Assembly (NCBI GenBank): GCA_964348195.1 | Contig: CAYGBX010000007.1 | Location: forward strand, 4,802-68,801 | Direction: 5' to 3' | Origin: an uncultured Anaerolineales bacterium | Lineage (GTDB): Bacteria > Chloroflexota > Anaerolineae > UBA7937 > JACPPX01 | DNA length: 64,000 nucleotides | Shown: one piece after another, positions 1-64,000 of the stretch | Layout: every line of letters starts with the position of its first letter | Position numbering within the stretch: position 1 is the first letter of the stretch | Program-made: the position numbers and the translations under genes | The notes under the pieces: generated by a model | What the model was told of the DNA's origin: nothing | The model's database searches: none | Seen by the model: the letters and a program-made list of their open reading frames with translations, nothing else

Positions 1-13
1 TGAAGTTTCAGAG

Positions 14-418
14 GTGATCGACCGGCCGGTGGCCGATGTCTTCGAGTTCCACGCACACGAGCATGTCCGCAACCATCCTCGTTGGGACCCTCACATGCAG
101 CTAGGCCAGGTATCGGAAGGCCCGATCGGCGTCGGGACCATCATCAACCGGATCAACTCCCGCAGCGGTACTCCCGTTGAGGGGACGATGGAGGTTGTGG
201 AATTCGATCCCAATCGGGCCTTTGGAATGGTGATCCAGGATGGTCCTATGGAAATGCGCGGGCGGGCCACATACGAGGCTGAAGGTGAGGACCGAACCAC
301 TCTCAGGCTCAACATTGAGTTTCCTGGCATGGATGAGTCCGCGGACACTGGTTTGCTTGCGAGTCAGATTCAGCAAAGCCTTCGGAACATCAAGAGTCTC
401 ATCGAGTCTGAAGGTTGA
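14..418 (+). CDS. SRPBCC-superfamily (START/polyketide-cyclase-like) small protein. The frame is open to the window edge, so the true start may lie upstream.
   Basis: The 134-aa ORF has the typical SRPBCC N-terminal pattern (IDRPVADVFEF...). The same frame has no stop back to position 2. Confidence 0.6.
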   Translation: MIDRPVADVFEFHAHEHVRNHPRWDPHMQLGQVSEGPIGVGTIINRINSRSGTPVEGTMEVVEFDPNRAFGMVIQDGPMEMRGRATYEAEGEDRTTLRLNIEFPGMDESADTGLLASQIQQSLRNIKSLIESEG

Positions 419-626
419 TAGCCCGATGCGCGCATGGGGCGGCGGCTCTAGTAGAGGTGCTGACCACGGCTCACAGACATGGCAAGATCGGTGGAGGCCC
501 CGCCACTGAACTCGGGGCTTGAGCCTGACCCGCTTTGCTCCGGGGACAGGCAGAGCGGGGTCAAGCGGCGAAAGAAGGCGATTCCAGCTACCGGCGTTTG
601 ATGGGCCGAAGAGGTACTCTGGAGAA

Positions 627-1094
627 ATGACCACAGCACAATCGATTCTGGGCATTCTTGCAGCACTGGCAGTGACCTTTGGGACGGCGTTCGTTGGATC
701 CCGCTTTCCTGTGGATGAGTGGTACGCGGAGCTAGCCAAACCAGCGTGGAACCCGCCCAACTGGATCTTCGGTCCGGTTTGGACGTTGCTCTACCTGCTC
801 ATGGCCCTCGCGGCGTGGCTAGTCTGGCGAGAGCACGGCCTTTCTGGAGCCACTCTGCCGCTGGGAGTCTTCGTCTTGCAGCTCATTCTGAACGCGGGAT
901 GGTCATGGATCTTTTTTGGACGGCATGAGATAGGCCTGGCCCTGGTCGAGATCCTGATTCTCTGGGCCGCCATTCTCTGGACGATCATTGGGTTCTGGCG
1001 GTTGAATCCATTGAGTGGGGGGCTTATGGTGCCGTACCTCCTGTGGGTGACCTTTGCGGCGGCCCTGAATGCTGCAATCTGGCGGCTCAACTGA
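627..1094 (+). CDS. tspO: TspO/MBR tryptophan-rich sensory protein
   Basis: Family hallmark motifs are present: WYAELAKPAWNPPNWIFGPVWTLLYLLMALAAWLVW and later Trp-rich TM helices. I chose the ATG at 627 (MTTAQSILG...) over the long ORF-track start. The gene ends in TGA at 1092-1094. Confidence 0.88.
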   Translation: MTTAQSILGILAALAVTFGTAFVGSRFPVDEWYAELAKPAWNPPNWIFGPVWTLLYLLMALAAWLVWREHGLSGATLPLGVFVLQLILNAGWSWIFFGRHEIGLALVEILILWAAILWTIIGFWRLNPLSGGLMVPYLLWVTFAAALNAAIWRLN

Positions 1095-1102
1095 GGAGGC
1101 GG

Positions 1103-1837
1103 ATGGCGATTACAGAAGATCCTGAAAACTACGAGACCCGCGTCTTGTCCGACCTGGTGGATTTCGCGGGAAAGCGGGTGCTGGAGATCGGCTGCGGAAC
1201 GGGTCGCCTGACCTGGCGCTACGCGGACAAGGCTGCGCACGTCATTGGAATCGATCCGATCGCCGAAGACATCGCGACGGCGAAGGAGAACCGACCGGAT
1301 CGTTTGCGCGACAGGGTCGAGTTCTTGGAAGCCACCATCGAGGGTTACGAACTGCCTGCGGGCGCGCCGAAGTTCGATGTAGCCCTGTTCGCGTGGTCTC
1401 TCTGATGAATCGACCCTGAGGGCATGGTTCATGCCCTGAAGAAAGCGCGTCGCCTGCTGTCATCCGGCGGCATCCTCGTCAACGTTCACGATATCGACGA
1501 TCCGGCGCGGGTGGAGGTTCATGACGGCGCCCGTGTCAGCGTGGCTGGCCGGGTAGTGGACCGATCAGATTTCGACGACGAACGTCAGGCGCTCGCGGCA
1601 GTGGCTCAGGTAGTGGAAGATGGCTTGTTCGTTATGGAAGAAGAGCGCCTCTTCGACCACAACCTTCACGCCGAATCGCTCGACGTCTTGCGCGAGTACA
1701 TCGCTGAGGAATGGGAAAACACGATCCTGCCAGGGGAGACTGCACAGAAGGCTGAGGAGCTCATGAGCCGCGCGGCCGACGACGCGGAGGTGATTGTTCG
1801 CTTCTCCGCTTGGATGGCACGGCTGAGGTCTGCCTGA
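1103..1837 (+). CDS. Class I SAM-dependent methyltransferase with tandem in-frame UGA-UGA (1403-1408), a candidate Sec-Sec selenoprotein (paralogue 1)
   Basis: ORFs 1043..1405 and 1424..1837 share one frame. Joined, they give a complete Rossmann MTase: motif I VLEIGCGTG, then IGID, then FDVALFAWSL-[TGA][TGA]-IDPEGMVHALKKARRLLSSGG. ATG 1103 follows the RBS GAGGAGG. It lies 9 nt after the tspO stop, suggesting an operon. Confidence 0.75.
1419..1437 (+). promoter_or_regulatory. SECIS-like hairpin downstream of the UGA-UGA in methyltransferase 1
   Basis: AGGGCAUG-GUU-CAUGCCCU forms an 8-bp stem with G/U in the apical loop. It starts 10 nt after the second UGA. The nucleotide sequence is identical to that in paralogue 2. 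Confidence 0.5.
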
Positions 1838-2044
1838 TTGGCACCCTTATTGACAACGTGAGCTATCCCTCCTAACCTGATCCTGCCCGCATCAACGTGT
1901 GGAATCACACCGTCGCTGCGTCCCGCCACCGTCGCACTTCTCTGTTCAGATCAAAGTCCTATCAGCGTTAACACCGGCTGGGACTGCCTTGGCAATTCAA
2001 CCTTCCACCCCAGCTGCGGGTTGTAGGCGTCTCTAGGAGGAGCC

Positions 2045-3250
2045 ATGCCAGACATCAAGAAGACACGAGGGGTGATCGCGATCCTGACTGGCGGCGGGGA
2101 TGTGCCTGGCCTGAACCCCGGTATCAGGGCGATCACCTTGCGAGCCATCGGCGAAGGGTTTCAGGTCATCGGCATCCGGCGGGGCTGGCACGGACTTGTG
2201 GATATCGTGCGTGACAAGAAGGCTGACAACAGTGAGTCCTACCAAATCCTGACCGAGGGGATCGTCAACAGAGTGGGAAGGACCGGAGGCACATTCCTTC
2301 ACACCTCGCGCACCAACCCTAGTCAGCTGACCCAGGAGCTGATCCCGGAGCACCTGCGGGAGAGATACCCAGAAGAGAGAAACGATCTGACCGACGAGGT
2401 GCTGAAGAACCTGGATTTCCTGGGCGTGGACTACCTCATCCCCATCGGGGGCGACGACACGCTTGGGTACGCCGTAAAGCTCTATGAGAGGGGGGTCAAG
2501 ATGGTGGCGATCCCCAAGACGATGGACAACGACGTGCCCGGGACGGACTACTGCATCGGCTTCAGCACCTGCGTGTCGCGCACCATCATGATGACCAACA
2601 ACCTACGCACCATTGCCGGCTCTCACGAGCGGTTCCTGGTCCTGGAGGTCTTCGGACGATATGCAGGATTCACTGCTATGCTGCCGACCATGGCCGGTGC
2701 CGCCCATCGATGTGTCATCCCTGAGTACAAGTTCGACATTGAGCACCTGACTGAACTGATGGTCGCTGACCGCAACTTCAACCCGAGCCGATATTCGGTG
2801 GTCCTGGTCTCGGAAGGAGCGATGTTTGAGGGCGGCGAGATGATCTTCGAGAACGAGAGGCGGGACGCTTTTGGCCACATGAAGCTCGGCGGAATCGGCG
2901 ACCTGGTGGCGGCCAAACTCAAGCAACTCTCGCCCAGGTTCAACCAGGGCCTCGAGATCAACATCGTCAGCCAGAAGCTGGGCTATCTGGTTCGGGCAGG
3001 TGACCCCGACGCTATCGACTCCATCGTACCTATGGCCTACGGCAACCTGGCCTTGGATCTCGTTCTGGATGGTATCCACGGCCGCCTGGTGGTCTTGAAG
3101 AACGGCCGCTACGACAACGTTCCCATGGATGTGGTGACCGCCACCAAGAAGGTTGTGAACGTGGAGGAGCACTACAACACGGAGCGGCTTCGACCCAGGT
3201 TTCGTCGCTTCGGAATGAAGCCGCTGTTCATCATGACCAGCGATCGGTGA
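2045..3250 (+). CDS. pfp: 6-phosphofructokinase, probably the pyrophosphate-dependent type
   Basis: PFK motifs TGGGDVPGLN, PIGGDDT (GGDD rather than GGDG) and PKTMDNDV (Lys rather than Gly) are present. These substitutions are the established signature of PPi-PFK. Confidence 0.88.
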   Translation: MPDIKKTRGVIAILTGGGDVPGLNPGIRAITLRAIGEGFQVIGIRRGWHGLVDIVRDKKADNSESYQILTEGIVNRVGRTGGTFLHTSRTNPSQLTQELIPEHLRERYPEERNDLTDEVLKNLDFLGVDYLIPIGGDDTLGYAVKLYERGVKMVAIPKTMDNDVPGTDYCIGFSTCVSRTIMMTNNLRTIAGSHERFLVLEVFGRYAGFTAMLPTMAGAAHRCVIPEYKFDIEHLTELMVADRNFNPSRYSVVLVSEGAMFEGGEMIFENERRDAFGHMKLGGIGDLVAAKLKQLSPRFNQGLEINIVSQKLGYLVRAGDPDAIDSIVPMAYGNLALDLVLDGIHGRLVVLKNGRYDNVPMDVVTATKKVVNVEEHYNTERLRPRFRRFGMKPLFIMTSDR

Positions 3251-3379
3251 GCCAAGGGCTCACATACCTGGACTCGGGCCATGGTAGAGAGGACGTCAAG
3301 TACTCCAGCCTCAAGACTCTCTGGCTCTCGTGGCATCGGACTGCGGATTCACACGAGCCTTGCCTAGACGTGTAGTCGG

Positions 3380-3832
3380 GTGGGAGTGAAGACGAAGGCA
3401 CCCAATCCCTCCTACCTCAATCTGTGCATACCGCTTTCGATCGCCATGCATCTTCTCTTCCCAATCCAGATGCTGATCCGTTCGCCGCTGCGATACGTGG
3501 GCATCCGGCTCATTCTCTTGGGGTTGGCGCTCAACCTCGCGGCGTCGGCCCGATTGCGCGACAGCCAAACGCCTGTCGATTTCCATAAGTCCCCCGTTCG
3601 CTTGGTGACGGATGGTCCTTTTCAGATGACCAGGAATCCGATCTATCTCGGAGGTGTGGCCGTTCTCCTTGGCATCGCCATGTTCCTTGGCTCGCTCGTG
3701 ACGCTTCTGTTTCCGGTCTTCGTGCTCGTGGTACTGGATCGGATCTACGTTCCGATCGAAGAGGGTGAGATGGAGGAGCGGTTTGGACACGACTATCTTG
3801 AATACAAGCAAGCCGTGAGAAGATGGATGTGA
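3380..3832 (+). CDS. Isoprenylcysteine carboxyl / phospholipid methyltransferase-family membrane protein
   Basis: The motif GPFQMTRNPIYLGGVAVLLG...EEGEMEERFGHDYLEYKQ matches the ICMT/PEMT C-terminal signature. The protein has multiple TM helices. The start is uncertain (GTG 3380 or ATG 3446). Confidence 0.75.
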   Translation: MGVKTKAPNPSYLNLCIPLSIAMHLLFPIQMLIRSPLRYVGIRLILLGLALNLAASARLRDSQTPVDFHKSPVRLVTDGPFQMTRNPIYLGGVAVLLGIAMFLGSLVTLLFPVFVLVVLDRIYVPIEEGEMEERFGHDYLEYKQAVRRWM

Positions 3833-3909
3833 GGGGAAGGGAGCCGATCCTCTCAACCAATGGGTCATCGAAGACCATGGGGTGCCCCGGGGCCTGATGA
3901 GATGGGAGC

Positions 3910-4386
3910 GTGATGGAACGCGTCCTGCTGCGGGAGGTGGCGGAAAGTGACCTCCGGATATTCTTCGAGCAGCAACTGGATCCGGCCGCGAATCAGATGG
4001 CGGCTTTCACGGCCAAGGCCCCGGCGGACAGGGGGGCCTTCTCGGCACACTGGACCAAGATTCGGGAGGATGACAGCACTACCATAAGGACCATCCTCTT
4101 CGACGGGGCCGTGGCAGGTCACATTGCGAGCTTTGAACGGCTCGGCAAACCGGAAGTCACCTACTGGCTCGGGAGGGAGTACTGGGGCAAGGGCATCGCC
4201 ACCAAGGCGCTCTCGGAGTTCCTACGCCTCCTCAAAGTGCGCCCACTCTATGCCCGCGCTGCAAAAGACAATGTCGCCTCTGTCCGGGTCTTGGAGAAGT
4301 GTGGGTTCACGATTTCGGGCTGTGACAAGGGGTTTGCCAACGCTCGCGGGGAGGAGGTCGAGGAAGTCATCCTGGTATTGAGATAG
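3910..4386 (+). CDS. GNAT family N-acetyltransferase
   Basis: An acetyl-CoA binding-like motif is present (YWGKGIATKALSEFLR...). Size is about 158 aa. GTG 3910 or ATG 3913 are possible starts. Confidence 0.8.
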   Translation: MMERVLLREVAESDLRIFFEQQLDPAANQMAAFTAKAPADRGAFSAHWTKIREDDSTTIRTILFDGAVAGHIASFERLGKPEVTYWLGREYWGKGIATKALSEFLRLLKVRPLYARAAKDNVASVRVLEKCGFTISGCDKGFANARGEEVEEVILVLR

Positions 4387-4566
4387 GAAGTGAAGGATCA
4401 CTGGACGCAGGCGGCCGTGGACCCGCTCCTTGGAGCGCCAAGGCGACTGTTCCTGGGACAGGCAGAGGCGGCCTAGGCAGGCCCATCACACGTTGACTTG
4501 CGAAGCCGCTGGTGCTGCAATCATCGGGCAGCTCACTTGTCCTACCAAGCAGCTAGGAGGCACCGA

Positions 4567-5328
4567 ATGGCGATCAGAGAGGACCCTGAGAACAACGAAA
4601 CCCGCGCCTTGTTTGACCTGGCTGACTTCAGCGGAAAGGACGTGCTGGAGATCGGCTGTGGCGACGGCCGCATGACATGGCGGTTCGCCAACTGGGCGGA
4701 CCATGTCACGGCCATCGATCCCTATGAGGAAGGAATCAACCGGGCCAGAGAAGACCTCCCGGACGAGCTAGAGGGCCGGGTCGAGTTTCACCATATTGGC
4801 TTCGAAGACTTTGCCGCTGTCAGCCAGCCCTCAACCTTCGATATCGCCATCCTTTCCTGGTCTCTTTGATGAATGGAACACGAGGGCATGGTTCATGCCC
4901 TGGAGGAGATTCATCGCCTGCTCAGGCCCGGCGGATACCTGGTCGAGATTCATCCGTTCCCCGAAGGGTCGCTCCTCAAGGTCCTTAGAGATGGCGAGAT
5001 CCTCTTCGCCGAGCCCAGGCGGCTCTCTGAGGATGAGGACGTGCTGCACGCTGAAGAGGCTGTCGCGGAGGTAGTTGGGCGGCACCTGTTTGTCATCGAA
5101 GACACGGGAGAGTTCGACTTCTTCACCTACGCCTCATCGGTGCCTGAGCTCCGCGAGTTCAAGGAGGAGGCCAGCGCCTACGACGATTCCCCGAAGGACG
5201 AGGCGTTGGAGGCCCGGGAGGAAGAGCTGTACCGCCAGGCTGAGGAGATCATGCAGGCAACCGGGGAGGGAGCGGAAGTCGCCACTCATTCCAGGGCCTG
5301 GATCGGGCGACTCCGGCCGGTGAGGTGA
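4567..5328 (+). CDS. Class I SAM-dependent methyltransferase with tandem in-frame UGA-UGA (4867-4872), a candidate Sec-Sec selenoprotein (paralogue 2)
   Basis: ORFs 4498..4869 and 4873..5328 share one frame. Joined: VLEIGCGDG ... FDIAILSWSL-[TGA][TGA]-MEHEGMVHALEEIHRLLRPGG. ATG 4567 is preceded by AGGAGG. The protein is collinear with the 1103..1837 gene along its full length. Confidence 0.75.
4883..4901 (+). promoter_or_regulatory. SECIS-like hairpin downstream of the UGA-UGA in methyltransferase 2
   Basis: The same AGGGCAUG-GUU-CAUGCCCU hairpin starts 10 nt after the second UGA. The 21 nt GAGGGCATGGTTCATGCCCTG are identical in both paralogues, including all wobble positions. Confidence 0.5.
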
Positions 5329-5600
5329 AGCGTAGGGCGGAGAGCCTTCCCCGGGCTTTGAACCTGAGCTCGAGGCCTCACTGAACTACGCCATCACAGA
5401 AGTCCGGTGGTTCGACCTGCGCGATGAGGGTGGCTGGGACCCTGATCTGCTGAACGATCCCAGCACCTATCCCCAGCTGGTGGTTGCTAGGGAGAAGCTG
5501 GGCTACACCCCATGACTGCAGGGGTGGGTCCGGAGGGCTAGCCTGAGGCATCTGCCGGACGGGGCGCCGGAGAATTCGGAGGTAGAGGAGAGGGGCTGTC

Positions 5601-6248
5601 ATGTCGGTTCTCGAAAGGGTCGCGTTCTTCCAAGGTCGGCGCGACGAGGGTCCGAACAAGGAACTGGCCAAGGTGCTGGCAGATTCGCGGGATGAAGACG
5701 GGATCGCGGAGATCGCCCAAGGCTTGTGGCACGAAAACCAGCGGGTGCGGTCCGATTGCGTGAAGGTTGTCTACTAGATTGGCTACATCGAGCCGGAACT
5801 CATTGTCGCATTCGCGGAGGATTTCCTGAGGCTGTTGCGGAGCCGGAGCAACCGGCTGGTGTGGGGGGGGATGGCCGCGCTCGCCACCATCGCACCACTC
5901 CGAGGGGAGTACCTCTGTGGGCACTTCGAGGCGATCAAGTCCGCAATCGAGAGCGGCTCCGTTATCGCCCGCGACAGCGGCGTTAGAGTCGTGGCGGCCA
6001 TCGCCTCGAAGTCTGAAGAGTGTCGCGATCGAGCGTCTTCGTACCTGCTTCAGCATCTCTCCACCTGCAGGTCCAAGGACGTACCTCAGCACTCTGAGAG
6101 CGCGCTCCCCGCGGTATCGTCCGCCAACCGGGATGAGTTCCTCGCGGCGCTGGAGGCTCGCATGGCCGAATTGACCCCTCGCCAGGCGAAGCGCGTGGAG
6201 AAGGTGATGAGACAGGCTCACGAGATCTCCACCGATGGGAAGGAGTGA
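5601..6248 (+). pseudogene. HEAT/ARM-repeat protein interrupted by an in-frame amber codon (TAG 5775-5777)
   Basis: My translation from ATG 5601 gives MSVLERVAFFQGRRDEGPNKELAKVLADS...VKVVY-TAG-IGYIEPELIVAFAEDFLRLL... This continues in frame into ORF 5835..6248. The helical-repeat character resembles the next gene. Confidence 0.55.
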
Positions 6249-6408
6249 GGGGGTGCGCGGCGGCGTGGCATGACACGCCCTGCGCGTCGTCGAGCACACT
6301 AGGCCTCGGAGGCCCTGAGCTCCTCCCCCTGGCCGTCAGGATCCCTTCGCCCGTCCCGACTGGGCTGTGTGCATCTCGTGGTCCAGGTTCCGCCCTGCAA
6401 GGTGAGGT

Positions 6409-7164
6409 GTGAGTAAGATCGAGGAGTACCGGGCGATTCTGCAAGAGCTGAAGAATTGGGATCCATTCTTGCTGCAAGAGTCGAGGCTACCCGGGCCAAG
6501 AGCAAACCTGGAGCTCGCCTTTGCTGTGGCCTTGGATGGAGATGAAGCTCTCTTCCTGCGCTACGCAGACCTTGATGAGACAGAGGCGCCGGGGAATACG
6601 CAGCTGGAGTTCCTGGCCTTCTGCGGAGTGCTCGGGCTGGGCTATCTTGTAGCTCGAGGTCAGAGGGAACACCTCTCGGCTCTTCGTGAGAGGGCCTCAG
6701 ATTCACGGTGGCGAATTCGGGAAGCGGTTGCCTTGGGATTGCAGCGCTACGGCCAGGAGGATATGAGCGGGTTGGTCGGGGAGATGGAGTTCTGGGTCGA
6801 GGGGAATCCCCTCGAGCGGCGAGCCGCGGTAGCCGCACTGTGCGAGCCCGGTCTTCTGAGCGATCCTGAGTGGGCCCGGAAGGTCTTTGACATCCTGGAT
6901 CGGGTCACCGCCTCGGTCCGGGACGAAACGGATCGCAAGCGGGATAGCTTCAGGGTGTTGAGGAAGGCGCTTGGATACGGTTGGAGCGTGGCCGTTGCCG
7001 CCCAGCCTGACACCGGTAAAGACAGGATGGAGAAGTGGATTGGTGAAGAGGACCGGGATATTCGCTGGATCATCAAACAGAATCTGAAGAGAAAGCGGCT
7101 GACTCGGATGGACGAGGATTGGGTCGAGGCTCAATTGAAGGCAATAGGGCAGTCGAGAGCCTAG
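6409..7164 (+). CDS. HEAT-repeat protein, DNA alkylation repair (AlkD-like) family
   Basis: The 251-aa helical-repeat protein carries motifs typical of DNA-alkylation-repair HEAT proteins: DSRWRIREAVALGLQ, ...RRAAVAALCEP... and IRWIIKQNLKRKRL. Confidence 0.65.
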   Translation: MSKIEEYRAILQELKNWDPFLLQESRLPGPRANLELAFAVALDGDEALFLRYADLDETEAPGNTQLEFLAFCGVLGLGYLVARGQREHLSALRERASDSRWRIREAVALGLQRYGQEDMSGLVGEMEFWVEGNPLERRAAVAALCEPGLLSDPEWARKVFDILDRVTASVRDETDRKRDSFRVLRKALGYGWSVAVAAQPDTGKDRMEKWIGEEDRDIRWIIKQNLKRKRLTRMDEDWVEAQLKAIGQSRA

Positions 7165-7220
7165 CTAGTGGTGTGGTAGTATTGAGGTGCTGCGCGTTCC
7201 GTGGCTAACCGACTCTTCCT

Positions 7221-7655
7221 ATGAACAGAATGATCAGAGCCCTCTTCATCACCCTCGGCACCGTCAGCCTGGGTCTGGGCCTGGTGGGGATTCTCGTGCC
7301 GATCCTCCCCACGACGCCCTTCCTGCTGCTGGCAGCATTCTTCTACGCTCGGAGCTCGGAGCGGTTCCTGCGATGGCTGCTCACCAACCGGTGGTTCGGT
7401 TCATACATAAGCAACTATCGGGCAGGCCGAGGGCTACCACTGCGAGAGAAGATTGCCACCATCGTTCTCCTGTGGGCAGCCATTGGCTTCTCGACTGTCT
7501 ACGTGGTGACGGTCTGGTGGGTCAGGCTTGTCCTAATACTCATCGCCGCGGCCGTCACGATCCACCTAGTTCGACTTAGGACACTTCGGCCAGGGGATGA
7601 CTCCCCTCCGAACGCAGGTCCTCGCTCTCCCGAAGTACAGCAGCTCAACGGCTAG
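7221..7655 (+). CDS. YbaN/DUF454 family inner-membrane protein
   Basis: The family signature is clear: LGLVGILVPILPTTPFLLLAAFFYARSSERF..WLL. Confidence 0.85.
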   Translation: MNRMIRALFITLGTVSLGLGLVGILVPILPTTPFLLLAAFFYARSSERFLRWLLTNRWFGSYISNYRAGRGLPLREKIATIVLLWAAIGFSTVYVVTVWWVRLVLILIAAAVTIHLVRLRTLRPGDDSPPNAGPRSPEVQQLNG

Positions 7656-7706
7656 CGACCCCTCCCGCGAGCCCGCGGGGAGATCCATCCGATTCGCCGA
7701 TCACCT

Positions 7707-8828
7707 ATGAGAATCCCCCTGATAGCCAGGTTGGCTGTCCTGTCCCTGATCGTGCCGCTCGTAGCATGTGCGAGCCAGCCAACGCCAGTCGCCCCTCCGG
7801 TCGAGGATTCCGGACTCGGGGTGGGCACTCCTGAGCCCGTGGAAACGACGGGCCCCGAAGGTGAGGCGCCGCCGCCTGGGCTGGCTACGCCGGAGCCAAC
7901 CCCGGCGGAGTGCATCCCGATGGTGGAGGCGGCGATTCAGGAGTATCCGATGCCGTCTGGGTCCCATCCTCACGATGTGGCACCGGCGAGGGATGGCGCC
8001 GTCTGGTACACGGCCCAGCATCAGGGCGCCCTGGGCTGGCTCGATCCGATCACGGGAGAGACGCACCACATTCCTCTGGGTGCAGCGTCGGCTCCGCACG
8101 GGGTGATCGTGGGTCCGGATGGCGCGCCCTGGATCACCGACAGTGGCCTGAACGCCATCGTGCGGGTCGATCCGGAGACCCAGGTGGTCGAGATCTTTCC
8201 GTTGCCCGAGAGCGCCGGGAACGCAAACCTCAATACCGCGGTCTTCGACCGCGACGGCGTGCTTTGGTTCACGGGTCAGAATGGTGTCTACGGTCGGTTG
8301 AGACCGGAGACGGGAGAGATGGAGGTCTTTTCCGCTCCTCGCGGGCGCGGTCCATACGGCATCACCACGACGCCGGATGGATCCATCTACTATGCCTCGC
8401 TGGCGGGCAGCTATGTGGGCCATGTTGATCCCGGGACGGGTGCACCCACGGTGCTAGAGCCTCCGACGGCCAACCAGGGCGCACGCAGAGTCTGGTCGGA
8501 CTCTCGAGGGCGGATCTGGGTCAGCGAGTGGAATGCTGGCCAGGTGGCGCTCTACGATCCGAGTGACGATTCGTGGCGGGAGTGGAGGCTACCCGGAGAT
8601 CGGCCGCGAGCCTATGCTGTGTATGTGGACGATACTGACATGGTCTGGCTCAGCGACTTTGGCGGCAACGCGTTGGTGCGGTTCGATCCTGGATCGGAGG
8701 GATTCGAGGTCTTCCCGCTGCCCAGCTCCGCCGCGCAAGTTCGACAACTGCTCGGTAGGCCGGGCGAGGTATGGGGGGCCGAGTCCGGCACCGACAAGCT
8801 CGTGGTGATTCGTACACACTCCTGCTAG
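7707..8828 (+). CDS. Secreted/lipoprotein beta-propeller, virginiamycin B lyase (Vgb)-like
   Basis: There is a signal peptide with a lipobox-like LVAC. Repeated blades of the form P.G...GPDG..W.TD/..G.I.R.DP.TG are typical of COG4257 streptogramin-lyase-like proteins. Confidence 0.7.
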   Translation: MRIPLIARLAVLSLIVPLVACASQPTPVAPPVEDSGLGVGTPEPVETTGPEGEAPPPGLATPEPTPAECIPMVEAAIQEYPMPSGSHPHDVAPARDGAVWYTAQHQGALGWLDPITGETHHIPLGAASAPHGVIVGPDGAPWITDSGLNAIVRVDPETQVVEIFPLPESAGNANLNTAVFDRDGVLWFTGQNGVYGRLRPETGEMEVFSAPRGRGPYGITTTPDGSIYYASLAGSYVGHVDPGTGAPTVLEPPTANQGARRVWSDSRGRIWVSEWNAGQVALYDPSDDSWREWRLPGDRPRAYAVYVDDTDMVWLSDFGGNALVRFDPGSEGFEVFPLPSSAAQVRQLLGRPGEVWGAESGTDKLVVIRTHSC

Positions 8829-8905
8829 TTTGAGTGGTAGACGCTCTGAGGAGGGCTGTGCCCCGAGGGAGGTGCCCTCAGCCATATGGGAAAGGAGAGA
8901 GGTTC

Positions 8906-9199
8906 ATGCCCACCTACATCACGCTGGGCAACTTCACCCAGCAAGGGATCGAGAAGATCAGGGAGAGTCCTAGCCGATTGGATGCGGCCAAGGAGAGCTT
9001 TGGATCCATGGGCGCCGGGATCAAGGACTTCTACCTGGTCATGGGCCGGTACGACCTGGTAGTTGTGTCCGAAGCGCCCGACGATGAAACGGCGACAAAG
9101 CTGGCCATGGCGACCGGTTCTCTAGGAAATGTCCGCACCGAGACCCTCCGGGCCTTCACCGAGGACGAATACCGGCAGATGATTGCCGAGCTGCCCTAA
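8906..9199 (+). CDS. GYD domain protein
   Basis: MPTYITLGNFTQQGIEKIRESP.R ... GRYDLVVVSEAPDD matches the GYD family. An RBS (AAAGGAGAGAGG) lies upstream of ATG 8906. Confidence 0.8.
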   Translation: MPTYITLGNFTQQGIEKIRESPSRLDAAKESFGSMGAGIKDFYLVMGRYDLVVVSEAPDDETATKLAMATGSLGNVRTETLRAFTEDEYRQMIAELP

Positions 9200-9412
9200 G
9201 CTGGTTGCTTCGCCGTCTGCTGAACACCATCTGGGCACCTCCCTCAAAGACATGGCCAGGCACCTGCAGCTCGGACCATACCCGCGGCGGTCAAGCTTCA
9301 GCTCGAGATCCCAGAACACCTGGAAATGGTGGATGGCAGGCTCGACGAAATCGAGGACCTCCTCGCCCCCACTGCTCAGGAGGATTTCTGGCGGGATGGT
9401 GAAGGGGCGAGG

Positions 9413-9949
9413 ATGCTGACGGAGGAGATCGAGGCTCCGGACTTCACACTCCCTCAGGTGGATGGGCCACCCATCACGCTCAGTGAGACGCTTGGGAAGG
9501 GCCACCACGTCTATCTGATCTTCCTTCGCTATCTTGGCTGAATACATTGACTAGAGCATGTGGTGCAGGTGTACCACTCCAGAGATCAATTTCAAGCCCG
9601 ACGGGTCCGCGTTCTTGTCATTGGATTCGAGAAGGAGGAACGGGCGCGGGACTGGATCCGCCGAGCGCAGGTGTCTTTCCCCCTCCTGATTGATCTCGAT
9701 CGCGTCGTGTATCGAGCCTACGGAATCGAGAGATCGATATTTCGGTCCTGGCATCCTCGCAATCTCTGGTTCTACTTCAAGCGATTCCTCAGGGGGCAAG
9801 GAATCTCAATGTTCAGGGCTGACCCAGCCCAGCTCGGAGGGGACGTTCTCATTGATCGACAGGGAAGGATTCGGTGGAAATACGAAAGCAGAGATGCGAC
9901 CGATAGACCTTCAGTCCAGGAGCTCCTGGCAGCAACTGACAATCTCTAG
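9413..9949 (+). CDS. Peroxiredoxin-like (AhpC/TSA, SelL-like) thioredoxin-fold protein with redox motif encoded as UGA-I-H-UGA (UxxU)
   Basis: ORFs 9326..9541 and 9560..9949 share one frame. Joined: APDFTLPQVDGPPITLSETLGKGHHVYLIFLRYLG-[TGA]-IH-[TGA]-LEHVVQVYHSRDQFQARRVRVLVIGF...FPLLIDLDRVVYRAYGI...QLGGDVLIDRQGRIRWKY. The UGA codons (9539-9541, 9548-9550) occupy exactly the CxxC positions. The start could be 9326 or 9413. Confidence 0.8.
9560..9577 (+). promoter_or_regulatory. SECIS-like hairpin downstream of the UxxU codons
   Basis: GUGGUGC-AGGU-GUACCAC forms a 7-bp stem (one G.U pair) with an AGGU apical loop resembling the E. coli fdhF SECIS loop. It starts 9 nt after the second UGA. Confidence 0.5.
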
Positions 9950-10034
9950 TGCTAGTGGGGCGGGGCAGGTCCCTGTGGCCCATGGGGACGCGCGTGACTG
10001 GCCGAAGGGACAGCCAGCAGTGTAGGAGGTTGCC

Positions 10035-10343
10035 ATGGGCAATGACGAGGACCGAGTTGTCGTTGAAAATGTGAATGTGCCTGGCTCGACAGCTCGTGTG
10101 AGCGCCAAAATGTACTATGCCATGCGTCGAGCGATGGAGAAGGTGCTTCCCTCAAAAGAGCCGGGCTTGACTCAGGCGGAGATCCGCGAGGCGGTCGTCC
10201 CTCATCTTCCCGAAGCCCTCTTTCCCGGAGGTGCCAAGGCGGGGTGGTGGGCCAAGACCGTGCAACTTGATCTCGAGGCCAAAGGCGAATTGGCTAGGGA
10301 GGCGACGAAGCCGCTGCGGTGGCATCTAAGGCGCAGCAAGTGA
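10035..10343 (+). CDS. Hypothetical protein (102 aa)
   Basis: ORF with an upstream AGGAGG and coding-like composition. I recognise no confident family. Confidence 0.5.
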   Translation: MGNDEDRVVVENVNVPGSTARVSAKMYYAMRRAMEKVLPSKEPGLTQAEIREAVVPHLPEALFPGGAKAGWWAKTVQLDLEAKGELAREATKPLRWHLRRSK

Positions 10344-10423
10344 TGGATAGAGCCTCGCCACTCGTGGAAACCCCGGTGCCTTGCCTCCCCTGACAGGCGG
10401 GCTGGCGACAGGAGGGCACTTGA

Positions 10424-10834
10424 GTGGCGCGGCCAATGTATGAGCAATCTAGTCCACAAGCGTCAGGAAAGGCGGGCAACGAGACGATGTCCGAACCTGA
10501 AGGCCCGGGCGAGATTCCGGAAGACATGGAGCTTCTCTACCTCGGCCTCCTGAGACGCGGTCCGCTCTGGACCCCTGAGGTGACACCTGAGGTTGAGGCT
10601 CTCCAAGAGGCTCACCTGGCCAACATCGCTAGGATGAAGGAGTCCGGAGAGTTGCTTGTCGCAGGTCCATTTGGCGACGATGGCGACCTGAGGGGCGTCT
10701 ACATCTTTCGTGTCGGGTCGCTTGAAGAGGCTCTCGCTCTCACCAAGACCGATCCGTCCGTGAAGGCCGGGCGACTGGAATTCGAACTGCACCCTTGGTG
10801 GGTGAAGAAGGGCGTCTTCGGCGAACAGAGCTAG
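10424..10834 (+). CDS. YciI-like (YCII-related) domain protein
   Basis: The core LLYLGLLRRGPLW...AHLANIARMKESGELLVAGPFGDDGDLRGVYIFRV.SLEEALALTKTDPSVKAGRLEFELHPWW fits the YciI family. The start is uncertain (10424, 10487 or 10526). Confidence 0.65.
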   Translation: MARPMYEQSSPQASGKAGNETMSEPEGPGEIPEDMELLYLGLLRRGPLWTPEVTPEVEALQEAHLANIARMKESGELLVAGPFGDDGDLRGVYIFRVGSLEEALALTKTDPSVKAGRLEFELHPWWVKKGVFGEQS

Positions 10835-10869
10835 AGGAGCGATCTCAGATCGCCCTATCAGTGAGTGGA

Positions 10870-11187
10870 ATGAGTAAGGCAGCCGCGGGCGGTGTGCTGG
10901 CGATCCTCCTGCTGGTCGTGATCGCTTGGGCCCCCTGGATGACCCCTCGGCGGGCTGAGTTGCTGGTGGTCGAGGCGTTCGTTTCTGGCTGGCAAGGCGT
11001 AGTCGACGGCTGCGGATTCGATTGTGAAGGCTGCGGCGCACGGCATGTTCGACGCATGATTGTCGGGTACTCGGTGGACATTGAGTATGCCTGCGGGTTG
11101 CTGCCCTACGACTCTCCTGAGTTTCATTTGACCGAAACCGCCTACGTCTCCCCATTCGGTACGATTCACGGTCTGAACACACCGTGA
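10870..11187 (+). CDS. Hypothetical small membrane-anchored protein
   Basis: There is an N-terminal TM helix (GGVLAILLLVVIAWAPW) followed by a Cys-containing domain (CGFDCEGCG). No family is recognised. Confidence 0.45.
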   Translation: MSKAAAGGVLAILLLVVIAWAPWMTPRRAELLVVEAFVSGWQGVVDGCGFDCEGCGARHVRRMIVGYSVDIEYACGLLPYDSPEFHLTETAYVSPFGTIHGLNTP

Positions 11188-11388
11188 GACTGATGCCCAG
11201 CTCGGCTGAAGAGGCGGCATGAAATCGAGCCAGATTGGAGACAGGTTGCTGCATCTGTCGGACCGCGAACAGTGGCGGGCCTGGGTGAGGGAGCACCACC
11301 GGTCCGACACGGTGGCATCGGAAAGCGCTATTGATGTAGAGTCCCGCGCATCCTGAGGTTCGAGGAATCGGATCGAAAAGGGGGTCGT

Positions 11389-11805
11389 GTGGCACAGCCG
11401 AGGAGGAGAGTCACCGACGCGAGCGTGAGCGAGTTCCTCGACGGCGTGGCGGACGAGAGAACGCGAGAGGACTGCTACACCATCCTCGCAATTATGAAGG
11501 AGGCGACCAAGTCGCCACCGAAGATGTGGGGCTCGAGCATCGTCGGATTCGGCAGCTATCGCTACAAGTACGCCAGCGGCCGCGAAGGAGAGTGGCCCCT
11601 CACTGGCTTGTCGCCCCGGAAGAGAAACCTGACGCTCTACATCATGGATGGATTCGAGGGGTACGATGAGCTGCTTCCGAAGCCAGGAAAGCACACAACC
11701 GGAAAGGCCTGCCTCTACATAAAGCGCCTAGAAGACGTGCATCTGCCCACTCTCAGGGAGATCGTACGGCAGTCCGTCAAACATGTCGCCGAGACCCATC
11801 AGTAG
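11389..11805 (+). CDS. DUF1801 (YdhG-like) domain protein
   Basis: VSEFLDGVADERTREDCYTILAIMKEAT...PKMWGSSIVGFGSYRYKYASGREGEW matches the DUF1801 pattern. Confidence 0.72.
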   Translation: MAQPRRRVTDASVSEFLDGVADERTREDCYTILAIMKEATKSPPKMWGSSIVGFGSYRYKYASGREGEWPLTGLSPRKRNLTLYIMDGFEGYDELLPKPGKHTTGKACLYIKRLEDVHLPTLREIVRQSVKHVAETHQ

Positions 11806-11825
11806 GACAGAACGGAGGTAGCTCC

Positions 11826-12497
11826 ATGAGCCGAGTGATCCTGTGCGACGTGAACGAGACTCTGCTCGATCTCAGTGTTCTGCAACCCCACTTTGAACGA
11901 GCATTCGGCGACTTGACGGTGATACAGTCGTGGTTCGCTCTGCTCCTTCATTCCTCCGTGGTGACCACCCTGGTTGATGCCTATCAAGATTTCGGCACCC
12001 TGGCCGGCGCTGCCCTTGACGTGGTGGCCGAGCGCCAGGGGGTCGACCTGTCAGAGGATGAGCGGGGCGCAATTCTCGGCACAGTGCGGGAGCTGCCGCC
12101 TCATCCGGACGTGGTGCCCAGCCTGGAGCGGCTTCGCGAGGCGGGGCTGCGCCTGGCTACGCTGACCAATTCAGCACACGCGACGGTCTCCGCGCAGATA
12201 TCCAACGCCGGGCTGAGCGACTACTTCGAGACGCTCCTCACTGTCGACGACGTTAGGGCCTTCAAGCCTTCCCCGGAACCCTACAGAATGGCCGCCTCCA
12301 GGCTTGGTGTGGACATCGAGCAGACGCGGCTGGTGGCCGCTCACGATTGGGACGTGTACGGCGCGCTCCGAGCCGGCTGCCGGGCGGCTTTCATCGCTCG
12401 CGGCGGGCGGGTCTACCATCCGCTCTATGAGAAGCCTGACATAATGGCCCCCGATCTGATGCAGGTCACCGATCAGATCCTGGAGCTCGATACCTGA
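11826..12497 (+). CDS. HAD-superfamily hydrolase, haloacid dehalogenase type II-like
   Basis: HAD motif I (ILCDVNETLLDL), the motif II region (ATLTNS) and a C-terminal VAAHDWDVYGA typical of type II dehalogenase-like proteins are present. Confidence 0.78.
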   Translation: MSRVILCDVNETLLDLSVLQPHFERAFGDLTVIQSWFALLLHSSVVTTLVDAYQDFGTLAGAALDVVAERQGVDLSEDERGAILGTVRELPPHPDVVPSLERLREAGLRLATLTNSAHATVSAQISNAGLSDYFETLLTVDDVRAFKPSPEPYRMAASRLGVDIEQTRLVAAHDWDVYGALRAGCRAAFIARGGRVYHPLYEKPDIMAPDLMQVTDQILELDT

Positions 12498-12539
12498 TAG
12501 CGGGTCCTCCGGGGTTGCCGCTCATTCGGCCGGAGTCCG

Positions 12540-13784
12540 ATGCCCGGCCGCCTTTGCGTTTCTGGGACTCTCTCAGACGCGTGTGTCGTTGTGAGTGACG
12601 ATCGATCCTCACTCGCGCAGCGCAGCCAGGTCAGGGTGTTCTTCGACCACCCGGACATGGACTTCTACCTGTCTTGGATCATGGGACGCGAGATCTACGA
12701 CCGAAGCGACGGGGAGGAGTGCTTGGATGTTGCATCTCGGATCGCCGAGGGCGACCCGGACTCCTGGCACAGGGAATGGCGCGCTTCGGCGGAGCGAGTC
12801 GAGGGAGATGCTCGGGTGGCCCTCGGCCGTGGCGATGTCGAGGCAGCACGGAAAGGTTACCTGCGGGCTTGTACCTACTACAGAGCGCCCTTGTTCATCA
12901 TGAAGCCGGATGATGCGGCATTCCGGGACCTTCGGGAGAGGATGAGGCTCTGCTTCCAGCAGGCAGCTCCTCTGTTCGACCCTGCCATCGAAACCATCCT
13001 GTTGCCGTACCAGGACCGGCGGTTGGTGGGGTATGCCTGGAGGGTGGACGTCAGCGAGGGCCAACGCCCAACTCTCGTCGTGGTCGGAGGCCTCGAAACC
13101 TTCGCGGAGGATTGCTACTTCGTGGTCGGACCGGCCGCCGCTAGACGAGGGTACAATGCGGCGACGTTTGACCTACCTGGCCAGGGAATCAACCCAGAGG
13201 AAGAACTCTTCTTCCAGGCCAGGATGGGGGGTCCGGTGAGTGCCGCCGCGGACTATGTCCTGAGCCGACCCGAAAGCGATCCTGATCGGCTGGCGGTATT
13301 CGGATTCAGTTGGGGTGGACACATCGTACTCAAGGGTGGGCAGCATGATCGGCGGATCAAGGCTCTCATCGCCAACCCTGCTATGCCTGATGTCTTTCGG
13401 GCCGCACTTGCCCAGCAGAGAGGCCGCAGCCGGAGCGATACCGTCTCCAGGATCGTCTTTGAACAGATCGCTTGGCGCATGGGGCTGAGGATCAGTCTGA
13501 ATCCGAGAGACATCGCACGCCGGATCGTCAAGGCGTACGACTACCTGGTGCACGGCAGAGCGGATCCCGGAAGCATTCGATGCCCGACGCTCCTGCTGGC
13601 GGGCGAGGGCGAAGCGCCTATCACCCTTCAAATCGCGCGCGAGACCTATGAGAAGTTGCCTCACCCTAGGAAGAGGCTGGTGATCTTTACGGAGGAGGAA
13701 GGTGGCGAGGCGCACTGCCAGGTGAACAACCTGTCCCTTCCCAACGGAGTGATGTTTGACTGGCTGGAGGAAGTCCTGCCGTGA
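12540..13784 (+). CDS. Alpha/beta-fold hydrolase
   Basis: A nucleophile elbow (FGFSWGGH) is present in the context of an alpha/beta-hydrolase-sized protein. The start is uncertain (possibly near 12657). Confidence 0.7.
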   Translation: MPGRLCVSGTLSDACVVVSDDRSSLAQRSQVRVFFDHPDMDFYLSWIMGREIYDRSDGEECLDVASRIAEGDPDSWHREWRASAERVEGDARVALGRGDVEAARKGYLRACTYYRAPLFIMKPDDAAFRDLRERMRLCFQQAAPLFDPAIETILLPYQDRRLVGYAWRVDVSEGQRPTLVVVGGLETFAEDCYFVVGPAAARRGYNAATFDLPGQGINPEEELFFQARMGGPVSAAADYVLSRPESDPDRLAVFGFSWGGHIVLKGGQHDRRIKALIANPAMPDVFRAALAQQRGRSRSDTVSRIVFEQIAWRMGLRISLNPRDIARRIVKAYDYLVHGRADPGSIRCPTLLLAGEGEAPITLQIARETYEKLPHPRKRLVIFTEEEGGEAHCQVNNLSLPNGVMFDWLEEVLP

Positions 13785-13991
13785 GCGAATCCACGCAAGA
13801 TCCAGAGACTGCCCACGCCAGCGCTGCCACCGGGGCGCTTCTTCTCACGAGGATCAGGCTTGGGAGGGAACTCCTCTCTCGGAGCGCAGGGAGGAGCAAC
13901 CGGCCTGAAGGCATGTCGGAGAGGGCAGGCCGGTCCCAGAGACTAGCCGCCTCAGGGCTGTGACCAGGAGGTCAAGGCGCCGAGTTCCTGC

Positions 13992-14315
13992 CTATTCGGT
14001 TGCCAGACGGATGTCCGCGCAGGGCTCTCCACACCGTTCGACTTCGTGGAAGATATCGTCGATGACCGGCTCAACGGTGTGCACTGTGCAGCCGTCATCC
14101 AGGACCAAAGTCACGTCCAGGCTGTGGAGCTGGTAGACTCCCGCCACTCGGCCCGAATGCACCAGAGCGACCGCGTCCTCCCAGGCGATTTCGGAATCGC
14201 AGGGCACGGCAGTCGGGCCCGCAGTGCTGCCCAGAGGCAGACCGGCGCATCCGCTGAAGATCAGGGCGCCGACGGTGAGGATCAGGCGGGCTCGATGGTA
14301 TTCTGGCACGCGCAT
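13992..14315 (-). CDS. Small putative lipoprotein
   Basis: I chose the internal start MRVPEYHRARLILTVGALIFSGCAG (lipobox). It is preceded by AGGAGG with about 9 nt spacing. No family assignment. Confidence 0.55.
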   Translation of the reverse strand: MRVPEYHRARLILTVGALIFSGCAGLPLGSTAGPTAVPCDSEIAWEDAVALVHSGRVAGVYQLHSLDVTLVLDDGCTVHTVEPVIDDIFHEVERCGEPCADIRLATE

Positions 14316-14424
14316 CGGGTCGTACCTCCTGCTAGGATTCTTTCTGGTGGGATCGCCTACATAGCAATGACGCCGCGAGGCCCGAGTTGGTTCCGTCCGT
14401 GAGACGGCGGGGTGTGGTGGATCC

Positions 14425-16035
14425 GTGAAACCGTCCCTAGGTCGGAGGTTGGCCCTGGCTCTGGACGGGCTGCTCTTCCGATACAAGGTCGCCATCTTCG
14501 CTCTATTGGTGGGCTACTTCATCACGGCCCACTATTTGTTTCTGGGGTTCAACAGCTGGGATGGCGTCTCGTATCGGGTTCCTCCGATCGTGGAGTTGGT
14601 TCAGAACGGGAGCACTGGCGGCTGGAAGTTCGACTTCTACGCTACCCGGCACTTCTACCCCTTCCTCGAGCTGGTCCACTTTCCGTTCCTCAAGGTCCTC
14701 GGCATGACGGGCCTCTACTTCAGCTTCTCCCTCGTGCTGCTGCCTTTCTCCGTCGCAGCTGTGTATCTGTTCGTCCGCGACCTCACGGGCAACCTCAGTT
14801 GGGCGACATACTCCGCCCTCGCGTACTTGGCCATCCCGTTTGTCAACACACAGGCTTTCTCAGGCTATGTCGATTTCGCAGTTGTCGGTGCGCTTGCCTT
14901 CTATCTCTATGCCCTCCTCAAGGTGCTGCGCTTGGATGATCCACCGATGCGGCCGCTCGTGGTTCTCTCTATAGCGACGTTCGTCTTCAGCATGTCCCGC
15001 CAGCAGACTCCGTATGTGGCCCTTCTCATCCTGGGGGGTCTGGGCGCGTGGTTCCTGCGCCCCTGGAGCAGGTATCAGTCGTGGAAGGACGGGCGCTGGA
15101 GCCCACCGCGACACCTTGTCAAGATCTCCCTCTCCTTCGGCGCTGGAATCGCACCGGCGGTTCTCCAACACCTGTGGAGATTCCTGGCCTACGGGACTCC
15201 GATCTTCCCCTATCAGTTCAAGTTCTATCGCATCGCGACGGAGGTTGGCGCCATTCCTCACTACACATCTGGCCTGCTCGCTCCAGGCTGGGAGGGACTG
15301 CTGGCAAGCTTTCGAAGGGGCTGGGTGCTGCCGTTGCCCAATGAATGGCCGACGAACTTCTACGATAGCCGTTCCCTGGGGATCGGTCTCTTCTTCTGGT
15401 TGCTTTGGATCGCGCTTCCGTTCATCGACCGGTTCGTCAAGCGGGACACCGCAGTGATCATGGGCCTCTCTGTCGGGATCGCCCTGGTCAGCCAGGACTT
15501 CTGGTTGCCGCGGTGGTCCATGACACTGGTGCTTGTGACCGTCCTGATCATTGGCGGGGCGCTGTCGTGGTTGGCGACACGGGGTCCGCTGTGGGCTTAC
15601 TTCCCCCTTCTCCTGGCCGTTGGCCTCCACTTCGGCCGGCCGCTCTACGATGCCTACAGCATGATCGAGAAGCGCGAAGCGTACTTTCGCGTCGACCTCT
15701 CGCAGAGCCCTTTGTTCATTGGAAGCGAAGTGGCTCCGGGCGAGCTGACCCTCTACCCCGATATGGAGGCTGACCTCTTCTTGGTACATCCGGTGAACGA
15801 TGCGTTTTATCTCCTGCTATATGGGCGGAATCTGTCCAATCGGATCGTGGATGTGTTGGATCCGGCTGAGGCGGCCAGCTCGTGTGCAGTGCCCGACACC
15901 GCGAGACCCGATCGCCAGGTGCTGATCGTCGATCAGTTCGGAAAGCTGGCGGAGCCATCGGCCGGCTGCACCTGGACATGCGCCTATCCGGGCCCTGGAC
16001 GATGCCTGGCCGGGAGCCTCGTGAGGTCAGGATGA
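14425..16035 (+). CDS. Large polytopic membrane protein, possibly a GT-C-like glycosyltransferase
   Basis: The 536-aa protein has more than 10 hydrophobic segments over its first 400 aa. I see no specific catalytic motif. Confidence 0.55.
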   Translation: MKPSLGRRLALALDGLLFRYKVAIFALLVGYFITAHYLFLGFNSWDGVSYRVPPIVELVQNGSTGGWKFDFYATRHFYPFLELVHFPFLKVLGMTGLYFSFSLVLLPFSVAAVYLFVRDLTGNLSWATYSALAYLAIPFVNTQAFSGYVDFAVVGALAFYLYALLKVLRLDDPPMRPLVVLSIATFVFSMSRQQTPYVALLILGGLGAWFLRPWSRYQSWKDGRWSPPRHLVKISLSFGAGIAPAVLQHLWRFLAYGTPIFPYQFKFYRIATEVGAIPHYTSGLLAPGWEGLLASFRRGWVLPLPNEWPTNFYDSRSLGIGLFFWLLWIALPFIDRFVKRDTAVIMGLSVGIALVSQDFWLPRWSMTLVLVTVLIIGGALSWLATRGPLWAYFPLLLAVGLHFGRPLYDAYSMIEKREAYFRVDLSQSPLFIGSEVAPGELTLYPDMEADLFLVHPVNDAFYLLLYGRNLSNRIVDVLDPAEAASSCAVPDTARPDRQVLIVDQFGKLAEPSAGCTWTCAYPGPGRCLAGSLVRSG

Positions 16036-16083
16036 CGAGCGATCTGGCAGGCGAAATCCTGTCCTCTCTCCTGTGGGCTATCT

Positions 16084-16431
16084 GTGACTGAATCCAATCC
16101 GTCGAGGGTCCGCGACAAGATCGCGCGAATCTGGCCTGACCGCGATCCAGAGGAGATCATGGCGATCTTGCGAGCCTATGGATCGAGGCCGCAGGACCGG
16201 GAGCGTGACCGAGTGCACCTCGCCATACTGAAGCTCAGCGGGGGCCGCAAGGATCGGCTCCCAGGCCTGGTGCGGTTGGCGACGGTGGACTACCGAGATG
16301 TCCTGGCCCCGGCGGAGTTTCCCGAGGAAACTGGCCTGGGACCGCGCAGGATGAGTGAGATGTACTCTAAGGAGGCCGAGGCCGTGCGGCGTCGGGATAG
16401 GGAGCAGTACCTTAGCTGGCTCGAGGGGTGA
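16084..16431 (+). CDS. Hypothetical protein (115 aa)
   Basis: The ORF's stop overlaps the start of the next gene (GTGA), suggesting translational coupling. No family is recognised. Confidence 0.45.
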   Translation: MTESNPSRVRDKIARIWPDRDPEEIMAILRAYGSRPQDRERDRVHLAILKLSGGRKDRLPGLVRLATVDYRDVLAPAEFPEETGLGPRRMSEMYSKEAEAVRRRDREQYLSWLEG

Positions 16432-17294
16432 GGCCCTGGCGCGAGAACTTGTCTGAGCGTCTCAGCGATCCCACACCGTATCCGGAGGTCAACGCTCTCT
16501 TGGAGGAGCTTCTTTCGCGCGTCCGACAGGTCCTGAGGGATCGCTTCTTGGGAATGTATCTTTATGGCTCACTGGCCAGAGGCGATTTCGATCCCGATCG
16601 GAGTGACATCGACTTCATCGTTGTGACGGACGATGACTTGCCCGATGAGGCCATGTCCTCTCTGGGGGCGATGCACTCCGCGCTTGTGAAGAGCGGCATC
16701 AAGGGGGCCGAGAGACTGGAAGGCGCCTACATGCCCCTCTCCGCGCTCCGCCGGTATGACCCTGACCACGGCGCTGTCCCTACCATCAACGAGGGGCGAT
16801 TCTACCTGGCACGACAGAGGAGCGACTGGGTCATCCAGCGGCACGATCTGAGAGAGCAAGGCGTGGTTGTGGCAGGGCCTCCCCTGAAAACCCGAATCGA
16901 CCCTGTCAAGCCAAGGGATCTTCGGCGAGCGGTAGTAGGGTTTCTGCAAGAATGGTGGGAGCCACTGCTAGATGATCCCGCCCGGCTTGAATCTGCCAGG
17001 TACAGATCCTACGCGGTGCTGACCATGTGTCGGGCCCTCTACACGCTGGAGCATGGTAGGCTCGTCTCCAAGATGGAGGCTGCCACATGGGCTTTGGATG
17101 CGCTGGACGAGATGTGGAGAGGGCCGATCGAAGCGGCGCTGTTCCGGCGCTATCAGGCCCGGTCGCTGAGGCTCGATAGGACGAAGGACTTCATCAGATT
17201 CACCATTGAGCGGAGCAGGCAGGGAGCAGGACCGACAAGGGCAGAGACGGGGAGTGGTGAAAGACCACGGTATGATCGGGAGGAACCGGTCTGA
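16428..17294 (+). CDS. Nucleotidyltransferase-domain protein, aminoglycoside adenylyltransferase (AadA/DUF4111)-like
   Basis: The Pol-beta NTase motif YLYGSLARGDFDPDRSDIDFIVV is followed by a helical C-terminal domain of AadA-like size. Confidence 0.72.
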   Translation: MRPWRENLSERLSDPTPYPEVNALLEELLSRVRQVLRDRFLGMYLYGSLARGDFDPDRSDIDFIVVTDDDLPDEAMSSLGAMHSALVKSGIKGAERLEGAYMPLSALRRYDPDHGAVPTINEGRFYLARQRSDWVIQRHDLREQGVVVAGPPLKTRIDPVKPRDLRRAVVGFLQEWWEPLLDDPARLESARYRSYAVLTMCRALYTLEHGRLVSKMEAATWALDALDEMWRGPIEAALFRRYQARSLRLDRTKDFIRFTIERSRQGAGPTRAETGSGERPRYDREEPV

Positions 17295-17296
17295 CT

Positions 17297-17902
17297 TTGC
17301 AGGCGATTGAACTGTGGATAGGTCGATTGGGCGCAATCGCCGCTTCGATCGTTCTCGCACTTGCGTTGATCCGGCTCCTCGGGTCTGGTGAGGAGCCAAC
17401 CGGCCGGACCGTGGGTCGCGTCACAGTAGTTCTTCGGCGACCTACGCTTTTCCTAGCCGCTGGCCTGTTCATTTTGGTTGGAGCTGTGTTGTGGCGTCCG
17501 ATTCCGCTGGTCCTGGCCGCGCCTGCTCGGCTCGCCGCGCTGGCTTCTGGGTCCGTTCTTCTCTTCGGGGGTCTGGCCCTCTATCTCTGGGGCTTGCGGG
17601 CCCTGGGTTCGATGTTCGGTTCCGCCAGTGGACTCGCGGCGAGGCTCTATGAGGACCATCGGCTCGTCGTCACCGGGCCGTACGCCTGGATCCGCCATCC
17701 GATGTATCTGGGTGTCATGGCGGCCTTCTTCGGCGGGCTTCTGCTATACCGAACCTGGGCGCTGGCGCTGTACGCACCGCTCATGTTGGGGCTTGTGATC
17801 CGGGCCCGAAGGGAAGAGGAGGCGCTGGTAGCGGAGTTTGGAGACGAGTGGCAGCGATACAGGCGCAGGGTGCCGGCCTGGATTCCTCGGTTGAGGAGGT
17901 GA
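17297..17902 (+). CDS. Isoprenylcysteine carboxyl methyltransferase-family membrane protein
   Basis: LVVTGPYAWIRHPMYLG...RREEEALVAEFGDEWQRYRRRVP is the ICMT/PEMT signature. This is a second member alongside 3380..3832. Confidence 0.75.
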   Translation: MQAIELWIGRLGAIAASIVLALALIRLLGSGEEPTGRTVGRVTVVLRRPTLFLAAGLFILVGAVLWRPIPLVLAAPARLAALASGSVLLFGGLALYLWGLRALGSMFGSASGLAARLYEDHRLVVTGPYAWIRHPMYLGVMAAFFGGLLLYRTWALALYAPLMLGLVIRARREEEALVAEFGDEWQRYRRRVPAWIPRLRR

Positions 17903-17973
17903 TGCGGTCCGAGAGCGCGCCCGGCGGGAGGGTCGGCGGGACCGGGTTCGTTCGAGAAAGAGCCTAGAATCCA

Positions 17974-19275
17974 GTGGATTTGCGGCGTCTCTTCCCCATT
18001 CTACTCATCATCTTCGTGAACATACTGGGCGCTGGCGTCATCATTCCCATCCTCCCTCTCTATGCCGAGGGGGAATTCGGCGGGACTGTACTCCAGATTA
18101 CCTTGCTCGCGAGCTCGTTCTTCGGAGCCCAGTTCCTGGCAGCTCCCTTTCTCGGTCGGCTCTCCGATCGATACGGACGCCGCCCGATCCTGATGCTGAG
18201 CCAACTTGGAACCGTCTTGGCCTTCGTACTGTTCATCTTCGCCGGACCCCTTGGCAGATGGGTCGACACGTTCGGATTGTCGCTTCCCCTCTCTGGAGGC
18301 ATGCTGGTCCTCTTCGCGGGCCGGATTCTGGATGGGATCACCGGCGGGAACATCACGATCGCCCAAGCCTATGTGGCTGACGTGACTTCTGAGGAGGATC
18401 GGGCCCAGGGGCTGGGCTACCTGCAGGCCGCCTTCGGGATGGGGATCATCTTTGGGCCAGCGTTCGGAGGCGTGCTGAGCACAGTCGGTCCCGTGGCGCC
18501 CTTCATCGGCGCCGCGGCCATCACGACAGGCACGCTGCTCCTGACGGCAGCCACGCTCGAGGAATCGTTGCCTGAGGAGGAACGTGTCGAGCGTGGCGGA
18601 CGAAGGGTGCTGCTGCCTGCTCCCTCTGCGCTGATGGCACAGCCGGCTCTGGCTTTGATCCTGGGCATCGGTTTCGCTGCCTCTCTCGCGTTCTCGTCTC
18701 TGCCCGCGACGTTCGCGCTCTACGCCAGTCGAGTGCTTTTTCCCGAGGCCGCCCGAGCCGGAGGAGCCCAATTGCCCATAGCACTGATGCTGGCCTTCTT
18801 CGGGCTGATGACCGTGATCACCCAGATCACACTGCTCAGGCCCCTCGTCATGCGCTTGGGGGAGCGTCGGCTGCTCGTCTTTGGACAGATCGCACTCACC
18901 CTGTCGTTCTTGGGACTGGGTGGGGCAGGCCGTGCGTTCCTGGCCGCTGCAGCTCTGGGCACCTTTGCCTTCGGCCAAGGAGTCAGTGAGCCGAGCCTTC
19001 AGTCACTTGTGACTCGGTTCGGAACGCGGCGCACCAGCGGCCAGTTGCTCGGCTTCTACCAGTCCGCTCGAAGCCTGGCGCTCATCTTCGGGCCGATCGC
19101 GGCTGGCTTCGTCTTCGAAGGCATCTCGCCGCGAGCCACCTACTGGGCCGGGGCGGGGGTAGCATTCGTTTCTCTTCTTCTTGGGCTAGGGCTGCTGCGG
19201 CGGGCCATCCCCGGTCTCGCGGGGGAGGAGTCTCAGGCGCTGCGGGGTGAGTCTGCAGCCACCGGCGGCAGATAG
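17974..19275 (+). CDS. MFS transporter, Tet/TCR-like drug:H+ antiporter family
   Basis: 12-TM architecture with MFS motif A (GRLSDRYGRRPIL) and an antiporter motif-like GPAFGG. Confidence 0.85.
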   Translation: MDLRRLFPILLIIFVNILGAGVIIPILPLYAEGEFGGTVLQITLLASSFFGAQFLAAPFLGRLSDRYGRRPILMLSQLGTVLAFVLFIFAGPLGRWVDTFGLSLPLSGGMLVLFAGRILDGITGGNITIAQAYVADVTSEEDRAQGLGYLQAAFGMGIIFGPAFGGVLSTVGPVAPFIGAAAITTGTLLLTAATLEESLPEEERVERGGRRVLLPAPSALMAQPALALILGIGFAASLAFSSLPATFALYASRVLFPEAARAGGAQLPIALMLAFFGLMTVITQITLLRPLVMRLGERRLLVFGQIALTLSFLGLGGAGRAFLAAAALGTFAFGQGVSEPSLQSLVTRFGTRRTSGQLLGFYQSARSLALIFGPIAAGFVFEGISPRATYWAGAGVAFVSLLLGLGLLRRAIPGLAGEESQALRGESAATGGR

Positions 19276-19294
19276 AACATGGGCGCGCGTTCCA

Positions 19295-19331
19295 TTGACC
19301 GGTGTGCGGGATCGCGCTACTCTGATCCCGC
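19295..19331 (+). promoter_or_regulatory. Candidate sigma-70 promoter with an overlapping 8-bp inverted repeat (possible operator)
   Basis: TTGACC (19295-19300), a 17-nt spacer, then TACTCT (19318-19323). The inverted repeat GCGGGATC-N10-GATCCCGC (19306-19331) brackets the -10 element. Confidence 0.3.
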
Positions 19332-19469
19332 GTGCGTGCCCCTGAGCGCACGGGTGTCTTGGGCGCCAAGTGCCATCGGATACGGGGAAGACAGGCGCGA
19401 AAGATCCGCTGCTATGGGTAGTATCAGCGACGACCTGCTGGCCCTTTCGGCCCGCTAGAGATCTCTGAG

Positions 19470-20435
19470 GTGTCGGCCGGTGATGTGGTCGAGCGACTGC
19501 TGAGATCGGAAGAGTCATGCATCCAGTTCAAGGTTCGGGTGGGGGTGATGGGGGAGGATCCGCAGTCGGCCGGGATCAGGAAGCTGCAGGGGCAGATCCG
19601 ACGATCGGAGCGGGTCCGGGCGCTGTTCGCCGAGGCTGCCGATGACGGTCCGCCGCCCTTTCACCCCTACGCGAAATGGTACGGGGCCCATTGGATCATG
19701 GCTACCCTCGCCGACATCGGGTACCCGCCGGGCGACGAGCGCCTCATCCCCTGGCGAGATCGCGTCTGTAAGTGGCTTCTCCCAAAGGATCGCCCGCGGA
19801 GGAGGCCGATCGTTGATGGTCGGACGCGACGGTGTGCGTCCCAGGAGGGCAACGCCGTCTACTACCTGCTGAAGCTGGGTCTGGCCGGCAGGCGGACTGA
19901 CCAGTTGGTGGACAGTTTGTTGGAATGGCAGTGGCCGGACGGCGGCTGGAATTGCGACAAGAATCCGGCGGCCGACAACTCCTCGTTCCACGAGAGCCTC
20001 ATCCCCCTTCGCGCCCTGTCCTATCATGCCAAGGTGACCGGGGACCTAGCATCCGGCGCCGCGGCCGAGCGGGCGGCGGAGATCTTCCTGAAGCGCAGGA
20101 TGTTCCGACGGCTGAGCGATGGCGAGATCATGAAGAAGGAATTCGTAGAGTTTCACTATCCGCCTTACTGGCACTACGACGTCTTGTTCGGGCTCAAGGT
20201 GATGGCGGAGGCCGGATTCATTGGGGATCCTAGGTGCGAGGAGGCGCTTGACCTGCTGGAATCCAAGCGGCTGCCGGACGGCGGCTGGGTGGCGGATCGG
20301 AAGTACTATTATCGTAGGAAAGCCAAGTCGCAGCGCGAGCTTGTGGACTGGGGGCCGGTCGGGAAGAGTCAGATGAACGAGTGGGTCACCGCCGACGCGC
20401 TGAATGTTCTGGGTGCAGCCGGACGGATTGGTTGA
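19470..20435 (+). CDS. Hypothetical protein with prenyltransferase/terpene-cyclase-like repeats
   Basis: Repeated WQWPDGGWN and LPDGGWV motifs are reminiscent of alpha-alpha toroid (squalene cyclase/prenyltransferase) repeats. Confidence 0.5.
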   Translation: MSAGDVVERLLRSEESCIQFKVRVGVMGEDPQSAGIRKLQGQIRRSERVRALFAEAADDGPPPFHPYAKWYGAHWIMATLADIGYPPGDERLIPWRDRVCKWLLPKDRPRRRPIVDGRTRRCASQEGNAVYYLLKLGLAGRRTDQLVDSLLEWQWPDGGWNCDKNPAADNSSFHESLIPLRALSYHAKVTGDLASGAAAERAAEIFLKRRMFRRLSDGEIMKKEFVEFHYPPYWHYDVLFGLKVMAEAGFIGDPRCEEALDLLESKRLPDGGWVADRKYYYRRKAKSQRELVDWGPVGKSQMNEWVTADALNVLGAAGRIG

Positions 20436-20473
20436 GCCTCCTGGGGCGGCGGGTAGATGACTGAGAGGGATAG

Positions 20474-21064
20474 ATGGGTACGAATCTAGAGGGAGACCGG
20501 GGCGCAGAAGACAGCCTAGAATTGGCCACTCTCGGGGGTGGATGCTTCTGGTGTCTGGAGCCCATCTATGATGAGCTCGAGGGCGTTGCCAAGGTCGAGG
20601 TAGGCTACTCCGGTGGGGACGTAGCCGATCCCAGCTACGAGCACGTGTGCACCGGCACGACGGGCCACGCTGAGGTGGTGCAGATCACCTTTGACCCCAC
20701 GGCGGTCTCTTTCGAAGAGATCCTCGAAGTGTTCTTCTCGATTCACGACCCGACGACGCCTGACAGGCAGGGGGCCGATGTGGGCCCTCAGTACCGGTCG
20801 GCCATCTTCTACCACAGCGATGAACAGAAGGAGACCGCAGAGCGGGTGATCCGCGAATTGGATGCGGAGGGGATCTGGGGGGCTCCGATCGTCACGGAGG
20901 TGTCGCCCCTGGAGTCCTACTATCGCGCCGAGGAGTACCATCAGAAGTACTTCGCGAAGAACCCCCAGGCCGCCTATTGTCAGTTGGTCATTGCGCCCAA
21001 GATCGCCAAGTTCCGTCAGAAGAGCGGCGCCAGGCTCAAGACCTCTGCGGTTCCGGCTCGATAG
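20474..21064 (+). CDS. msrA: Peptide-methionine (S)-S-oxide reductase
   Basis: The GGGCFWC active-site motif and high similarity to MsrA are evident throughout. The active site is the Cys form, not Sec. Confidence 0.92.
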   Translation: MGTNLEGDRGAEDSLELATLGGGCFWCLEPIYDELEGVAKVEVGYSGGDVADPSYEHVCTGTTGHAEVVQITFDPTAVSFEEILEVFFSIHDPTTPDRQGADVGPQYRSAIFYHSDEQKETAERVIRELDAEGIWGAPIVTEVSPLESYYRAEEYHQKYFAKNPQAAYCQLVIAPKIAKFRQKSGARLKTSAVPAR

Positions 21065-21173
21065 CCCCGCCACCCGTCGGTCCATCGGCCGCCTCGGACG
21101 GGAACCGCTGGCCCCGCCGAGACGTCGGTAGAGCAGGGTTGAGACGGTCGGTGCTTCTACATATGGCCCGAGA

Positions 21174-21833
21174 GTGGGCGGCACATTGAGGAAGGTCTGG
21201 CTCCTGGGCGCTGTGGTCGTGGCAGGCTGTGCAGGTGTGAGCCCTGCTCCTACTCCGCCCGCAAGCCCCGATGAGCCGGTCGCGTCTGAAATCGTACTCA
21301 TCGACGTCCACGAGGTCGCGGTGCACCAGGTCGAGTTCGATCCAGCGGCGCTGGAGGTGGACATCCAAGGGGTGATCGGTGATTCGTGCAACCAGTTGGA
21401 CCAAGTCGAACAGCAACGAGACGGGAACGAAGTTGTGCTTACAATCACCGCCATCCGCACCCTCGGTGTTCCATGCAGGGAACTCGCCCAGCCATACGAC
21501 GAGACGATCCCCCTCCAGGGCGACTTCGAGCCGGGAATCTATACCGTCACGGTGAACGGGGTCTCGGATGCGATCGAGGTCGTGTCGCACCTGGACGACG
21601 CGGCTGCTGCGGCGCGAGCATTCCTTGCTGAGAATCTAGGGGTGGAAGAATCGGACCTCAGGCTCCTGAGCACCGAAGATGTCCTGTGGAATGACACCAG
21701 TCTGGGCTGCCCAGAGCCGGGGAAGGTGTACCTTCAGGTGTTGACACCGGGGTACCGCCTCACGTTTCAGCATGGGGCGGAACGGTTGGAGGTCCACACG
21801 AATCACGACGGCACCCAGGCCGCCACCTGCTGA
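21174..21833 (+). CDS. Hypothetical lipoprotein between msrA and msrB
   Basis: A signal peptide with lipobox (LLGAVVVAGC) is followed by a Pro-rich linker. No family is recognised. Confidence 0.55.
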   Translation: MGGTLRKVWLLGAVVVAGCAGVSPAPTPPASPDEPVASEIVLIDVHEVAVHQVEFDPAALEVDIQGVIGDSCNQLDQVEQQRDGNEVVLTITAIRTLGVPCRELAQPYDETIPLQGDFEPGIYTVTVNGVSDAIEVVSHLDDAAAAARAFLAENLGVEESDLRLLSTEDVLWNDTSLGCPEPGKVYLQVLTPGYRLTFQHGAERLEVHTNHDGTQAATC

Positions 21834-21984
21834 CCTCGCCGGACTGACCCGAGCCTCGTGCCTGCATCCCTGGCCGAGAGCCCGGACTCCTCCAGAGCAT
21901 CGGGCGGCCCGGCCGAACTCAGCAGAAAGCTTGATGTCCCAAGCGCAGCGGACTCGAGAGGTGAACAAGAACAGGAAGGCCAGG

Positions 21985-22407
21985 ATGGAGAAGATCCAGA
22001 AGTCGGACGAGGAGTGGCGAGGGCAGTTGACCCCCGAGCAGTACTACGTGACGCGCCAGAAGGGCACTGAGCGTTCGTTCACCGGTGCCTACTACGATCA
22101 CAAAGGCGAGGGGGTCTACCGCTGTGTAGCGTGTGGCCAGGCGCTCTTCAGCTCCGAGACCAAGTATGACTCGAGGACGGGGTGGCCGTCCTTTTGGGAC
22201 GTGATCTCTTCAGAGAGTGTTGACACCGAGGATGATTTCAGCCTGGGCATGCACCGGATCGAAGTGACCTGTGCCCGGTGCGATGCCCACCTAGGCCATC
22301 TGTTCCCTGATGGGCCCGCTCCCACCGGCCAGCGCTACTGCATCAACTCGGCCGCGCTGACCTTTGTCGCAAAGCGGGCCGCTCGTGAAACGGGTGGAAC
22401 ACCGTAG
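21985..22407 (+). CDS. msrB: Peptide-methionine (R)-S-oxide reductase
   Basis: The SelR/MsrB motifs are present: YRCVACGQALF, GWPSF, CARCDAHLGHLF and RYCINS. An alternative upstream start is at 21934. Confidence 0.9.
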   Translation: MEKIQKSDEEWRGQLTPEQYYVTRQKGTERSFTGAYYDHKGEGVYRCVACGQALFSSETKYDSRTGWPSFWDVISSESVDTEDDFSLGMHRIEVTCARCDAHLGHLFPDGPAPTGQRYCINSAALTFVAKRAARETGGTP

Positions 22408-22489
22408 CGTAGCGACGGAGGCCAGAGAAGTCCCCCGCCGAGTCGATCTGATCTAAGCGCTCAGCGGCTTCGCCCTCTCGGAGCCGGTT

Positions 22490-22540
22490 TGCCCCTGTCG
22501 TCGTCGATTCTGCCCCCGCCGTCGCCCCTTTGCCCCTCCT
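22490..22540. repeat. Dispersed intergenic repeat, copy A (TGCCCC-rich)
   Basis: TGCCCCTGTCGTCGTCGATTCTGCCCC matches the reverse complement of 61052-61078 at 25 of 27 positions. The flanks are also similar. It lies in the convergent gap between msrB and the HlyD gene. Confidence 0.7.
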
Positions 22541-22677
22541 GCAGCGACGGACGGAAGAGCGAGTCGCTGCGCTTCGCGAGGCTCCCCTGGTCTATTCGTT
22601 GTTGCTTCGTTGCTTCGGGTGCCCGGAGAAGTCTCGCTGCCCTTGGGGAGGAGCGGCCCGGGGGTTGAAGAGTCGGC

Positions 22678-23826
22678 TCAGGGGACCGCGATTTCGACGA
22701 AAGCCGTCATCCCCCACCTCAGGCTGGAGTCCGGTCCCTGCTCCAGATCGATCGTTACCCGGAACACACGCTCGCCACGCGACTCTGTGGCGAGGGGTGC
22801 TATCCTCAGTACTTCGCCAGTGAAGGTCTGATCCGGTAGAGCATCCACGGTGACTTCCACAGAGGCGCCGATCTGCACCAGAGGCACATTGGTCTCGTGG
22901 AGGTCGGTGGTCTCCACCCACAACTTGGACAGGTCCCCGAGTTCGGCGACCGGCATGCCAGGCCCGACGAGTTCGCCCACGTCCACATGAAGTACAGCGA
23001 TCGTGCCCGAGAAGGGGGCAACGAGCGAGGCCTCTGCGAGGGCCACCTCTGCCTCCTGTAGTGCCGCCTCCGCCTGGGTTCTATGTGCCTCCAGGAGGGC
23101 GATCTCCTCGAAGGTGGGACCTGCCTGGAGCAGGTCGAGCTCGGCCTGAGCCCGCTCGACGGCCTTCTGGGCTATCGCGAGATCTTCCGCCCTAGGGCCA
23201 TCTACTGCGAGGTTGTATGCAGCCTGGGCGCTGGCGAAAGCCAGATAGGCCTGTTGGAGGGCGACGGACTGCGGCGTAGCGCTGGCGCCGGGTAGGAACC
23301 GAACGGCGTCGAAGGCGGACTCAGCCAGGGCCAGCTCCACCCTCGCGAGTTCCAGTCGGGCCTCCGCGACCGCCACCTCGTCGCTGGTAGGTCCTGCAGC
23401 GAGCTTGTCATGCGCCGCTTGGGCGGAACGGTAGACGGCGCGAGCCGCCGCGATCTCCTCGGGCCGGGCCCCGGCCAGGGTTCGATCCAGGGTGGCTTCG
23501 GCCGCCATGAGGCCGGCCGCAGCCTGGGCGACCCTGGCCTCTAGGTCCTGCGTCTCGAGCCGTACGAGCACCTGAGCGGGGGTAACATGATCGCCCGCTT
23601 CGACCAGGACCTCAGCAACTCGACCGCCGACGCGGAATCCTAGGGAGGCATGACGATGGGGGACCATCAGGCCCTCTGCGGAGACCACTCGCGGAACCCC
23701 GGCCGGTGGACCGGGGGTGGGTGTGGGCTCGGGGAGAGGTGCGAGAAACTGGCTGTAGAGTACGGCGCTCGCAAGTATGGCGAGGAGGACCCCTCCAACC
23801 AGAAGTACATTTCGACGGCTCACCAA
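22678..23826 (-). CDS. HlyD/MacA-family periplasmic adaptor (membrane fusion protein)
   Basis: An N-terminal TM is followed by a long coiled-coil Ala/Glu/Leu-rich hairpin and a beta-barrel C-terminus. It is the last gene of the ATPase-permease-adaptor operon. Confidence 0.85.
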   Translation of the reverse strand: MVSRRNVLLVGGVLLAILASAVLYSQFLAPLPEPTPTPGPPAGVPRVVSAEGLMVPHRHASLGFRVGGRVAEVLVEAGDHVTPAQVLVRLETQDLEARVAQAAAGLMAAEATLDRTLAGARPEEIAAARAVYRSAQAAHDKLAAGPTSDEVAVAEARLELARVELALAESAFDAVRFLPGASATPQSVALQQAYLAFASAQAAYNLAVDGPRAEDLAIAQKAVERAQAELDLLQAGPTFEEIALLEAHRTQAEAALQEAEVALAEASLVAPFSGTIAVLHVDVGELVGPGMPVAELGDLSKLWVETTDLHETNVPLVQIGASVEVTVDALPDQTFTGEVLRIAPLATESRGERVFRVTIDLEQGPDSSLRWGMTAFVEIAVP

Positions 23827-23832
23827 TCCCTC

Positions 23833-26427
23833 CTACTCGTGTTGGATGGCCCGTACGATATTCAGTCTCGCCGCGCGCCCGGCCGGATAGAGAGCGGCCA
23901 ACTGGGAAACCAAGAGGACGGCACCGATGCTCACCAAACAGGCCGCAAGCGGGAAGACATAATCGACTCGGTACCCGCTCAGCTGGTTCACCAGTCTCAT
24001 TCCCGCGACAGAATGCGGCACCCCCACCGCGAGTCCGAGGGTGGCCCCCATAGCCCCCAACATGGCCGCCTCCCCACGGATCATCCGCCCCACCTGGCGG
24101 CGAGTCATGCCCAGGCTCCGCAGGACCCCAACCTCGCGTATCCGTTCCAGGACATTCATAAGGAGGGTGTTGGCCACCCCCAGGGCAGCGACCAGGACAG
24201 CGATCAGGGCCAGGACATTGAAGAGGCCGAAGGTCTCGTCCACCAGCGCCTCGACCCGGCTTCGGAAATCCTCGTTGGTCTGGACCTGCAGGTGGTAGCG
24301 ATCTCCAAACCGTTCCTCGATGGAAGCCGCTACCGCGTTCGCGGAGACGCCCTCATCTACCCTGGCGACAAACACGCCTACCGTCCGCGCTCCGAAAAGT
24401 CGGCGTAGGTCCTCACGAGATCCTGTTACGGACAGGCCCTCGAACGTGTAGTCGACGATGATCCCTGCAATATGGAACTCGCGGGCCCCCCGATCGGTCG
24501 CAAGTCGCAGTCTGTCGCCGACGTCGAGTCCGTACCTCTCGGAGACCACAGTGGATATGAGAACCGCCTCTCCTGCCGCGAGCTTGTCCAGCACGGCCTG
24601 CTCGTTGTCCGGGCGGACGGCGAACTGGAATCCTGTTACGAGGGAGTGAGTCGCTGGATCCACGCCGGTGAAGAGAAGCGTGTCGCCACCCGGTTCCTCT
24701 CCCATGAGCCCTTCGGTTCGCACCGAAACGTAGGACACGGGACTCACCGCCTCTACCCCCGAGACCGAGGCCAGCCGGGCCCCCAACTCCGGTCGCATGG
24801 CGATCGGGGATCGGACGTAGAGGTCTCCTCCCAGAGCGCGCTCCACCCAGTCCTCGATGTCACGTCGGAACGACTCGGTCATGGAGCCTACGTCCACGAT
24901 CATGACGACTCCCACCATCAGAGCGGCCACTGTCAGGGTGGACCGGCCTCGGTCGCGACGGGTGTTGGCGCTCCCCATCCGGCCCTCGTGGCCGAACAAG
25001 CGTACGAGCGGGCCACGGAGGATCCCCTCCATCCGGTCCGCAACCGCGGGGGCGAGCAGGGCCGCGCCCACTAGGATTGCGAGAGTGCTCACGAAACCGA
25101 CTGGCAAGGCGGCCGAGGTCCGTATCGGCAGAGGGTAGAATCCCACGAGGATCAGGGCGACGCCAGGGATCCAGCCCCGCTCCACGACCCAAGACTGTCC
25201 CGTCCGAGCCCGCACACCGAGGGCCTCGAGGGGGAGAATCCGAGCCGCTCCGCGCGCGGGAAACAGCGCCGAGACCAGAGTCAGTCCGAATCCCACGCTG
25301 AGAGAGAAGAGGAGCGCCTCCGGGGTGATGGTCGCCTCGGCAAGATCCACTCGCAGCAGGGACTCGACGGAGATCATGAGACCTCGAGATAGGGCGATCC
25401 CGGTGAGCACGCCGATTCCGGCTCCCAGCGTGCCGAGGAACAGTGCCTCCAGGAACACCAACCCCATGATCTGGCGCCGCCTGGCGCCCACGGTGCGGAG
25501 CAGCCCTATCTCGCGGGTGCGCTCCACCACGGTCATGGAGAAGGTGTTGTAGATCAGGAAAGAGCCTACGAAGGCTGCGACAGCGCTGAAGAATGCAAGT
25601 CCCTGCTGGTAGGAAGAGAGGAGCCTGGCGAAGAGCCGGCCCCGAGCTGCTGGATAGATGACCTTGAAGCCTTGTCCCAGCGTCTGTTCCGCCCTTTCTC
25701 GGAGTGCCTCCAGCCGCTGTGCGTCCTGGGCCGTGGCGGAATCGGCGATGATATCGATCTGATCCAGCCGTCCACTTCGCTTGAAGACATCCTGGATCAC
25801 CTTCAATGGCGCGACCGCGGCGTCGCCGCCGTTCGTGGCTCCGAACCCTTCGGTGGCCATGAGTCCGGTCACGCGGAACGAGACGGCACCCTTGGGGGTG
25901 AGGATGTCGAGGTCCACTCCTAGGCTCACTCCCTTCCTCTCAGCAAAGCGGTCGGTGATCACCATTACGCGGCCGTCCTCGCGAGGAGCCAGGAACGATC
26001 CCTCCACCATCCGATACACGCGTGCGTCGGGATCCAGGGCCGGGTTCACGCCGTAGACCTGTAGGACATTGGCGACATATCCCTGGCCCAGGACGAAGGA
26101 CGGCTCCCACTGGTCCGCATCTTGGGCAAGGAGGGTGGACGCGGTCACGCTCGGTACGGCCAACTCCACGCCGGGGACGCGGGCCACATCATTCAGAATC
26201 TCCTCCTCAAACCCCTCAGCCGTCAGGGCAGAGCTCTCCACCTGTAGATGGGCACGGCCCGAAGCCTCCTCGAGCACGCGCTCTACAGACGCAAGGGTGC
26301 TTCGATTCGTGATCTGGATGGCGAGGACCACGCTGACGCCAAGTGAGATCCCGGCGATGGTTAGGAGCGTCCGTCCTGGACGAGCGCGGAGCCCATGCAC
26401 CGTGTACCGAATCAGCACCGCGATCAC
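23833..26427 (-). CDS. ABC transporter permease with duplicated FtsX/MacB-type domains
   Basis: The 864-aa protein has two FtsX-like 4-TM modules, each preceded by a large periplasmic domain. Confidence 0.85.
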   Translation of the reverse strand: MIAVLIRYTVHGLRARPGRTLLTIAGISLGVSVVLAIQITNRSTLASVERVLEEASGRAHLQVESSALTAEGFEEEILNDVARVPGVELAVPSVTASTLLAQDADQWEPSFVLGQGYVANVLQVYGVNPALDPDARVYRMVEGSFLAPREDGRVMVITDRFAERKGVSLGVDLDILTPKGAVSFRVTGLMATEGFGATNGGDAAVAPLKVIQDVFKRSGRLDQIDIIADSATAQDAQRLEALRERAEQTLGQGFKVIYPAARGRLFARLLSSYQQGLAFFSAVAAFVGSFLIYNTFSMTVVERTREIGLLRTVGARRRQIMGLVFLEALFLGTLGAGIGVLTGIALSRGLMISVESLLRVDLAEATITPEALLFSLSVGFGLTLVSALFPARGAARILPLEALGVRARTGQSWVVERGWIPGVALILVGFYPLPIRTSAALPVGFVSTLAILVGAALLAPAVADRMEGILRGPLVRLFGHEGRMGSANTRRDRGRSTLTVAALMVGVVMIVDVGSMTESFRRDIEDWVERALGGDLYVRSPIAMRPELGARLASVSGVEAVSPVSYVSVRTEGLMGEEPGGDTLLFTGVDPATHSLVTGFQFAVRPDNEQAVLDKLAAGEAVLISTVVSERYGLDVGDRLRLATDRGAREFHIAGIIVDYTFEGLSVTGSREDLRRLFGARTVGVFVARVDEGVSANAVAASIEERFGDRYHLQVQTNEDFRSRVEALVDETFGLFNVLALIAVLVAALGVANTLLMNVLERIREVGVLRSLGMTRRQVGRMIRGEAAMLGAMGATLGLAVGVPHSVAGMRLVNQLSGYRVDYVFPLAACLVSIGAVLLVSQLAALYPAGRAARLNIVRAIQHE

Positions 26428-26437
26428 GATGTGTCCC

Positions 26438-27148
<711 letters not shown>

Positions 27149-27289
27149 GAGCCCGAGAAGAGTGTCAACGGATCGCGCGAGGAAGGAGATCGCGCAGGGC
27201 GGATGGTCGGGGGGCGAGAAGGCGATCGCTCACGCTAGCAGGCGGCTCGAGCGAGGATTCCCTTCACAGGCGCGGGGAGATGGGAGCCT

Positions 27290-28399
27290 TCAGGCTGCGA
27301 AGGTTTCCTTCCTAGCCGTAAGAGATTCGAGACGATCCTCGTCCACCTCAACGCCGATGCCAGTCCCAGTGGGAACGGTAATGGTGCCGTCGGGATTGAG
27401 TCGGAAAGGCGGGTTCACGATGTCCTCCGAGAAGTAGCGGTCGCTGGCTGAGATGTCGCCCGGCAGGCTGAAGTTGGGAAGGGTAGCCATGGCCACGTTG
27501 TGGGCGCGGCCCACGCCGGTCTCGAGCAACCCTCCGCACCACACGGGTACGCCGGCGGATTGGCAGAGGTCGTGGATCTTGATCGCCTGGAGGGGCCCTC
27601 CCACACGGCCCGGTTTGATGTTGACGATCCGGCAGGAATCCAGCTCTAGCGCCAGCCGGACCTGCTGGAACGTGCCGACGCTTTCGTCCAGGCATATGGG
27701 GGTCTCGATCTGACTCTGAAGTCTCGCGTGGTCAAGGAGGTCCTCGTAGCTCAGAGGCTGCTCCACCATCATCAGGCCAAAGCCATCCAGGGTCTTGAAG
27801 GTTTCTAGGTCCTGCAGGGTGTAGGCCGCATTGGCGTCTACCATGAGGGGTGTTTCGGGGAACTGTTCTCTTACCGACCGCACTACCGAGACGTCCCACC
27901 CCGGCTTTATCTTGATCTTGATGCGACGGTACCCGTCGCTGACATAGTCAGCGATGCGCTCGAGGAGCGCCTCCACCGAAGGCTGAATCCCTACGCTCAC
28001 GCCACTCTCGATGGCGTCCCGGTGACCGCCCAGGACGCGGGCGAGCGGCAGTCCGTCCCCCTTCGCCAGCAGGTCCCAGAAGGCCTGTTCCAAGCCGGTC
28101 TTGGCCAGGTGGTGGCCTCGAACCGGCGCCATCCTGTCCTGCAGGCCCCCGGCATCCGGCACGTCCTGCCCCAGTATGATCGGAACCAAGAAATCCCTCA
28201 GGATGTGCCAGCACGTCTCGGTGGTCTCGTAGAGGTACCATGGGCCGGCCATTGTCGCCGACTCGCCGTGACCCACCAGCCCCTCCGCTCGCATCGTCAC
28301 GATGATGGGATCCCGCTCCGCCTCCTCCCCGAAGCTAGTCTGGAAAGGATGGACGAGGGGAAGACGGACGTGGCGAAGCTCGACTTGCTCAATGCGCAT
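27290..28399 (-). CDS. Enolase-superfamily o-succinylbenzoate synthase / N-acylamino-acid racemase
   Basis: MenC/NSAR-subgroup motifs are present: KIKIKPGWD, MVDANAAY, VEQPL, CLDES and NIKPGRVGG. Confidence 0.85.
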   Translation of the reverse strand: MRIEQVELRHVRLPLVHPFQTSFGEEAERDPIIVTMRAEGLVGHGESATMAGPWYLYETTETCWHILRDFLVPIILGQDVPDAGGLQDRMAPVRGHHLAKTGLEQAFWDLLAKGDGLPLARVLGGHRDAIESGVSVGIQPSVEALLERIADYVSDGYRRIKIKIKPGWDVSVVRSVREQFPETPLMVDANAAYTLQDLETFKTLDGFGLMMVEQPLSYEDLLDHARLQSQIETPICLDESVGTFQQVRLALELDSCRIVNIKPGRVGGPLQAIKIHDLCQSAGVPVWCGGLLETGVGRAHNVAMATLPNFSLPGDISASDRYFSEDIVNPPFRLNPDGTITVPTGTGIGVEVDEDRLESLTARKETFAA

Positions 28400-28410
28400 G
28401 GAACTCGGTC

Positions 28411-29304
28411 CTACCCTGGTTCGGTCGGCGACTCTCGTCGGCGCAGGAGGTAGGCGCTTCGCCTGCGGTTGTGCTGGACTTCGCTTAGGAAATCCTCAAC
28501 CTGGTAGCCCGAGGCAAAGCACCGCTCGAAAACGGCCCGGGTCTGGTCTCGCCACGCGCGGGCCAGGGACAGATCCTCGGCCTTTAGGAGCTGGAATTCT
28601 GGGGGGATCTCGATCAGAAGCTCCGCGGAGGTCAGATCAAGCTCCTGCTTGGCCGGCACCGGATGTCCACTCTCGCCAATCTCGGCGCGTACGGCCCAGT
28701 CAGCCCCTGCCTCGACCGCGGTTTCGAGTGACAGAGGGGGCGGCCCCCGATCGATCCGCTCCGCCACCCGTCCGCTCGTGATCCACCAGTCGACCTGGAA
28801 CCGGTCGGAACTCAGTCCTACGTTCAGCGCGTCTGACATCTCACCGTAGGCGTTCCGGATGTACGTCTGGCAGACGGCCCCGAGCTTCGCGATGTTGAAG
28901 TAGCCGTTTCGGCTCTCGAGCGGGTCATAGGTCCAGGTGATGAGATCCAGCCCCTGCTCCAACACAAACTCCCGCTGGCGGAGTTTCAGCCGGTACCCGA
29001 CCCCCTGGTCCCGGTACTCTGGCAGGACCGCGACGATGTGCGAGGTGTGCTTCCAACGGGGGATGGCTCCCTCTTCTTCCTCCCGAGCGCTCGCCCCCAA
29101 GAACCCAAATAGGAAGCCGATCATCTCCCCCCTGTCATCATAGGCTCCCAGGACCAGCCCGCCATTGCGTTGCGCCGTAACCAGGAGATCGGAGGGGACA
29201 AGCTCTGTGTCTCCCATGCCCCACACGCGCCGCTGCAGATCTTCGCAGCGGCGGTACTCCTCGAAGCTGGAGACACGCCGTATGGAGAGACCGTCTGAGG
29301 CCAT
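28411..29304 (-). CDS. GNAT-like acyltransferase commonly paired with NSAR (putative amino-acid N-succinyl/acetyltransferase)
   Basis: It sits directly upstream of the racemase gene on the same strand. It has a GNAT-like core (GVGYRLKLRQREF). Confidence 0.55.
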   Translation of the reverse strand: MASDGLSIRRVSSFEEYRRCEDLQRRVWGMGDTELVPSDLLVTAQRNGGLVLGAYDDRGEMIGFLFGFLGASAREEEEGAIPRWKHTSHIVAVLPEYRDQGVGYRLKLRQREFVLEQGLDLITWTYDPLESRNGYFNIAKLGAVCQTYIRNAYGEMSDALNVGLSSDRFQVDWWITSGRVAERIDRGPPPLSLETAVEAGADWAVRAEIGESGHPVPAKQELDLTSAELLIEIPPEFQLLKAEDLSLARAWRDQTRAVFERCFASGYQVEDFLSEVQHNRRRSAYLLRRRESPTEPG

Positions 29305-29566
29305 GGATCGTCTGGGTAAAGGCCTCTGCGAAGCCAGAGCCAGCTAGATGAGGCGTCTTGGGAGAAGTCTAGGGAACCGAGGCGAGCCTGTCCACGGGCG
29401 GCGTGGCTCGGCCTAGTACGTTGTACGATTGCGGGCCCTCACTAAGTGTGCGAGAATCGGTCCATCTATGGCAAGGGTCTGTTCTGAGGTTGGCGCGGGA
29501 GGTGTCGAGATGCCGCCAAAACGGGAACCAAGAACCGCGAACGGACAGAACGGAGGAGGGAGGGAG

Positions 29567-30385
29567 ATGTTTTCCAAACTGCGCTGGCTAGGTTTGTCAC
29601 TCGTCGTAGGTATTGTTGTCGTTCTGGTGATCGCGGGCTGTGCGACGCCAGCTCCGGAGGCGCCGCCTGCGGGTGTCACCACCGACCTGGGAGGGCGCGA
29701 GGTCACCGTCATGGTGGAGAACGCCTACCCGCCCTTCAACTTCATCGACGACGAAACAGGGGAGGCGGTGGGGTGGGACTACGACGCATGGCGAGCCATC
29801 TGCGACAAGCTCAACTGCACCGCGGTGTTCGTGGAGGCGGCGTGGCCGCCCTTTGAGATGATGGCAGCCGGCGAGCTGGATGTAGCTGCCGACGGGATCA
29901 CCCTACTGCTCGACCGGTCCCTCAGAGTTGATTTCTCCGATCCCTACATCGAGTACGGCATGGTCGCGATGGTTCGAGCTGACGACACGGAACTCACCGA
30001 CGAGGCGGCCCTCGCAGCATCGGATGCGCTCATAGGCAGCCAGCCCGGGACCACCAACGAGGCGGCCGCGCTGAAGATAGTGGGCGAGGACAGGGTCAGG
30101 AGCTATGGCGACTTCACCATCGCCGTGGAGGCCCTGAAGGCCGGGGATGTGGATGCGGTTCTCATCGACGAGGTCGCGGCCGTGGGGTTCCATGAAGCGA
30201 ACCCGGGTGACTTCAAGAACGCGTTCTTCGTGACCAGCGGGGAGTTCTTGGCCTTCGTCTTCCCGCCGCTCAGCGAGCTCGTAGCACCGGTCAACTGGGC
30301 CCTGCAGGAGATGTTCGCTGATGGCACCCTCGACGCGATCTGCGAGGAGTGGTTGCTCCGACCCTGCTCGCCAGCAAGGGAGTAG
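29567..30385 (+). CDS. Polar amino-acid ABC transporter substrate-binding lipoprotein (family 3)
   Basis: ATG 29567 follows the strong RBS GGAGGAGGGAGGGAG. A signal peptide with lipobox (VIAGC) is present. The YPPFNF..DE.GE.VGWDYD pattern fits SBP_bac_3. Confidence 0.8.
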   Translation: MFSKLRWLGLSLVVGIVVVLVIAGCATPAPEAPPAGVTTDLGGREVTVMVENAYPPFNFIDDETGEAVGWDYDAWRAICDKLNCTAVFVEAAWPPFEMMAAGELDVAADGITLLLDRSLRVDFSDPYIEYGMVAMVRADDTELTDEAALAASDALIGSQPGTTNEAAALKIVGEDRVRSYGDFTIAVEALKAGDVDAVLIDEVAAVGFHEANPGDFKNAFFVTSGEFLAFVFPPLSELVAPVNWALQEMFADGTLDAICEEWLLRPCSPARE

Positions 30386-30506
30386 GCACCACGCTATTGG
30401 CACATAGCAGGTGGCAGCTGCGGGGCGCCCCCTGGGCGCCCCGCAGCACGCACCGCCATCAGCGGGGATAGGTCGTGGGCCACACTGAGTTTGCTATCTC
30501 TCTGCA

Positions 30507-31394
30507 GTGGCAGGGGGACCCGTGGCGGTAACTGAGGAAGCAAGGGCCGACCGGCCCGGCTTGGTCCCCGGGACGAGCAGGCTGATAGAATTGCCCTGGT
30601 GGGCACTGGTCGTCCTTCTCGGGGGCGTTCTCTTGGTCTATTTCATCTACTCCGCTCCGCTCTGGCGGGACGCCTTCGAGTTTCTACGTGCGGGGATCCG
30701 GATCACCATTCTGCTGACGCTGACCTCGTTCAGCATCGCCCTGCTGCTGGGGCTGCTGACCGGCCTGGGTCAGCTCGCGAAGAATCCGATAGCCCAAAAC
30801 CTTTCGGCTCTCTACGTCCAGGTAATTCGCGGCGTTCCCCTCCTGGTCCAGTTGCTGTTCGTGGCCTTCGTGATCGTTCCCGCCTTTGTCGACCTCCTCA
30901 ACGACCTTGGAGGCTTCATGCGGCAGACCGCCGCCGTAGGTCCCCTGGGTGACCTGGGCTCTGCCCTTGCCACCCTGAGGCTGCGCGACGTGGACATGAG
31001 GTACCGGGCCATCGTAGGCCTGGCGATCGGCTACGGGGCCTTCGAGGCGGAGGTCTTCCGAGCAGGAATCGAATCCATCGAGCGAGGGCAGATGGAGGCG
31101 GCCCGCTCCCTGGGCATGACCCACTTCCAGGCCATGCGCTACATTATCCTCCCTCAGGCCATCCGGGTGGTCTTGCCGCCTTTGGGGAATGACTTCATCG
31201 CGATGCTGAAGGATTCCTCCCTGGTTTCGGTCCTAGCCGTGCGGGAACTGACCCACCTGGCCCAGCTTAATCGAGCGCGCACCTTCCGTTCGTGGGAGAC
31301 CCTGGGCATGGTGGCCTTTCTTTACCTGGTGTTGACCCTGTCTCTCTCGCTCTTGGTCAAGGTGATGGAGAGGAGGATGGCTTTTGAGAAGTGA
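30507..31394 (+). CDS. Amino-acid ABC transporter permease (His/Glu/Gln/Arg family)
   Basis: An EAA-loop region ([22 protein letters not shown]) and multiple TM helices are present. The start is uncertain. Confidence 0.85.
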
Positions 31395-32145
31395 CGAGGT
31401 CGCGACGGAGACCGACGACATCATCGTCATCGAGCACGTGTACAAGAGCTTCGGGAAGGTCCGTGCGCTGGTGGATGTCAACCTGAGGGTGAAGCGGGGC
31501 GAGGTGTGCTTCATCTTTGGGCCCAGCGGAGGAGGCAAGAGCACTCTACTTCGCTGCATCAACCACCTGGAGACGGTTGATAGCGGAAGCATCACGGTGG
31601 ATGGGATTCCCCTGACCGACGTCAAGACCAACATCGATCAGGTCCGGGCCGAGGTAGGGATGGTGTTCCAGCTCTTCTACCTGTTCCCCCATCTGACGGC
31701 GCTTGAGAACGTCAGCCTGGCCCCGAAAGTGGTGCGCGGGCGAAGCCGAGAAGAGGCCGAAGAGGCGGCGCGAAAGCTTCTGGAGCGGGTTGGGATCCCG
31801 GACAAGGCGGATGCCCATCCGGCCCAGCTCTCGGGCGGACAGAAGCAGCGGGTGGCGATCGCCCGGGCCTTGGCCATGAACCCCAACATCATGCTCTTTG
31901 ACGAGCCCACCTCGGCCCTCGATGCGGAGATGATTCAAGAGGTCTTGGATGTGATGCTGGCCCTGGCCAAGGTGGGGATGACCATGGTGGTGGTGTCCCA
32001 CGAGATGGGATTTGCCAAGGCGGCCGCCGACCGCATGGTTTTTTTGGACGGGGGACGGATCGTCGAAGAGGCGACGCCCAAGGAGCTGTTCGAGAACCCA
32101 AAGGAGGAGAGGACCAAGGAGTTTCTAAGCCGAGTTCTGTACTGA
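31384..32145 (+). CDS. Amino-acid ABC transporter ATP-binding protein
   Basis: Walker A (GPSGGGKST), [15 protein letters not shown] and Walker B ([11 protein letters not shown]) are present. The protein is GlnQ-like. Confidence 0.92.
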
Positions 32146-32320
32146 GCGGGCTCTAGAGCGCGGTGAGCGTGCCAGGGTGGGCGCCATCGCGACTGGGCGT
32201 CCGAACGCTGTCCGTCGGCGCATCTGTCCGACGGATTCTTTGTGCTGGGGCGGCTGCACAGACGCTTTGACCTTGGCGCGCCGGAGGGGGTCGAGAGGGG
32301 TGGTGCCCGCTGGCCGGGAC

Positions 32321-32512
32321 GGCTCTCTGGCTTTGGCCACCGATCTATCTCTGGCCTCGGCCACGGCTCTCTGGCCTCGGCCACGGTTCTCTGGTCTCGG
32401 CCACGGCTCTCTGGTCTCGGCCACGGCTCTCTGGCCTCGGCCACCGATCTATCTCTGGCCTCGGGCACGGCTCTCTGGCCTCGGCCACCGATCTATCTCT
32501 GGCCTCGGCCAG
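32321..32512. repeat. Tandem array of nine 20/24-bp direct repeats, each with a TGGCC-TC-GGCCA palindromic core
   Basis: Hand-parsed units are GGCTCTCTGGCCTCGGCCAC (20 bp, 6 copies with 1-3 substitutions) and CGATCTATCTCTGGCCTCGGCCAC (24 bp, 3 copies). They are contiguous with no spacers. The unit length is not a multiple of 3. Confidence 0.9.
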
Positions 32513-32528
32513 TAGGACCAATAGGCTA

Positions 32529-32558
32529 TTGACCGACTTTGCTGTTGGCGGATATGTT
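32529..32558 (+). promoter_or_regulatory. Candidate sigma-70 promoter immediately downstream of the tandem array
   Basis: TTGACC (32529-32534), an 18-nt spacer, then TATGTT (32553-32558). Confidence 0.35.
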
Positions 32559-32655
32559 GGGGGTGCGGAGCCGACCTAGCCCGTCGGACTCCGTCGAAAG
32601 GCTAGCAGGGAACGATGAGACCCTGTTAGACTTCCTTTCCTCCTCAACCGCGAGG

Positions 32656-32686
32656 ACCCGAGGTGCCCACCTCGGGTTCTCGTCTT
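32656..32686 (+). terminator. Rho-independent terminator-like hairpin
   Basis: ACCCGAGGUG-CC-CACCUCGGGU is followed by UCUCGUCUU. It lies about 100 nt downstream of the candidate promoter. Confidence 0.5.
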
Positions 32687-32770
32687 GGCGAGAGTAGCCC
32701 GGTCGCTGTCAGGGCCCATCGAGAGGGCGTCCGGGCAGGGCCGTCAGGGCGGGTCTTCCGAGACACAAAC

Positions 32771-32800
32771 GGGCCGGAGGGGCTTGTGCCCTCTCCGGCC
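32771..32800 (-). terminator. Terminator-like hairpin just downstream of the DUF2795 gene
   Basis: GGGCCGGAGGGGC-TTGT-GCCCTCTCCGGCC forms about 12 bp with one bulge. On the minus strand it is followed by CGTTTGTGTCTC. Confidence 0.55.
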
Positions 32801-32830
32801 TCTACTTGTTGAGACCTGGGACTGGCCTGC

Positions 32831-33040
32831 CTAGTGAGAGTGGGGCAGACCCAGCACGTGCAAGATCTGCTCCGAATTCTGGTAGGTCCCCGCCGGGAGA
32901 TTCTCCGAGAACCAGTTTCGGGTCTCTTCCGGCACGTGCTCCATGTTGTTGCAGGACTCGACCAGTGTCTGCTTGGTGGCCGGATACGTAACGTGATTCT
33001 GGATATGCGCCGTTACCTCCGCGATACCTTGCTCGTCCAC
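32831..33040 (-). CDS. DUF2795 domain protein
   Basis: YPATKQTLVESCNN...LPAGTYQNSEQILHVLG matches the DUF2795 pattern. I chose the GTG start at 33040, preceded by AGGAGG with 5 nt spacing. Confidence 0.7.
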   Translation of the reverse strand: MDEQGIAEVTAHIQNHVTYPATKQTLVESCNNMEHVPEETRNWFSENLPAGTYQNSEQILHVLGLPHSH

Positions 33041-33272
33041 TGCTACCTCCTGTAGGTGTCTGATCCTCAGGTTAGCAAAGCAAAGGGCTGTCGGCCAGTC
33101 TGTAGTCTCCATACATTCGGTCGTGGACAGGCCACAGGCCGTCTGCTATACTGAGCCTGCTGAGATCATCTTCGAATCGCCAATCCATGTGAACTGAATA
33201 GGGGGTAGGCGGAAAGGGGCAACTGCCTGCCCTCGTATGTCCTCTAGCCCCGCTTCCAGGGAGGGAAGGAGA

Positions 33273-34703
33273 ATGAACAGACGCGTGCTGTGGCTGGGCG
33301 GACTTCTCGTTCTGCTCAGCTTTGCGCTCGCGGGCTGCGGAACGCCTGCACCGGAGATAGTCGAGGTGGAGGTCCCAGGTCCCGAGCGCGTCGTCGAGGT
33401 CCCGGTCGAAGTCCCGATGGAACCCATCGAGACCACACTGGTCGAGTTCTGGACGACCGACAACGAGGAAGACCGGGTCGACGTGTACGAGGCGATCGCG
33501 GAGCGATTCATGGTCGCCAACCCCGAGGTCGAGATCCGCATCGTCCCCATCGATGAGGCCACAATCTCGCAGCGGATCGCCACGGCCCAGGGCGCCAACC
33601 GCCTGCCTGACATCGTCCGCATGGGCATCGAGCGTGTGTCCGCGTTTGCGGCCGACGGGATCCTTGACGAGGACGCCGCTGAGGCAGTGATCGCCAGCGT
33701 CGGCAGGGACGACTTCCGCGCCGGGCCTCTGGCAATGGTCACGAACCCGTCGACAGGGAAATACTCGGCTGTGCCCTTTGACGGCTGGATCCAGGCCATC
33801 TGGTATCGAGCCGATGTCTTCGACGACGCCGGGCTCGATCCGCCGGTGACGTGGGCCGACATCACGGCCGCCAGTGAGGCGCTTCCCGGCACCGGCAACC
33901 TGCTGTACGGCCTGACGCTTGGCACGGATCCTGGTCAGAACTACCCGCATCAGGTCTTCGAGCAGGTCGCAATGTCCAACAACGCCTGGCCGTTCGACGC
34001 TGACGGCAACGTGACGATGGACACGCCGGAGATGATCGCGGCCTTGGACTTCTACACCAGCCTCCAGGACTTCGCACTTCCTGGCCCGCAGTACTGGCGC
34101 GGCGCCCGCGAGGCCTATGAGCTGGATCAGGCCGGTATGCTCTTCTACAGCACCTACATCATGGACGACCTCGTAGAGGGCTCTGGACTGGAGGGCGGCG
34201 GCCAGGTCGAGATCCCAGTGGAGGACCTGGCGCTCAAGACCGGGTTCGCCTCTGAGATGGTCGGCCCCAACGGTTCTGCCTCCTACGGCCAGTTGGTCAC
34301 CCTCGGCATTATGGACGGCGCCGACCCGGTGGCGCAGAACGTGGTCGAGTTCTTCCTGACCGGCGAGAACTACCTGGACGTGCTGGCACTGGCTCCCTTC
34401 GGCAAGGTACCGGTCCTCGAGAGCGCGGTCGAGGGGTGGAGCACATTGAGCCCCTTCTTCGAGTTCTACTCTGACGCGACCATGGCTCAGATCGCGGGTG
34501 GCTACGAGTCCATGCAGCGCTGGCTCTTCCGACCCGGCTACGACGCCACGCAGCGCGCGGTCATCGGCGACATCGAGGGTACACTCCTGATTCCGCAGGT
34601 TATCAGCGCCATCGCTCTGGAGGGGACCATGACGCCGACATCCGGCGCGGCTTTCCTCCAGGAGCAGGTGGAGCAGCTGCTTGCCGATCGACTGGCGGGG
34701 TAG
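33273..34703 (+). CDS. Sugar ABC transporter substrate-binding lipoprotein (family 1)
   Basis: ATG 33273 follows GGAAGGAG. A lipobox (ALAGCG) is present and the protein is SBP_bac_1-like. Confidence 0.85.
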   Translation: MNRRVLWLGGLLVLLSFALAGCGTPAPEIVEVEVPGPERVVEVPVEVPMEPIETTLVEFWTTDNEEDRVDVYEAIAERFMVANPEVEIRIVPIDEATISQRIATAQGANRLPDIVRMGIERVSAFAADGILDEDAAEAVIASVGRDDFRAGPLAMVTNPSTGKYSAVPFDGWIQAIWYRADVFDDAGLDPPVTWADITAASEALPGTGNLLYGLTLGTDPGQNYPHQVFEQVAMSNNAWPFDADGNVTMDTPEMIAALDFYTSLQDFALPGPQYWRGAREAYELDQAGMLFYSTYIMDDLVEGSGLEGGGQVEIPVEDLALKTGFASEMVGPNGSASYGQLVTLGIMDGADPVAQNVVEFFLTGENYLDVLALAPFGKVPVLESAVEGWSTLSPFFEFYSDATMAQIAGGYESMQRWLFRPGYDATQRAVIGDIEGTLLIPQVISAIALEGTMTPTSGAAFLQEQVEQLLADRLAG

Positions 34704-34836
34704 CTCGATATCGTAGCGGAATGGGTGGGGACCCGGCCGGAAGGCTGGGTCCCCCCTTCTTTGACTGAGTTGCGGCCGAGCCGGGTGGCCGTGGTTCCGC
34801 CCGCAGCTGTATGGTGAAAGACGCACGGGCGGTGGG

Positions 34837-35799
34837 ATGGCTGTAGTCACCGAATCGCGCAGGCAGCTGTTGCTGCGGCGCTGGAACGCGCTTGATGCGC
34901 GGGAGTCCCGGCTGGCGTGGGCCCTCGTCCTGCCGACGGCGCTGATCGTCTTCGGGCTGGTCGCTTTCCCTGCGATCTTCAGCGTGTGGATCAGCTTTCA
35001 CGACGTGGGACTGCACAACCTGAACGACGTGTTCAACGCGCCGTTCGTGGGACTGGACAACTATCGATCTGTCTTCGACAACTTTGCCTTCAAGTTCCAG
35101 GGGCTACAGAGCTGGGGAGCTGCCGTCACGAGCGTAGTCTTCTCGTTCAGCACCACGCTCCTGGCGCTGGTGTTCGGGTTGGCGGCGGCGATTCTGCTCA
35201 ACCGGCCCTTCAGGGGACGCGGGCTGACGCGAGCCATCTTCCTGTTCCCTTACGTAGCTCCCATCGTCAGTGTTGCCTTCGTGTGGCGGTGGATCCTGGA
35301 TCCGAGACCGTCTGGAGTCGTGAACGATATTCTCATGAACCTGGGCGTCATCGAGCTGCCCATGGCCTATCTGGCGACCCGAGGCCTGGCTCTGATCCTG
35401 GTGATTCTCCTGGATGCCTGGCGGTACTTCCCCTTTGCGATGCTGATGATTCTGGCGCGGCTTCAGGCCATCGACGAGTCCCTGTACGAAGCGGCAGAAG
35501 TGGATGGGGCGGGGGCGGTGGCCAAGTTCCGCCATGTGACCCTGCCCGAACTCCGCTACGTTCTTGGCGCGATATTCCTCCTCCGCCTCATGTGGACCTT
35601 CAACAAGTTCGACGACATCTTCCTGCTGACGGGAGGCGGGTTCGGCACCAACGTGTTGCCCGTTTTGACCTATCAGTTCAGCTTCAGGCTGTTCGATTTT
35701 GGCCGGGGTGCTGCCACGGCCATGATCTTGCTGGTCATCCTGGTGATCTTCATGGCGTTGTACATCGTGTTTGTGATGCGGCGGACCGAGGAGACCTAG
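34837..35799 (+). CDS. Carbohydrate ABC transporter permease (MalF-like)
   Basis: 6 TM helices and an EAA motif region (EAAEVDGAGAVAKFRHVTLP) are present. Confidence 0.87.
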   Translation: MAVVTESRRQLLLRRWNALDARESRLAWALVLPTALIVFGLVAFPAIFSVWISFHDVGLHNLNDVFNAPFVGLDNYRSVFDNFAFKFQGLQSWGAAVTSVVFSFSTTLLALVFGLAAAILLNRPFRGRGLTRAIFLFPYVAPIVSVAFVWRWILDPRPSGVVNDILMNLGVIELPMAYLATRGLALILVILLDAWRYFPFAMLMILARLQAIDESLYEAAEVDGAGAVAKFRHVTLPELRYVLGAIFLLRLMWTFNKFDDIFLLTGGGFGTNVLPVLTYQFSFRLFDFGRGAATAMILLVILVIFMALYIVFVMRRTEET

Positions 35800-35809
35800 G
35801 GGCTAGCCG

Positions 35810-36733
35810 ATGAATGGCGAAGCAGTCGCGACCGCGCGCCCGCAGCAGTTCAGCCTAATTGATCAGATGGCGCGGTGGCTGACCTGGCCGAGGTTTGCCT
35901 TCGCTCTGGCGATGACGGTATTCCTGGTCAGCATCCTGTTTCCCTTCTATTGGATGGTGAGCTCCTCCTTCAAGAGCCGGGCCGAGATCGGCGGCAGAGA
36001 ACCTGTCTATGTACCCAGCGCCTTGCGCTTCGATGCCTACCAGGAACTGTTCGATCCGAACCACCCTAGCTACCAGAGGTTCGGTATCAACATGCTGAAC
36101 AGCGTTCGAGTGGCCATCCCGACGGCGGCAATCGCGGTGACGCTGTCTACCCTCGGAGCCTACGCCGTAGCACGGCTTCGCTTCCGCGGGAAGGACCTTC
36201 TTCTCAACAGCATCCTCCTTATCTACCTTTTTCCGGGGGTGCTGCTCATCATTCCACTTTTCGCAATGCTCAGCCAGATTGGAGCGCGGCTGGGCTTCGA
36301 CGTCCGTGACAACCTGCCCGTACTGGTCGTCACCTACCTGGCTCAGACCCTCCCCGTAGCGATATACATGTTGGCCAGCTACTTTCGTACCATCCCCGAC
36401 GAGATCGAGCAGGCGGGGCTGATTGATGGATGCAGCCGACTGGGCGTGATCTGGCGCATCACCCTGCCTCTGGCGATCCCCGCACTCGTGTCGGTAGCCA
36501 TCTACACGTTCATGATCGCCTGGAACGAGTTCCTCTACGCGCTGGTGTTCCTGAACGAGCGGGATCTCTTCACCATGCCCATCAAGGTAAACACGATCTT
36601 CAACGACCCGAGCCCGCGACCCCACGTCGTGATGGCCGCCTCCACCATCATGACCCTCCCCGTAGTCTTCCTCTTCCTTGCCCTGGAACGGTTCCTGGAG
36701 CAGGGTCTCGTCGCCGGAGGCGTGAAGGGCTAG
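35810..36733 (+). CDS. Carbohydrate ABC transporter permease (MalG-like)
   Basis: 6 TM helices and an EAA region (EQAGLIDGCSRLGVIWRITLP) are present. Confidence 0.87.
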   Translation: MNGEAVATARPQQFSLIDQMARWLTWPRFAFALAMTVFLVSILFPFYWMVSSSFKSRAEIGGREPVYVPSALRFDAYQELFDPNHPSYQRFGINMLNSVRVAIPTAAIAVTLSTLGAYAVARLRFRGKDLLLNSILLIYLFPGVLLIIPLFAMLSQIGARLGFDVRDNLPVLVVTYLAQTLPVAIYMLASYFRTIPDEIEQAGLIDGCSRLGVIWRITLPLAIPALVSVAIYTFMIAWNEFLYALVFLNERDLFTMPIKVNTIFNDPSPRPHVVMAASTIMTLPVVFLFLALERFLEQGLVAGGVKG

Positions 36734-36758
36734 GCCTGGAATCCCCTTCCCTCCAGCC

Positions 36759-38507
36759 GTGCCCGGGTCCGATCCGACCATACTCGACCACCTGATCTTC
36801 CTCTACGGAGACGAAGAGGGCCGGGCGACCTTCGGCAACCTGGGCACCCTGCTGGACCAGTACCGCCTCCGTCTGCCTTCCCCGCGGGGGCGGCGACTGG
36901 CGGCGGCCGACGCCATTCTGATCACCTACCCCGACATGGTGCGGGAAGCCGACAGCGCGCCACTGACGTCCCTGGCCGAGTTCCTGGCAGCCTACGCTCG
37001 CGACAGCATCGCCGCTGTCCATCTTCTGCCGTTCTTCCCCTCCTCGTCCGACGAGGGCTTCTCAGTGATGGACTACGGATCGGTCGCGCCCGAATTCGGT
37101 GGGTGGGAGGATGTGGCTCGAGTGGGTCAGGACTTCCGACTGATGTTCGATGTCGTCATCAATCATGTCTCTGCGAAGAGCGATTGGTTCCTGCGCTTCC
37201 GGGACGGTGACCCGCGGTACGAGGATCACTTCATTGTGGTCGAGGAAGAAACCGACCTATCGCAGGTTTTCCGACCACGGGCCTCGCCTCTGCTGACACC
37301 GGTTCGCACAGCACGTGGCGACGAGCTGGTGTGGACGACTTTCAGCCAGGATCAGGTGGATTTGAACTTCGCGAACCCGCGCGTACTCCTGGATATGCTG
37401 GAGGTGATCCTGAACTACGTGGCGCGCGGTGCCCAGTACCTCCGGCTGGATGCGGTTGCCTACCTCTGGAAGGAGATCGGGACCCCTTGCATCCACCTGC
37501 CGCAGACCCATCGCCTGGTCCAGCTCATTCGCGCCGTGATAGAGGAGGTGGCGCCCCAGGTCGTGCTGGTCGCCGAGGCCAACGTTCCCCATGAGGAGAA
37601 CATTACCTACTTCGGGGATGGGACGAACGAGGCCCACTTGGTCTACAACTTCTCACTGCCGCCTCTGGTGCTGCATGCCTTCCACACAGGGGACGCGAGG
37701 ACCCTGTCCGAATGGGCTGCGATGCTCCGCCTGCCTTCGGACCGGGCCACCTTCTTCAACTTCCTCGCTTCCCACGATGGAATCGGCATCCTCCCGGCTC
37801 GGCGGATCCTTTCCGATCGGGCCGTCGACGCTATGGTGGAGCGTGCCCGGGCGCTGGGCGGACACGTGTCCCATCGGGCGAATCCGGACGGATCCCAGAG
37901 CCCCTATGAGCTGAATATCAACTACCTGGACGCGCTAGGCGACCCAGAGTCGCCGGATGAAGATGCGGGCGAGGTGGCGCGCCGCTTCTTGTGCGCTCAG
38001 GGGATCCTGCTGGCGCTGAGGGGAGTGCCCGGCATCTACTTTCACAGCCTGTTCGGATCGCGGGGCTGGACTGAGGGGCCGGAGAGAACGGGCGTCCCGC
38101 GCAGCATCAACCGGGAGAGGCTGGAGCGGACCCAGTTGGAGAGGGAGCTGGATGATCCCGCGGGGCTTCGCAATCGGGTCTTTCGCGGAACCCTAGATCT
38201 TTTGGCCGCGCGGGCGGCAGCGGGCAAGGCCTTCGATCCCTACGGTGATCAGGAGGTAGTGTCTGTCGATCCCGCGGTCTTCGCGGTGCTCCGCCACGCC
38301 CAGGATGGCCTCGACCATGCTCTCTGCATCCACAACGTGACCGGTCGGGCACAGGAGGTCCAGGTAGCCGTTGACGGTCTGCCACCGGCAGCACACGAAC
38401 CCCTCAAGGATCTCCTCACGGGAGAGGACTATCAGGCTGCGGGAGGAATGCTCTCGCTGCAGCTGGCGCCGTTTCAGATGGTCTGGCTGTTCGTGAGCGA
38501 ACGCTAG
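36759..38507 (+). CDS. GH13_18 sucrose-phosphorylase-family sugar phosphorylase
   Basis: ILITYPDM..., LLPFFPSSSDEGFSVMDY, NHVS, YLRLDAVAYLWKE, EANVPHEEN and FLASHDGIG are the conserved GH13 regions as found in sucrose/glucosylglycerate phosphorylases. Confidence 0.8.
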   Translation: MPGSDPTILDHLIFLYGDEEGRATFGNLGTLLDQYRLRLPSPRGRRLAAADAILITYPDMVREADSAPLTSLAEFLAAYARDSIAAVHLLPFFPSSSDEGFSVMDYGSVAPEFGGWEDVARVGQDFRLMFDVVINHVSAKSDWFLRFRDGDPRYEDHFIVVEEETDLSQVFRPRASPLLTPVRTARGDELVWTTFSQDQVDLNFANPRVLLDMLEVILNYVARGAQYLRLDAVAYLWKEIGTPCIHLPQTHRLVQLIRAVIEEVAPQVVLVAEANVPHEENITYFGDGTNEAHLVYNFSLPPLVLHAFHTGDARTLSEWAAMLRLPSDRATFFNFLASHDGIGILPARRILSDRAVDAMVERARALGGHVSHRANPDGSQSPYELNINYLDALGDPESPDEDAGEVARRFLCAQGILLALRGVPGIYFHSLFGSRGWTEGPERTGVPRSINRERLERTQLERELDDPAGLRNRVFRGTLDLLAARAAAGKAFDPYGDQEVVSVDPAVFAVLRHAQDGLDHALCIHNVTGRAQEVQVAVDGLPPAAHEPLKDLLTGEDYQAAGGMLSLQLAPFQMVWLFVSER

Positions 38508-39778
38508 CCAGGCGAAGCCAGCAGCGGTCCCAGACTCGCTCGCAGTACGTCGTAGGAGTAGTGGCGGCGGGCAAGCGCGTAGTTGTGCTCGGCCCTCTCG
38601 GCCGCGAGGGTGCGGTCCTCGAGCAGCCGCCGGACCTCGGTAACCGTCTGCTGAGTCACAGTTCCGTCAAACTCGATGACCTCAAAGCCCAGGGGACGGA
38701 TGTCGGCCTCGTAGACGGGATATCGGTTCACCGCGATCGGCCTGTGGAACCAGACGGCTTCGAGGAACGCGTTCCCGAATCCCTGGATGAGGGAGGGGTA
38801 AGTAACCAGATCCGCCTGGGAATAGACATCCCACAGGCTGTAGATCTTCTGCCCTTCGCGGCTTCGGCTGCGTCGCTCAGCCGCGACGGGTGAGGCAAGG
38901 ACCAATCTGACGCCCAGCCGCTCGGCAAGCACCTGGAGCGCCCTTTGGTAGGAATCCCCCTCGTCACCGGAGGGGTGAGAGATGACGAGCCGAGCGTTCA
39001 GATCGAGGCGACTCACTAGCTCGATAGCGTGCTCGATGCCTTTGCGGGGGATCACCCGGGTAGGCTGGAGAATCAACAGTTCGTCCGACCCGAGACCCAG
39101 CGCGGATCGCAGATCCGCGGAGAACTCATTCGGCTCGGGCGGGGCCACCTCGTAGTTCATCACGTTGGGAATCAGATCTGCCTGGATCTCCTTGCGCCGC
39201 TGGAGCTCCTTCCGAGCCAAGGAGTTGATCGCCACATGCCGGATCGACGGAAGATCGGGCGGGAAGGAACCTGAGATGTGCTCCGATACTGCGCTTTTCT
39301 CGAATCGGGGGCGCTCCCAGGGAAGGTCGTGATGGTGACCTATCGTCGGGATTCCGGTATCGGCGATGAGTTCGGTCAGCGCTAGGCCCAGGGGGACGTT
39401 CAGGGGGATAGCGAGGGCGTTTTCGACGATCAGCCGGTCGATCGCGAACTCCTCGACGAATCGAGCCAGTTGGCGCCTCAGCAGGTCACGCGTCTGGTGA
39501 ATCCAGCGGGTGGATCCGGGATCTCCGCGGGTCGTTCCTCAGAAGCCATCGTGTCGGGCCCGGACCTTGGGGTGGCCGAAGAAGGCCTCCGGCACTACCA
39601 GCGAGCGTTCGCTGGTTCGGTCGCAGAATCCGGCGAAGTAGAAGCACGTATGCCCCATCTCTTCGAGCACCTCGGCCCACTTGGCCGTCTCGAGGGAGAC
39701 ACCGTCGATGCCAGCGAACCTGGTCGAGACGAACCCGACGCGGAGGGAGGTGGTAGGCTGGCGATCTGCAGGCTTCAT
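38504..39778 (-). CDS. GT4-family glycosyltransferase with a single in-frame UGA (39539-39541): selenoprotein candidate or recent pseudogene
   Basis: ORFs 39539..39946 (from MKPADRQPTTSLRVGFVSTRFAGIDGVSLETAKW) and 38504..39235 share one frame with no other stop between them. My translation across the junction is ...RARHDGF-[TGA]-GTTRGDPGSTRWIHQTRDLL...IPTIGHHHDLPWERPRF... Its stop overlaps the phosphorylase stop within the palindrome CTAG. Confidence 0.6.
39506..39528 (-). promoter_or_regulatory. Weak two-tier hairpin 10 nt downstream of the GT4 UGA
   Basis: On the minus strand, GCGG-A-GAUC-CCG-GAUC-CAC-CCGC. The 10-nt offset is the same as the hairpins after the other UGA sites. Confidence 0.25.
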
Positions 39779-39994
39779 GCCTGTGTCGGCGCATCTCCGC
39801 GGACAGCGCTGGCGCCGTTCCGGCCGATTGCCCCCTCCCGACGCAGTCGGGCTCCTCCCGACGCGCAGGCACCGCTCCCTGGAGGACTGGCGAGTCGGTA
39901 CGTCGCTCGTCGCAAGGACAAAGAGCCGCCATTTATGGCGGGGCACGAGACTCCGCCGCAGCCTCGGTCCGCCGGCCGCTGAACGTAGAGCGAG

Positions 39995-40621
39995 CTACCT
40001 GCCTGCAAAAAGCGATGCCCTGCGAGGTGTCGTCAGAATCGCGCAGGCCGGACACTGGTGCACGGCCAACTGTCGCGGTTGGGGGAGGCGTTGTTCGTCA
40101 TCGCCCGTGGGGAAGCTGAGGCGTCGCTGCTGGGGCTTCGGCGGCGCCATGAGCTCTCTGATGGCGGCAAACACCACCTTGAACTGCGCGTCATACTTCT
40201 TCTCCAGAGCTTCGAGCTTGCGCGCCAGATCTTCGTGAGTGGACAGAAGTCGGCGCAGACGCACAAAGGTCCGCATGATCTCGATGTTGACCTGGACCGC
40301 ACGCTTGCTTCGAAGAACGCTCGACAGCATGGCCACGCCCTGCTCAGTAAACGCGTAGGGAGGATAGCGACGGCCGCCCCACTGACTTGAGGTCACAGAT
40401 TGTGATCTCAAGATCCCGAACTCCTCCTTCGTGAGCTGAAACATGAAGTCTTTGGGGAAGCGATCGATGTTTCGCTTAACTGCCTGCACCAGGGTGCGGG
40501 TCTCCACCTCGTACAATGTAGCCAGATCTGCGTCGAGCATGACCTTCTGGCCCCGGATCAAGAGGATAGCCCTCTCAACCCTTCCGACAGGCACGAGCGA
40601 GCGCTTGGCGGGCTTGGTCAT
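39995..40621 (-). CDS. ORF6N (KilA-N-related) DNA-binding domain protein
   Basis: [46 protein letters not shown]...[25 protein letters not shown] is the canonical ORF6N signature. Confidence 0.78.
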
Positions 40622-40644
40622 ATCAAACCCGGGGGCCGGGGTAA

Positions 40645-42447
40645 TCAGTTCTCCCGCTTCTGGGCGACCGCGGCCCGAGCCATGTCGATGAACTCCTCAA
40701 GGGACTGAGGACCCAAATCCTCTTCGGTGCGGAGCCGGACAGAGACGTTGCCGGACTCGACCTCCTGATCCCCCACCACAAGCATGTAGGGCACCTTCTG
40801 GAGCTGGGCGTCACGGATCTTGGCCTGCATTCGTTCGGAGCGATCGTCGATCGAGACACGCAGAGCCGCCTCCTTCAGACGGCCGGCAACGACCCGTGCG
40901 TAGTCGGTGTGGCGATCGGCGATCGGGATGACGACGGCCTGCACCGGGGATAGCCAGACCGGAAAGGCTCCTGAGTAGTGCTCGATGAGGACACCGAAGA
41001 AGCGTTCCAGCGACCCCAGGAGCGCGCGGTGGACCATGAAGGGTTGACGTCTCTCGCCGTCCTTGTCCACAAACTCCATCTCGAACCGGGCTGGCATATT
41101 GAAATCAAACTGGATCGTGGAGCACTGCCACAATCTGCCGAGGGCATCCTTGATCTTGATGTCGATCTTCGGTCCGTAGAAGACGGCCTCGCCCGGCATC
41201 GGCTCGTAGCTCAGATCCTGGCTGTCCAGGGCCCGGGCCAGGGCCGCCTCCGCCATCTCCCAATCGTCCTCGCGTCCCGGGTACTCTTCCGGCGTGCCGG
41301 GATCGCGCACGCTGAGCTCGATCTTGAACTCCTCGAACCCGAAGCCTCGGAGCAGATCCAGACTGAAGTCCACCGCCTTCCGAATCTCATCGTCCACCTG
41401 ATCCGGACTGCAGAAGATGTGGGCATCGTCGATGGTGAACCCGCGGACGCGCATCAAGCCGTGAAGGACCCCGGAGGCCTCATATCGGTACACTGCCCCC
41501 AGCTCCGCCAGGCGCATCGGCAGATCCCGGTATGATCGCAGCCCCGACTTATAGACCATGATGTGGTAGGGACAGTTCATCGGCTTGGCGTAGTACTCCA
41601 CGCCATCGATGTCCATCGGCGCGTACATGTTCTCCTTGTAGAAGTCGAGATGGCCGCTGGTGGACCAGAGCGTGTGCTTGCCGATGTGGGGGGCGAAGAC
41701 GATGTCGTATCCCTCCGCCAGGTGACGCTCCCGCCAGTAGTCCTCGATCGTGTTGCGGATGATCCCGCCCTTCGGATGCCATACGATCAGGCCTGCGCCG
41801 GCCTCTTCGTGGTGAATGCTGAACAGGTCCAGCTCCTTCCCGAGGACCCGATGGTCGCGTCGCTGCGCCTCAGCGCGCAGCTCGACGTACCTATCTAGCT
41901 CTTCCTGGGACGGCCAAGCGGTCCCGTAGATCCGCTGGAGCATGGGGTTCTTGGCGTCGCCGCGCCAGTAGGCTCCCGCCACGCTCAACAGCTTGATGCC
42001 CTTGGCCGGCAGTTTGCCGGTGTGCTCCACATGGGGGCCCGCGCACAGGTCGGTGAACTGGTCGTGGGTGTAGAGAGAGACGGTCCCTGATGGCTCCTCG
42101 CCGGCCTCGCCGTGGGTGCCGAGCTCTCCCTTCTCAAGTGCTTCGATCAGCTCCAACTTGAAGGGTTGGTCGCGGAAGATCTGGCGAGCCTCGTCCGGAG
42201 AGACGTCCCGATGTTCAAAGGGGTGGATCCCGGCGATGATCTCCCACATTCGCGCTTCGATGCCTTGGAGATCGTCGGGGGTGAGCGAGCGCGGCAGGTC
42301 GAAATCGTAGTAGAACCCGTCCTCGATCGGCGGGCCGATCCCCAGCTTGCCGTCGGGGAACATCTCTAGGACGGCCTGGGCCATCACGTGCGAGGCCGAG
42401 TGGCGGAGCGCGTCCAGCGATCTTGAGTCGGATTCCTTGTTGGCCAT
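40645..42447 (-). CDS. thrS: Threonine--tRNA ligase (no N-terminal TGS domain)
   Basis: The protein starts directly at the editing-domain HxxxH ([12 protein letters not shown]). Class II motifs and the C-terminal anticodon-binding domain are present. Confidence 0.95.
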
Positions 42448-42515
42448 GATTCACTCCTTTCGATTGGCACTCTTCTCGAAGCGCGGGATCTTTCTGGCGG
42501 CGATCAGGATCGCCT

Positions 42516-43481
42516 TCAGGAGCTCTGTGTTCCGGTCGAATCTTCCAGTGGTTGCGTCTCGGACCGCCAGCGAGGAGCGGGCGTCGGTCGGCCCTCGGGC
42601 CAGCGGGCCAGCGTGATCCCAAGAAGGACAACGCCGGCTCCAACGAGGTGGCCCATGGTGAGCCGCTCTCCGAGAGTGATGGCGGCTGTGGTGACGGCCA
42701 CTACTGGGATGAGGTTTCCGTACACCGCGGTTCTCACCGGCCCGAGATGGGCTACGCCCGCGTACCAGAGCACGTAGGCGATAACCGACGAGAAGACCAC
42801 GGCGTAGCCCAGTCCGAGCCAGCTGGCAAGGGAAACGGCGCCCCAGTCCTGCTGCAGGGTGGGGCCGATACCAATCGGAAGCAGCACGAACCCGGTGGCC
42901 AACACGATTCCCACCGCCATGAGCCGCAGCGCTGAGTGTCGCCTGAGCGGTTCCTTGGCCACCACCACGCCCAGAGCCGTCGTAACGGCGGCCCCCAGAG
43001 AAAGGAGGTCGCCACGCAGACTCTCGCTGCTCAAGCTGAACTCGCCCGAACCGGCTCGAATGACGAGGAGAACCCCCAAGAAAGAGAGCGCGATCCCTAC
43101 CGCCTGGCGGAGCCGGATGGTCTCGTAGCCCATGCCGGCGGATAGCAGGGCTACCCAGATGGGTGCGGACGCGATGATCAGAGAAGAGTTGGATGCGGTT
43201 GTAAGGTCGATGCCCACCGTGAAGAAGATCTGGTAGAGGCCCACTCCCACGATCCCGACGACGGCAACTGCCCGCCAGTCGCGGCGTTCCATCACAGGTC
43301 GGCCCTCCAGCCACCATACCACGGCCAGCAGCAGTACCGCTGTCGCAGCGAAGCGGACCGTCACGAAGGCCAGGGGGTCGATCTCAACTAGCGTGAACTT
43401 CACCACGCTGAAGACCGATCCCCAGATCAAGACCACCGAGAGGACGTAGAGGTCAGCCCGTCCTAGGTATCCCTTCAACAT
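42516..43481 (-). CDS. EamA/DMT-family transporter
   Basis: 10-TM protein with a duplicated EamA domain pattern. I chose the start at MLKGYLGRADLYVL (43481). Confidence 0.85.
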   Translation of the reverse strand: MLKGYLGRADLYVLSVVLIWGSVFSVVKFTLVEIDPLAFVTVRFAATAVLLLAVVWWLEGRPVMERRDWRAVAVVGIVGVGLYQIFFTVGIDLTTASNSSLIIASAPIWVALLSAGMGYETIRLRQAVGIALSFLGVLLVIRAGSGEFSLSSESLRGDLLSLGAAVTTALGVVVAKEPLRRHSALRLMAVGIVLATGFVLLPIGIGPTLQQDWGAVSLASWLGLGYAVVFSSVIAYVLWYAGVAHLGPVRTAVYGNLIPVVAVTTAAITLGERLTMGHLVGAGVVLLGITLARWPEGRPTPAPRWRSETQPLEDSTGTQSS

Positions 43482-43900
43482 CTGCCTCCAACAGAGAGAC
43501 CCCTCGCCCTGGGGCGAGAGGTCCCGCGGTTCCACCCAAGTCTACCCCGATGCGCTCGAGGTCTCTGCGGCCGCTAACGAGGCCATCCGAGTCACCCTAC
43601 TAGGCGAGCTCTTCGACCGCCTTTCGGGCACTGGCTCCCGGGTGGTTTTCGCCGGGTTCTCGGCCAGCGGGGCTCTCAGTCTTAGACCTGGTCCCCCCGG
43701 ACCAGACCGCGGCCTCGCCTCCCTGTGGCTGTTGTCCGGCTACTCGTCCCGATCTAAGCCTTTGTGCGTCTCTCCGGCTCTGCTCTCTCTGAGAGCAGGA
43801 CTGAGCCTGCGAACACGGCTCTCTGCTCACAGTGCGAGCACGGCTCGCCACGCCCAGGGTTTCCCGTGGGCGCGCAGCTCTCTTCTCGCATCGCGAGAAG

Positions 43901-43974
43901 TGGGCGGTATTGGACTTGAACCAATGACCTCCACGATGTCAACGTGGCGCTCTAGCCAACTGAGCTAACCGCCC
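43901..43974 (-). tRNA. tRNA-Val (anticodon GAC)
   Basis: Hand-folded cloverleaf: acceptor GGGCGGT/ACCGCCC, D arm GCTC/GAGC, anticodon stem CCACG/CGTGG with loop TTGACAT, T arm ATTGG/CCAAT with loop TTCAAGT. CCA is not encoded. Confidence 0.9.
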
Positions 43975-43985
43975 GAAGCAGGACC

Positions 43986-44014
43986 ATTATAGCCAGGGCA
44001 GAGGTGGAGTTCAA
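43986..44014 (-). promoter_or_regulatory. Near-consensus sigma-70 promoter for tRNA-Val
   Basis: On the minus strand: TTGAAC, a 17-nt spacer, then TATAAT. The -10 element ends 11 nt before the tRNA 5' end. Confidence 0.6.
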
Positions 44015-44185
44015 GGTGGGGAGGCTGGAGGGCTCGGATCGTGGGTTCGGGCGGGTATCCAAGCCCTGGGTCTGGAGCGCGGGCACCCTGTCGCGCTAGA
44101 ATAGCCCTCTTCCCAAGAGAGAGGCGTGCGGTCGCACTGGGCTCGTTTCGAGGTGAGATCTGACTAGGGCGAACGGGGGAGCTCG

Positions 44186-45877
44186 GTGAATGATAATACC
44201 GGACCCCGGTGGATGCCGATCGGCCTGAGTCTGGCCCTGGCCGGCCTCACCATTGCTCTCGCCGCTCGAGAGCCGGTCGCTCGCGCAGTGGAAGGCAATG
44301 CCTCGCTGCAGCCACCGGGGACCACTACGGTCACCCCGACGCCCCCCTCGACGGCCACCGCCACGCCGACTCCGACCAATACGTCAACCCCCTCCCCGGT
44401 TTGCCAAGGAGACGAGACCATGTCCTTTGATCCAGCCGCGTCGCTGGTGGGGGATCCCTTCGTCATCCTGGTCTCCTCGGCCAAGCCTCACGTGAACGTG
44501 CGGTTGGATGGGCCGTTCTCTCCCGCCTACCTCGACGCTCGGCCTGGAGGTCTGGGGTTCGTCTGGCGGTGGGAGGCCATCGCAGGTGCCCCCGGGACAG
44601 CAGCCTATGACTTCTACGCTCAGGAGACTGAACTTTGCACTTCCGGATCGGTGGCTATCTCCGCCGCCCCGACTCCGACCGCTACCGAGACGCTAACTCC
44701 ATCCCCCAGCCCTTCACTGGGACCGCCCACCGCGACAGATGTTCCCCCCACGGACACTCCGTCGCCGTCTCCCACCAGAACGCCAACGCGGACGACGACG
44801 CCCGTGGTTCTCGCTCCCCTTCTCACCCCTTTGCCAGCGACCACCCCTGTGGCGCCCGTTGCCGGAGGGGACCTGAGCACCACCCTCGGATGGGTCCTCG
44901 TGACAGTGGGCGGCCTCTTGGCCGCCGGGGGGATCGGAGCGTTTGTCCTGCTCCTGACCAGAAGGCCTCAAGAGCAGGTCTCGGAGCCGAGGTGCCGCTG
45001 TGATGTCAAGCTGGCGGGAATCGAGGTCACTCCCGTTGACGTCTTCGGCGACGTTGTCTGCAAGCCGATCTATGAGCGGGAACCCTCTTGCGAAGGAAAG
45101 TGCAAAGACGGCCGGTCGTGTCGTATGGACGTCACCTATCGCTGGTCCTTCAGCGATGAGACGTCAGACGAGGTGAGGCCCGGAGGCATCCCCCGAGGCT
45201 CAATGGATCGGGAGTGGCTTCACCTGGATACTCCTCCGGGATCGACGGTGGGAGTGCATCTGGACGTGACGGTTGAGTGCTACTGCCGAAGGTTCCTGCG
45301 GCGGACCGGCGAGAGCAGCCCGTGCTATGACAGCGCCTCACGGACTTTCAAGACCACCATGCCCTGCCAGTGCAAGCCCAAGGCAAGCGAGAAGGAACCG
45401 AAGCTGACGCTGCAGAGCAGTCATGCTCTGGAGGATGGGTGGGTGCTCCGCATGACCTGGAAGCTGGAGAACCCTCCGGAGCTTGAGTGCGAGGGATCGT
45501 GCGGTGAGAGCGAGGAGCCCTGCAAACTCAAGATGGATTGCATATGGATCGGGGACCACAAGGCGCTGACGTTTCCGGGCAGGTACGATTGGTGCGATGC
45601 GATCACCGTCCATGTGGACGGTCGCCAGGTCCGAAGCCGCTGGTTCAACCGCCCCACCGACCCGGCGGACATCCCCTACGTCCTGGATTTGGAGATCGAA
45701 GCCCGCTGTCAGTGCGAAGGCTCAGCCGTGGACGAGGTGGAACTGTTCGAGTTCTGCCGGTGGGCGGGGGCCTTCCACTGCAAGGGAGACAAGTTCCAGA
45801 GGTTTGAGCGGCACCCCCTGCGAATGGCGCCGATTGGGCGGCTCCATGCTCAGGGCGTCACGTCGATCCGAGGTTGA
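44186..45877 (+). CDS. Hypothetical single-pass membrane protein with Pro/Thr-rich linkers and a duplicated Cys-rich C-terminal domain
   Basis: It has an N-terminal hydrophobic segment, PT-rich low-complexity linkers, a central TM (LGWVLVTVGGLLAAGGIGAFVLLL followed by TRRPQEQ), and then about 290 aa containing about 20 Cys. Confidence 0.6.
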   Translation: MNDNTGPRWMPIGLSLALAGLTIALAAREPVARAVEGNASLQPPGTTTVTPTPPSTATATPTPTNTSTPSPVCQGDETMSFDPAASLVGDPFVILVSSAKPHVNVRLDGPFSPAYLDARPGGLGFVWRWEAIAGAPGTAAYDFYAQETELCTSGSVAISAAPTPTATETLTPSPSPSLGPPTATDVPPTDTPSPSPTRTPTRTTTPVVLAPLLTPLPATTPVAPVAGGDLSTTLGWVLVTVGGLLAAGGIGAFVLLLTRRPQEQVSEPRCRCDVKLAGIEVTPVDVFGDVVCKPIYEREPSCEGKCKDGRSCRMDVTYRWSFSDETSDEVRPGGIPRGSMDREWLHLDTPPGSTVGVHLDVTVECYCRRFLRRTGESSPCYDSASRTFKTTMPCQCKPKASEKEPKLTLQSSHALEDGWVLRMTWKLENPPELECEGSCGESEEPCKLKMDCIWIGDHKALTFPGRYDWCDAITVHVDGRQVRSRWFNRPTDPADIPYVLDLEIEARCQCEGSAVDEVELFEFCRWAGAFHCKGDKFQRFERHPLRMAPIGRLHAQGVTSIRG

Positions 45878-45957
45878 GGACCAGGTACGAGGCCAAGTGG
45901 ACGGGCCGCCGCTCTTGAGGGTGGGGATCGAAGCTCACCGACAAGGCGACCGAGGGC

Positions 45958-47286
45958 CTATCCGATTCCGGGTACGGGAAACTGGCGAGCCCAGTCTCTG
46001 ACCTCGGCACGCATGGAAGCGAGCCTCTCGTCGCTCTCGATTGCCTCGCGAAACTCCGCAAGCACTCGCTGCCGCTCTCCCCGATCGTTTGGCAGTTGAT
46101 ATTCGGCTACCGCGTCCCGCACCGCCGCAATCCACTTCGCTAGCCGCTCCATCTCCGGATGTCCCATACCGCGTGTGGTCGCGGCGGGGGTTCCCAATCG
46201 GATACCCGACGGATAGAAGGGGGAGCTGGGCTCGCCGGGCACCGTGTTCTTGTTGACGGTTAGCCCGATCTGATCGAGCGCCTCTTGCAGGAACACCCCG
46301 CGACCCGGCCCAGAAGGAGTCAGGTCCACGAGGAGCATGTGGTTGTCGGTCCCACCCGTCACGAGCGTGAACCCCTCTGCCAAGAGCCCATCGGCCAGGG
46401 CCTTGGCGTTCTTCACGACCTGGACCGCGTACTCCCTGAATTCGGGCGTTCTCGCCTCCGCAAGGGCGACGGCAATGGCGGCGGTGGTGTGGTCGTGAGG
46501 GCCTCCCTGGAGCCCGGGGAAGATTGCCCTATCGATCTTGGTCGCCAGGTCCGGGTCCTTCTGAAGCCCGCTTTCGGTCACCATGATGATAGCTCCGCGC
46601 GGGCCCCGCAGCGTCTTGTGGGTCGTGGTGGTGATGATGTGGGCGTAGGGGGATGGGCTGGCATGAGCTCCGCCGATGACGAGCCCTGCCACGTGGGCTA
46701 GATCTGCCGCGAAGTAGGCGCCCACCTCGTCGGCCACCTTGGCGAATTCCTCGAAAGGGAACTCGCGGACGTAGGCGGTAGCGCCGCACCAGATGAGCTT
46801 CGGTCGCTCCGCCCGAGCCAGACGCCAGACTTCGTCGAAGTCGATGTAGCCATCGGCCTTGACGTGGTAGGGGACGCTCCTGAAATAGGTGCCGCTCACG
46901 CTTACCTTCCAGCCGTGAGTGAGGTGGCCGCCGTCGGGAAGGTTCTGTCCCATGATCGGGTCGCCGGGCTGGCAGGTGGCGAAGTAGACGGCGAAGTTCG
47001 CCGGGCTGCCCGAGTAGGGCTGGACGTTGGCGTGGGGGACTCCAAACAGGGCCTTCGCCCTGTCCTGGGCAAGTCGTTCGATGTCATCCACGTTCTCGTT
47101 GCCCCCGTAGTAGCGGCGTCCAGGATACCCTTCCGAATACTTGTTGGTGAGGATCGAGCCCATGGCCTCGAGAACCGCCTCGGAGGCGTAGTTCTCCGAC
47201 GGGATGAGCTCCACCCCGTCTGACTGTCTCTGCTCCTCCCGCGCAAGCGACTCGTAGAGCTCTGGATCCTCGTCCTTCAGCGGCAT
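45958..47286 (-). CDS. glyA: Serine hydroxymethyltransferase
   Basis: SHMT similarity runs through the full length (LIPSENY..., TTTTHKTLRGPRG). ATG 47286 is preceded by AGGAGGG. Confidence 0.95.
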   Translation of the reverse strand: MPLKDEDPELYESLAREEQRQSDGVELIPSENYASEAVLEAMGSILTNKYSEGYPGRRYYGGNENVDDIERLAQDRAKALFGVPHANVQPYSGSPANFAVYFATCQPGDPIMGQNLPDGGHLTHGWKVSVSGTYFRSVPYHVKADGYIDFDEVWRLARAERPKLIWCGATAYVREFPFEEFAKVADEVGAYFAADLAHVAGLVIGGAHASPSPYAHIITTTTHKTLRGPRGAIIMVTESGLQKDPDLATKIDRAIFPGLQGGPHDHTTAAIAVALAEARTPEFREYAVQVVKNAKALADGLLAEGFTLVTGGTDNHMLLVDLTPSGPGRGVFLQEALDQIGLTVNKNTVPGEPSSPFYPSGIRLGTPAATTRGMGHPEMERLAKWIAAVRDAVAEYQLPNDRGERQRVLAEFREAIESDERLASMRAEVRDWARQFPVPGIG

Positions 47287-47433
47287 GCGCGTTGCCCTCC
47301 TGGAAGTTGGCAGGCACCGGGACCCCTGGCCAGGGATGTCGGTACCTGCTGTGCGGCGAGTATATCCCGGCCCCCAAGGCCCTGCCACCGAAGAGGCCTA
47401 CGACCGCCAACCGACGCGTGCTACAATGCCCCC

Positions 47434-48459
47434 ATGGACGATCGGTGTTGGGGGGTGGTCGGCCACGACTGGGCCGTGCGGCTGCTCCAACACGAACTCC
47501 GGACCGATCGAGTCAGCCACGCCTATCTCTTCACAGGTCCTCCACAGGTGGGGAAGACCACTATGGCGCTGGCCTTTGCTCGTGCCCTCAACTGCGACGA
47601 GGAGAATCCGCCGTGCGGAACCTGTGTGGCGTGCGGCAAGGCGGAGCGGGGCTCTCATCCCGACATCCGACTGGTGACGCCAGGATACGGCTCCGACAAG
47701 AAGAGCCCGGCAGGTGGTACGACGCTCGGCATCGATGACATTCGGGCAGTGCGTCGGGAGGCTGCGACCACGCCCTACGAGGGCCGATGGAAGGTCTTTG
47801 TCCTTGCGGAGGCGGAGGCGATGACCCGCGAGGCGGCCAACGCCCTGCTGAAGACCCTCGAGGAGCCTCCGGGCTATGTCGTGCTTCTCCTGACGGCGGT
47901 GGACAGCGTAGCGCTGCCTTCCACGGTGGTGTCGCGCTGTCGCTCGTTTGGGCTGCGGCTGGTCCCGGCTGAGGACATAGCAGCTGCTCTGGTCACCCGC
48001 TGGGAGCAGGAAGCGGAGCGGGCCGCGTTCTTGGCCGGACTATCAGGGGGACGGATCGGCTGGGCCGTGGCTGCGGCTCAGGACGATGCGGTCCTGAAGG
48101 CACGGGAGGAGACGATCGCCGTTCTGGCCGGGGTGCTTCCTCAGGGGCGCGCTGAGCGATTCTTCGCCGCGGAGAGACTGGCTCGCCGCGCCGATCTGGG
48201 AATGGTGCTCGAGACGTGGCGGGCGTGGTGGCGGGACCTTCTGTTGGTTCAGGAGGGCGCGACCGAGGGACTGGTCAACCTGGATCAGCGCGAGGCTCTA
48301 GCCGCGGAAGCAGAATTCTACTCGCTCCAGGAGATCGCGGGCGCTGTTGCCGCCCTGGGCGAGACGCAACGCCACCTGGATCGAAACGTGAACCCGCGCT
48401 TGGCCCTGGAGGTGCTAATGCTCGACCTCCCCCGGCCGCGGGAAGAGAAGCAACAATGA
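47434..48459 (+). CDS. holB: DNA polymerase III subunit delta prime
   Basis: HAYLFTGPPQVGKTTMALAFARALNC, a zinc-module-like CGTCVACG and the AAA+ clamp-loader architecture are present. Confidence 0.85.
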   Translation: MDDRCWGVVGHDWAVRLLQHELRTDRVSHAYLFTGPPQVGKTTMALAFARALNCDEENPPCGTCVACGKAERGSHPDIRLVTPGYGSDKKSPAGGTTLGIDDIRAVRREAATTPYEGRWKVFVLAEAEAMTREAANALLKTLEEPPGYVVLLLTAVDSVALPSTVVSRCRSFGLRLVPAEDIAAALVTRWEQEAERAAFLAGLSGGRIGWAVAAAQDDAVLKAREETIAVLAGVLPQGRAERFFAAERLARRADLGMVLETWRAWWRDLLLVQEGATEGLVNLDQREALAAEAEFYSLQEIAGAVAALGETQRHLDRNVNPRLALEVLMLDLPRPREEKQQ

Positions 48460-48486
48460 AACGGGCGGGCGCTAGGCCCGCCCGTT
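48460..48486. terminator. Bidirectional terminator-like hairpin between holB and spoVS
   Basis: A perfect 11-bp stem, AACGGGCGGGC-GCTAG-GCCCGCCCGTT, starts directly after the holB stop. On the minus strand it is followed by a T-rich tract. Confidence 0.6.
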
Positions 48487-48517
48487 GAGTCAGAGGCTCA
48501 GATTCGGAGGACGTCGA

Positions 48518-49147
48518 CTAGTCGGAATCGTCGTCCCAGTCCTCCTCCTCCTCCTCCTCCTCCTCATCATCATCATCATCATCGTCCCAATCGTCATCCT
48601 CGTCTAGGTCCTCGTCGTCGGTCTCCTCGAAATCCGACTCCTCGTCCACCTCTTCCTCCTCTTCCAGGTCCTCGGCCACGTCAGGCTCGTCGAGCTCTGG
48701 TGCCTGCTCCTCTTCGCCTTCTTCGGCTGGAAGGGGGTCCTCCATGGCCGCGGAGGCGAATTCCTCCGTGGGCTCCGGCTCCGCGATCGGCTCGGCCGAT
48801 GGGGCAGGCTCCTCCGGCGCGGGACGGGGCTGGCGCTCGCGGCGGGGCCTGGGTCCCGTGGGATACTCGGGGGGAACGTCCTCTTCCCGGCGCGGATCTA
48901 CCACCATGCGGATGGCCGTCCGTGTCTCTCCCTCGATATCCACCTCTGTGAACTCGGGGGTGCAGACCACCTCAATCCCGTCGAGGGCGAGATAGTCTCG
49001 AGCGATGGCGACGGCCTTGACGGCTTGGTTCACTGCCCAAGGCCCGATGGCCTGGATCTCAGCCCGCAACGTCTCCCTTACCACGCCGGCGATGGCTCCA
49101 GCCACCGACGTCGGTCGCGAGTTGCCCGATACCTTGATGATGTCCAT
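48518..49147 (-). CDS. spoVS: SpoVS-domain protein fused to a long Pro-rich and polyacidic C-terminal tail
   Basis: The first 86 aa or so align with SpoVS (MDIIKVSGNSRPTSVAGAIAGVVRE...IQAIGPWAVNQAVKAVAIARDY...). About 120 aa follow, ending in D/E runs encoded by GAG/GAT microsatellite-like repeats. Confidence 0.8.
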   Translation of the reverse strand: MDIIKVSGNSRPTSVAGAIAGVVRETLRAEIQAIGPWAVNQAVKAVAIARDYLALDGIEVVCTPEFTEVDIEGETRTAIRMVVDPRREEDVPPEYPTGPRPRRERQPRPAPEEPAPSAEPIAEPEPTEEFASAAMEDPLPAEEGEEEQAPELDEPDVAEDLEEEEEVDEESDFEETDDEDLDEDDDWDDDDDDDEEEEEEEEDWDDDSD

Positions 49148-49249
49148 GTTGCCCTCCTGCTAGATGTCGAGCGCGATGCCAGAACGCGAGCGTTGTTCTG
49201 GTCGCGGATGGGCTGTGGTCTGTCGGTAGAAGTCGATGCGCGCCTCCTC

Positions 49250-51952
49250 TTATGCCCCGGACTCCTGAAGCGCGGCGTGAGCCGCAGCCAGCCGGGCGAT
49301 TGGGATACGAAACGGCGAGCAGCTTACATAATCAAGTCCGATTTCGTGGCAAAACTGGATGGACCTGGGGTCTCCTCCGTGCTCGCCGCAGATTCCTACC
49401 TCCAGGTCGGCCCGTGTTTGTCTCCCCAGCTGCACCCCCATCTCCATAAGCTTGCCCACGCCGTCCCGATCGATGGTCGCAAACGGATTGTCGGGAAGTA
49501 TCTCCTTTTCCAGGTACTCGATCAAGAATCCTGCCTCGGCATCGTCCCGCGAGATCCCGAAGACGGTCTGGGTCAGGTCGTTTGTGCCGAAGGAGAAGAA
49601 CTGGGCGACCCCGGCGACCTCATCGGCCGTGACGGCGGCCCGAGGGATCTCGATCATCGTTCCAAACTTGTAGTCGACCTCTACGCCTTGCTCCTCCATG
49701 ACCCTCTTGGCCTCGTCCTCCAGCTCCCTACGCTGGACTCGGAGCTCATTGACGTGGCTGGTCAAGGGTATCATGACCTCCGGTAGAACCTCCACGCCTT
49801 CCTTGGTGACCTGACAGGCCGCCTGGAAGATGGCGCGGACCTGCATCTTGGTGACCTCGGGCAGATGGATTCCCAGCCGGACTCCGCGGAGGCCGAGCAT
49901 GGGGTTGGCCTCCCGCATCGAGTCGACCGCGTCCAGGATCTCCTCTTTCTCCTCCAGCCTGTCCGGATCCGCCCCCGTAGCGCGAAGCTCCGTGACCTCT
50001 CGGAGAAGTTCGTCGTGACTGGGGAGGAACTCGTGCAGGGGAGGGTCGATGAGCCGGATAATGACCGGAAGCCCATCCATCACCCGGAACAGTCCCTCGA
50101 AGTCCGACTGCTGGAAAGGCAGAAGCTTCGTCAGGCTTGCTGCCCGGTCCTCCGGGGTTCGGGCCAGGATCATCTGCTGGACATGCGGCAGTCTCTCTGC
50201 CTCGAAGAACATGTGCTCCGTGCGGCAGAGGCCGATTCCCTCCGCGCCGTAGTCCCGTGCTCGCTGAGCGTCACGCGGATAGTCCGCGTTGGCCCAGACC
50301 CCAAGCCTGCGGAAACCGTCGGCCCAGGAAAGGAGCTTCAGAAGGTTGGGATCTTGAATATCGGGGACCATGGTGGGGAGCTGTCCGGCGAAGACCTGCC
50401 CCTCTGTACCGTCGATGGAGATCCACTCTCCTTCGGCGATCTCCCTCCCGTCCACCTCCATGAGGCGCTTGTCTAGGTCGATCTGGAGTGCGGCCACTCC
50501 GACCACCGCCGGCTTCCCAAACTGCCTGGCGACGAGGGCGGCATGGCTCGTGCGACCGCCGCGGCTGGTCAGGATCCCCCGTGATGCCAGCATGCCGTGC
50601 ACATCGTCGGGTTTCGTCTCTGGCCGGACCATGATGACATCTTTGCCTTGTTGTCCCCACATCTCGGCTGTGTCGGCGTCGAAGGCCACGACACCCACCG
50701 CGGCGCCGGGGGAGACGTTGAGCCCCTCTGCGAGGAGCCCTCCCGACGCGATCGTCTCTTTCTTGGCGGCGGTCTCAAACTGTGGGTGTAGGAAGAAGTC
50801 CACCTGATCCGGAGTCACTCTCCTGACCGCCTCCTCCTCAGAGATCAGCCCCTCGTCTGCCATGTCGACCGCGATCTTGACCGCGGCCTGCGCCGTGCGC
50901 TTGGAGTCGCGGGTCTGCAGCATGTAGAACGTTCCACGCTCGATGGTGAACTCGACATCCTGGACTTCACGGTAGTGCCGCTCCAGCCTCTGGCAGATCT
51001 CTTCGAATTCCGCGTAGAGGTCCGGCATCTCCTCCTTGAGCTCGGAAATCCGCTTGGTGATCCGAATCCCGGCCACAACGTCCTCGCCTTGGGCATTGGT
51101 GAGGTAGTCGCCCTCGATCTCGTCCTCGCCGGTTGAGACGTTGCGGGTGGTGGCGACTCCTGTTGCCGAATCTTCGCCCATGTTGCCAAAAACCATGGTC
51201 TGGACGTTGACCCCTGTTCCGAGGTCGTGGGCGATCCCGGCTGCGTTTCGGTAGTCGACCGCCCTCTTCCCGTTCCATGAGCTGAACACGGCCTCGGTGG
51301 CCATCCGGAGCTGCTCGTAGGGATCGGCCGGGAACTCCCGACCCGTTTCTTTCCGGACGATTCCCTGGAACCGATCTACAATCTCCTGCCAATCCTCGGC
51401 CAGGAGATCGGTATCGCTTTCTACGCCTCGGCGGCCGCGATACTCTGAGAGGACCTCCTCGAATGGTTCGTCTGGGATACCCATCACCACCGATCCGAAC
51501 ATCTGGACCAGCCTTCGGTAGGCGTCGTAGACGAACCGGGCGTCGCCCGTGAGAGCGATCATGCCCTGGGCCGTTTCTTGGTTGAGCCCGATATTCAGCA
51601 CGGTGTCCATCATCCCCGGCATCGAGAACTTGGCACCCGAGCGTGATGATACCAGGAGCGGATTCTCCGGATCGCCAAACCGCTTCCCCGTCCCCTCCTC
51701 GACTCCCTGGAGAGCCGCCAGGATCTGCTCCCAAGCACCCTCCGGAAAGGCGTTTCCACCCTCCAGGTAGGCGTTGCAGGCCTCGGTCGTGGCCGTGAAT
51801 CCGGGAGGCACCGGAACCCCTAGCCGTGTCATCTCAGCCAGGTTGGCTCCCTTGCCTCCGAGAAGGCCCCGCACCGCCTCCCACTCGCCTCCGACATAGG
51901 CCTCCGCTGCCTCCAGTTCATCGAAGCCGTACACCCACTTCTTCTTGGCCAT
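49250..51952 (-). CDS. ppdK: Pyruvate, phosphate dikinase
   Basis: PPDK similarity spans the full length, including the phosphohistidine region (GGRTSHAALVARQFGKP) and the PEP-utilising C-terminal domain. I chose the start at MAKKKWVYGF. Confidence 0.95.
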   Translation of the reverse strand: MAKKKWVYGFDELEAAEAYVGGEWEAVRGLLGGKGANLAEMTRLGVPVPPGFTATTEACNAYLEGGNAFPEGAWEQILAALQGVEEGTGKRFGDPENPLLVSSRSGAKFSMPGMMDTVLNIGLNQETAQGMIALTGDARFVYDAYRRLVQMFGSVVMGIPDEPFEEVLSEYRGRRGVESDTDLLAEDWQEIVDRFQGIVRKETGREFPADPYEQLRMATEAVFSSWNGKRAVDYRNAAGIAHDLGTGVNVQTMVFGNMGEDSATGVATTRNVSTGEDEIEGDYLTNAQGEDVVAGIRITKRISELKEEMPDLYAEFEEICQRLERHYREVQDVEFTIERGTFYMLQTRDSKRTAQAAVKIAVDMADEGLISEEEAVRRVTPDQVDFFLHPQFETAAKKETIASGGLLAEGLNVSPGAAVGVVAFDADTAEMWGQQGKDVIMVRPETKPDDVHGMLASRGILTSRGGRTSHAALVARQFGKPAVVGVAALQIDLDKRLMEVDGREIAEGEWISIDGTEGQVFAGQLPTMVPDIQDPNLLKLLSWADGFRRLGVWANADYPRDAQRARDYGAEGIGLCRTEHMFFEAERLPHVQQMILARTPEDRAASLTKLLPFQQSDFEGLFRVMDGLPVIIRLIDPPLHEFLPSHDELLREVTELRATGADPDRLEEKEEILDAVDSMREANPMLGLRGVRLGIHLPEVTKMQVRAIFQAACQVTKEGVEVLPEVMIPLTSHVNELRVQRRELEDEAKRVMEEQGVEVDYKFGTMIEIPRAAVTADEVAGVAQFFSFGTNDLTQTVFGISRDDAEAGFLIEYLEKEILPDNPFATIDRDGVGKLMEMGVQLGRQTRADLEVGICGEHGGDPRSIQFCHEIGLDYVSCSPFRIPIARLAAAHAALQESGA

Positions 51953-51980
51953 CTGCGTTGCTGTCCTCCCTGCCTCGCTC

Positions 51981-53342
51981 TCAGGACTGGCGGGCTGCGG
52001 CTGCCTCCAACCGCTCGGCGATCGCGCCTTCCAGTTCGCCAATCGGCACCCGTATCTGCTCCATGGAGTCGCGGTCCCGCACCGTGACCTGCTGGTCTTC
52101 AAGGCTCTCCACATCTACCGTGACGGCCAGGGCGGTCCCGATCTCGTCCTGCCGGCGATACAGCCGACCGATCGAAGCCCGGTCATCGTAGTCGACGGCC
52201 CACTGGTTCCGAAGGTTGGCGGCAATCTCCTTCGCCAGGGACACCAGCTCCTGCCGGTTTCTCAGGAGAGGAAGAACCGCCACCTGAAAGGGCGCCAGGG
52301 CCGGATGCAGCCGCATTACCACCCGCTTGCGCTCGCGCACCTCTTCCTCATGGTAGGCGTCGGCTAGGAAGGCCAGGGCGGCCCTGTCCACTCCTGCGGA
52401 GGGCTCGACAATGTAGGGGACCACCTTCCGATCAGACTCGGTGTCGTAGAAGGCCATCTCCTTGCCGCTGAACTCCGCGTGCTGGCGAAGGTCGAAATCC
52501 TCCCGGTTGGCGATGCCCTCCAGCTCAGCCCACCCAAATGGGAAGCGGTATTCGATGTCAACGGTCCTCTTGGAGTAGTGCGACAGTTCCTCCTTGCCGT
52601 GCTCGCGGAGCTTCAGATTCTCGCCGGCGATCCCATACCGGCGATACCACGAGAATCTCTCCTCCAACCAGAACTCGAACCATTCTTCATCCGTCCCTGG
52701 TACGACGAAGTACTCCAACTCCATCTGCTCGAATTCCCGAGTTCGGAAGATGAAGTTGCCGGGTGTGATCTCGTTGCGGAAGGCCTTTCCGATCTGGGCG
52801 ATCCCGAAGGGGAGCTTCTTGCGGGACGCGTTGAGCACATTCATGAAATTCACGAAGATTCCCTGCGCCGTCTCTGGTCGCAGGTAGGCCACGGAAGCGT
52901 CGTCCTCCACTGGCCCGACGAAGGTCTTGAACATCAGGTTAAAGTGGCGCGCCTCTGTGAACTGGTCCTTCTCACCGCAGACGGGGCAGGCATCCCCCTT
53001 GAGATCGTCGGCGCGGAACCGGGACTTGCAGTTCTTGCAGTCCACCATGGGATCGGTGAACTGGGTGACGTGGCCGCTCGCCTCCCAGGTCTTGGGGTGC
53101 ATGAGGATGGCGGCGTCCAGCCCGACCACCTCCTCCCGTGAGCGCACCACGTCCCGCCACCAAGCCTCCTTGATGTTTCGTCGGAGCTCGACCCCCAAGG
53201 GGCCGAAGTCGTACGTGCTGCCGAACCCGCCGTAGATCTCGCTGGACTGAAAAATGTACCCGCGGCGCTTGCACAGCGAGATGAGGGCGTCCATCGTCAC
53301 CCGGGTCTTCTCCGCGGCGCGAGATTCCGTCGCGGTGTCCAC
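51981..53342 (-). CDS. glyQS: Glycine--tRNA ligase (single-chain alpha2 type)
   Basis: The canonical N-terminus (MDALISLCKRRGYIFQSSEIYGGFGSTYDFGPLGVELRRNIK) and class II motifs are present. Confidence 0.95.
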   Translation of the reverse strand: MDTATESRAAEKTRVTMDALISLCKRRGYIFQSSEIYGGFGSTYDFGPLGVELRRNIKEAWWRDVVRSREEVVGLDAAILMHPKTWEASGHVTQFTDPMVDCKNCKSRFRADDLKGDACPVCGEKDQFTEARHFNLMFKTFVGPVEDDASVAYLRPETAQGIFVNFMNVLNASRKKLPFGIAQIGKAFRNEITPGNFIFRTREFEQMELEYFVVPGTDEEWFEFWLEERFSWYRRYGIAGENLKLREHGKEELSHYSKRTVDIEYRFPFGWAELEGIANREDFDLRQHAEFSGKEMAFYDTESDRKVVPYIVEPSAGVDRAALAFLADAYHEEEVRERKRVVMRLHPALAPFQVAVLPLLRNRQELVSLAKEIAANLRNQWAVDYDDRASIGRLYRRQDEIGTALAVTVDVESLEDQQVTVRDRDSMEQIRVPIGELEGAIAERLEAAAARQS

Positions 53343-53345
53343 GGG

Positions 53346-54143
53346 CTAGGCGCTAGCGCTGCCGGCATGCGCCGAAGCGGCAGCTCCATTCGCCGCTTGG
53401 CGCCGCAGTTGGGCGAGAAAGACCGACGATCGGGGTTCGCGATCCAGCAGGTACCGGATGTAGCCGCGGAGAGACGACTCCATTTCCTGGCGTTCCACCT
53501 CATCTGGGGAGATGGCCTGGCTGGCCGCCAAGCCGCCTGCCTGGAGGCGGCGCAGATAATCCAGTGCGCCCGCCGAGAGTCGGGGAGTCTTGCCACGGCC
53601 GTGGGCCGGACACAGCACGCCGCCTCGCGCGGAGTTGAACGAGCCATGAGCCACGGGATCCCCGCACTGTAGACATCGCTCCAGTTCGGGGCGGTAGCCA
53701 GAGAGCGCCAGGATGCCGAGTTCAAATGCCCGGGTCAGGAGTTCCGCGTCGCCACGATTGGAGAGCCCGCGCAGAGATTCGAGGAGGAGTCGGAAGACGA
53801 GGGGGTTCTCGTCTCCTTCCTCGCTGAACCGATCGACCAGCTCGGCCAGGTAGTACGCATAGGAGGTCCGCATGAGGTCGCCTCGGATGCGCAGGAAAGG
53901 TTCGATCGTCTCTGCCTGCGTGATGATATCGAGGCTACGACCCTTCGCCAGGAGCAGTCGGGAATGTGTGAACAGCTCGATATGACCGGCCTTGCGGCTG
54001 GAAGGCTTTCGCGCCCCCTTGGCCACGGCTCGCAACTTGCCAGTCTCGCGCGTGAAGAGGGTCAGCAGTCTGTCCGCTTCTCCCAAATCATGTCGGCGCA
54101 GGACAACGGCATCGACCCGGTAGACCCTTGATCGATCTCTCAT
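53346..54143 (-). CDS. recO: DNA repair protein RecO
   Basis: An OB-fold N-terminus (YRVDAVVLRRHDLGEADRLLTLFT), a zinc-finger-like CLQCG...CPAHG and conserved recO-glyQS synteny are present. An alternative start is at 54185. Confidence 0.85.
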   Translation of the reverse strand: MRDRSRVYRVDAVVLRRHDLGEADRLLTLFTRETGKLRAVAKGARKPSSRKAGHIELFTHSRLLLAKGRSLDIITQAETIEPFLRIRGDLMRTSYAYYLAELVDRFSEEGDENPLVFRLLLESLRGLSNRGDAELLTRAFELGILALSGYRPELERCLQCGDPVAHGSFNSARGGVLCPAHGRGKTPRLSAGALDYLRRLQAGGLAASQAISPDEVERQEMESSLRGYIRYLLDREPRSSVFLAQLRRQAANGAAASAHAGSASA

Positions 54144-54328
54144 GGGGAGTGCTTCCTGCCGCAATACTTCGGGACCGGCCGCCAAGAGGATCGCCGCAAG
54201 GCCATCTTGCAGGCTATGGGATCGCGGGAAGCGGGATGTGGCTCGGTGTTAGGGAGCGAGGGAGCCATGGTGTGGAGGACCTCCGGTGTCACGATGCGGC
54301 GCGGCCGAGTGTCGCGATTTGACGCGCG

Positions 54329-54655
54329 TCAGCCTCCGCGAACGGTGTTGTAGCGGTGAGGCCTCTCCCAGTTCGTGTGCATCTTGCGATCGAACACGGC
54401 ATCGGCGTCGACCTCCAGGGCCGACAGGAGATGGAGGATCCGGATCGTGGCGTCGATCAGCTCTTCCCCCACTTCTTCGTGAGACTGCCCCTTCTTGTAT
54501 GCATCGGCCGCTTCCGACACCTCGCTGTGGATCAAGGCCAGCATCTCCCAAATCCGCTCGGGCTCGGACGAGAACCCTTTGGCATCCACCATCTCTCGAA
54601 CCTGGTGCATGCGGAGGTTCAGTCCGGCTTCGAGGGGGGTCTCTCCGGTGGTCAT
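54329..54655 (-). CDS. MazG-like nucleotide pyrophosphohydrolase family protein
   Basis: A single MazG-type helical domain with the EVSEAADAYKK...EELIDATIRILHL pattern. Confidence 0.72.
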   Translation of the reverse strand: MTTGETPLEAGLNLRMHQVREMVDAKGFSSEPERIWEMLALIHSEVSEAADAYKKGQSHEEVGEELIDATIRILHLLSALEVDADAVFDRKMHTNWERPHRYNTVRGG

Positions 54656-54741
54656 GGGAGTCTCCGTGGTCCCGACGTGCCGCCCTGGCAGGAATGACGA
54701 GCGATTATAGCAGCGGGATGGAAGCCCGGCAACGGCCCAGG

Positions 54742-55140
54742 CTACTTGGACGGCAGGTGGCGGGCGGAGAAGCTCTGGGGCAGGAGATCACCCAAGGAGT
54801 GCTGCTGCCTGGTGCCGGAGAGATCGGACAGGAGAATGGAGAGATCCTCCCCGCTGAACTCGGCGAGGACCTGGCGACAGGGGCCGCAGGGCGGCGCACC
54901 GTTCTCCGTGACGATTGCGATCTCTTTCAGTTCCCTTTCCCCCGATGAAGTGGCCGCAAATACCGCCGATCGCTCGGCGCAAATGGTGAGACCGTACAAG
55001 GCGTTCTCAATGTTGGCACCGGTGTAGATCTGGCCCGAACTCGCCCGCACCGCGGCCCCCACCCTGAACTTCGAGTACGGCGCGTAGGCATTCTCCCGCG
55101 CGTCGCTAGCGGCGGCGATCAATTCCTCAGCGGTTCCCAT
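54742..55140 (-). CDS. cdd: Cytidine deaminase
   Basis: The zinc motifs CAERSA and PCGPCRQ are present in a 132-aa tetrameric-type protein. Confidence 0.9.
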   Translation of the reverse strand: MGTAEELIAAASDARENAYAPYSKFRVGAAVRASSGQIYTGANIENALYGLTICAERSAVFAATSSGERELKEIAIVTENGAPPCGPCRQVLAEFSGEDLSILLSDLSGTRQQHSLGDLLPQSFSARHLPSK

Positions 55141-55227
55141 GCAGTGCTCCTCGTGGCTGCCTGATCGATTTGGATTCAGAGATGCCGCAACCCGTCGCTG
55201 GGCGGACCAGTGCGCCGCTGACTACAC

Positions 55228-56553
55228 TCAGTCGGGAGCATCAGGTTTCTCTTGCCTCTCCAGGGCCACGCGGACCTTGGAGATCCGCCTGCCTACCAGG
55301 GAGAGCACGCGGATTCGCACGCCGTCGAGCGTGACCTCGTCTCCGGCGCTCGGTACCTTCCCTAGCTGGCTGTACACCAATCCCCCGAGCGTGTCACCAG
55401 ACTCGGTCGGCAGATCGATCTCCAGCAGGCGGTTCACATCGTCCACGTCCACCCGGGCATTGAAGACAAATTCATCGTCTGCCAACTTCTGATAGACAGG
55501 CTCCTCCGTGTCGTACTCGTCCTGGATCTCGCCCACGATCTCTTCCAGGATGTCCTCGATGGTGATGAGACCGGCCGTGCCTCCATACTCGTCCACCACG
55601 ATCGCGATGTGAACCCGTTGGGTCTGGAGAGTGTCGAGGACGTCGTCCACCATGCTGGTGGAAGGCACGAAGTAGGCGGGTCGCATCAACTCCCGCAGCG
55701 GTGCCTCCTTCTCGCCTTCCTTCAGGAGCGAGAGGAGGTCCTTCGCGTAGAGAATGCCGACGACATGGTCGATGTTCTCCTCGTAGACGGGGATGCGGGA
55801 GTGGCCAGCCTCCATAATGAGATCCAGTGCCTCGGGCAGAGGGGTCTCGATCTCTATGCCCCTGATATCCGGACGGGGCACCATCACCTCTCGGGCCAGC
55901 GTGTCTCCCAGTGCGAAGATGCTGATGATCATCTCCGCCTCGTCTTCCTCCAGGACCCCCTCCTCTTCACCGGCGTCCACCATGGTCTTGATCTCCTCCT
56001 CCGTGACGAAGGGGAAGGGCTGCGCTCTCTGAACGCCAAACAGTCGGGCCACGGAGTTGGTGGACCAACGGAGGAAGGACACCACCGGAGACGCCACGGT
56101 GGCCAAGACATCCACCGGACGGGCAACGAGCAGCGCGATCCGCTCCGTGTAGTGGAGGGCCAGTGCCTTGGGGACCAGCTCCCCGAGCACGAGAACCAGG
56201 TAGGAGAGGACCAGGGTGATGGATGCCACAGCGAGGGGACCTGCGTTCTCCGACACGAAAGGTATCTGCGTTCCCTCAATGAGGGAAGCCAGTCCGCCGG
56301 ACAGGTTCACGGCTGAGGTGGCCGCGGCGAAGAACCCCGCCAGGGTCACCCCGACCTGGACCGTGGCCAAGAAGCGGGTTGGCCGCTGTGACAGGCGCTC
56401 CAGAGCCAACCCGGCCCTGGAACCTGTCTCCACTAGCTGGCGGAGACGGGACTTCTGGACCGCCACCACGGCGATCTCTGCCGCTGCGAAGAACGCATTG
56501 ATCAAGATCAGGACGGCCAGGAGGGCGAGCTGCCCTAGGGGGCTAAGACTCAA
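55228..56553 (-). CDS. HlyC/CorC-family transporter (DUF21-CBS pair-CorC domain)
   Basis: A DUF21 TM domain, a CBS pair and a C-terminal CorC_HlyC domain are present. The probable TTG start near 56553 overlaps the glmU stop. The long ORF-track N-terminus looks non-coding. Confidence 0.8.
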   Translation of the reverse strand: MSLSPLGQLALLAVLILINAFFAAAEIAVVAVQKSRLRQLVETGSRAGLALERLSQRPTRFLATVQVGVTLAGFFAAATSAVNLSGGLASLIEGTQIPFVSENAGPLAVASITLVLSYLVLVLGELVPKALALHYTERIALLVARPVDVLATVASPVVSFLRWSTNSVARLFGVQRAQPFPFVTEEEIKTMVDAGEEEGVLEEDEAEMIISIFALGDTLAREVMVPRPDIRGIEIETPLPEALDLIMEAGHSRIPVYEENIDHVVGILYAKDLLSLLKEGEKEAPLRELMRPAYFVPSTSMVDDVLDTLQTQRVHIAIVVDEYGGTAGLITIEDILEEIVGEIQDEYDTEEPVYQKLADDEFVFNARVDVDDVNRLLEIDLPTESGDTLGGLVYSQLGKVPSAGDEVTLDGVRIRVLSLVGRRISKVRVALERQEKPDAPD

Positions 56554-57943
56554 CTTCCCTAACCCCTTCCGCTGACTCTTCGGGAGTCCTGTGGGGGGAC
56601 TCCCGGAGCCTCCGCACCATCCGCGCGGGGACCCCGGCCGCGACCGTGTAGGGAGGCACGTCTCGGTTGACCACGCTTCCGGCACCGGTGTGGGCGCCCC
56701 GTCCCACGCGGACTGGCGCCACCAGCATGGTGTCGCTCCCTATGAAGGCGCCGTCGTCGATGAAGGTGGGGTGCTTCTCTTTGCCGTCGAAGTTGCAGGT
56801 GACGGTTCCGGCCCCGATGTTGGCGTCGGCGCCGATGGTGGCATCTCCGATGTAGGAGAAGTGGCCGACCTTGACGCCAGGACCCAGCCGTGAAGCCTTG
56901 GTCTCCACGTGGCTCCCAAGACGGACTCCGTTTGAGAGATGGGTGCCGTGTCTCAGATGAGCATAGGGGCCCACCTTCACATCCTCCTCGAGCACGCTTT
57001 CCTCGACGGTGGACGACTCGATGGTGCAGCCTGGTCCAATCCGGCTGTCACGGATTCGGGTCCCCGGGCCGATCTGGCACCCCTCTCCCACGATGCTGCG
57101 TCCCAGTACGAAGGTCTGGGGGTGGAGGACCGTGTCCATCCCCACCTCTGCCTCAGCGTCTATGAAGGTCGACGGCGGATCCACGATCGTGACGCCAGCC
57201 ACCATCAGACGCTCGCGGATCCGATCCCGCAGGATGCGTTCGGCTCTGGCAAGCTCGGCTCGGGTGTTGATCCCCATCGCCTCTTCGGCTGGGATCTCCA
57301 TCGTGGATATGGCCGCTCCCTCCCGGAGCGCGACAGCGACCAGGTCCGTGAGGTAGCGCTCGCCTTTGACGGCGCTGGGCTGGAGGCGGTCCAGCCGGTC
57401 CCAGAGCCATTCTGCTCGGAAGCACAGTGCGCCGCCGATCGCCTCGTCGATCTTCTGCTCCTCCTCCGAAGCCTCGGCGGACTCCCGGATCGCGACGATT
57501 CTGCCCTCATCATCGCGAAGCACCCGGCCGTAGGGTTCGGGATCGACAGGTCGGAAGGTCAGGAAGGAGAGGACGGCTCGCTCGGCACGGTGCCGATCGA
57601 TGAGCCCTTCCAGCGACTCGGTCTGGAGCAGCGGATGGTCGGTGTAGACCACCAACACTAGGTCTGCCCTACTCTCCAGAAGGTCCCGGCAGGCCAGGAC
57701 GGCGTGTCCCGTTCCTTGCCGCTCCTTCTGCTCGACGAAGTCGGGGCCCTCGCCCAACGCAGCGCGGACCGCGTCCCTTCCATGTCCCACCACGACCACT
57801 GCCCGGTCTGGCCCTAGGCGCAGCGCGGTCTGGAGCACCTGGGAGGCCATCGGAACCCCGGCGACGCGGTGGAGGGCTTTGGGGTGGCGCGACTTCATGC
57901 GCGTACCCTCTCCCGCGGCGAGCAGGACTACAGCGAGTTTCAT
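56543..57943 (-). CDS. glmU: Bifunctional UDP-N-acetylglucosamine diphosphorylase / glucosamine-1-phosphate N-acetyltransferase
   Basis: The N-terminal motif LAAGEGTRMKS is followed by C-terminal left-handed beta-helix hexapeptide repeats. Confidence 0.95.
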   Translation of the reverse strand: MKLAVVLLAAGEGTRMKSRHPKALHRVAGVPMASQVLQTALRLGPDRAVVVVGHGRDAVRAALGEGPDFVEQKERQGTGHAVLACRDLLESRADLVLVVYTDHPLLQTESLEGLIDRHRAERAVLSFLTFRPVDPEPYGRVLRDDEGRIVAIRESAEASEEEQKIDEAIGGALCFRAEWLWDRLDRLQPSAVKGERYLTDLVAVALREGAAISTMEIPAEEAMGINTRAELARAERILRDRIRERLMVAGVTIVDPPSTFIDAEAEVGMDTVLHPQTFVLGRSIVGEGCQIGPGTRIRDSRIGPGCTIESSTVEESVLEEDVKVGPYAHLRHGTHLSNGVRLGSHVETKASRLGPGVKVGHFSYIGDATIGADANIGAGTVTCNFDGKEKHPTFIDDGAFIGSDTMLVAPVRVGRGAHTGAGSVVNRDVPPYTVAAGVPARMVRRLRESPHRTPEESAEGVREVES

Positions 57944-58252
57944 CGTTCGATGTGAACTTGGGTAGTCAGGGGAGGAGGTGGCTCAGAGGCCTCTCCGGCC
58001 TGTCAGGGGGAACACAAGAACCGAGGGGCCTGCCCACAAGGGCGCCTCCTCGGCGCAGCCAACCTGTTCTGTCTGGTGATGTTCGCTTCTGGGATCGGGG
58101 AGGGGTTCGTCAGGATCCGCCATTATGTGGGTTCGCCCTGGCGCGGACGCGTCCAGGATCAGGGCGAACCTCCTTTGACGGATTCTAGCATACGCCGCTC
58201 GCCTAGAGCAAGTGGCCCGAAAGGGCCCGGCGGACTAGCGGAGCGACCCAGG

Positions 58253-58261
58253 TGATATAAT
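58253..58261 (+). promoter_or_regulatory. Extended -10 promoter element (TGaTATAAT) upstream of the grx-like/tsaD pair
   Basis: TG at 58253-58254 and TATAAT at 58256-58261. It lies about 28 nt upstream of ATG 58289, which has the RBS CAGGAGG. Confidence 0.4.
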
Positions 58262-58288
58262 CCGTGGAGGCGCAACAGGAGGATCCGC

Positions 58289-58645
58289 ATGGCGATGCGT
58301 GTGCTGATGTATAGCAGAGAGACCCCATGCCCCGACGTGGATGTCGCACGGCGGGTGCTTGGCATCCTGCAAGTACCGTACGAAGAGATCAATATCGAGG
58401 AAGACACCTCATCCAGGGCGCGCGTGCTGGCCTGGACCGGACGCGCCACAGTTCCCACGATTGTGATCGCTGAGGGAGCGGGCGTAGGACCCTATGAGCC
58501 GGTTGCGCCGGTGACGCCGGGATCTTCGACCCGCGGTGTAGATCGAGGGGCTCTGATCAGCGAGCCCTCCGCGGATGAACTGCTCGCGTTCCTGACGAAG
58601 CATGGTCTTGTCCCGGTGGAGAGGGAAGAAGCCCTCAGTGGCTGA
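58289..58645 (+). CDS. Glutaredoxin-fold protein with a single active-site Cys (CPDV)
   Basis: VLMYSRETPCPDVDVARRVL...TVPTIVI matches the Grx/NrdH fold, but the second Cys of CxxC is replaced. Confidence 0.7.
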   Translation: MAMRVLMYSRETPCPDVDVARRVLGILQVPYEEINIEEDTSSRARVLAWTGRATVPTIVIAEGAGVGPYEPVAPVTPGSSTRGVDRGALISEPSADELLAFLTKHGLVPVEREEALSG

Positions 58646-59708
58646 GATCAACGGTCCGATTCTGGGCATCGAGACCTCGTGCGACGAGACGGCAGCGGCG
58701 GTCGTTGTCGATGGGCGCAGGGTCCTCTCGAATGTGGTTGCCTCCCAGGCGGAAATCCACGCGCAATACGGGGGGGTCTTCCCTGAGATCGCCTCCCGAC
58801 AACACACGCTCTACATCCTGCCCACGGTCGAACAGGCGCTTGCGGAGGCAGCCGTCATCCCGGAGGCCTTGGGAGGTGTGGCTGCGGTCTACGGGCCCGG
58901 GCTTCCCGGGTCGTTGGTGGTGGGGGTGAACTTCGCCAAAGGACTGGCCATGGCGGCGGACCTCCCCTTTGTCGGGATCAACCATCTCGAAGCTCACATC
59001 TACACGGTCTGGACCCTGGAGGAAGGGCGAGAGCTCATCAAGTTCCCACTGCTGGCTCTCATCGCCTCGGGAGGGCACACGCTCCTGGTTCTGATGCGGA
59101 ACCACGGCGAATATGAAACTGTCGGCGAGACGCTGGACGACGCGGCCGGGGAGGCCTTCGACAAGGTGGCGCGGCTTTCAGGTCTTGGGTATCCGGGCGG
59201 GCCGGCTATCCAGGCGGCAGCGGAAGGTGGGGCTGCCACGGCGGCGGAGCTCCCGCGGGCATGGCTTCCCGGCACCTACGACTTCTCTTTCTCCGGATTG
59301 AAGACGGCCGCGCTTCGCCTGCTGGCCGGTGATGATCCTGGGAAGCTGGTCCGTGCCGAGGTGGATGCATCCTACTGGGAGGAGGAGAGTCCCCTGCCCC
59401 TCTCTGACTTCGCTGCCTCCTTCCAGGCGGCCGTCGTGGAGGTCCTGGCTGAGAAGGCGGCCCAGGCCGCGGTGGAGCACGGGGCCCGGGTGCTCGTGCT
59501 CACCGGAGGGGTGGCGGCAAACCTGGCCCTCCGGGACGAGATCCGGACACGGACGGCGCTCCCGGTGATCTATCCTCCCCCGGCGCTTTGCACCGACAAT
59601 GGGGTCGGGGTGGCGGCCGCGGGTTGGTACCGGCTGCAGCGCGGCGAGCGGTCGGGGTGGGACCTCGACGTTGTCTCCCGCGCCCGGCTCGGCGACCCAA
59701 TCGCCTAG
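58638..59708 (+). CDS. tsaD: tRNA N6-adenosine threonylcarbamoyltransferase
   Basis: ILGIETSCDETAAAVV and GINHLEAHI are present, with Kae1/TsaD similarity across the full length. The GTG 58638 start overlaps the upstream stop. An alternative ATG is at 58602. Confidence 0.9.
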   Translation: MAEINGPILGIETSCDETAAAVVVDGRRVLSNVVASQAEIHAQYGGVFPEIASRQHTLYILPTVEQALAEAAVIPEALGGVAAVYGPGLPGSLVVGVNFAKGLAMAADLPFVGINHLEAHIYTVWTLEEGRELIKFPLLALIASGGHTLLVLMRNHGEYETVGETLDDAAGEAFDKVARLSGLGYPGGPAIQAAAEGGAATAAELPRAWLPGTYDFSFSGLKTAALRLLAGDDPGKLVRAEVDASYWEEESPLPLSDFAASFQAAVVEVLAEKAAQAAVEHGARVLVLTGGVAANLALRDEIRTRTALPVIYPPPALCTDNGVGVAAAGWYRLQRGERSGWDLDVVSRARLGDPIA

Positions 59709-59748
59709 AGGTCCTGCTTCGTGCTGGACCATCGAACCCTCTGTAGCC

Positions 59749-60993
59749 GTGCTTGATCGCATCAGATCCACCTGCCAACTCTACCCACAGCCCTTCTGGG
59801 TGCTGACCGGCGCCACGTTCATCGACCGCCTAGGCGGGACCATCATCTTTCCGTTCTTCTCTCTGTACATCACCCAGAAGTTCGGAGTGGGGATGACCGA
59901 GGCCGGGATCATGTTCGGCATCTGGTCGATTGCCAGTCTCGTGGGCCAAATGGTGGGGGGAGCCCTGACCGACCAGTTCGGTCGGCGAACGATCGTGCTC
60001 TTCGGCTTGGTGTTCAGTGCCGTCAGCAGCGTGTCTATGGGGTTGGTGGAAGATCTGACCACCTTCTACGCGTTGGCCGGAATCGTCGGATTGCTGTCGG
60101 ACGTCTCCGGTCCTGCCTACCAGGCGATGATCGCGGACATGCTACCCGAGAGGCAGCGCGCCGATGGTTTCGGCATCATGCGGGTGGCCGGGAACCTGGC
60201 TTGGATCGGGGGGCCGACGATCGGCGGCCTGCTGGCGGCACGTTCTTTCCTATTGCTGTTCGTCCTCGACGCCATCTCAAGCCTCATCACGGCCGGCATC
60301 GTGTACCGACTCATTCCCGAGACGAGGCCGGAACTGGAGGTGGGAGCAGAGCGGCAGACCTTCTCCGGAACCCTCCGGGGGTACCGGCAGGTGCTGAGCG
60401 ACCGGCTCTTCGTGGCCTTCGTCGTGGCGTCGATGATCATGACGCTCGTGTATCTGCAGCTCTACAGCACGCTGCCCGTCTATCTTCGCGACGTTCACGG
60501 CGTGGCCGCCCGAGGCTACGGGTTCCTGATGAGCGCCAACGCCTCGGCGGTTGTGCTCTTCCAGTTCTGGATGACCCGCCGAACCAATCGCTACCCGCCG
60601 ATGCTTATGATGGCGCTGGGTACGACGCTCTATCTCATCGGCTTCACCGCCTACGGGCTCGTCTCCACCTACCTGCTCTTTCTGATCGCCATGTTGGTCG
60701 TAACCTTCGGGGAGATGATCGTCATCCCTGTGGGGCAGGCCCTGGCGTCACGCTTTGCACCGGAGGACAAGAGAGGGCGATACATGGCTTTCTTCGGGCT
60801 GGGATGGATGATCCCTTCGATCTTTGGCCACGCGGCGGCTGGCCTCATTATGGACAACTACGACCCCCGCTGGGTGTGGTACTTGGGTGGGATGCTATCG
60901 GCAGTTGCGGTCGCAGGGTTCCTGGTGTTGCACACGCGGACCCAGGCAAGATTCCCGGCAGAGGTGCCCAAGGAGCCGGTGCCGGTAGTCTAG
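59749..60993 (+). CDS. MFS transporter
   Basis: 12 TM helices and motif A (GALTDQFGRRTIV) are present. I chose GTG 59749 after the tsaD stop. Confidence 0.8.
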   Translation: MLDRIRSTCQLYPQPFWVLTGATFIDRLGGTIIFPFFSLYITQKFGVGMTEAGIMFGIWSIASLVGQMVGGALTDQFGRRTIVLFGLVFSAVSSVSMGLVEDLTTFYALAGIVGLLSDVSGPAYQAMIADMLPERQRADGFGIMRVAGNLAWIGGPTIGGLLAARSFLLLFVLDAISSLITAGIVYRLIPETRPELEVGAERQTFSGTLRGYRQVLSDRLFVAFVVASMIMTLVYLQLYSTLPVYLRDVHGVAARGYGFLMSANASAVVLFQFWMTRRTNRYPPMLMMALGTTLYLIGFTAYGLVSTYLLFLIAMLVVTFGEMIVIPVGQALASRFAPEDKRGRYMAFFGLGWMIPSIFGHAAAGLIMDNYDPRWVWYLGGMLSAVAVAGFLVLHTRTQARFPAEVPKEPVPVV

Positions 60994-61030
60994 AAAGAGC
61001 AACGTCCGGGTAGTGCCCGATCTCCACGAA

Positions 61031-61078
61031 GAGGGCAATCCGGCGACGAGCGGGGCAAAATCGACGACGAAAGGGGCA
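61031..61078. repeat. Dispersed intergenic repeat, copy B (inverted relative to copy A)
   Basis: The reverse complement of 61052-61078 is TGCCCCTTTCGTCGTCGATTTTGCCCC, matching 22490-22516 at 25 of 27 positions. It also lies in a convergent 3'-3' gap (MFS and aminopeptidase). Confidence 0.7.
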
Positions 61079-61157
61079 TTTGGGCGACAAGCGAGAAACC
61101 GAGTCGCCAATCCTGCGGGGGCGACAAGCGGAGTGCGGCTCGTCCTGCCGCTCGCCG

Positions 61158-62237
61158 CTAGATCAGGAGCTTGCCAGCCTCGAGGGCAGGTCGTCCATCC
61201 AAGAGCAGGGTGGGCTCAGGGATCAGGAAGTCGTTGTGGAGGTCGGTCTGGACCTTTCCCCCGAACCAGCTGTTGTCGCCGATGGCGATGTGGACCGTCC
61301 CGAGCGTCTTCTCCGCCTCGACGATGCTATGGCGCGGCTGGGCGTTGGGGTTCGTCCCTATGCCCAGCTCGGCCAGATTGCGCCGTGCCTCGTCGACCGG
61401 GGCCTGAGGCTCGAACCCGAGGCGCTTCCGTAGGATCCGGCCCCGCTCGCCCCCTCCCTCCGCTCGGACCACCAGGCCCGCTTCGAAGTCGAGGGCCAGG
61501 TCCTCTGTCTGCAAGATGGTGGGCTGCCACGTGTGCGGCGCAACCAGCGTTCCCTCGCCGGTGCCCTCGACAGGCGCTATGAAGGCTTCGCCACCCGGCA
61601 GGTTGCTGAAGGCACCGGGCTCCGTGAGGAATCCTGTGTCTGAGTAGGCTTCTCGGCCTGCAAGGCTGAATTGGAGCTCTGTCCCAGTGGGCGAGGTCAG
61701 CACTACGTCCCGCGCCTCGGTGAGCGCCTGGGCGACGGCGCGGGACCGGGCGGCGACCTCATCGTAGTCCACTGCCATGGCCCCGTCGAGGGAAAACCCG
61801 GCTACCGGGAAGTTGTTCATGCTGGCGAAGCGCACACCTTTCTCGGTGGCGCGCTTTCGTGCCTCGGTGTGGGAGAGGCTGGCGTCGTTGGGGAGCGCCA
61901 AGACGACATCGTGCTCAAGGATGGCGCGGGCCACGTCCTCTGGAGGCTCCTGCGCGCTCTGATGCGGACCCGGGTAGGCGATGAAGGTCACACGGCTTGA
62001 GGGAAACTGATCCTGGGCGATCTCGGCCATCAGCTTGGCCAGCGCTGAGGTCTCTGCGAATCGCCGCACCATGGCGAGGGGCCACTCGTGCCATGCCTGC
62101 GCGGCGGGTGGGTTGGTGCAGATGAAGAGGCTCTCTCCCTCGCGGAACCCCATGTTGATCCGCAGGAGGTTCTGAACCTGCTCCTCGATCTGGTCTCGCT
62201 CAGGCCATCCTATGGTCGTTTGCTCCGTCGGAATCAT
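61158..62237 (-). CDS. M29-family aminopeptidase (aminopeptidase T/AmpS-like)
   Basis: The C-terminal LGIGTNPNA...EAEKTLGTVHIAIGDN...DLHNDFLI pattern is typical of COG2309 aminopeptidases. Confidence 0.7.
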   Translation of the reverse strand: MIPTEQTTIGWPERDQIEEQVQNLLRINMGFREGESLFICTNPPAAQAWHEWPLAMVRRFAETSALAKLMAEIAQDQFPSSRVTFIAYPGPHQSAQEPPEDVARAILEHDVVLALPNDASLSHTEARKRATEKGVRFASMNNFPVAGFSLDGAMAVDYDEVAARSRAVAQALTEARDVVLTSPTGTELQFSLAGREAYSDTGFLTEPGAFSNLPGGEAFIAPVEGTGEGTLVAPHTWQPTILQTEDLALDFEAGLVVRAEGGGERGRILRKRLGFEPQAPVDEARRNLAELGIGTNPNAQPRHSIVEAEKTLGTVHIAIGDNSWFGGKVQTDLHNDFLIPEPTLLLDGRPALEAGKLLI

Positions 62238-63622
62238 CTCCCGGCCCGGCCGGCCAGGTGGTCGATGAGATCGATCTTGGTCAGGATCCCCGTGACCCGA
62301 TCGTCCTCCAGCACGATAGCGACCTCGCCGCGCGAGAAGATGTCGGCCACCGTGGCCAGCGAGGTGTCGGGAGTCACCACCTCCGTGCGAAGATTGACCA
62401 CCTCTGCGATCGTCTCGTCGGGCGAGTGCTCCCCGAAGGTCATGTAGTCCAGAAGATCGCTCTCGCTCACGATTCCCACCAGATGGGTTCCGTCCACCAC
62501 CGGCACTTGCGAGACATCGTACTGCTTCATCTTGGCAATGACGTCCACCTGCCGCTCGGAGGGCTGGGCCACGACCATCTCCTGTAGCGCCTTGGTCCGG
62601 AGGAGATCGCGGACTCTCCCCTCCACCAACGGCGACTCGAAGAACCCGTTCTCACGCATCCAGTCATCATCGAAGACCTTGGACAGGTACCGATCTCCGG
62701 AGTCGGGGAGGATCACGACGACCCGGCCGCCCTCTGGGAGGCCGCCTGCTACCTGGAGCGCGGCATGGGCCGCCGTGCCGGAGGAGCCCCCGCACAAGAG
62801 CCCCTCCTCACGCACCAGCCGGCGCGCCATGAGGAAAGACTCCCGATCCCCCACCTGGATCACCTCATCCACAACGTCGAAGTGCATGGTGCTCGGAAGG
62901 AAGTCCTCGCCGATTCCCTCGACCTTGTAGGTATGCGCCTCTGGCATCTCCCCTGTGCGGAAGTACTCGGTGAAGACCGATCCCTCGGGATCCACCCCCA
63001 CCACACGGATCTCGGGTTTCTTTTCCCTAAGGAAACGGCCCGCACCGGAGATGGTGCCCCCCGTGCCCATCCCGCAGACGAAGGCGTCGATCCGGCCGTC
63101 GGTCTGTCGCCAGATCTCGGGCCCGGTCGTCTCGTAGTGGATGTGAGGGTTGACCGGATTGTGGTACTGATTGGCGTAGAAGCTGTTCGGGGTCTCCTCG
63201 GCGATCCGAGTGGAGACGGAGTAGTAGCTGCGCGGATCGTCGGGGGCAACGGCGGTGGGCGTGATCACCACCCGGGCGCCGAAGGCGCGTAGCAGGCGGA
63301 CCTTCTCCTGGCTCATCTTGTCGGGCATCACGAAGATGGCCCGGTACCCTCTGATGGCAGCGGCGATGGCCAGCCCCACACCGGTGTTCCCCGAGGTGGC
63401 CTCCACGATGGTGCCTCCAGGCTTGAGGAGCCCCTCCCGTTCGGCCTGCTCGACGATGGCGATGCCAATCCGGTCCTTGACCGAGCCGCCCGGGTTCAGG
63501 AACTCGCACTTCGCCCAAACCTCGGCTGTGACGCCGCGGGTCACCTGGTTGAGCCGGATGAGAGGGGTGTCACCGATGGCGCCGAGGACGCTCTCGAAGA
63601 CCTGAATTCTGTCCTGGTTCAT
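62234..63622 (-). CDS. Cystathionine beta-synthase-type PLP enzyme (cysteine synthase fold plus C-terminal CBS pair)
   Basis: The PLP-lysine region (NPGGSVKDRIG), the TSGNTG loop and two C-terminal CBS domains are present. Confidence 0.88.
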   Translation of the reverse strand: MNQDRIQVFESVLGAIGDTPLIRLNQVTRGVTAEVWAKCEFLNPGGSVKDRIGIAIVEQAEREGLLKPGGTIVEATSGNTGVGLAIAAAIRGYRAIFVMPDKMSQEKVRLLRAFGARVVITPTAVAPDDPRSYYSVSTRIAEETPNSFYANQYHNPVNPHIHYETTGPEIWRQTDGRIDAFVCGMGTGGTISGAGRFLREKKPEIRVVGVDPEGSVFTEYFRTGEMPEAHTYKVEGIGEDFLPSTMHFDVVDEVIQVGDRESFLMARRLVREEGLLCGGSSGTAAHAALQVAGGLPEGGRVVVILPDSGDRYLSKVFDDDWMRENGFFESPLVEGRVRDLLRTKALQEMVVAQPSERQVDVIAKMKQYDVSQVPVVDGTHLVGIVSESDLLDYMTFGEHSPDETIAEVVNLRTEVVTPDTSLATVADIFSRGEVAIVLEDDRVTGILTKIDLIDHLAGRAGR

Positions 63623-64000
63623 GACACAGCCACCGGTGTTTCGGCTACTTCATTTGACCCGCCGGAACCGATGCGGAAGGCGCGGATCACCGGCTCGTCA
63701 CCGGAGAGAGAAATGATGAGGTGGTAGGCGTCGGGATAGTAAGCCAGTCGCACGTCGGTGGCAGAGGGATAGGCGTCGGTGCTGGGATGGGAGTGGTAGA
63801 TTCCCCAGATCTCAAGCCCGCGACGTACCGCGTCCTGGAAGATCTCGATCTGTTCCCGCGGATCCAATCGGTAGGTGGTCGCACTCTCGTCGGCATTTCG
63901 CGCCCGGTAGAGGCGCACCGCGGCTCCGTCTCGGCCCGCCAGGATTCCGCAGGCCTCCAGGGGAGCCTCCCCCCTGGCGTGGGCCACCATCTCCTCTGCT
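63619..64000 (-). CDS. JAMM/MPN+ metalloprotease (Mec+/CysO-peptidase-like), 5' end cut by the window edge
   Basis: EACGIL.G and the JAMM motif HSHPSTDAYPSATD are present. The frame is open to position 64000. The stop overlaps the CBS start. Confidence 0.8.
   Translation of the reverse strand, partial: AEEMVAHARGEAPLEACGILAGRDGAAVRLYRARNADESATTYRLDPREQIEIFQDAVRRGLEIWGIYHSHPSTDAYPSATDVRLAYYPDAYHLIISLSGDEPVIRAFRIGSGGSNEVAETPVAVS

Follow-up and report, generated by a model that had tools for sequence, protein, structure and literature searches.

Tandem in-frame UGA codons with a conserved SECIS-like hairpin downstream in a family of putative methyltransferase-fold selenoproteins

The stretch of DNA analysed here (the window, 64,000 nt from an uncultured Anaerolineales bacterium) contains a methyltransferase-like gene whose reading frame is interrupted by two consecutive TGA codons, and this raises the question whether two polypeptides, a defective gene, or a single protein with two adjacent selenocysteine (Sec) residues are encoded at this locus. 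The recoding of UGA as Sec with the help of a SECIS element is well known, and nearly all prokaryotic selenoproteins contain one Sec. Tandem stop codons are, on the other hand, also a normal fail-safe terminator.

The gene in question (gene A, positions 1103 to 1837, plus strand) is a candidate for a selenoprotein with the fold of class I SAM-dependent methyltransferases. Its frame extends from the ATG at 1103 to the TGA at 1835-1837, and the TGA TGA at 1403-1408 (plus strand) is the sole interruption, located between the residues FDVALFAWSL and IDPEGMVHALKK. If both UGA codons are decoded, the product comprises 244 residues (100 aa, U, U and 142 aa) with the proposed Sec-Sec at residues 101-102. 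A Shine-Dalgarno sequence, GGAGG (1095-1099, plus strand), is located 3 nt before the ATG and directly after the stop codon of tspO (1092-1094). Downstream of the tandem UGA, at 1419-1437 (plus strand), there is a SECIS-like hairpin with the 8-bp stem AGGGCAUG/CAUGCCCU and the loop GUU. The stem begins 10 nt after the second UGA and 13 nt after the first one, and the loop 18 nt and 21 nt after them, respectively. The original prediction, which was based on the sequence alone, had described one frame broken only by TGA TGA and an 8-bp hairpin with a GUU loop 10 nt further on, and every element of this description is present. It had also held that TGA is an ordinary stop codon here and that a global code change is unlikely. 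This held as well, since TGA ends 15 of the 29 long ORFs of the window, including tspO, the PFK gene and the ThrRS gene.

An independent assembly of the source organism (L001; GCA_012974945.1, contig JABAOD010047478.1) likewise contains TGATGA at this site. When compared to positions 500-1900 of the window, this assembly contains an extra nucleotide at two places, namely within a G run of tspO and, in the form of an A, within the N-terminal half of the methyltransferase gene, and because of these insertions the gene caller fused TspO and the methyltransferase in L001.

The original prediction overlooked a second gene of this kind. Gene B (4567-5328, plus strand, with the ATG at 4567 and the TGA ending at 5328) is a paralogue which is 45% identical to gene A, while the identity between gene A and its homologues outside the window is 37-48%. 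Gene B is preceded by AGGAGG 7 nt before its ATG and would encode 253 residues if decoded; in the ORF list it appears as two ORFs in the same frame (4498-4869 and 4873-5328). Its tandem UGA UGA (4867-4872, plus strand) is at the position homologous to the pair in gene A, in the context ILSWSL-U-U-MEHEGMVHAL, and is followed by a SECIS-like hairpin (4883-4901, plus strand) with the stem, GUU loop and 10-nt spacing found in gene A. The hairpin of gene A corresponds to the minimum free energy structure (-13.2 kcal/mol, z = -2.4), and that of gene B has -14.5 kcal/mol (z = -2.9). The two genes share an identical 15-nt hairpin core, a count which was reached in none of 100 shuffles. Since TGA TGA is common to two diverged paralogues, a sequencing error or a recent pseudogene can practically be ruled out.

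When one genome of each GTDB species was scanned, at least 188 related loci could be confirmed, of which 80 were kept. They belong to Chloroflexota (59 loci, among them Anaerolineae, Thermoflexales, Promineifilaceae, Dehalococcoidia and Ktedonobacterales), Actinomycetota (16), Armatimonadota (1), an unclassified genome (1) and three others, which we take to be Acidobacteriota. Together with genes A and B this resulted in 82 genes in which the two columns of the pair were read as DNA. The pair is TGA-TGA (UU) in 53 genes, TGY-TGA (Cys-U) in 21, TGA-TGY (U-Cys) in five, TGY-TGY (Cys-Cys) in two and TGA-TAA in one; the TGY-TGA form is found in 12 of the 16 actinomycetotal loci. Thus the alignment of homologues, which had been proposed as a check of the original prediction, revealed Cys-Cys, Cys-U and U-Cys exactly at both columns. 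In-frame stops at the pair are TGA in 133 cases, TAA in one and TAG in none, while the true ends of the same genes are TGA (33), TAA (23) or TAG (21), i.e. TAA or TAG in 57%. Neither further in-frame stops nor length variation at the site of the pair were found in the 82 genes. The pairwise identity of the 77 full-length genes among them ranges from 22 to 100% with a median of 37%, and parsimony on a neighbour-joining tree requires no fewer than 5 and 6 exchanges between Sec and Cys at the two sites.

The only TGA TAA member (L015, 3001-3663) originates from the Chloroflexia MAG MFD02416.bin.1.275 and has an intact hairpin and an intact remaining ORF; its TAA could be a base-call error or the mark of a very recent pseudogene. 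TGG was found at the pair columns neither in the 82 genes read as DNA nor in other full-length representatives. A sole protein with 'WW' at this place (P0041; L086, 73-810, Logan SRR23008603) is a gene-caller artefact, because the DNA there is TGA TGA, in which TGA was read as Trp. Searches for Trp read-through could be led astray by entries of this kind.

At the protein level, database searches yielded full-length metagenomic relatives (length 245-254 aa, identity 36-44%) in which 'WSLCC' falls precisely on the pair columns, and also fragments which stop at 'WSL' or 'WSLC'. In an exhaustive profile search over 1.84 billion cluster representatives only the best 150 matches were classified: 28 are full-length CC proteins, 50 comprise only the N-terminal part and stop immediately ahead of the pair, 14 break off after a single Cys, and 34 contain only the C-terminal part. 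More distant full-length representatives have ordinary 'SLHH' or 'SLHE' where the family has CC or UU, which suggests that a pair of His residues in the acceptor pocket has given way to the chalcogen pair. One further homologue (L085, 411-1028; JGI 3300086399) was called at 205 aa and has CGC TGC ('RC') at the pair with a fully kept hairpin. An IS110-type transposase gene is located approximately 1 kb away, and by its appearance this may be a decaying or recently converted copy.

The covariation analysis of the hairpin was based on 76 different sequences with TGA, in which the helix of eight pairs is paired to 95.9%, and changes on both sides are found in six of the eight pairs; none of 500 shuffles reached any of five hairpin measures, and slid controls were paired to only 20-59%. 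Examples of compensatory changes are GGC..GCC to AGC..GCU or CGC..GCG, and AUG..CAU to GUC..GAC. In the first case the exchange of Gly for Ser (GGC to AGC) is accompanied by a synonymous change in an Ala codon (GCC to GCU), and elsewhere Met..His (AUG..CAU) is swapped jointly for Val..Asp (GUC..GAC), Ala..Arg or Thr..Arg. Such compensation does not respect the protein code, so that the RNA largely dictates the conserved peptide G-M-V-H-A. The covariance test, also suggested with the original prediction, was therefore positive, with six of eight pairs covarying and the helix kept in all TGA forms. The energy of the canonical helix is between -7.4 and -13.9 kcal/mol in all 80 of the 80 TGA-containing genes. 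Among the six TGA-less homologues read as DNA, the hairpin is gone in four, which are Cys-Cys genes with values of -1.3, -0.9, +3.7 and +7.1 kcal/mol, and the peptide G-M-V-H-A is missing from most full-length CC proteins. Only L083 (CC) and L085 (CGC-TGC) still have the hairpin without TGA, and by their appearance both could be recent conversions. A lower helix, in which codons just past the pair would pair with 'AUCCAU', was considered too, but with 67% pairing and little covariation it is not claimed.

The properties of this hairpin agree with those of known bacterial SECIS elements. According to the published model, the loop has 3-9 nt, the stem 4-16 bp and the distance from UGA to loop is 16-37 nt, and the loop starts with G followed by G or U, the G being within the first two positions (PMC13188914). 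In the family the loop is GUN with an invariant G and U in at least 90%, the stem has 7-8 bp, and the loop starts 18 and 21 nt from the two UGAs, so that this model is fulfilled in loop, stem and spacing. The minimal SECIS of E. coli is located 11 nt from the UGA (PMC8659212), a distance which is bracketed by the 13 and 10 nt between the two codons and the stem. As the distance of the hairpin is unchanged in the U-Cys and Cys-U variants, each of the two codon positions appears to be served by this hairpin individually. Altogether, the comparison of the 82 genes shows that the pair columns contain Sec or Cys codons, with TAA as the one exception, and that they are followed by a covarying hairpin at a fixed distance.

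The protein would be one domain. With Cys put at the stops, Pfam Methyltransf_25, 11, 12 and 31 match residues 26-126 of gene A above thresholds, and this match therefore spans both stops; the scores of the two window proteins with Pfam class I methyltransferase models are 60.3 and 63.2 bits at a cut-off of 27, and motif I, 'VLEIGCGxG', is invariant in the family alignment. An AlphaFold2 model of the CC homologue P0003 (pLDDT 89, pTM 0.86) is a single contiguous class I Rossmann-type methyltransferase domain in which beta-4 (91-97) is followed by CC (101-102), a helix (105-118) and beta-5 (119-130), and then by two beta-hairpins and the last two long strands. According to this model, a cut at the pair would split the central beta-sheet. 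The originally predicted contiguous class I methyltransferase was supported by both the model and the Pfam match across the stops. The loop after beta-4 usually lines the methyl-acceptor pocket in class I methyltransferases.

A search with this model using Foldseek yielded only generic small-molecule methyltransferases with TM values of 0.45-0.6; the nearest solved structures are 3m33, 3mgg, TleD, MtfA, CcbJ and BioC, and all fold matches are class I methyltransferases. Sequence matches in the PDB are generic too; in the nearest of them, the counterparts of the pair within the loop behind beta-4 are 'HL', 'CL', 'HL' and 'MY', and ordinary relatives have 'HH', 'HL' or 'MY' at this position. Family membership was tested against the curated cut-offs of NCBIfam release 20.0, and no model of this release captures the window proteins. 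For ArsM (NF008823 and its selenoprotein subtypes) they reach 24-28 bits at cut-offs of 263-575, for MduS (NF045649) 24.5 bits with gene A and 38.7 bits with gene B at a cut-off of 380, and for CpaM (NF043040) 68 bits, in the N-terminal half only, at a cut-off of 180; none of these assignments is met. There were also no ArsM structures among the 50 best fold matches of the P0003 model. The idea of an ArsM-like enzyme with a metalloid substrate, put forward in the original prediction, is supported neither by membership scores nor by fold neighbours and remains speculation.

Based on these data we consider it very probable that genes A and B encode selenoproteins in which both adjacent UGA codons are recoded as Sec by means of one SECIS of the SelB type, although the Sec machinery has to be assumed and evidence at the protein level is lacking. 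This reading relies on the accepted computational criteria for selenoproteins, namely Sec/Cys pairs, TGA-containing orthologues and a bSECIS, which are met here. The corresponding claim of the original prediction, that both UGAs are Sec in the loop after beta-4, was supported by every comparative test run, selenium insertion itself being inferred. With the same reservation, the genes very probably belong to a widespread family of proteins of about 245 residues with the class I SAM-dependent methyltransferase fold and a Sec/Cys pair after beta-4.

Mechanistically, SelB-GTP-Sec-tRNA(Sec) would bind the hairpin through the G-U of the apical loop and bring Sec to the first UGA. One translocation on, the same hairpin would serve the second delivery at the next UGA; relative to the codon to be decoded, its start would be 13 nt downstream in the first step and 10 nt downstream in the second. 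This would result in a single uninterrupted methyltransferase in which two selenols are next to each other. Both the repeated delivery by SelB from one hairpin and the chemistry of the pair are inferred and not shown. The bolder formulation, that a single bacterial SECIS programmes two consecutive SelB-dependent insertions and thereby gives rise to a vicinal Sec-Sec (diselenol or diselenide) next to the SAM site, is in our opinion likely, but less firmly founded than the assignment to selenoproteins as such. Back-to-back Sec deliveries from one hairpin were not reported in the literature searched. Because of this missing precedent and the 11-nt spacing in E. coli, the yield of the Sec-Sec protein may be low and the truncated product of 100 residues may dominate. 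As for the role of the pair, by analogy with vicinal Cys-Sec selenoproteins we tentatively prefer a redox-active or soft-ligand site (for metal, metalloid or chalcogen). This role is inferred only, and any metal or metalloid substrate is no more than a possibility.

The most obvious alternative is a split gene, in which the tandem stop is a fail-safe terminator, a second polypeptide starts at an ATG immediately behind this stop or at one inside the hairpin, and the two halves assemble non-covalently. It is in line with this that gene callers split nearly all records here and that many members have an ATG directly after the pair or within 'GMVHAL', a point which, like the TGA TAA of L015, has to be counted against our preferred reading. 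However, the stops of the pair are TGA in 133 of 134 cases, though the same genes end with TAA or TAG in 57%, and Cys codons are found at the pair in homologues, with the frame preserved and no indels. CC forms, too, have M, I, V, L or F directly behind the pair, so that hydrophobicity, and not a start codon, is what this site reflects; in L036 none of the first 12 codons read downstream of the pair is ATG, GTG or TTG. As noted originally, where the downstream ATG was held to have no usable ribosome binding site, GAGGG is located only 1 nt before the hairpin ATG in the window genes, and this motif is missing in many homologues. Finally, the cut would fall inside the central beta-sheet of the P0003 model. 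Thus we regard a split gene as very unlikely. Equally improbable is the insertion of a standard amino acid (e.g. Trp or Cys) at the UGAs, be it by read-through or recoding with a near-cognate or suppressor tRNA or by a changed code of the lineage, with stimulation by the hairpin. Such stimulation is possible in principle, and one database protein has 'WW' at the pair; however, as outlined above, this is an artefact, there is no TGG at the pair in the 82 genes, and TGA is a regular stop codon in the window. Two near-cognate events in succession would moreover be very inefficient, and the G-U of the loop agrees with the consensus of the SelB type.

It can also be imagined that only one UGA is decoded as Sec while the other is skipped by a hop or slippage, resulting in a protein shorter by one residue. 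The repeated UGAUGA could let a tRNA re-pair, and no experiment excludes skipping. On the other hand, the Cys-containing homologues all keep two residues without length variation, and from the CU and UC forms it is evident that neither position is left empty, so that this possibility also appears very remote. A pseudogene or an error of sequencing or assembly is all but excluded: indel errors exist elsewhere in L001, and L015 has TGA TAA, but paralogues of 45% identity, a second, independent assembly and a further 51 species-level genomes all contain TGA TGA, and both halves of the gene are otherwise open and conserved.

The genomic neighbourhood offers little guidance. The tspO gene (627-1094, plus strand; TspO/MBR family, PF03073, 165 bits) is located 8 nt upstream of gene A, and the two are likely to be co-transcribed in the window, as originally proposed. 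This arrangement is only local: no TspO gene was found near the methyltransferase family in any of the 80 related loci, so that it is not a conserved partner, and all-against-all clustering of the flanking ORFs revealed no conserved neighbour. Between genes A and B there are genes for a PEMT/ICMT-type membrane methyltransferase and a GNAT acetyltransferase (3380-3832 and 3910-4386), and weak homologues of the PEMT-like ORF are near the family in two of the 80 loci (L024 and L018). Adenylate-cyclase-type regulators with an adenylate/guanylate-cyclase domain were observed near the family in about 10 of the loci L002-L081. In L083 and L084, cyclase domain proteins with AAA_16, TPR or GerE domains are encoded close to the methyltransferase gene, and the database fragments P0021 and P0025 start with cyclase-like sequence. 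Other annotated genes in the window are housekeeping genes (PPDK, ThrRS, SHMT, GlmU). No Pfam match (at 1e-4 or 1e-5) was obtained for the ORFs at 14-418, 5538-6299, 6409-7164, 14425-16035, 33072-34850 and 44186-45877, and some of the long ones may be spurious antisense ORFs in this sequence with 63% GC. At this GC content a GC3-filtered scan for in-frame TGA was too noisy for the detection of other selenoprotein genes in the window.

A search for the Sec machinery had also been suggested originally, and in the window and the related loci, which are not the whole genome, nothing was found. ARAGORN detected no tRNA-Sec in the 64-kb window and 60 loci, nor did Rfam in the window, and motif scans over 529 kb (the window and about 465 kb of related loci) detected no SelD, SelA or SelB-type GTPase. 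The absence of tRNA-Sec, selA, selB and selD from these sequences counts against our interpretation insofar as the machinery has to be assumed, but it is uninformative on the genome as such, because the remaining genome lies outside the scope of the search. Sec-decoding organisms are known from the Chloroflexi, Actinobacteria and Acidobacteria (PMC1794560).

What is probably new here is not SECIS-dependent recoding, which is ordinary in itself, but the family and the presence of two adjacent Sec codons served by one hairpin. Table 1 of a review from May 2026 lists 119 prokaryotic selenoprotein families, most of them with one Sec and a few with 2-3 (PMC13188914), and the motifs in this catalogue include UxxU, UxxxxU and CU (PMC13188914). 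Neither an adjacent UU motif nor a methyltransferase of such a type is among the 119 families (PMC13188914). In the literature searched, nothing relevant on tandem or consecutive UGA or on adjacent or vicinal Sec was found, though a prior mention cannot be fully excluded. To our knowledge, the Sec-Sec dipeptide proposed for the family of genes A and B would be the first one in a bacterial protein.

If our interpretation is true, it is important for several reasons. It bears on the strictness of the spacing between UGA and SECIS and on the action of SelB in two successive elongation cycles, and it would provide a natural vicinal diselenide or diselenol at the active site of an enzyme. The UU, CU, UC and CC variants with a fixed hairpin represent a ready-made natural experiment. 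Further, a family distributed over at least three phyla would be annotated everywhere as two unrelated small ORFs; this is a systematic annotation error, by which its members are stored as fragments of about 100 and 150 residues or as 'WW' proteins. Last but not least, through this family Anaerolineae-type Chloroflexota and uncultured Actinomycetota, both abundant in soil, sediment and sludge, gain additional putative selenoproteins.

Among the known systems, the selenoprotein forms of ArsM (NF008823; ArsM/DUF2284, NF041536; ArsM/AhpD, NF041537) resemble the new family in having the class I SAM fold and Sec in place of a Cys of the substrate site, and double and triple selenoproteins of the ArsM type were curated by NCBI (PMC13188914). 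They differ in that their listed motif is UxxG, further Sec residues are located in other domains, and adjacent Sec codons are not present. MduS (NF045649) also has a Methyltransf_25-type domain and two Sec residues, but it comprises 338 residues with the motif CxxU, and since genes A and B are far below its cut-off, it is a different family. Among the NCBIfam models, the N-terminal 127 residues match best with CpaM, a corrinoid protein-associated methyltransferase (NF043040; 68 bits), but the likeness is confined to the generic SAM-binding half.

At the level of the motif, adjacent chalcogen pairs are known from the vicinal Cys-Sec ('CU') selenoproteins SaoL (MerB-like), HgcA, SaoC, MbdU and KCU-star, several families of which are tied to organometallic or metal chemistry (PMC13188914, Table 1). 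A further vicinal Cys-Sec pair is present in the C-terminal GCUG of mammalian thioredoxin reductase. The exact CU or UC dipeptide is found in 26 of the 82 family genes. However, the CU selenoproteins have one Sec per pair, while the methyltransferase family has mostly Sec-Sec, in an unrelated fold. Two close UGA codons in one bacterial gene exist in the UxxU selenoproteins (Prx-like, FmdB family and metal-binding NF041115), but there they are 9 nt apart and not adjacent. Finally, several UGAs per mRNA are decoded in eukaryotic selenoprotein P and archaeal VhuD (PMC13188914; PMC4989117). In these cases the SECIS is located in the 3' UTR and acts at a distance, whereas the bacterial SECIS is immediately downstream with a defined spacing.

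Follow-up and report, generated by a model that had tools for sequence, protein, structure and literature searches.

The recoding of UGA as selenocysteine (Sec) under the direction of a SECIS hairpin is a well-known system, and several of its described forms resemble the locus reported here. The E. coli fdhF-type SECIS lies inside the open reading frame and combines an in-frame UGA with a stem-loop carrying G(U) in its small apical loop. The minimal fdhF element has a spacing of 11 nt. The bSECIS consensus has a loop of 3–9 nt, a stem of 4–16 bp and a G in the first two loop positions, with a UGA-to-loop distance of 16–37 nt and a minimum free energy of −7.5 kcal/mol or lower (PMC13188914). 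UxxU selenoproteins (SelL-related, Prx-like UxxU and FmdB-type UxxU) apparently use one hairpin for two Sec codons and hold their selenols near enough for a diselenide, in a thioredoxin-fold CxxC-type motif whose UGAs lie 9 nt apart. Sec also occurs in class I SAM methyltransferase domains (ArsM UxxG, MduS, MTase/UXPK-star, ArsM/DUF2284 and ArsM/AhpD). Their motifs are UxxG or CxxU (CxxU in MduS), and in the ArsM types a Cys or Sec close to the SAM site holds the metalloid. A vicinal chalcogen pair occurs as a functional CU motif in SaoL, SaoC, HgcA and MbdU of organometallic or metal-binding systems, which have unrelated folds and contexts, and none of these is listed with adjacent Sec (Table 1, PMC13188914). 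Among the 119 prokaryotic selenoprotein families and subfamilies catalogued in 2026, none has an adjacent-Sec motif; the methyltransferase entries carry UxxG or CxxU, and MGMT is entered without a listed motif (PMC13188914).

The window analysed here, a DNA stretch of 64 kb, contains two paralogous methyltransferase genes, each interrupted by two adjacent in-frame UGA codons with the same small hairpin shortly downstream of the pair. Compared with the fdhF-type element, two adjacent UGAs share one hairpin in 11- and 14-nt registers, the 11 nt of the minimal fdhF element being the distance from the second UGA. The stem is a perfect 7-bp helix with a triloop, without a bulged U and without an Rfam match. 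Two UGAs per hairpin apparently occur in UxxU proteins too; the new element is their adjacency, and the vicinal UU pair sits in a Rossmann-fold methyltransferase. Unlike the ArsM and MduS types, which have their Sec motifs at other positions, the family is about 250 aa long and has its own C-terminal domain. A vicinal pair is shared with the CU-motif proteins, and some members of the family themselves read CU or UC. No such methyltransferase is mentioned in the deep-Sep and BSepDB main texts, NCBIfam 20.0 (Haft group curation) has no model for the family, and the literature that we searched, with incomplete coverage, holds nothing relevant on adjacent or tandem Sec. Within that coverage, we rate this selenoprotein family as new and its UU motif as a new variant. 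Both paralogues are very likely (probability about 0.9) intact selenoprotein genes with functional SECIS-directed recoding; Sec insertion itself is inferred, as we have no selenium data.

The coding features of the two genes are as follows.

4567..5328, + strand: methyltransferase paralogue 2, a class I SAM-dependent methyltransferase gene of 253 codons plus stop
4555..4560, + strand: Shine-Dalgarno-like AGGAGG, 6 nt 5' of ATG 4567, read from the sequence
4867..4872, + strand: tandem UGA of paralogue 2, in-frame and adjacent, codons 101-102, aligned with the Cys-Cys of homologues
5326-5328, + strand: TGA, genuine terminal stop of paralogue 2
1103..1837, + strand: methyltransferase paralogue 1, from ATG 1103, 244 codons plus stop
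1403..1408, + strand: adjacent UGA UGA of paralogue 1, likewise codons 101-102
1835-1837, + strand: TGA, terminal stop of paralogue 1

The TGA TGA at 4867-4872 is the single break in the paralogue 2 frame between ATG 4567 and the stop at 5326-5328. The two genes lie 3.4 kb apart and are quite diverged, with 45% identity in protein and 57% in DNA. The window has just two exact copies of the 21-mer GAGGGCATGGTTCATGCCCTG (1418-1438 and 4882-4902), none of 100 shuffles of its sequence has any, and the 17-mer TGGTCTCTYTGATGAAT around the stops also has two exact occurrences. The peak of nucleotide identity between the paralogues covers codons ~98-112 only and divergence starts at once on either side, which excludes a long gene-conversion tract. 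Within this segment the same amino acid is written with the same codon in 9/10 cases, versus 47/94 outside it (Fisher p=0.019). The codon after TGATGA is ATG in paralogue 2 and ATC in paralogue 1; paralogue 2 has a further ATG 5 codons on. The predicted peptide across the recoded site reads ...SWSL-U-U-MEHEGMVHALEEIHR. An earlier note, made from the letters of the window, had claimed a paralogue with UGA-UGA at the homologous position and an identical 21-nt hairpin in otherwise diverged genes. Both claims hold. Its start for the paralogue 2 frame, a TTG at 4498, does not, the true start being ATG 4567. It had also named gene conversion over a large tract as a possible source of the local identity; we looked for this and found only a short island.

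The interrupted site is not peculiar to the window. A search of 5.8 billion proteins returns about 20 full-length homologues, which read SWSL-CC-M at the interrupted site and are 47-59% identical to paralogue 2, and more than 95 fragments of 146-165 aa, whose coverage of the query is limited to its C-terminal 57-60%. When 1.84 billion cluster representatives are searched exhaustively with a profile and the best 150 are tallied, the same picture emerges from both sides of the site: 32 are N-fragments stopping exactly there (...SWSL or ...WSLC) and 66 are C-fragments beginning just past it (profile position 103 or 108). Only 19 span the site (CC 15, AC 2, YC 1 and CR 1). One extra spanning representative, with "WW" at the site, derives from a TGA TGA sequence that had been translated under genetic code 4. 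The DNA itself was read for 80 species-level genomes, which together with the two window copies give 82 gene copies, with TGA read as U:

UU (UGA-UGA): 55 of 82 copies
CU (Cys-UGA): 16 of 82 copies
UC (UGA-Cys): 7 of 82 copies
CC (Cys-Cys): 3 of 82 copies
UGA-UAA: 1 of 82 copies

UGA is thus present at the site in 79 of the 82 copies, 77 of these outside the window and in several phyla. Over this census and the profile search, UGA forms outnumber Cys forms by about 3-4 to 1. The copies span at least seven phyla, with hosts in Chloroflexota (many orders), Actinomycetota, Acidobacteriota, Gemmatimonadales, Eisenbacteria, Dormiibacterota and Heimdallarchaeota; the Heimdallarchaeota MAG has a CC form. 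The one copy with TGA TAA (locus L030) is possibly a pseudogene or a sequencing error. The UU/CU/UC/CC pattern is shown as an interchange of UGA and Cys; that it is the classic Sec/Cys interchange includes the inference that Sec is inserted. Two selenoprotein criteria, UGA-bearing orthologues in other organisms and UGA aligned with a conserved Cys, are both met. The two positions are not equivalent. Position 102 is nearly always Sec or Cys, while position 101 also tolerates Ala or Tyr, suggesting that the essential nucleophile or ligand is probably 102, with 101 as a helper.

The hairpin begins shortly past the second UGA and is placed as follows.

4883..4901, + strand: bSECIS-type hairpin of paralogue 2, 8-bp stem 4883-4890/4894-4901, loop GUU 4891-4893
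4884-4890/4894-4900, + strand: conserved 7-bp core of the paralogue 2 hairpin, with covariation in 69 sequences
1419..1437, + strand: bSECIS-type hairpin of paralogue 1, with the same sequence as the paralogue 2 hairpin

The register of the core is fixed in all 79 UGA copies, 11 nt past the second codon and 14 nt past the first, with the consensus GGGCAUG/CAUGCCC around a 3-nt loop. All seven core pairs form in 74/79 UGA copies, and 5-6 pairs form in the other five. The loop is GUC in 39 copies, GUU in 25, GUG in 13, and GGU and GGG in 1 each, so its first base is always G. Pairing holds in 96.4% of the cells of alignment A2 (69 sequences, ungapped). Compensatory changes occur at 5/8 pairs (G-C to A-U, G-C to C-G, A-U to G-C and U-A to C-G), and the observed covariation values are matched by none of 500 column shuffles. 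When the 3' partner is slid by 1-3 columns as a control, pairing falls to 19-59%. RNAalifold on the 69 sequences recovers solely this helix. The folding energy of the hairpin is −12.7 kcal/mol (z = −3.8). Every criterion of the bSECIS model is met, with a loop of 3 nt, a stem of 7-8 bp and UGA-to-loop distances of 18 and 21 nt.

The Cys forms behave differently. The three CC copies of the genome collection retain only 1-3 of 7 pairs, and in these copies E-G-M-V-H-A-L is replaced by D-D/R-M-V-P-A-L. The further selenoprotein criterion of an RNA covariation that is absent from Cys forms is therefore met with one exception. A close CC homologue, L082 (TGC TGT), has the hairpin intact and keeps GMVHAL, so the hairpin alone is no proof of ongoing recoding. 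Because older CC lineages have lost theirs, we read the L082 hairpin as the relic of a recent conversion from Sec to Cys.

The hairpin also constrains the choice of codons in the stem.

His codon of the stem: CAT in 73/73; elsewhere in the same genes CAT 182 : CAC 244 (43% CAT), Fisher p=1.4e-24
Ala codon of the stem: GCC in 68/79, the remainder co-varying; elsewhere GCC 39%
Gly codon of the stem: GGC in 66/69; elsewhere GGC 49%

The lone freely variable third position is that of the Val codon, which lies in the loop. Upstream of the UGAs, the synonymous sites of the W-S-L codons are free to vary across the family (alignment A2). RNA-level constraint is thus limited to the hairpin (core 4884-4900) and excludes the 17-mer around the UGAs. 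In copy 2 an additional lower helix, GAUGAAU (4868-4874) with AUUCAUC (4909-4915), can be drawn; it is absent from the 69-sequence RNAalifold consensus and we consider it incidental. At the gathering threshold, Rfam finds only tRNA-Val in the whole window, and no curated Rfam family covers the hairpin. A permissive Rfam search near the hairpin gives an RsmV match, which we judge to be chance.

These results settle most of what the earlier note had claimed about the RNA. A SECIS-like hairpin at 4883-4901 is upheld by covariation and by all the bSECIS criteria. Selection at synonymous positions is upheld in part: these positions are frozen in the hairpin stem, but the claim fails for the upstream TGGTCTCT block, where the W-S-L synonymous sites vary across the family. 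The view that the UGA pair is conserved rather than decaying holds, with 79 UGA copies alternating with Cys. The note had proposed a search for compensatory stem changes in other genomes, and these are present. It had also named observations that would refute it. Sense codons without Cys in orthologues were one of them, and this check came out in favor of the claim, the homologues having Cys or UGA. Loss of the hairpin was another; every UGA-bearing homologue retains it, and the diverged Cys-Cys forms have lost it.

The protein is a class I SAM-dependent methyltransferase by its Pfam score, its motif I and its Rossmann-type fold. Pfam Methyltransf_25 gives 62 bits for paralogue 2 and 59 bits for paralogue 1 against a cut-off of 27, Methyltransf_11 is also well over its Pfam gathering score in both paralogues, and SAM motif I (GxGxG) is present as VLEIGCGDG. 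AlphaFold models the CC homologue P0001 with a pLDDT of 94.6 and alternating beta and alpha elements. In this model residues 101-102 lie in a short turn that links strand beta-4 (91-97) to helix 105-118. In Foldseek searches against the PDB all matches are class I methyltransferases (TleD, RebM and others) with TM scores of ~0.5-0.6; no specific functional analogue is found there, generic small-molecule methyltransferases only, and for this reason the C-terminal half is taken as family-specific. RebM and TleD (PDB entries 3BUS and 5GM1) are the best matches in both sequence and structure. However, they share only ~19-21% identity with the family, have another C-terminal half, and carry His where the family has Sec or Cys. 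In the PDB profile alignment the pair falls on H-H of RebM (ESLHHM) and C-H of TleD (ESLCHM). The RebM histidines are reportedly proposed to be catalytic. The motif-IV nucleophilic Cys of DNA and RNA C5-methyltransferases likewise follows beta-4. The alignment to RebM and TleD and the turn after beta-4 together place the pair at the active site, on the side of the methyl acceptor.

For the methyltransferase paralogues, every NCBIfam model stays under its cut-off. The best match, the corrinoid protein-associated methyltransferase CpaM (NF043040), scores 70-75 bits against 180 and extends over the N-terminal Rossmann half only, so membership is not met. Neither is it met for the methyltransferase-domain double selenoprotein MduS (NF045649; 33.2, 19.7 and 29.8 bits against a curated 380) or for the ArsM-type selenoprotein models NF008823, NF041536, NF041537 and NF047649 (16-33 bits against 263-575). 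Among these, the plain ArsM model NF008823 gives ~22 bits against 263, and the MTase/UXPK-star, MduS and ArsM-fusion models give 16-33 bits against cut-offs of 380-575. An all-against-all ORF comparison of 80 loci plus the window shows no conserved gene neighbor, and the substrate is therefore not indicated by gene context. The neighbors of the methyltransferase genes in the window, TspO, PFK, PEMT/ICMT-like and GNAT, are unrelated.

UGA remains an ordinary stop in this DNA. It is the commonest true stop in the window (22/41 confident ORFs), and among the ORFs that end with it are the two methyltransferase genes and the immediately upstream TspO gene, which makes general read-through unlikely. 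As UGA still terminates, we do not regard a changed genetic code as the explanation for the in-frame UGAs. A window-wide scan for in-frame UGAs that are flanked by coding sequence on either side and have a G-loop hairpin returns the four methyltransferase UGAs and those at 9539, 9548 and 61641. The UGA at 61641 was rejected, as its translation looks non-coding. The other two belong to a second gene.

9326..9949, + strand: SelL-related redox protein gene, U-I-H-U motif, UGA at 9539-9541 and 9548-9550
GUGGUGC-AGGU-GUACCAC: hairpin of the SelL-related gene, beginning 9 nt past the second UGA

This gene lies 4 kb downstream of the methyltransferase and reads ...LRYLG-U-IH-U-LEHV.... It meets membership of NCBIfam NF040769 (SelL-related redox protein) with 147.9 bits against 120 and has its motif at the CxxC position, and the score identifies 9326-9949 as an independent UxxU selenoprotein gene. 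It provides, at 9539-9550, an example of the UxxU type within the window. Since it has one hairpin for two UGAs, this arrangement is already normal in the organism. No tRNA-Sec, selA, selB or selD is found in the window (ARAGORN and Rfam; Pfam for the first half, by eye for the second). That the host uses Sec is inferred, with the SelL-related gene as indirect support.

Several other explanations need to be weighed. The genes could be decaying pseudogenes with the TGA pair as a nonsense lesion, and public annotations do give the halves as separate fragments or hypothetical proteins; one homologue moreover has TGA TAA. However, UGA stands at these codons in 79 copies from multiple phyla and alternates only with Cys, the frames are intact with coding-type composition on both sides of the site, and a co-varying hairpin lies downstream, all of which leaves this explanation almost no room. 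A split gene, in which translation terminates at the tandem stop and restarts at the next AUG to give two subunits, draws support from the ATG immediately after TGATGA in copy 2 and the second ATG 5 codons on, and from gene callers, which put the start of C-fragments at profile position 103 or 108. Copy 1, however, carries ATC after the stops, so that stop and restart cannot be generalized, and across the family the codon is AUG, AUU, AUC, AUA, GUN or UUC. There is also no Shine-Dalgarno sequence for a restart, and in the CC, CU and UC forms the frame is wholly or half open at the same codons. Restart predicts neither Cys interchange nor a G-loop hairpin at constant 11/14-nt spacing, and we consider it practically excluded.

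Identity between the paralogues might instead reflect recent gene conversion or protein-level constraint on G-M-V-H-A-L, without any RNA element. The genes are just 3.4 kb apart, and one CC homologue retains both GMVHAL and the hairpin. Against this, the identity island is ~15 codons long with flanks that diverge immediately, the same nucleotides are kept in other phyla with compensatory stem changes, codon choice is frozen (the His codon without exception), and the diverged CC forms have D-D-M-V-P-A-L and no pairing; this reading too is as good as ruled out. The rival closest to our own accepts SECIS/SelB recoding with another residue inserted, either Cys via a non-canonical tRNA-Cys(UCA) or Trp or Cys by near-cognate read-through. 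SelB-dependent Cys insertion at UGA is reported from some bacteria, and the sequence cannot tell inserted Sec from Cys. However, a change to TGC or TGT would take a single mutation and require no hairpin, yet UGA forms prevail over Cys forms by ~3-4 to 1; the window holds a SelL-related UxxU gene, of a family defined by Sec; and with UGA as the main stop codon, general read-through is unlikely. We regard insertion of another residue as very improbable, with somewhat less finality than for the other three.

Sec insertion at both UGAs thus remains the preferred reading, and the following steps can be proposed for it. The interchange of UGA and Cys, the covariation of the hairpin, its spacing, the fold and the alignment of the site are shown; the dependence on SelB, the actual insertion of Sec and the chemical role of the pair are inferred. 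SelB.GTP.Sec-tRNA(Sec) would dock on the G-first apical loop of the hairpin within the coding sequence and deliver Sec to the UGA in the A-site. The ribosome would reach UGA-1 with the hairpin 14 nt ahead, and a first SelB complex would decode it. One translocation would then bring UGA-2 into place with the same hairpin, still folded and outside the mRNA channel, 11 nt ahead, and a second SelB complex would have to load ahead of termination by RF2. Each register also functions without the other, as the natural Cys-UGA and UGA-Cys variants show. Two SelB events in succession against RF2 are expected to be inefficient by E. coli standards, which is a counterpoint to the Sec-Sec reading. The hairpin would in turn impose the peptide G-M-V-H-A-L on the protein.

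The predicted product is a class I SAM-dependent methyltransferase of ~250 aa with a family-specific C-terminal beta-rich domain, in which the Sec-Sec (or Cys-Cys) dipeptide would occupy the turn just past strand beta-4, on the methyl-acceptor side of the active site. Without biochemical data we infer that residue 102 is likely the essential nucleophile or ligand, with 101 as a resolving or chelating partner. By analogy with ArsM the pair may bind a soft metal(loid) or chalcogen, and by analogy with motif-IV Cys methyltransferases it may act as a covalent nucleophile. A methyl relay and a diselenide redox switch are also conceivable. Our confidence in any single catalytic role is low. A bolder reading, towards which we lean by a small margin only, is that this is the first natural family with genetically encoded Sec-Sec, that a single bSECIS serves decoding at 14 and then 11 nt, that a vicinal diselenol replaces the catalytic His-His of the RebM type, and that selenium is the default state of the enzyme. 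The last part rests on the excess of Sec forms over Cys forms. If this reading is true, the vicinal diselenol would be a selenium-based nucleophile, a soft metal(loid) chelator or a methyl-relay intermediate.

The locus exposes a systematic annotation error in public data, with the gene called as fragments of 100 aa and ~150 aa or as "WW" under code 4. It provides a natural test of the tolerance of SelB and SECIS to spacing and to back-to-back recoding, which bears on the engineering of proteins with multiple Sec. With a vicinal diselenol beside the methyl group of SAM, the enzyme hints at methyltransferase chemistry that has yet to be explored, for example the methylation of metalloids or chalcogens, or covalent catalysis. 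The UU motif would be an addition to the 119-family 2026 catalogue, and a widespread, mostly Sec-containing enzyme family of Chloroflexota, Actinomycetota, Acidobacteriota and other phyla would join the prokaryotic selenoproteome.

In copy 2 of the methyltransferase gene, the segment GAUGAAU (4868-4874), which overlaps both UGA codons, is able to pair with AUUCAUC (4909-4915), a stretch that is part of the codons of E-I-H-R. This pairing would form a lower helix beneath the SECIS hairpin. It is a feature of copy 2 only, conserved neither in copy 1 nor in the family consensus.

Other genes of the window considered here are as follows.

519-1094, + strand: TspO/MBR gene
3380-3832, + strand: small PEMT/ICMT-like membrane methyltransferase gene, between copies 1 and 2
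9326-9949, + strand: SelL-related redox protein gene (NCBIfam NF040769, cut-off 120 bits, score 147.9 bits)
17276-17902, + strand: second small PEMT/ICMT-like membrane methyltransferase gene
20474-21064: MsrA

The SelL-related gene is the third selenoprotein gene in the window. Its UGA codons at 9539-9541 and 9548-9550 make the CxxC position read U-I-H-U, and the hairpin GUGGUGC-AGGU-GUACCAC begins 9 nt 3' of the second UGA. An in-frame TGA at 61641 (+ strand) also passed the UGA scan and has a G-loop hairpin downstream. It was rejected as a Sec site and is probably a false positive, because its translation resembles off-frame high-GC sequence.

Only 8 nt separate the end of the TspO/MBR gene from methyltransferase copy 1, so the two may belong to one operon. 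Genes for methyl transfer and redox functions (TspO/MBR, the two PEMT/ICMT-like genes and MsrA) are abundant in the region; no link to the selenoproteins is shown. In another homologue (L082:6001-6774, JGI 3300003465), an FMO-like flavin monooxygenase gene ends within the methyltransferase start, with an overlap of 4 nt, and genes for an alpha/beta hydrolase and a SnoaL-like protein lie upstream. These neighbors may hint at a role in a small-molecule pathway.

Two family paralogues are also found in MAG MFD02840.bin.1.241 (loci L010 and L041, both CU) and in MAG MFD01299.bin.1.229 (L049 and L064, both UU). Duplication is therefore common in the family, the window being one case. In some database proteins the site appears as 'SWSL-WW-I', which is TGA TGA read with genetic code 4. 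This is confirmed for P0075 (L081:60-812, Logan SRR28252204) and assumed for P0140. In other records the N- and C-halves are deposited separately, as 'proteins' of 100/101 and ~146-153 aa.

In the homologue from a Chloroflexia MAG (L030:3283-3369, CAWBNG010000007.1) the site is TGA TAA, with hairpin and downstream frame intact. The gene may have been inactivated very recently, or the TAA may be an error of long-read sequencing. The L082 homologue is a Cys-Cys form (TGC TGT), yet it keeps a perfect SECIS-like hairpin. A Cys-Cys member without the hairpin (YSLCCF; L071:3001-3387) is found in an Asgard archaeon, Heimdallarchaeota MAG JBHLSH010000010.1. The CC/UU dipeptide is therefore a hallmark of this methyltransferase family in both domains.

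Follow-up and report, generated by a model that had tools for sequence, protein, structure and literature searches.

A SelL-related thioredoxin-fold gene from an Anaerolineae bacterium with a predicted U-I-H-U motif and one in-frame SECIS-like hairpin

Described UxxU proteins and the Anaerolineae gene

The closest described system is SelL, in which both selenocysteines (Sec, U) are said to be inserted and to form a diselenide, reportedly demonstrated in the protein. Bacterial SelL reportedly uses one in-frame SECIS, placed so as to serve either or both UGAs, and the work of 2007 is said to have found SelL-like relatives in which one or both Sec are replaced by Cys. SelL is a Prx-like protein with a UxxU motif, known from fish, invertebrates and marine bacteria according to the passages of PMC2397514 and PMC2398784 that cite Shchedrina et al. 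(2007, PNAS 104:13919), and the GOS study places UxxU sequences in its "Prx-like 2" family (PMC2398784). Among prokaryotic selenoproteins, excerpts of PMC13188914 and PMC9312934 give a "Prx-like thiol:disulfide oxidoreductase" (PF00578) with UxxC or UxxU and one or two Sec, and an "AhpC/TSA family protein" (PF13911/cd02970) with UxxS. These entries show the same Pfam domains and the same repertoire of UxxU, UxxC and UxxS as the relatives of the gene described here; as they were matched by motif and domain descriptions, we infer from this that the subfamily is the same. NCBI, for its part, gives the name "SelL-related redox protein" to distant relatives of about 300 residues.

The gene lies in the window—the whole 64-kb stretch of DNA that was analysed, from an Anaerolineae (Chloroflexota) MAG (Table 1). 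It shares with SelL the Prx-like thioredoxin fold, a UxxU at the place of CxxC, one SECIS-like hairpin for two UGAs, and relatives with Cys instead of Sec, and it scores above the cut-off of the NCBIfam model NF040769; it differs from SelL by its origin, SelL coming from fish, invertebrates and marine bacterial reads. The link to SelL is through the NCBI "SelL-related" model, and the diselenide is, for the window protein, a prediction. The gene is a further member, from Anaerolineae/Chloroflexota, of an already described and curated family. The first-pass annotation had indeed held that the family was not new: UxxU SelL and Prx-like selenoproteins with one SECIS were described in 2007-2008.

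Table 1. Features of the two-UGA redoxin gene and of the tandem-TGA methyltransferase genes (coordinates of the window)
Feature	Position	Strand	Details
Two-Sec SelL-related / Prx-like-2 thioredoxin-fold selenoprotein CDS (predicted)	9413..9949	+	178 residues; predicted Sec43 and Sec46; stop TAG 9947-9949
UGA-1, predicted Sec43	9539..9541	+	Place of the N-terminal (nucleophilic) Cys of CxxC
UGA-2, predicted Sec46	9548..9550	+	Place of the C-terminal (resolving) Cys of CxxC
In-frame SECIS-like hairpin	9560..9577	+	Stem 9560-9566 / 9571-9577 (7 bp); loop AGGU 9567-9570
SAM-dependent methyltransferase, tandem in-frame TGA-TGA	1103..1837	+	TGA 1403-1405 and 1406-1408; hairpin 1419-1437
SAM-dependent methyltransferase paralogue, tandem in-frame TGA-TGA	4567..5328	+	TGA 4867-4869 and 4870-4872; hairpin 4883-4901

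The ORFs 9326..9541 and 9560..9949 share one frame, and the sole stops between them are the TGAs 9539-9541 and 9548-9550, separated by ATA CAT, i.e. Ile-His; on this the sequence agrees with what had been read at first. The read-through translation runs ...VYLIFLRYLG*IH*LEHVVQVYH... up to the terminal TAG, and with Sec the product would be HHVYLIFLRYLG-U-I-H-U-LEHVVQVYHSRDQF. Because homologues begin 5-15 residues ahead of their APDFTL motif, ATG 9413 is the likely start, as initially proposed, and the alternative ATG 9326 is less likely. Past UGA-2 (9551..9946, + strand) the third-position GC is 0.61, against about 0.70-0.80 in most neighbouring genes, which could reflect a foreign origin, or else RNA-structure and codon constraints.

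A second, independently made assembly at NCBI (GCA_011771555.1, WWBG01000337.1, "Anaerolineae bacterium") has both TGAs too; over window 8287-11338 its identity is 99.3-100%. The window and the NCBI contig (L046) also show differences: an indel of about 26 nt at window 8543-8572 (L046 257-260), inside the Vgb-lyase-like gene 7707..8828, and a further gap in the second aligned piece. The public gene calls at this locus (L046) consist of a 126-aa C-terminal fragment called "redoxin domain-containing protein" (9560..9949, +), an N-terminal ORF of 71 aa and, in antisense, one of 141 aa (9122..9547, -); the latter gives no Pfam match and is probably spurious. The selenoprotein is mis-annotated in public records.

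Other ways to account for the in-frame TGAs were considered and ruled out. An alternative genetic code is one of them, TGA being an ordinary stop that ends 18 of the 39 window genes of at least 200 aa; readings as two separate genes or as a sequencing error are ruled out by the conservation of the TGAs across loci and by the independent assembly.

Relatives, motif variation and the in-frame hairpin

The 25 closest database proteins are all fragments of ~130 residues that start just past the second TGA; two of them begin with VHCLEHVV and MSCLEHVV, and are thus UxxC forms. The DNA of relatives comprised 16 genome loci and 29 metagenome loci. The genome loci come mostly from Chloroflexota MAGs (Anaerolineae, Promineifilaceae, Dehalococcoidia, Dehalogenimonas), the others being from single Pseudomonadales, Myxococcales, Gemmatimonadota and Longimicrobiales MAGs. 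Counted over the 37 loci where the motif region is present, the first codon is always TGA (37/37), while the fourth is TGA in 15, TGC or TGT in 17 and TCG in 5, i.e. 15 UxxU, 17 UxxC and 5 UxxS forms. The UxxU versions are UIHU, ULHU, ULPU and ULFU, and they belong to at least three sequence-distinct subgroups (UIHU/ULHU, ULPU and ULFU). The first-pass annotation supposed that a clear bacterial example was still uncommon; this did not hold, since with 15 of 37 loci UxxU is not rare within the family.

With the C-terminal 132 residues as query, HMMER run exhaustively gave 932 relatives, 209 of which reach E<=1e-10. Those of full length (about 175-195 residues) have at the motif a CxxC (GCVPC, GCIPC, ACLLC, GCLPC and others) or degenerate versions of it, and the position of UGA-1 is occupied by Cys in P0032, P0038, P0048, P0054, P0086 and other full-length homologues. 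Cys counterparts of a UGA are the classical criterion for a selenoprotein; as each of the two UGAs has such counterparts, both count as Sec codons on that criterion.

Two sequences of this collection deserve a separate mention. A UPAS-type locus of a Chloroflexia MAG (L005:2986-3060, CAWKAJ010000001.1) has an extra in-frame TAG 18 codons past the UGA (ELN*LNAAIL), and could be either a pseudogene or misassembled. In P0124, of 230 residues, the N-terminus of a SelB-like translation-factor GTPase (MIVATAGHIDHGKT...DVPGHERF...) is joined at "...LACLPCQAHLLEV" to the C-terminal part of the present redoxin family, so that SelB-like and SelL-like sequence stand within one record; the contig or the gene call is probably chimeric.

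It might be objected that the locus was once a CxxC redoxin gene and that its two TGAs arose by nonsense mutation or by error, which would make it a pseudogene or an artefact of assembly or sequencing. The public annotation, a 126-aa fragment plus small ORFs, would agree with this, as would the additional in-frame TAG of L005. However, the independent assembly has the same TGAs, and the 37 loci, which come from several phyla, have TGA-1 in 37 and TGA-2 in 15 cases with their flanking frames intact; besides, the downstream hairpin covaries, as detailed below. The conservation across loci effectively refutes this objection, which we hold to be next to impossible. Very probably 9413..9949 genuinely encodes an oxidoreductase of thioredoxin fold that belongs to the SelL-related (Prx-like 2 / AhpC-TSA_2) family, with its CxxC written U-I-H-U and both UGAs read as Sec via one hairpin.

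This hairpin, GUGGUGC-AGGU-GUACCAC, had been noticed on first reading 9 nt past the second UGA, and it is indeed present there and covaries in relatives. It has 7 bp including one G-U, with -9.2 kcal/mol, and its loop AGGU is made from the Gln codon CAG and the next GUG. UGA-1 and UGA-2 precede the stem by 18 nt and 9 nt, which gives UGA-to-loop distances of 25 nt and 16 nt respectively. No second SECIS-like element was found at the gene, leaving one hairpin for both UGAs.

The bacterial SECIS consensus of bSECISearch, as given in an excerpt of PMC13188914, comprises a loop of 3-9 nt, a stem of 4-16 bp, a G as the first or second loop nucleotide, frequently with G or U after it, a distance of 16-37 nt from UGA to loop and an MFE <= -7.5. 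The window hairpin agrees with this model from both UGAs, by its loop, its stem, its energy and its two distances, that of UGA-2 being the lower limit of the published range; the SECIS prediction is thus in line with what the first reading had suggested. Among 35 relatives, 24 have a hairpin that conforms to the model with a perfect stem and MFE <= -7.5, as do 14 of the 15 UxxU forms, versus 6.6% of all TGA triplets of the window; its loop is AGUU or AGGU in 21 of these 24. The strict scan gives the other 11 relatives an imperfect or slightly shifted stem. As for the window hairpin itself, only 2.8% of the window's TGA triplets are followed by one as good. The local fold, taken over 60 nt, does not stand out by its stability (z = -1.30), and Rfam gave no match, either for the whole window at gathering threshold or for 9480-9660 at E<=10; bacterial SECIS elements are poorly covered in Rfam. 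Because of this z value and of the missing Rfam match, we consider the hairpin by itself to be weak evidence, the weight of the argument being on conservation and covariation.

The ungapped alignment of 35 distinct sequences, 75 nt long from UGA-1, contains a 7-bp helix in columns 22-28 / 33-39 and a loop AG[G/U]U. Paired cells make up 89.4%, whereas a shift of the 3' arm by 1-3 columns lowers this to 17-59%. Changes on both sides, i.e. compensatory, are found in 6 of the 7 pairs; the doubly changed cells number 38 versus 14.4 expected from shuffles, and none of 500 shuffles reaches 38. RNAalifold recovers the inner five pairs. The amino acids encoded by the two arms change together (V-V...Y-H, V-S...R-H, L-A...R-E, A-A...C-A). 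The loop Gln codon is invariant in Sec forms, but is found in only 4 of 12 CxxC forms, and this points to a constraint that would be exerted at the RNA level and be specific to the Sec forms.

A resemblance of the loop to that of the E. coli fdhF SECIS had also been claimed, and the two elements do share the heptamer UGCAGGU (the fdhF sequence was verified in 5413 E. coli genomes). Both are in-frame hairpins lying just past a UGA, with G-G-U in a loop of 4 nt; the spacing between UGA and stem is 9 nt for UGA-2 of the window and 11 nt for fdhF. On the other hand the fdhF SECIS has a bulged U and a loop GGUC closed by A-U, whereas the window hairpin has no bulged U and a loop AGGU—AGGU or AGUU in relatives. 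Unlike that of fdhF, it would serve two UGAs, with 18 nt between the stem and the invariant UGA-1.

Both UGAs would be read as Sec by SelB·GTP·Sec-tRNASec, recruited by the single 18-nt hairpin inside the CDS. The first recruitment would take place with UGA-1 in the A site and the stem 18 nt downstream, the second one three codons later, with UGA-2 in the A site and the stem 9 nt downstream, near the 11 nt of fdhF. With either UGA in the A site the hairpin would still be folded at the mRNA entrance, hence could be used twice within three codons. For the whole family, centred on Chloroflexota, this would mean that a single 18-nt hairpin in a fixed place directs the recoding of a UGA lying 18 nt before its stem and, where the motif is UxxU, of another UGA only 9 nt before it, the same SECIS thus acting twice within three codons at spacings 9 nt apart; to this general scheme we give an even chance.

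The decoding might also be limited to UGA-1, the only one efficiently read as Sec, with UGA-2 mostly terminating or being read by another route, so that the main product would not be a diselenide protein. UGA-1 is invariant while UGA-2 is interchangeable with Cys or Ser, the distance between hairpin and UGA-1 is the same in UxxC and UxxS forms, so that the hairpin may have evolved for UGA-1, and its 16 nt put UGA-2 at the margin of what the SECIS model allows. Against this, termination at UGA-2 would remove the 132 residues that follow, which contain most of the conserved domain, and the occurrence of UxxU in at least three sequence-distinct subgroups implies that it is functional; the 9 nt between UGA-2 and the stem differ little from the 11 nt found in E. 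coli fdhF; and in SelL both Sec are reportedly inserted and joined in a diselenide. We find a restriction to UGA-1 quite improbable, and prefer the decoding of both UGAs as Sec.

Fold, active site and expected chemistry

The product had been assigned at first to a redoxin/Prx-like family of thioredoxin fold, and the profile searches (U taken as C) bear this out. The joined protein matches NF040769 "SelL-related redox protein" with 147.9 bits (E 2.2e-43, model positions 2-172 of 173), above the curated cut-off of 120 bits. Its top match in Pfam is AhpC-TSA (1.8e-16), over residues 36-183 of the protein started at 9326 and with both TGAs inside the match; AhpC-TSA_2 is also found (6.6e-15). The nearest solved structure by sequence is ResA of B. 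subtilis (E 1.8e-7), and U43 and U46 align exactly with both Cys of its CPHC/CEHC. The UxxU thus sits, as had been stated, at the CxxC place of redoxins, since it aligns with the CxxC of ResA as well as with that of the full-length homologues.

Further evidence for the fold is an AlphaFold model of the Cys homologue P0032 (41% identical, motif GCVPC), taken as a stand-in for the window protein; it has a pLDDT of 95 and a pTM of 0.91, and its first Cys (C42) caps helix 43-53 at the N-terminal end. By fold the model comes closest to ResA, Bcp (Bcp4), AhpE and the human prostamide/prostaglandin F synthase 9usa, of AhpC-TSA_2 type. The likeness to ResA (PDB 1st9, 3c71, 3c73) extends to the fold (E 5e-10), and the CxxC corresponds to U43-x-x-U46 residue for residue. 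At the same time ResA, at 16-17% identity, is a membrane-anchored and extracytoplasmic Cys thiol-disulfide oxidoreductase of cytochrome c maturation; the window protein differs from it by an extra helical insertion (the WHPRNLWFYFKRFL region) typical of AhpC-TSA_2. No signal or anchor is evident in its sequence, and it would be cytoplasmic. Human PRXL2B (PDB 9usa) has an AhpC-TSA_2-type fold and a CxxC (C44/C47), and gives a TM-score of 0.72, among the highest, and 23% identity, the highest among the fold matches; it is however eukaryotic, has Cys and acts on a known lipid, a substrate that nothing suggests for the window protein.

Could the protein be a genuine peroxiredoxin, i.e. a peroxidase with Sec46 as the peroxidatic residue, as in the TxxU Prx selenoproteins? 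The top Pfam match AhpC-TSA is in favour of it, the best fold matches include Bcp and AhpE, and when the protein is aligned with Bcp 2cx3, a peroxiredoxin, the peroxidatic Cys comes opposite U46 and the Ser three residues before it opposite U43. But the typical active site of Prx/Bcp, P-x-x-x-T/S-x-x-C(U), is not found: the residue three before is a Sec instead of the Thr or Ser of P-x-x-x-T-x-x-C, and the last position is Ser in 5 relatives. The fourth position of the motif is therefore dispensable and the first one invariant, which is the opposite of what a Prx requires; moreover, the best matches by sequence and by fold are to ResA, and the family model is SelL-related, not Prx. Peroxidase activity of this kind appears unlikely to us. 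The initial description as "peroxiredoxin-like" can be kept for the fold and the family; it does not seem to extend to the chemistry, given the invariant Sec at the first CxxC position.

The chemistry looks instead thioredoxin- or ResA-like. The invariant first Sec, the U/C/S exchange at the fourth position and ResA as nearest structure together favour a thiol/selenol-disulfide exchange of thioredoxin type. Sec43, at the N-terminus of helix alpha-1, would be the nucleophile attacking an oxidised substrate, and Sec46 would resolve the intermediate, giving an intramolecular diselenide; this is expected because Sec43 has the nucleophilic and Sec46 the resolving position of CxxC. UxxC relatives would form a selenenylsulfide, and those with UxxS would depend on a thiol from outside. 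The sequences show the intact gene, its family, the place of the UGAs on the CxxC and the conserved, covarying hairpin; the insertion of Sec at each of the two codons, the diselenide, the reductant and the substrate are what we infer.

Selenocysteine use in the organism and interest of the family

Scanning the window for TGA codons followed by a SECIS-like hairpin revealed two further genes, paralogous SAM-dependent methyltransferases each with a tandem TGA-TGA (Table 1). Their motif is SWSL-U-U-M/I, the Pfam domain Methyltransf_25 spans the stops in both, and an identical 8-bp hairpin, AGGGCAUG-GUU-CAUGCCCU, follows the TGA-TGA in both; no NCBIfam model is above cut-off for 1103..1837 or 4567..5328. 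About 20 full-length homologues have SWSL-CC at the TGA-TGA site, and about 100 database matches are C-terminal fragments cut at this site. Related loci have UU (TGA-TGA) in Nitrospiraceae and Armatimonadetes MAGs, and CU (TGY-TGA) in a Methylomirabilales MAG and in L050. All the Sec forms keep a hairpin GGGCAUG-GUY-CAUGCCC, which encodes E-G-M-V-H-A-L, a peptide that several CC forms do not have.

In its table, the part of a 2026 review consulted here (PMC13188914) names MduS, ArsM and UXPK-star as methyltransferase selenoproteins, and no vicinal-UU methyltransferase figures among the selenoproteins of that part. The tandem-UGA methyltransferases may be an undescribed selenoprotein family, and might be more novel than the SelL-like gene itself.

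The Sec machinery was searched in the window, which is a fraction of the genome: selA, selB, selD and tRNA-Sec were not found in these 64 kb (ARAGORN, Rfam; Pfam on 20 ORFs). A generic scan for TGA-joined ORFs of high third-position GC gave only off-frame noise. The two methyltransferase genes, with their conserved in-frame TGAs, their Cys counterparts and their own hairpins, nevertheless seem to give independent, if indirect, support to Sec decoding in the organism, as judged from comparison of sequences. The genes next to the redoxin in the window encode GYD, DUF6958, YCII, DUF1801 and HAD proteins; in the window and three other loci no conserved gene neighbourhood was found, the neighbours being unrelated, and these loci give neither an operon nor a hint of a substrate.

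This gene brings no new kind of biology, the family, the UxxU motif and the use of one SECIS for two UGAs having been published in 2007-2008. It is a clean and well-supported bacterial case of a two-selenocysteine redox motif with its decoding hairpin. Its value is in part corrective: the public 126-residue fragment can be fixed, and fragments of ~130 aa dominate the database matches of the family. It is also comparative, as the 37 loci—with their invariant first Sec, their U/C/S fourth position and a fixed, covarying hairpin whose loop holds a Gln codon—provide material on Sec/Cys exchange and on SECIS spacing. If one hairpin is truly used twice at spacings 9 nt apart, the family would be a natural test case for the rigidity of the SelB-SECIS-ribosome geometry, and the repeated U/C/S exchange would supply a natural series in which a single scaffold carries a diselenide, a selenenylsulfide or a mono-selenol at its active site.
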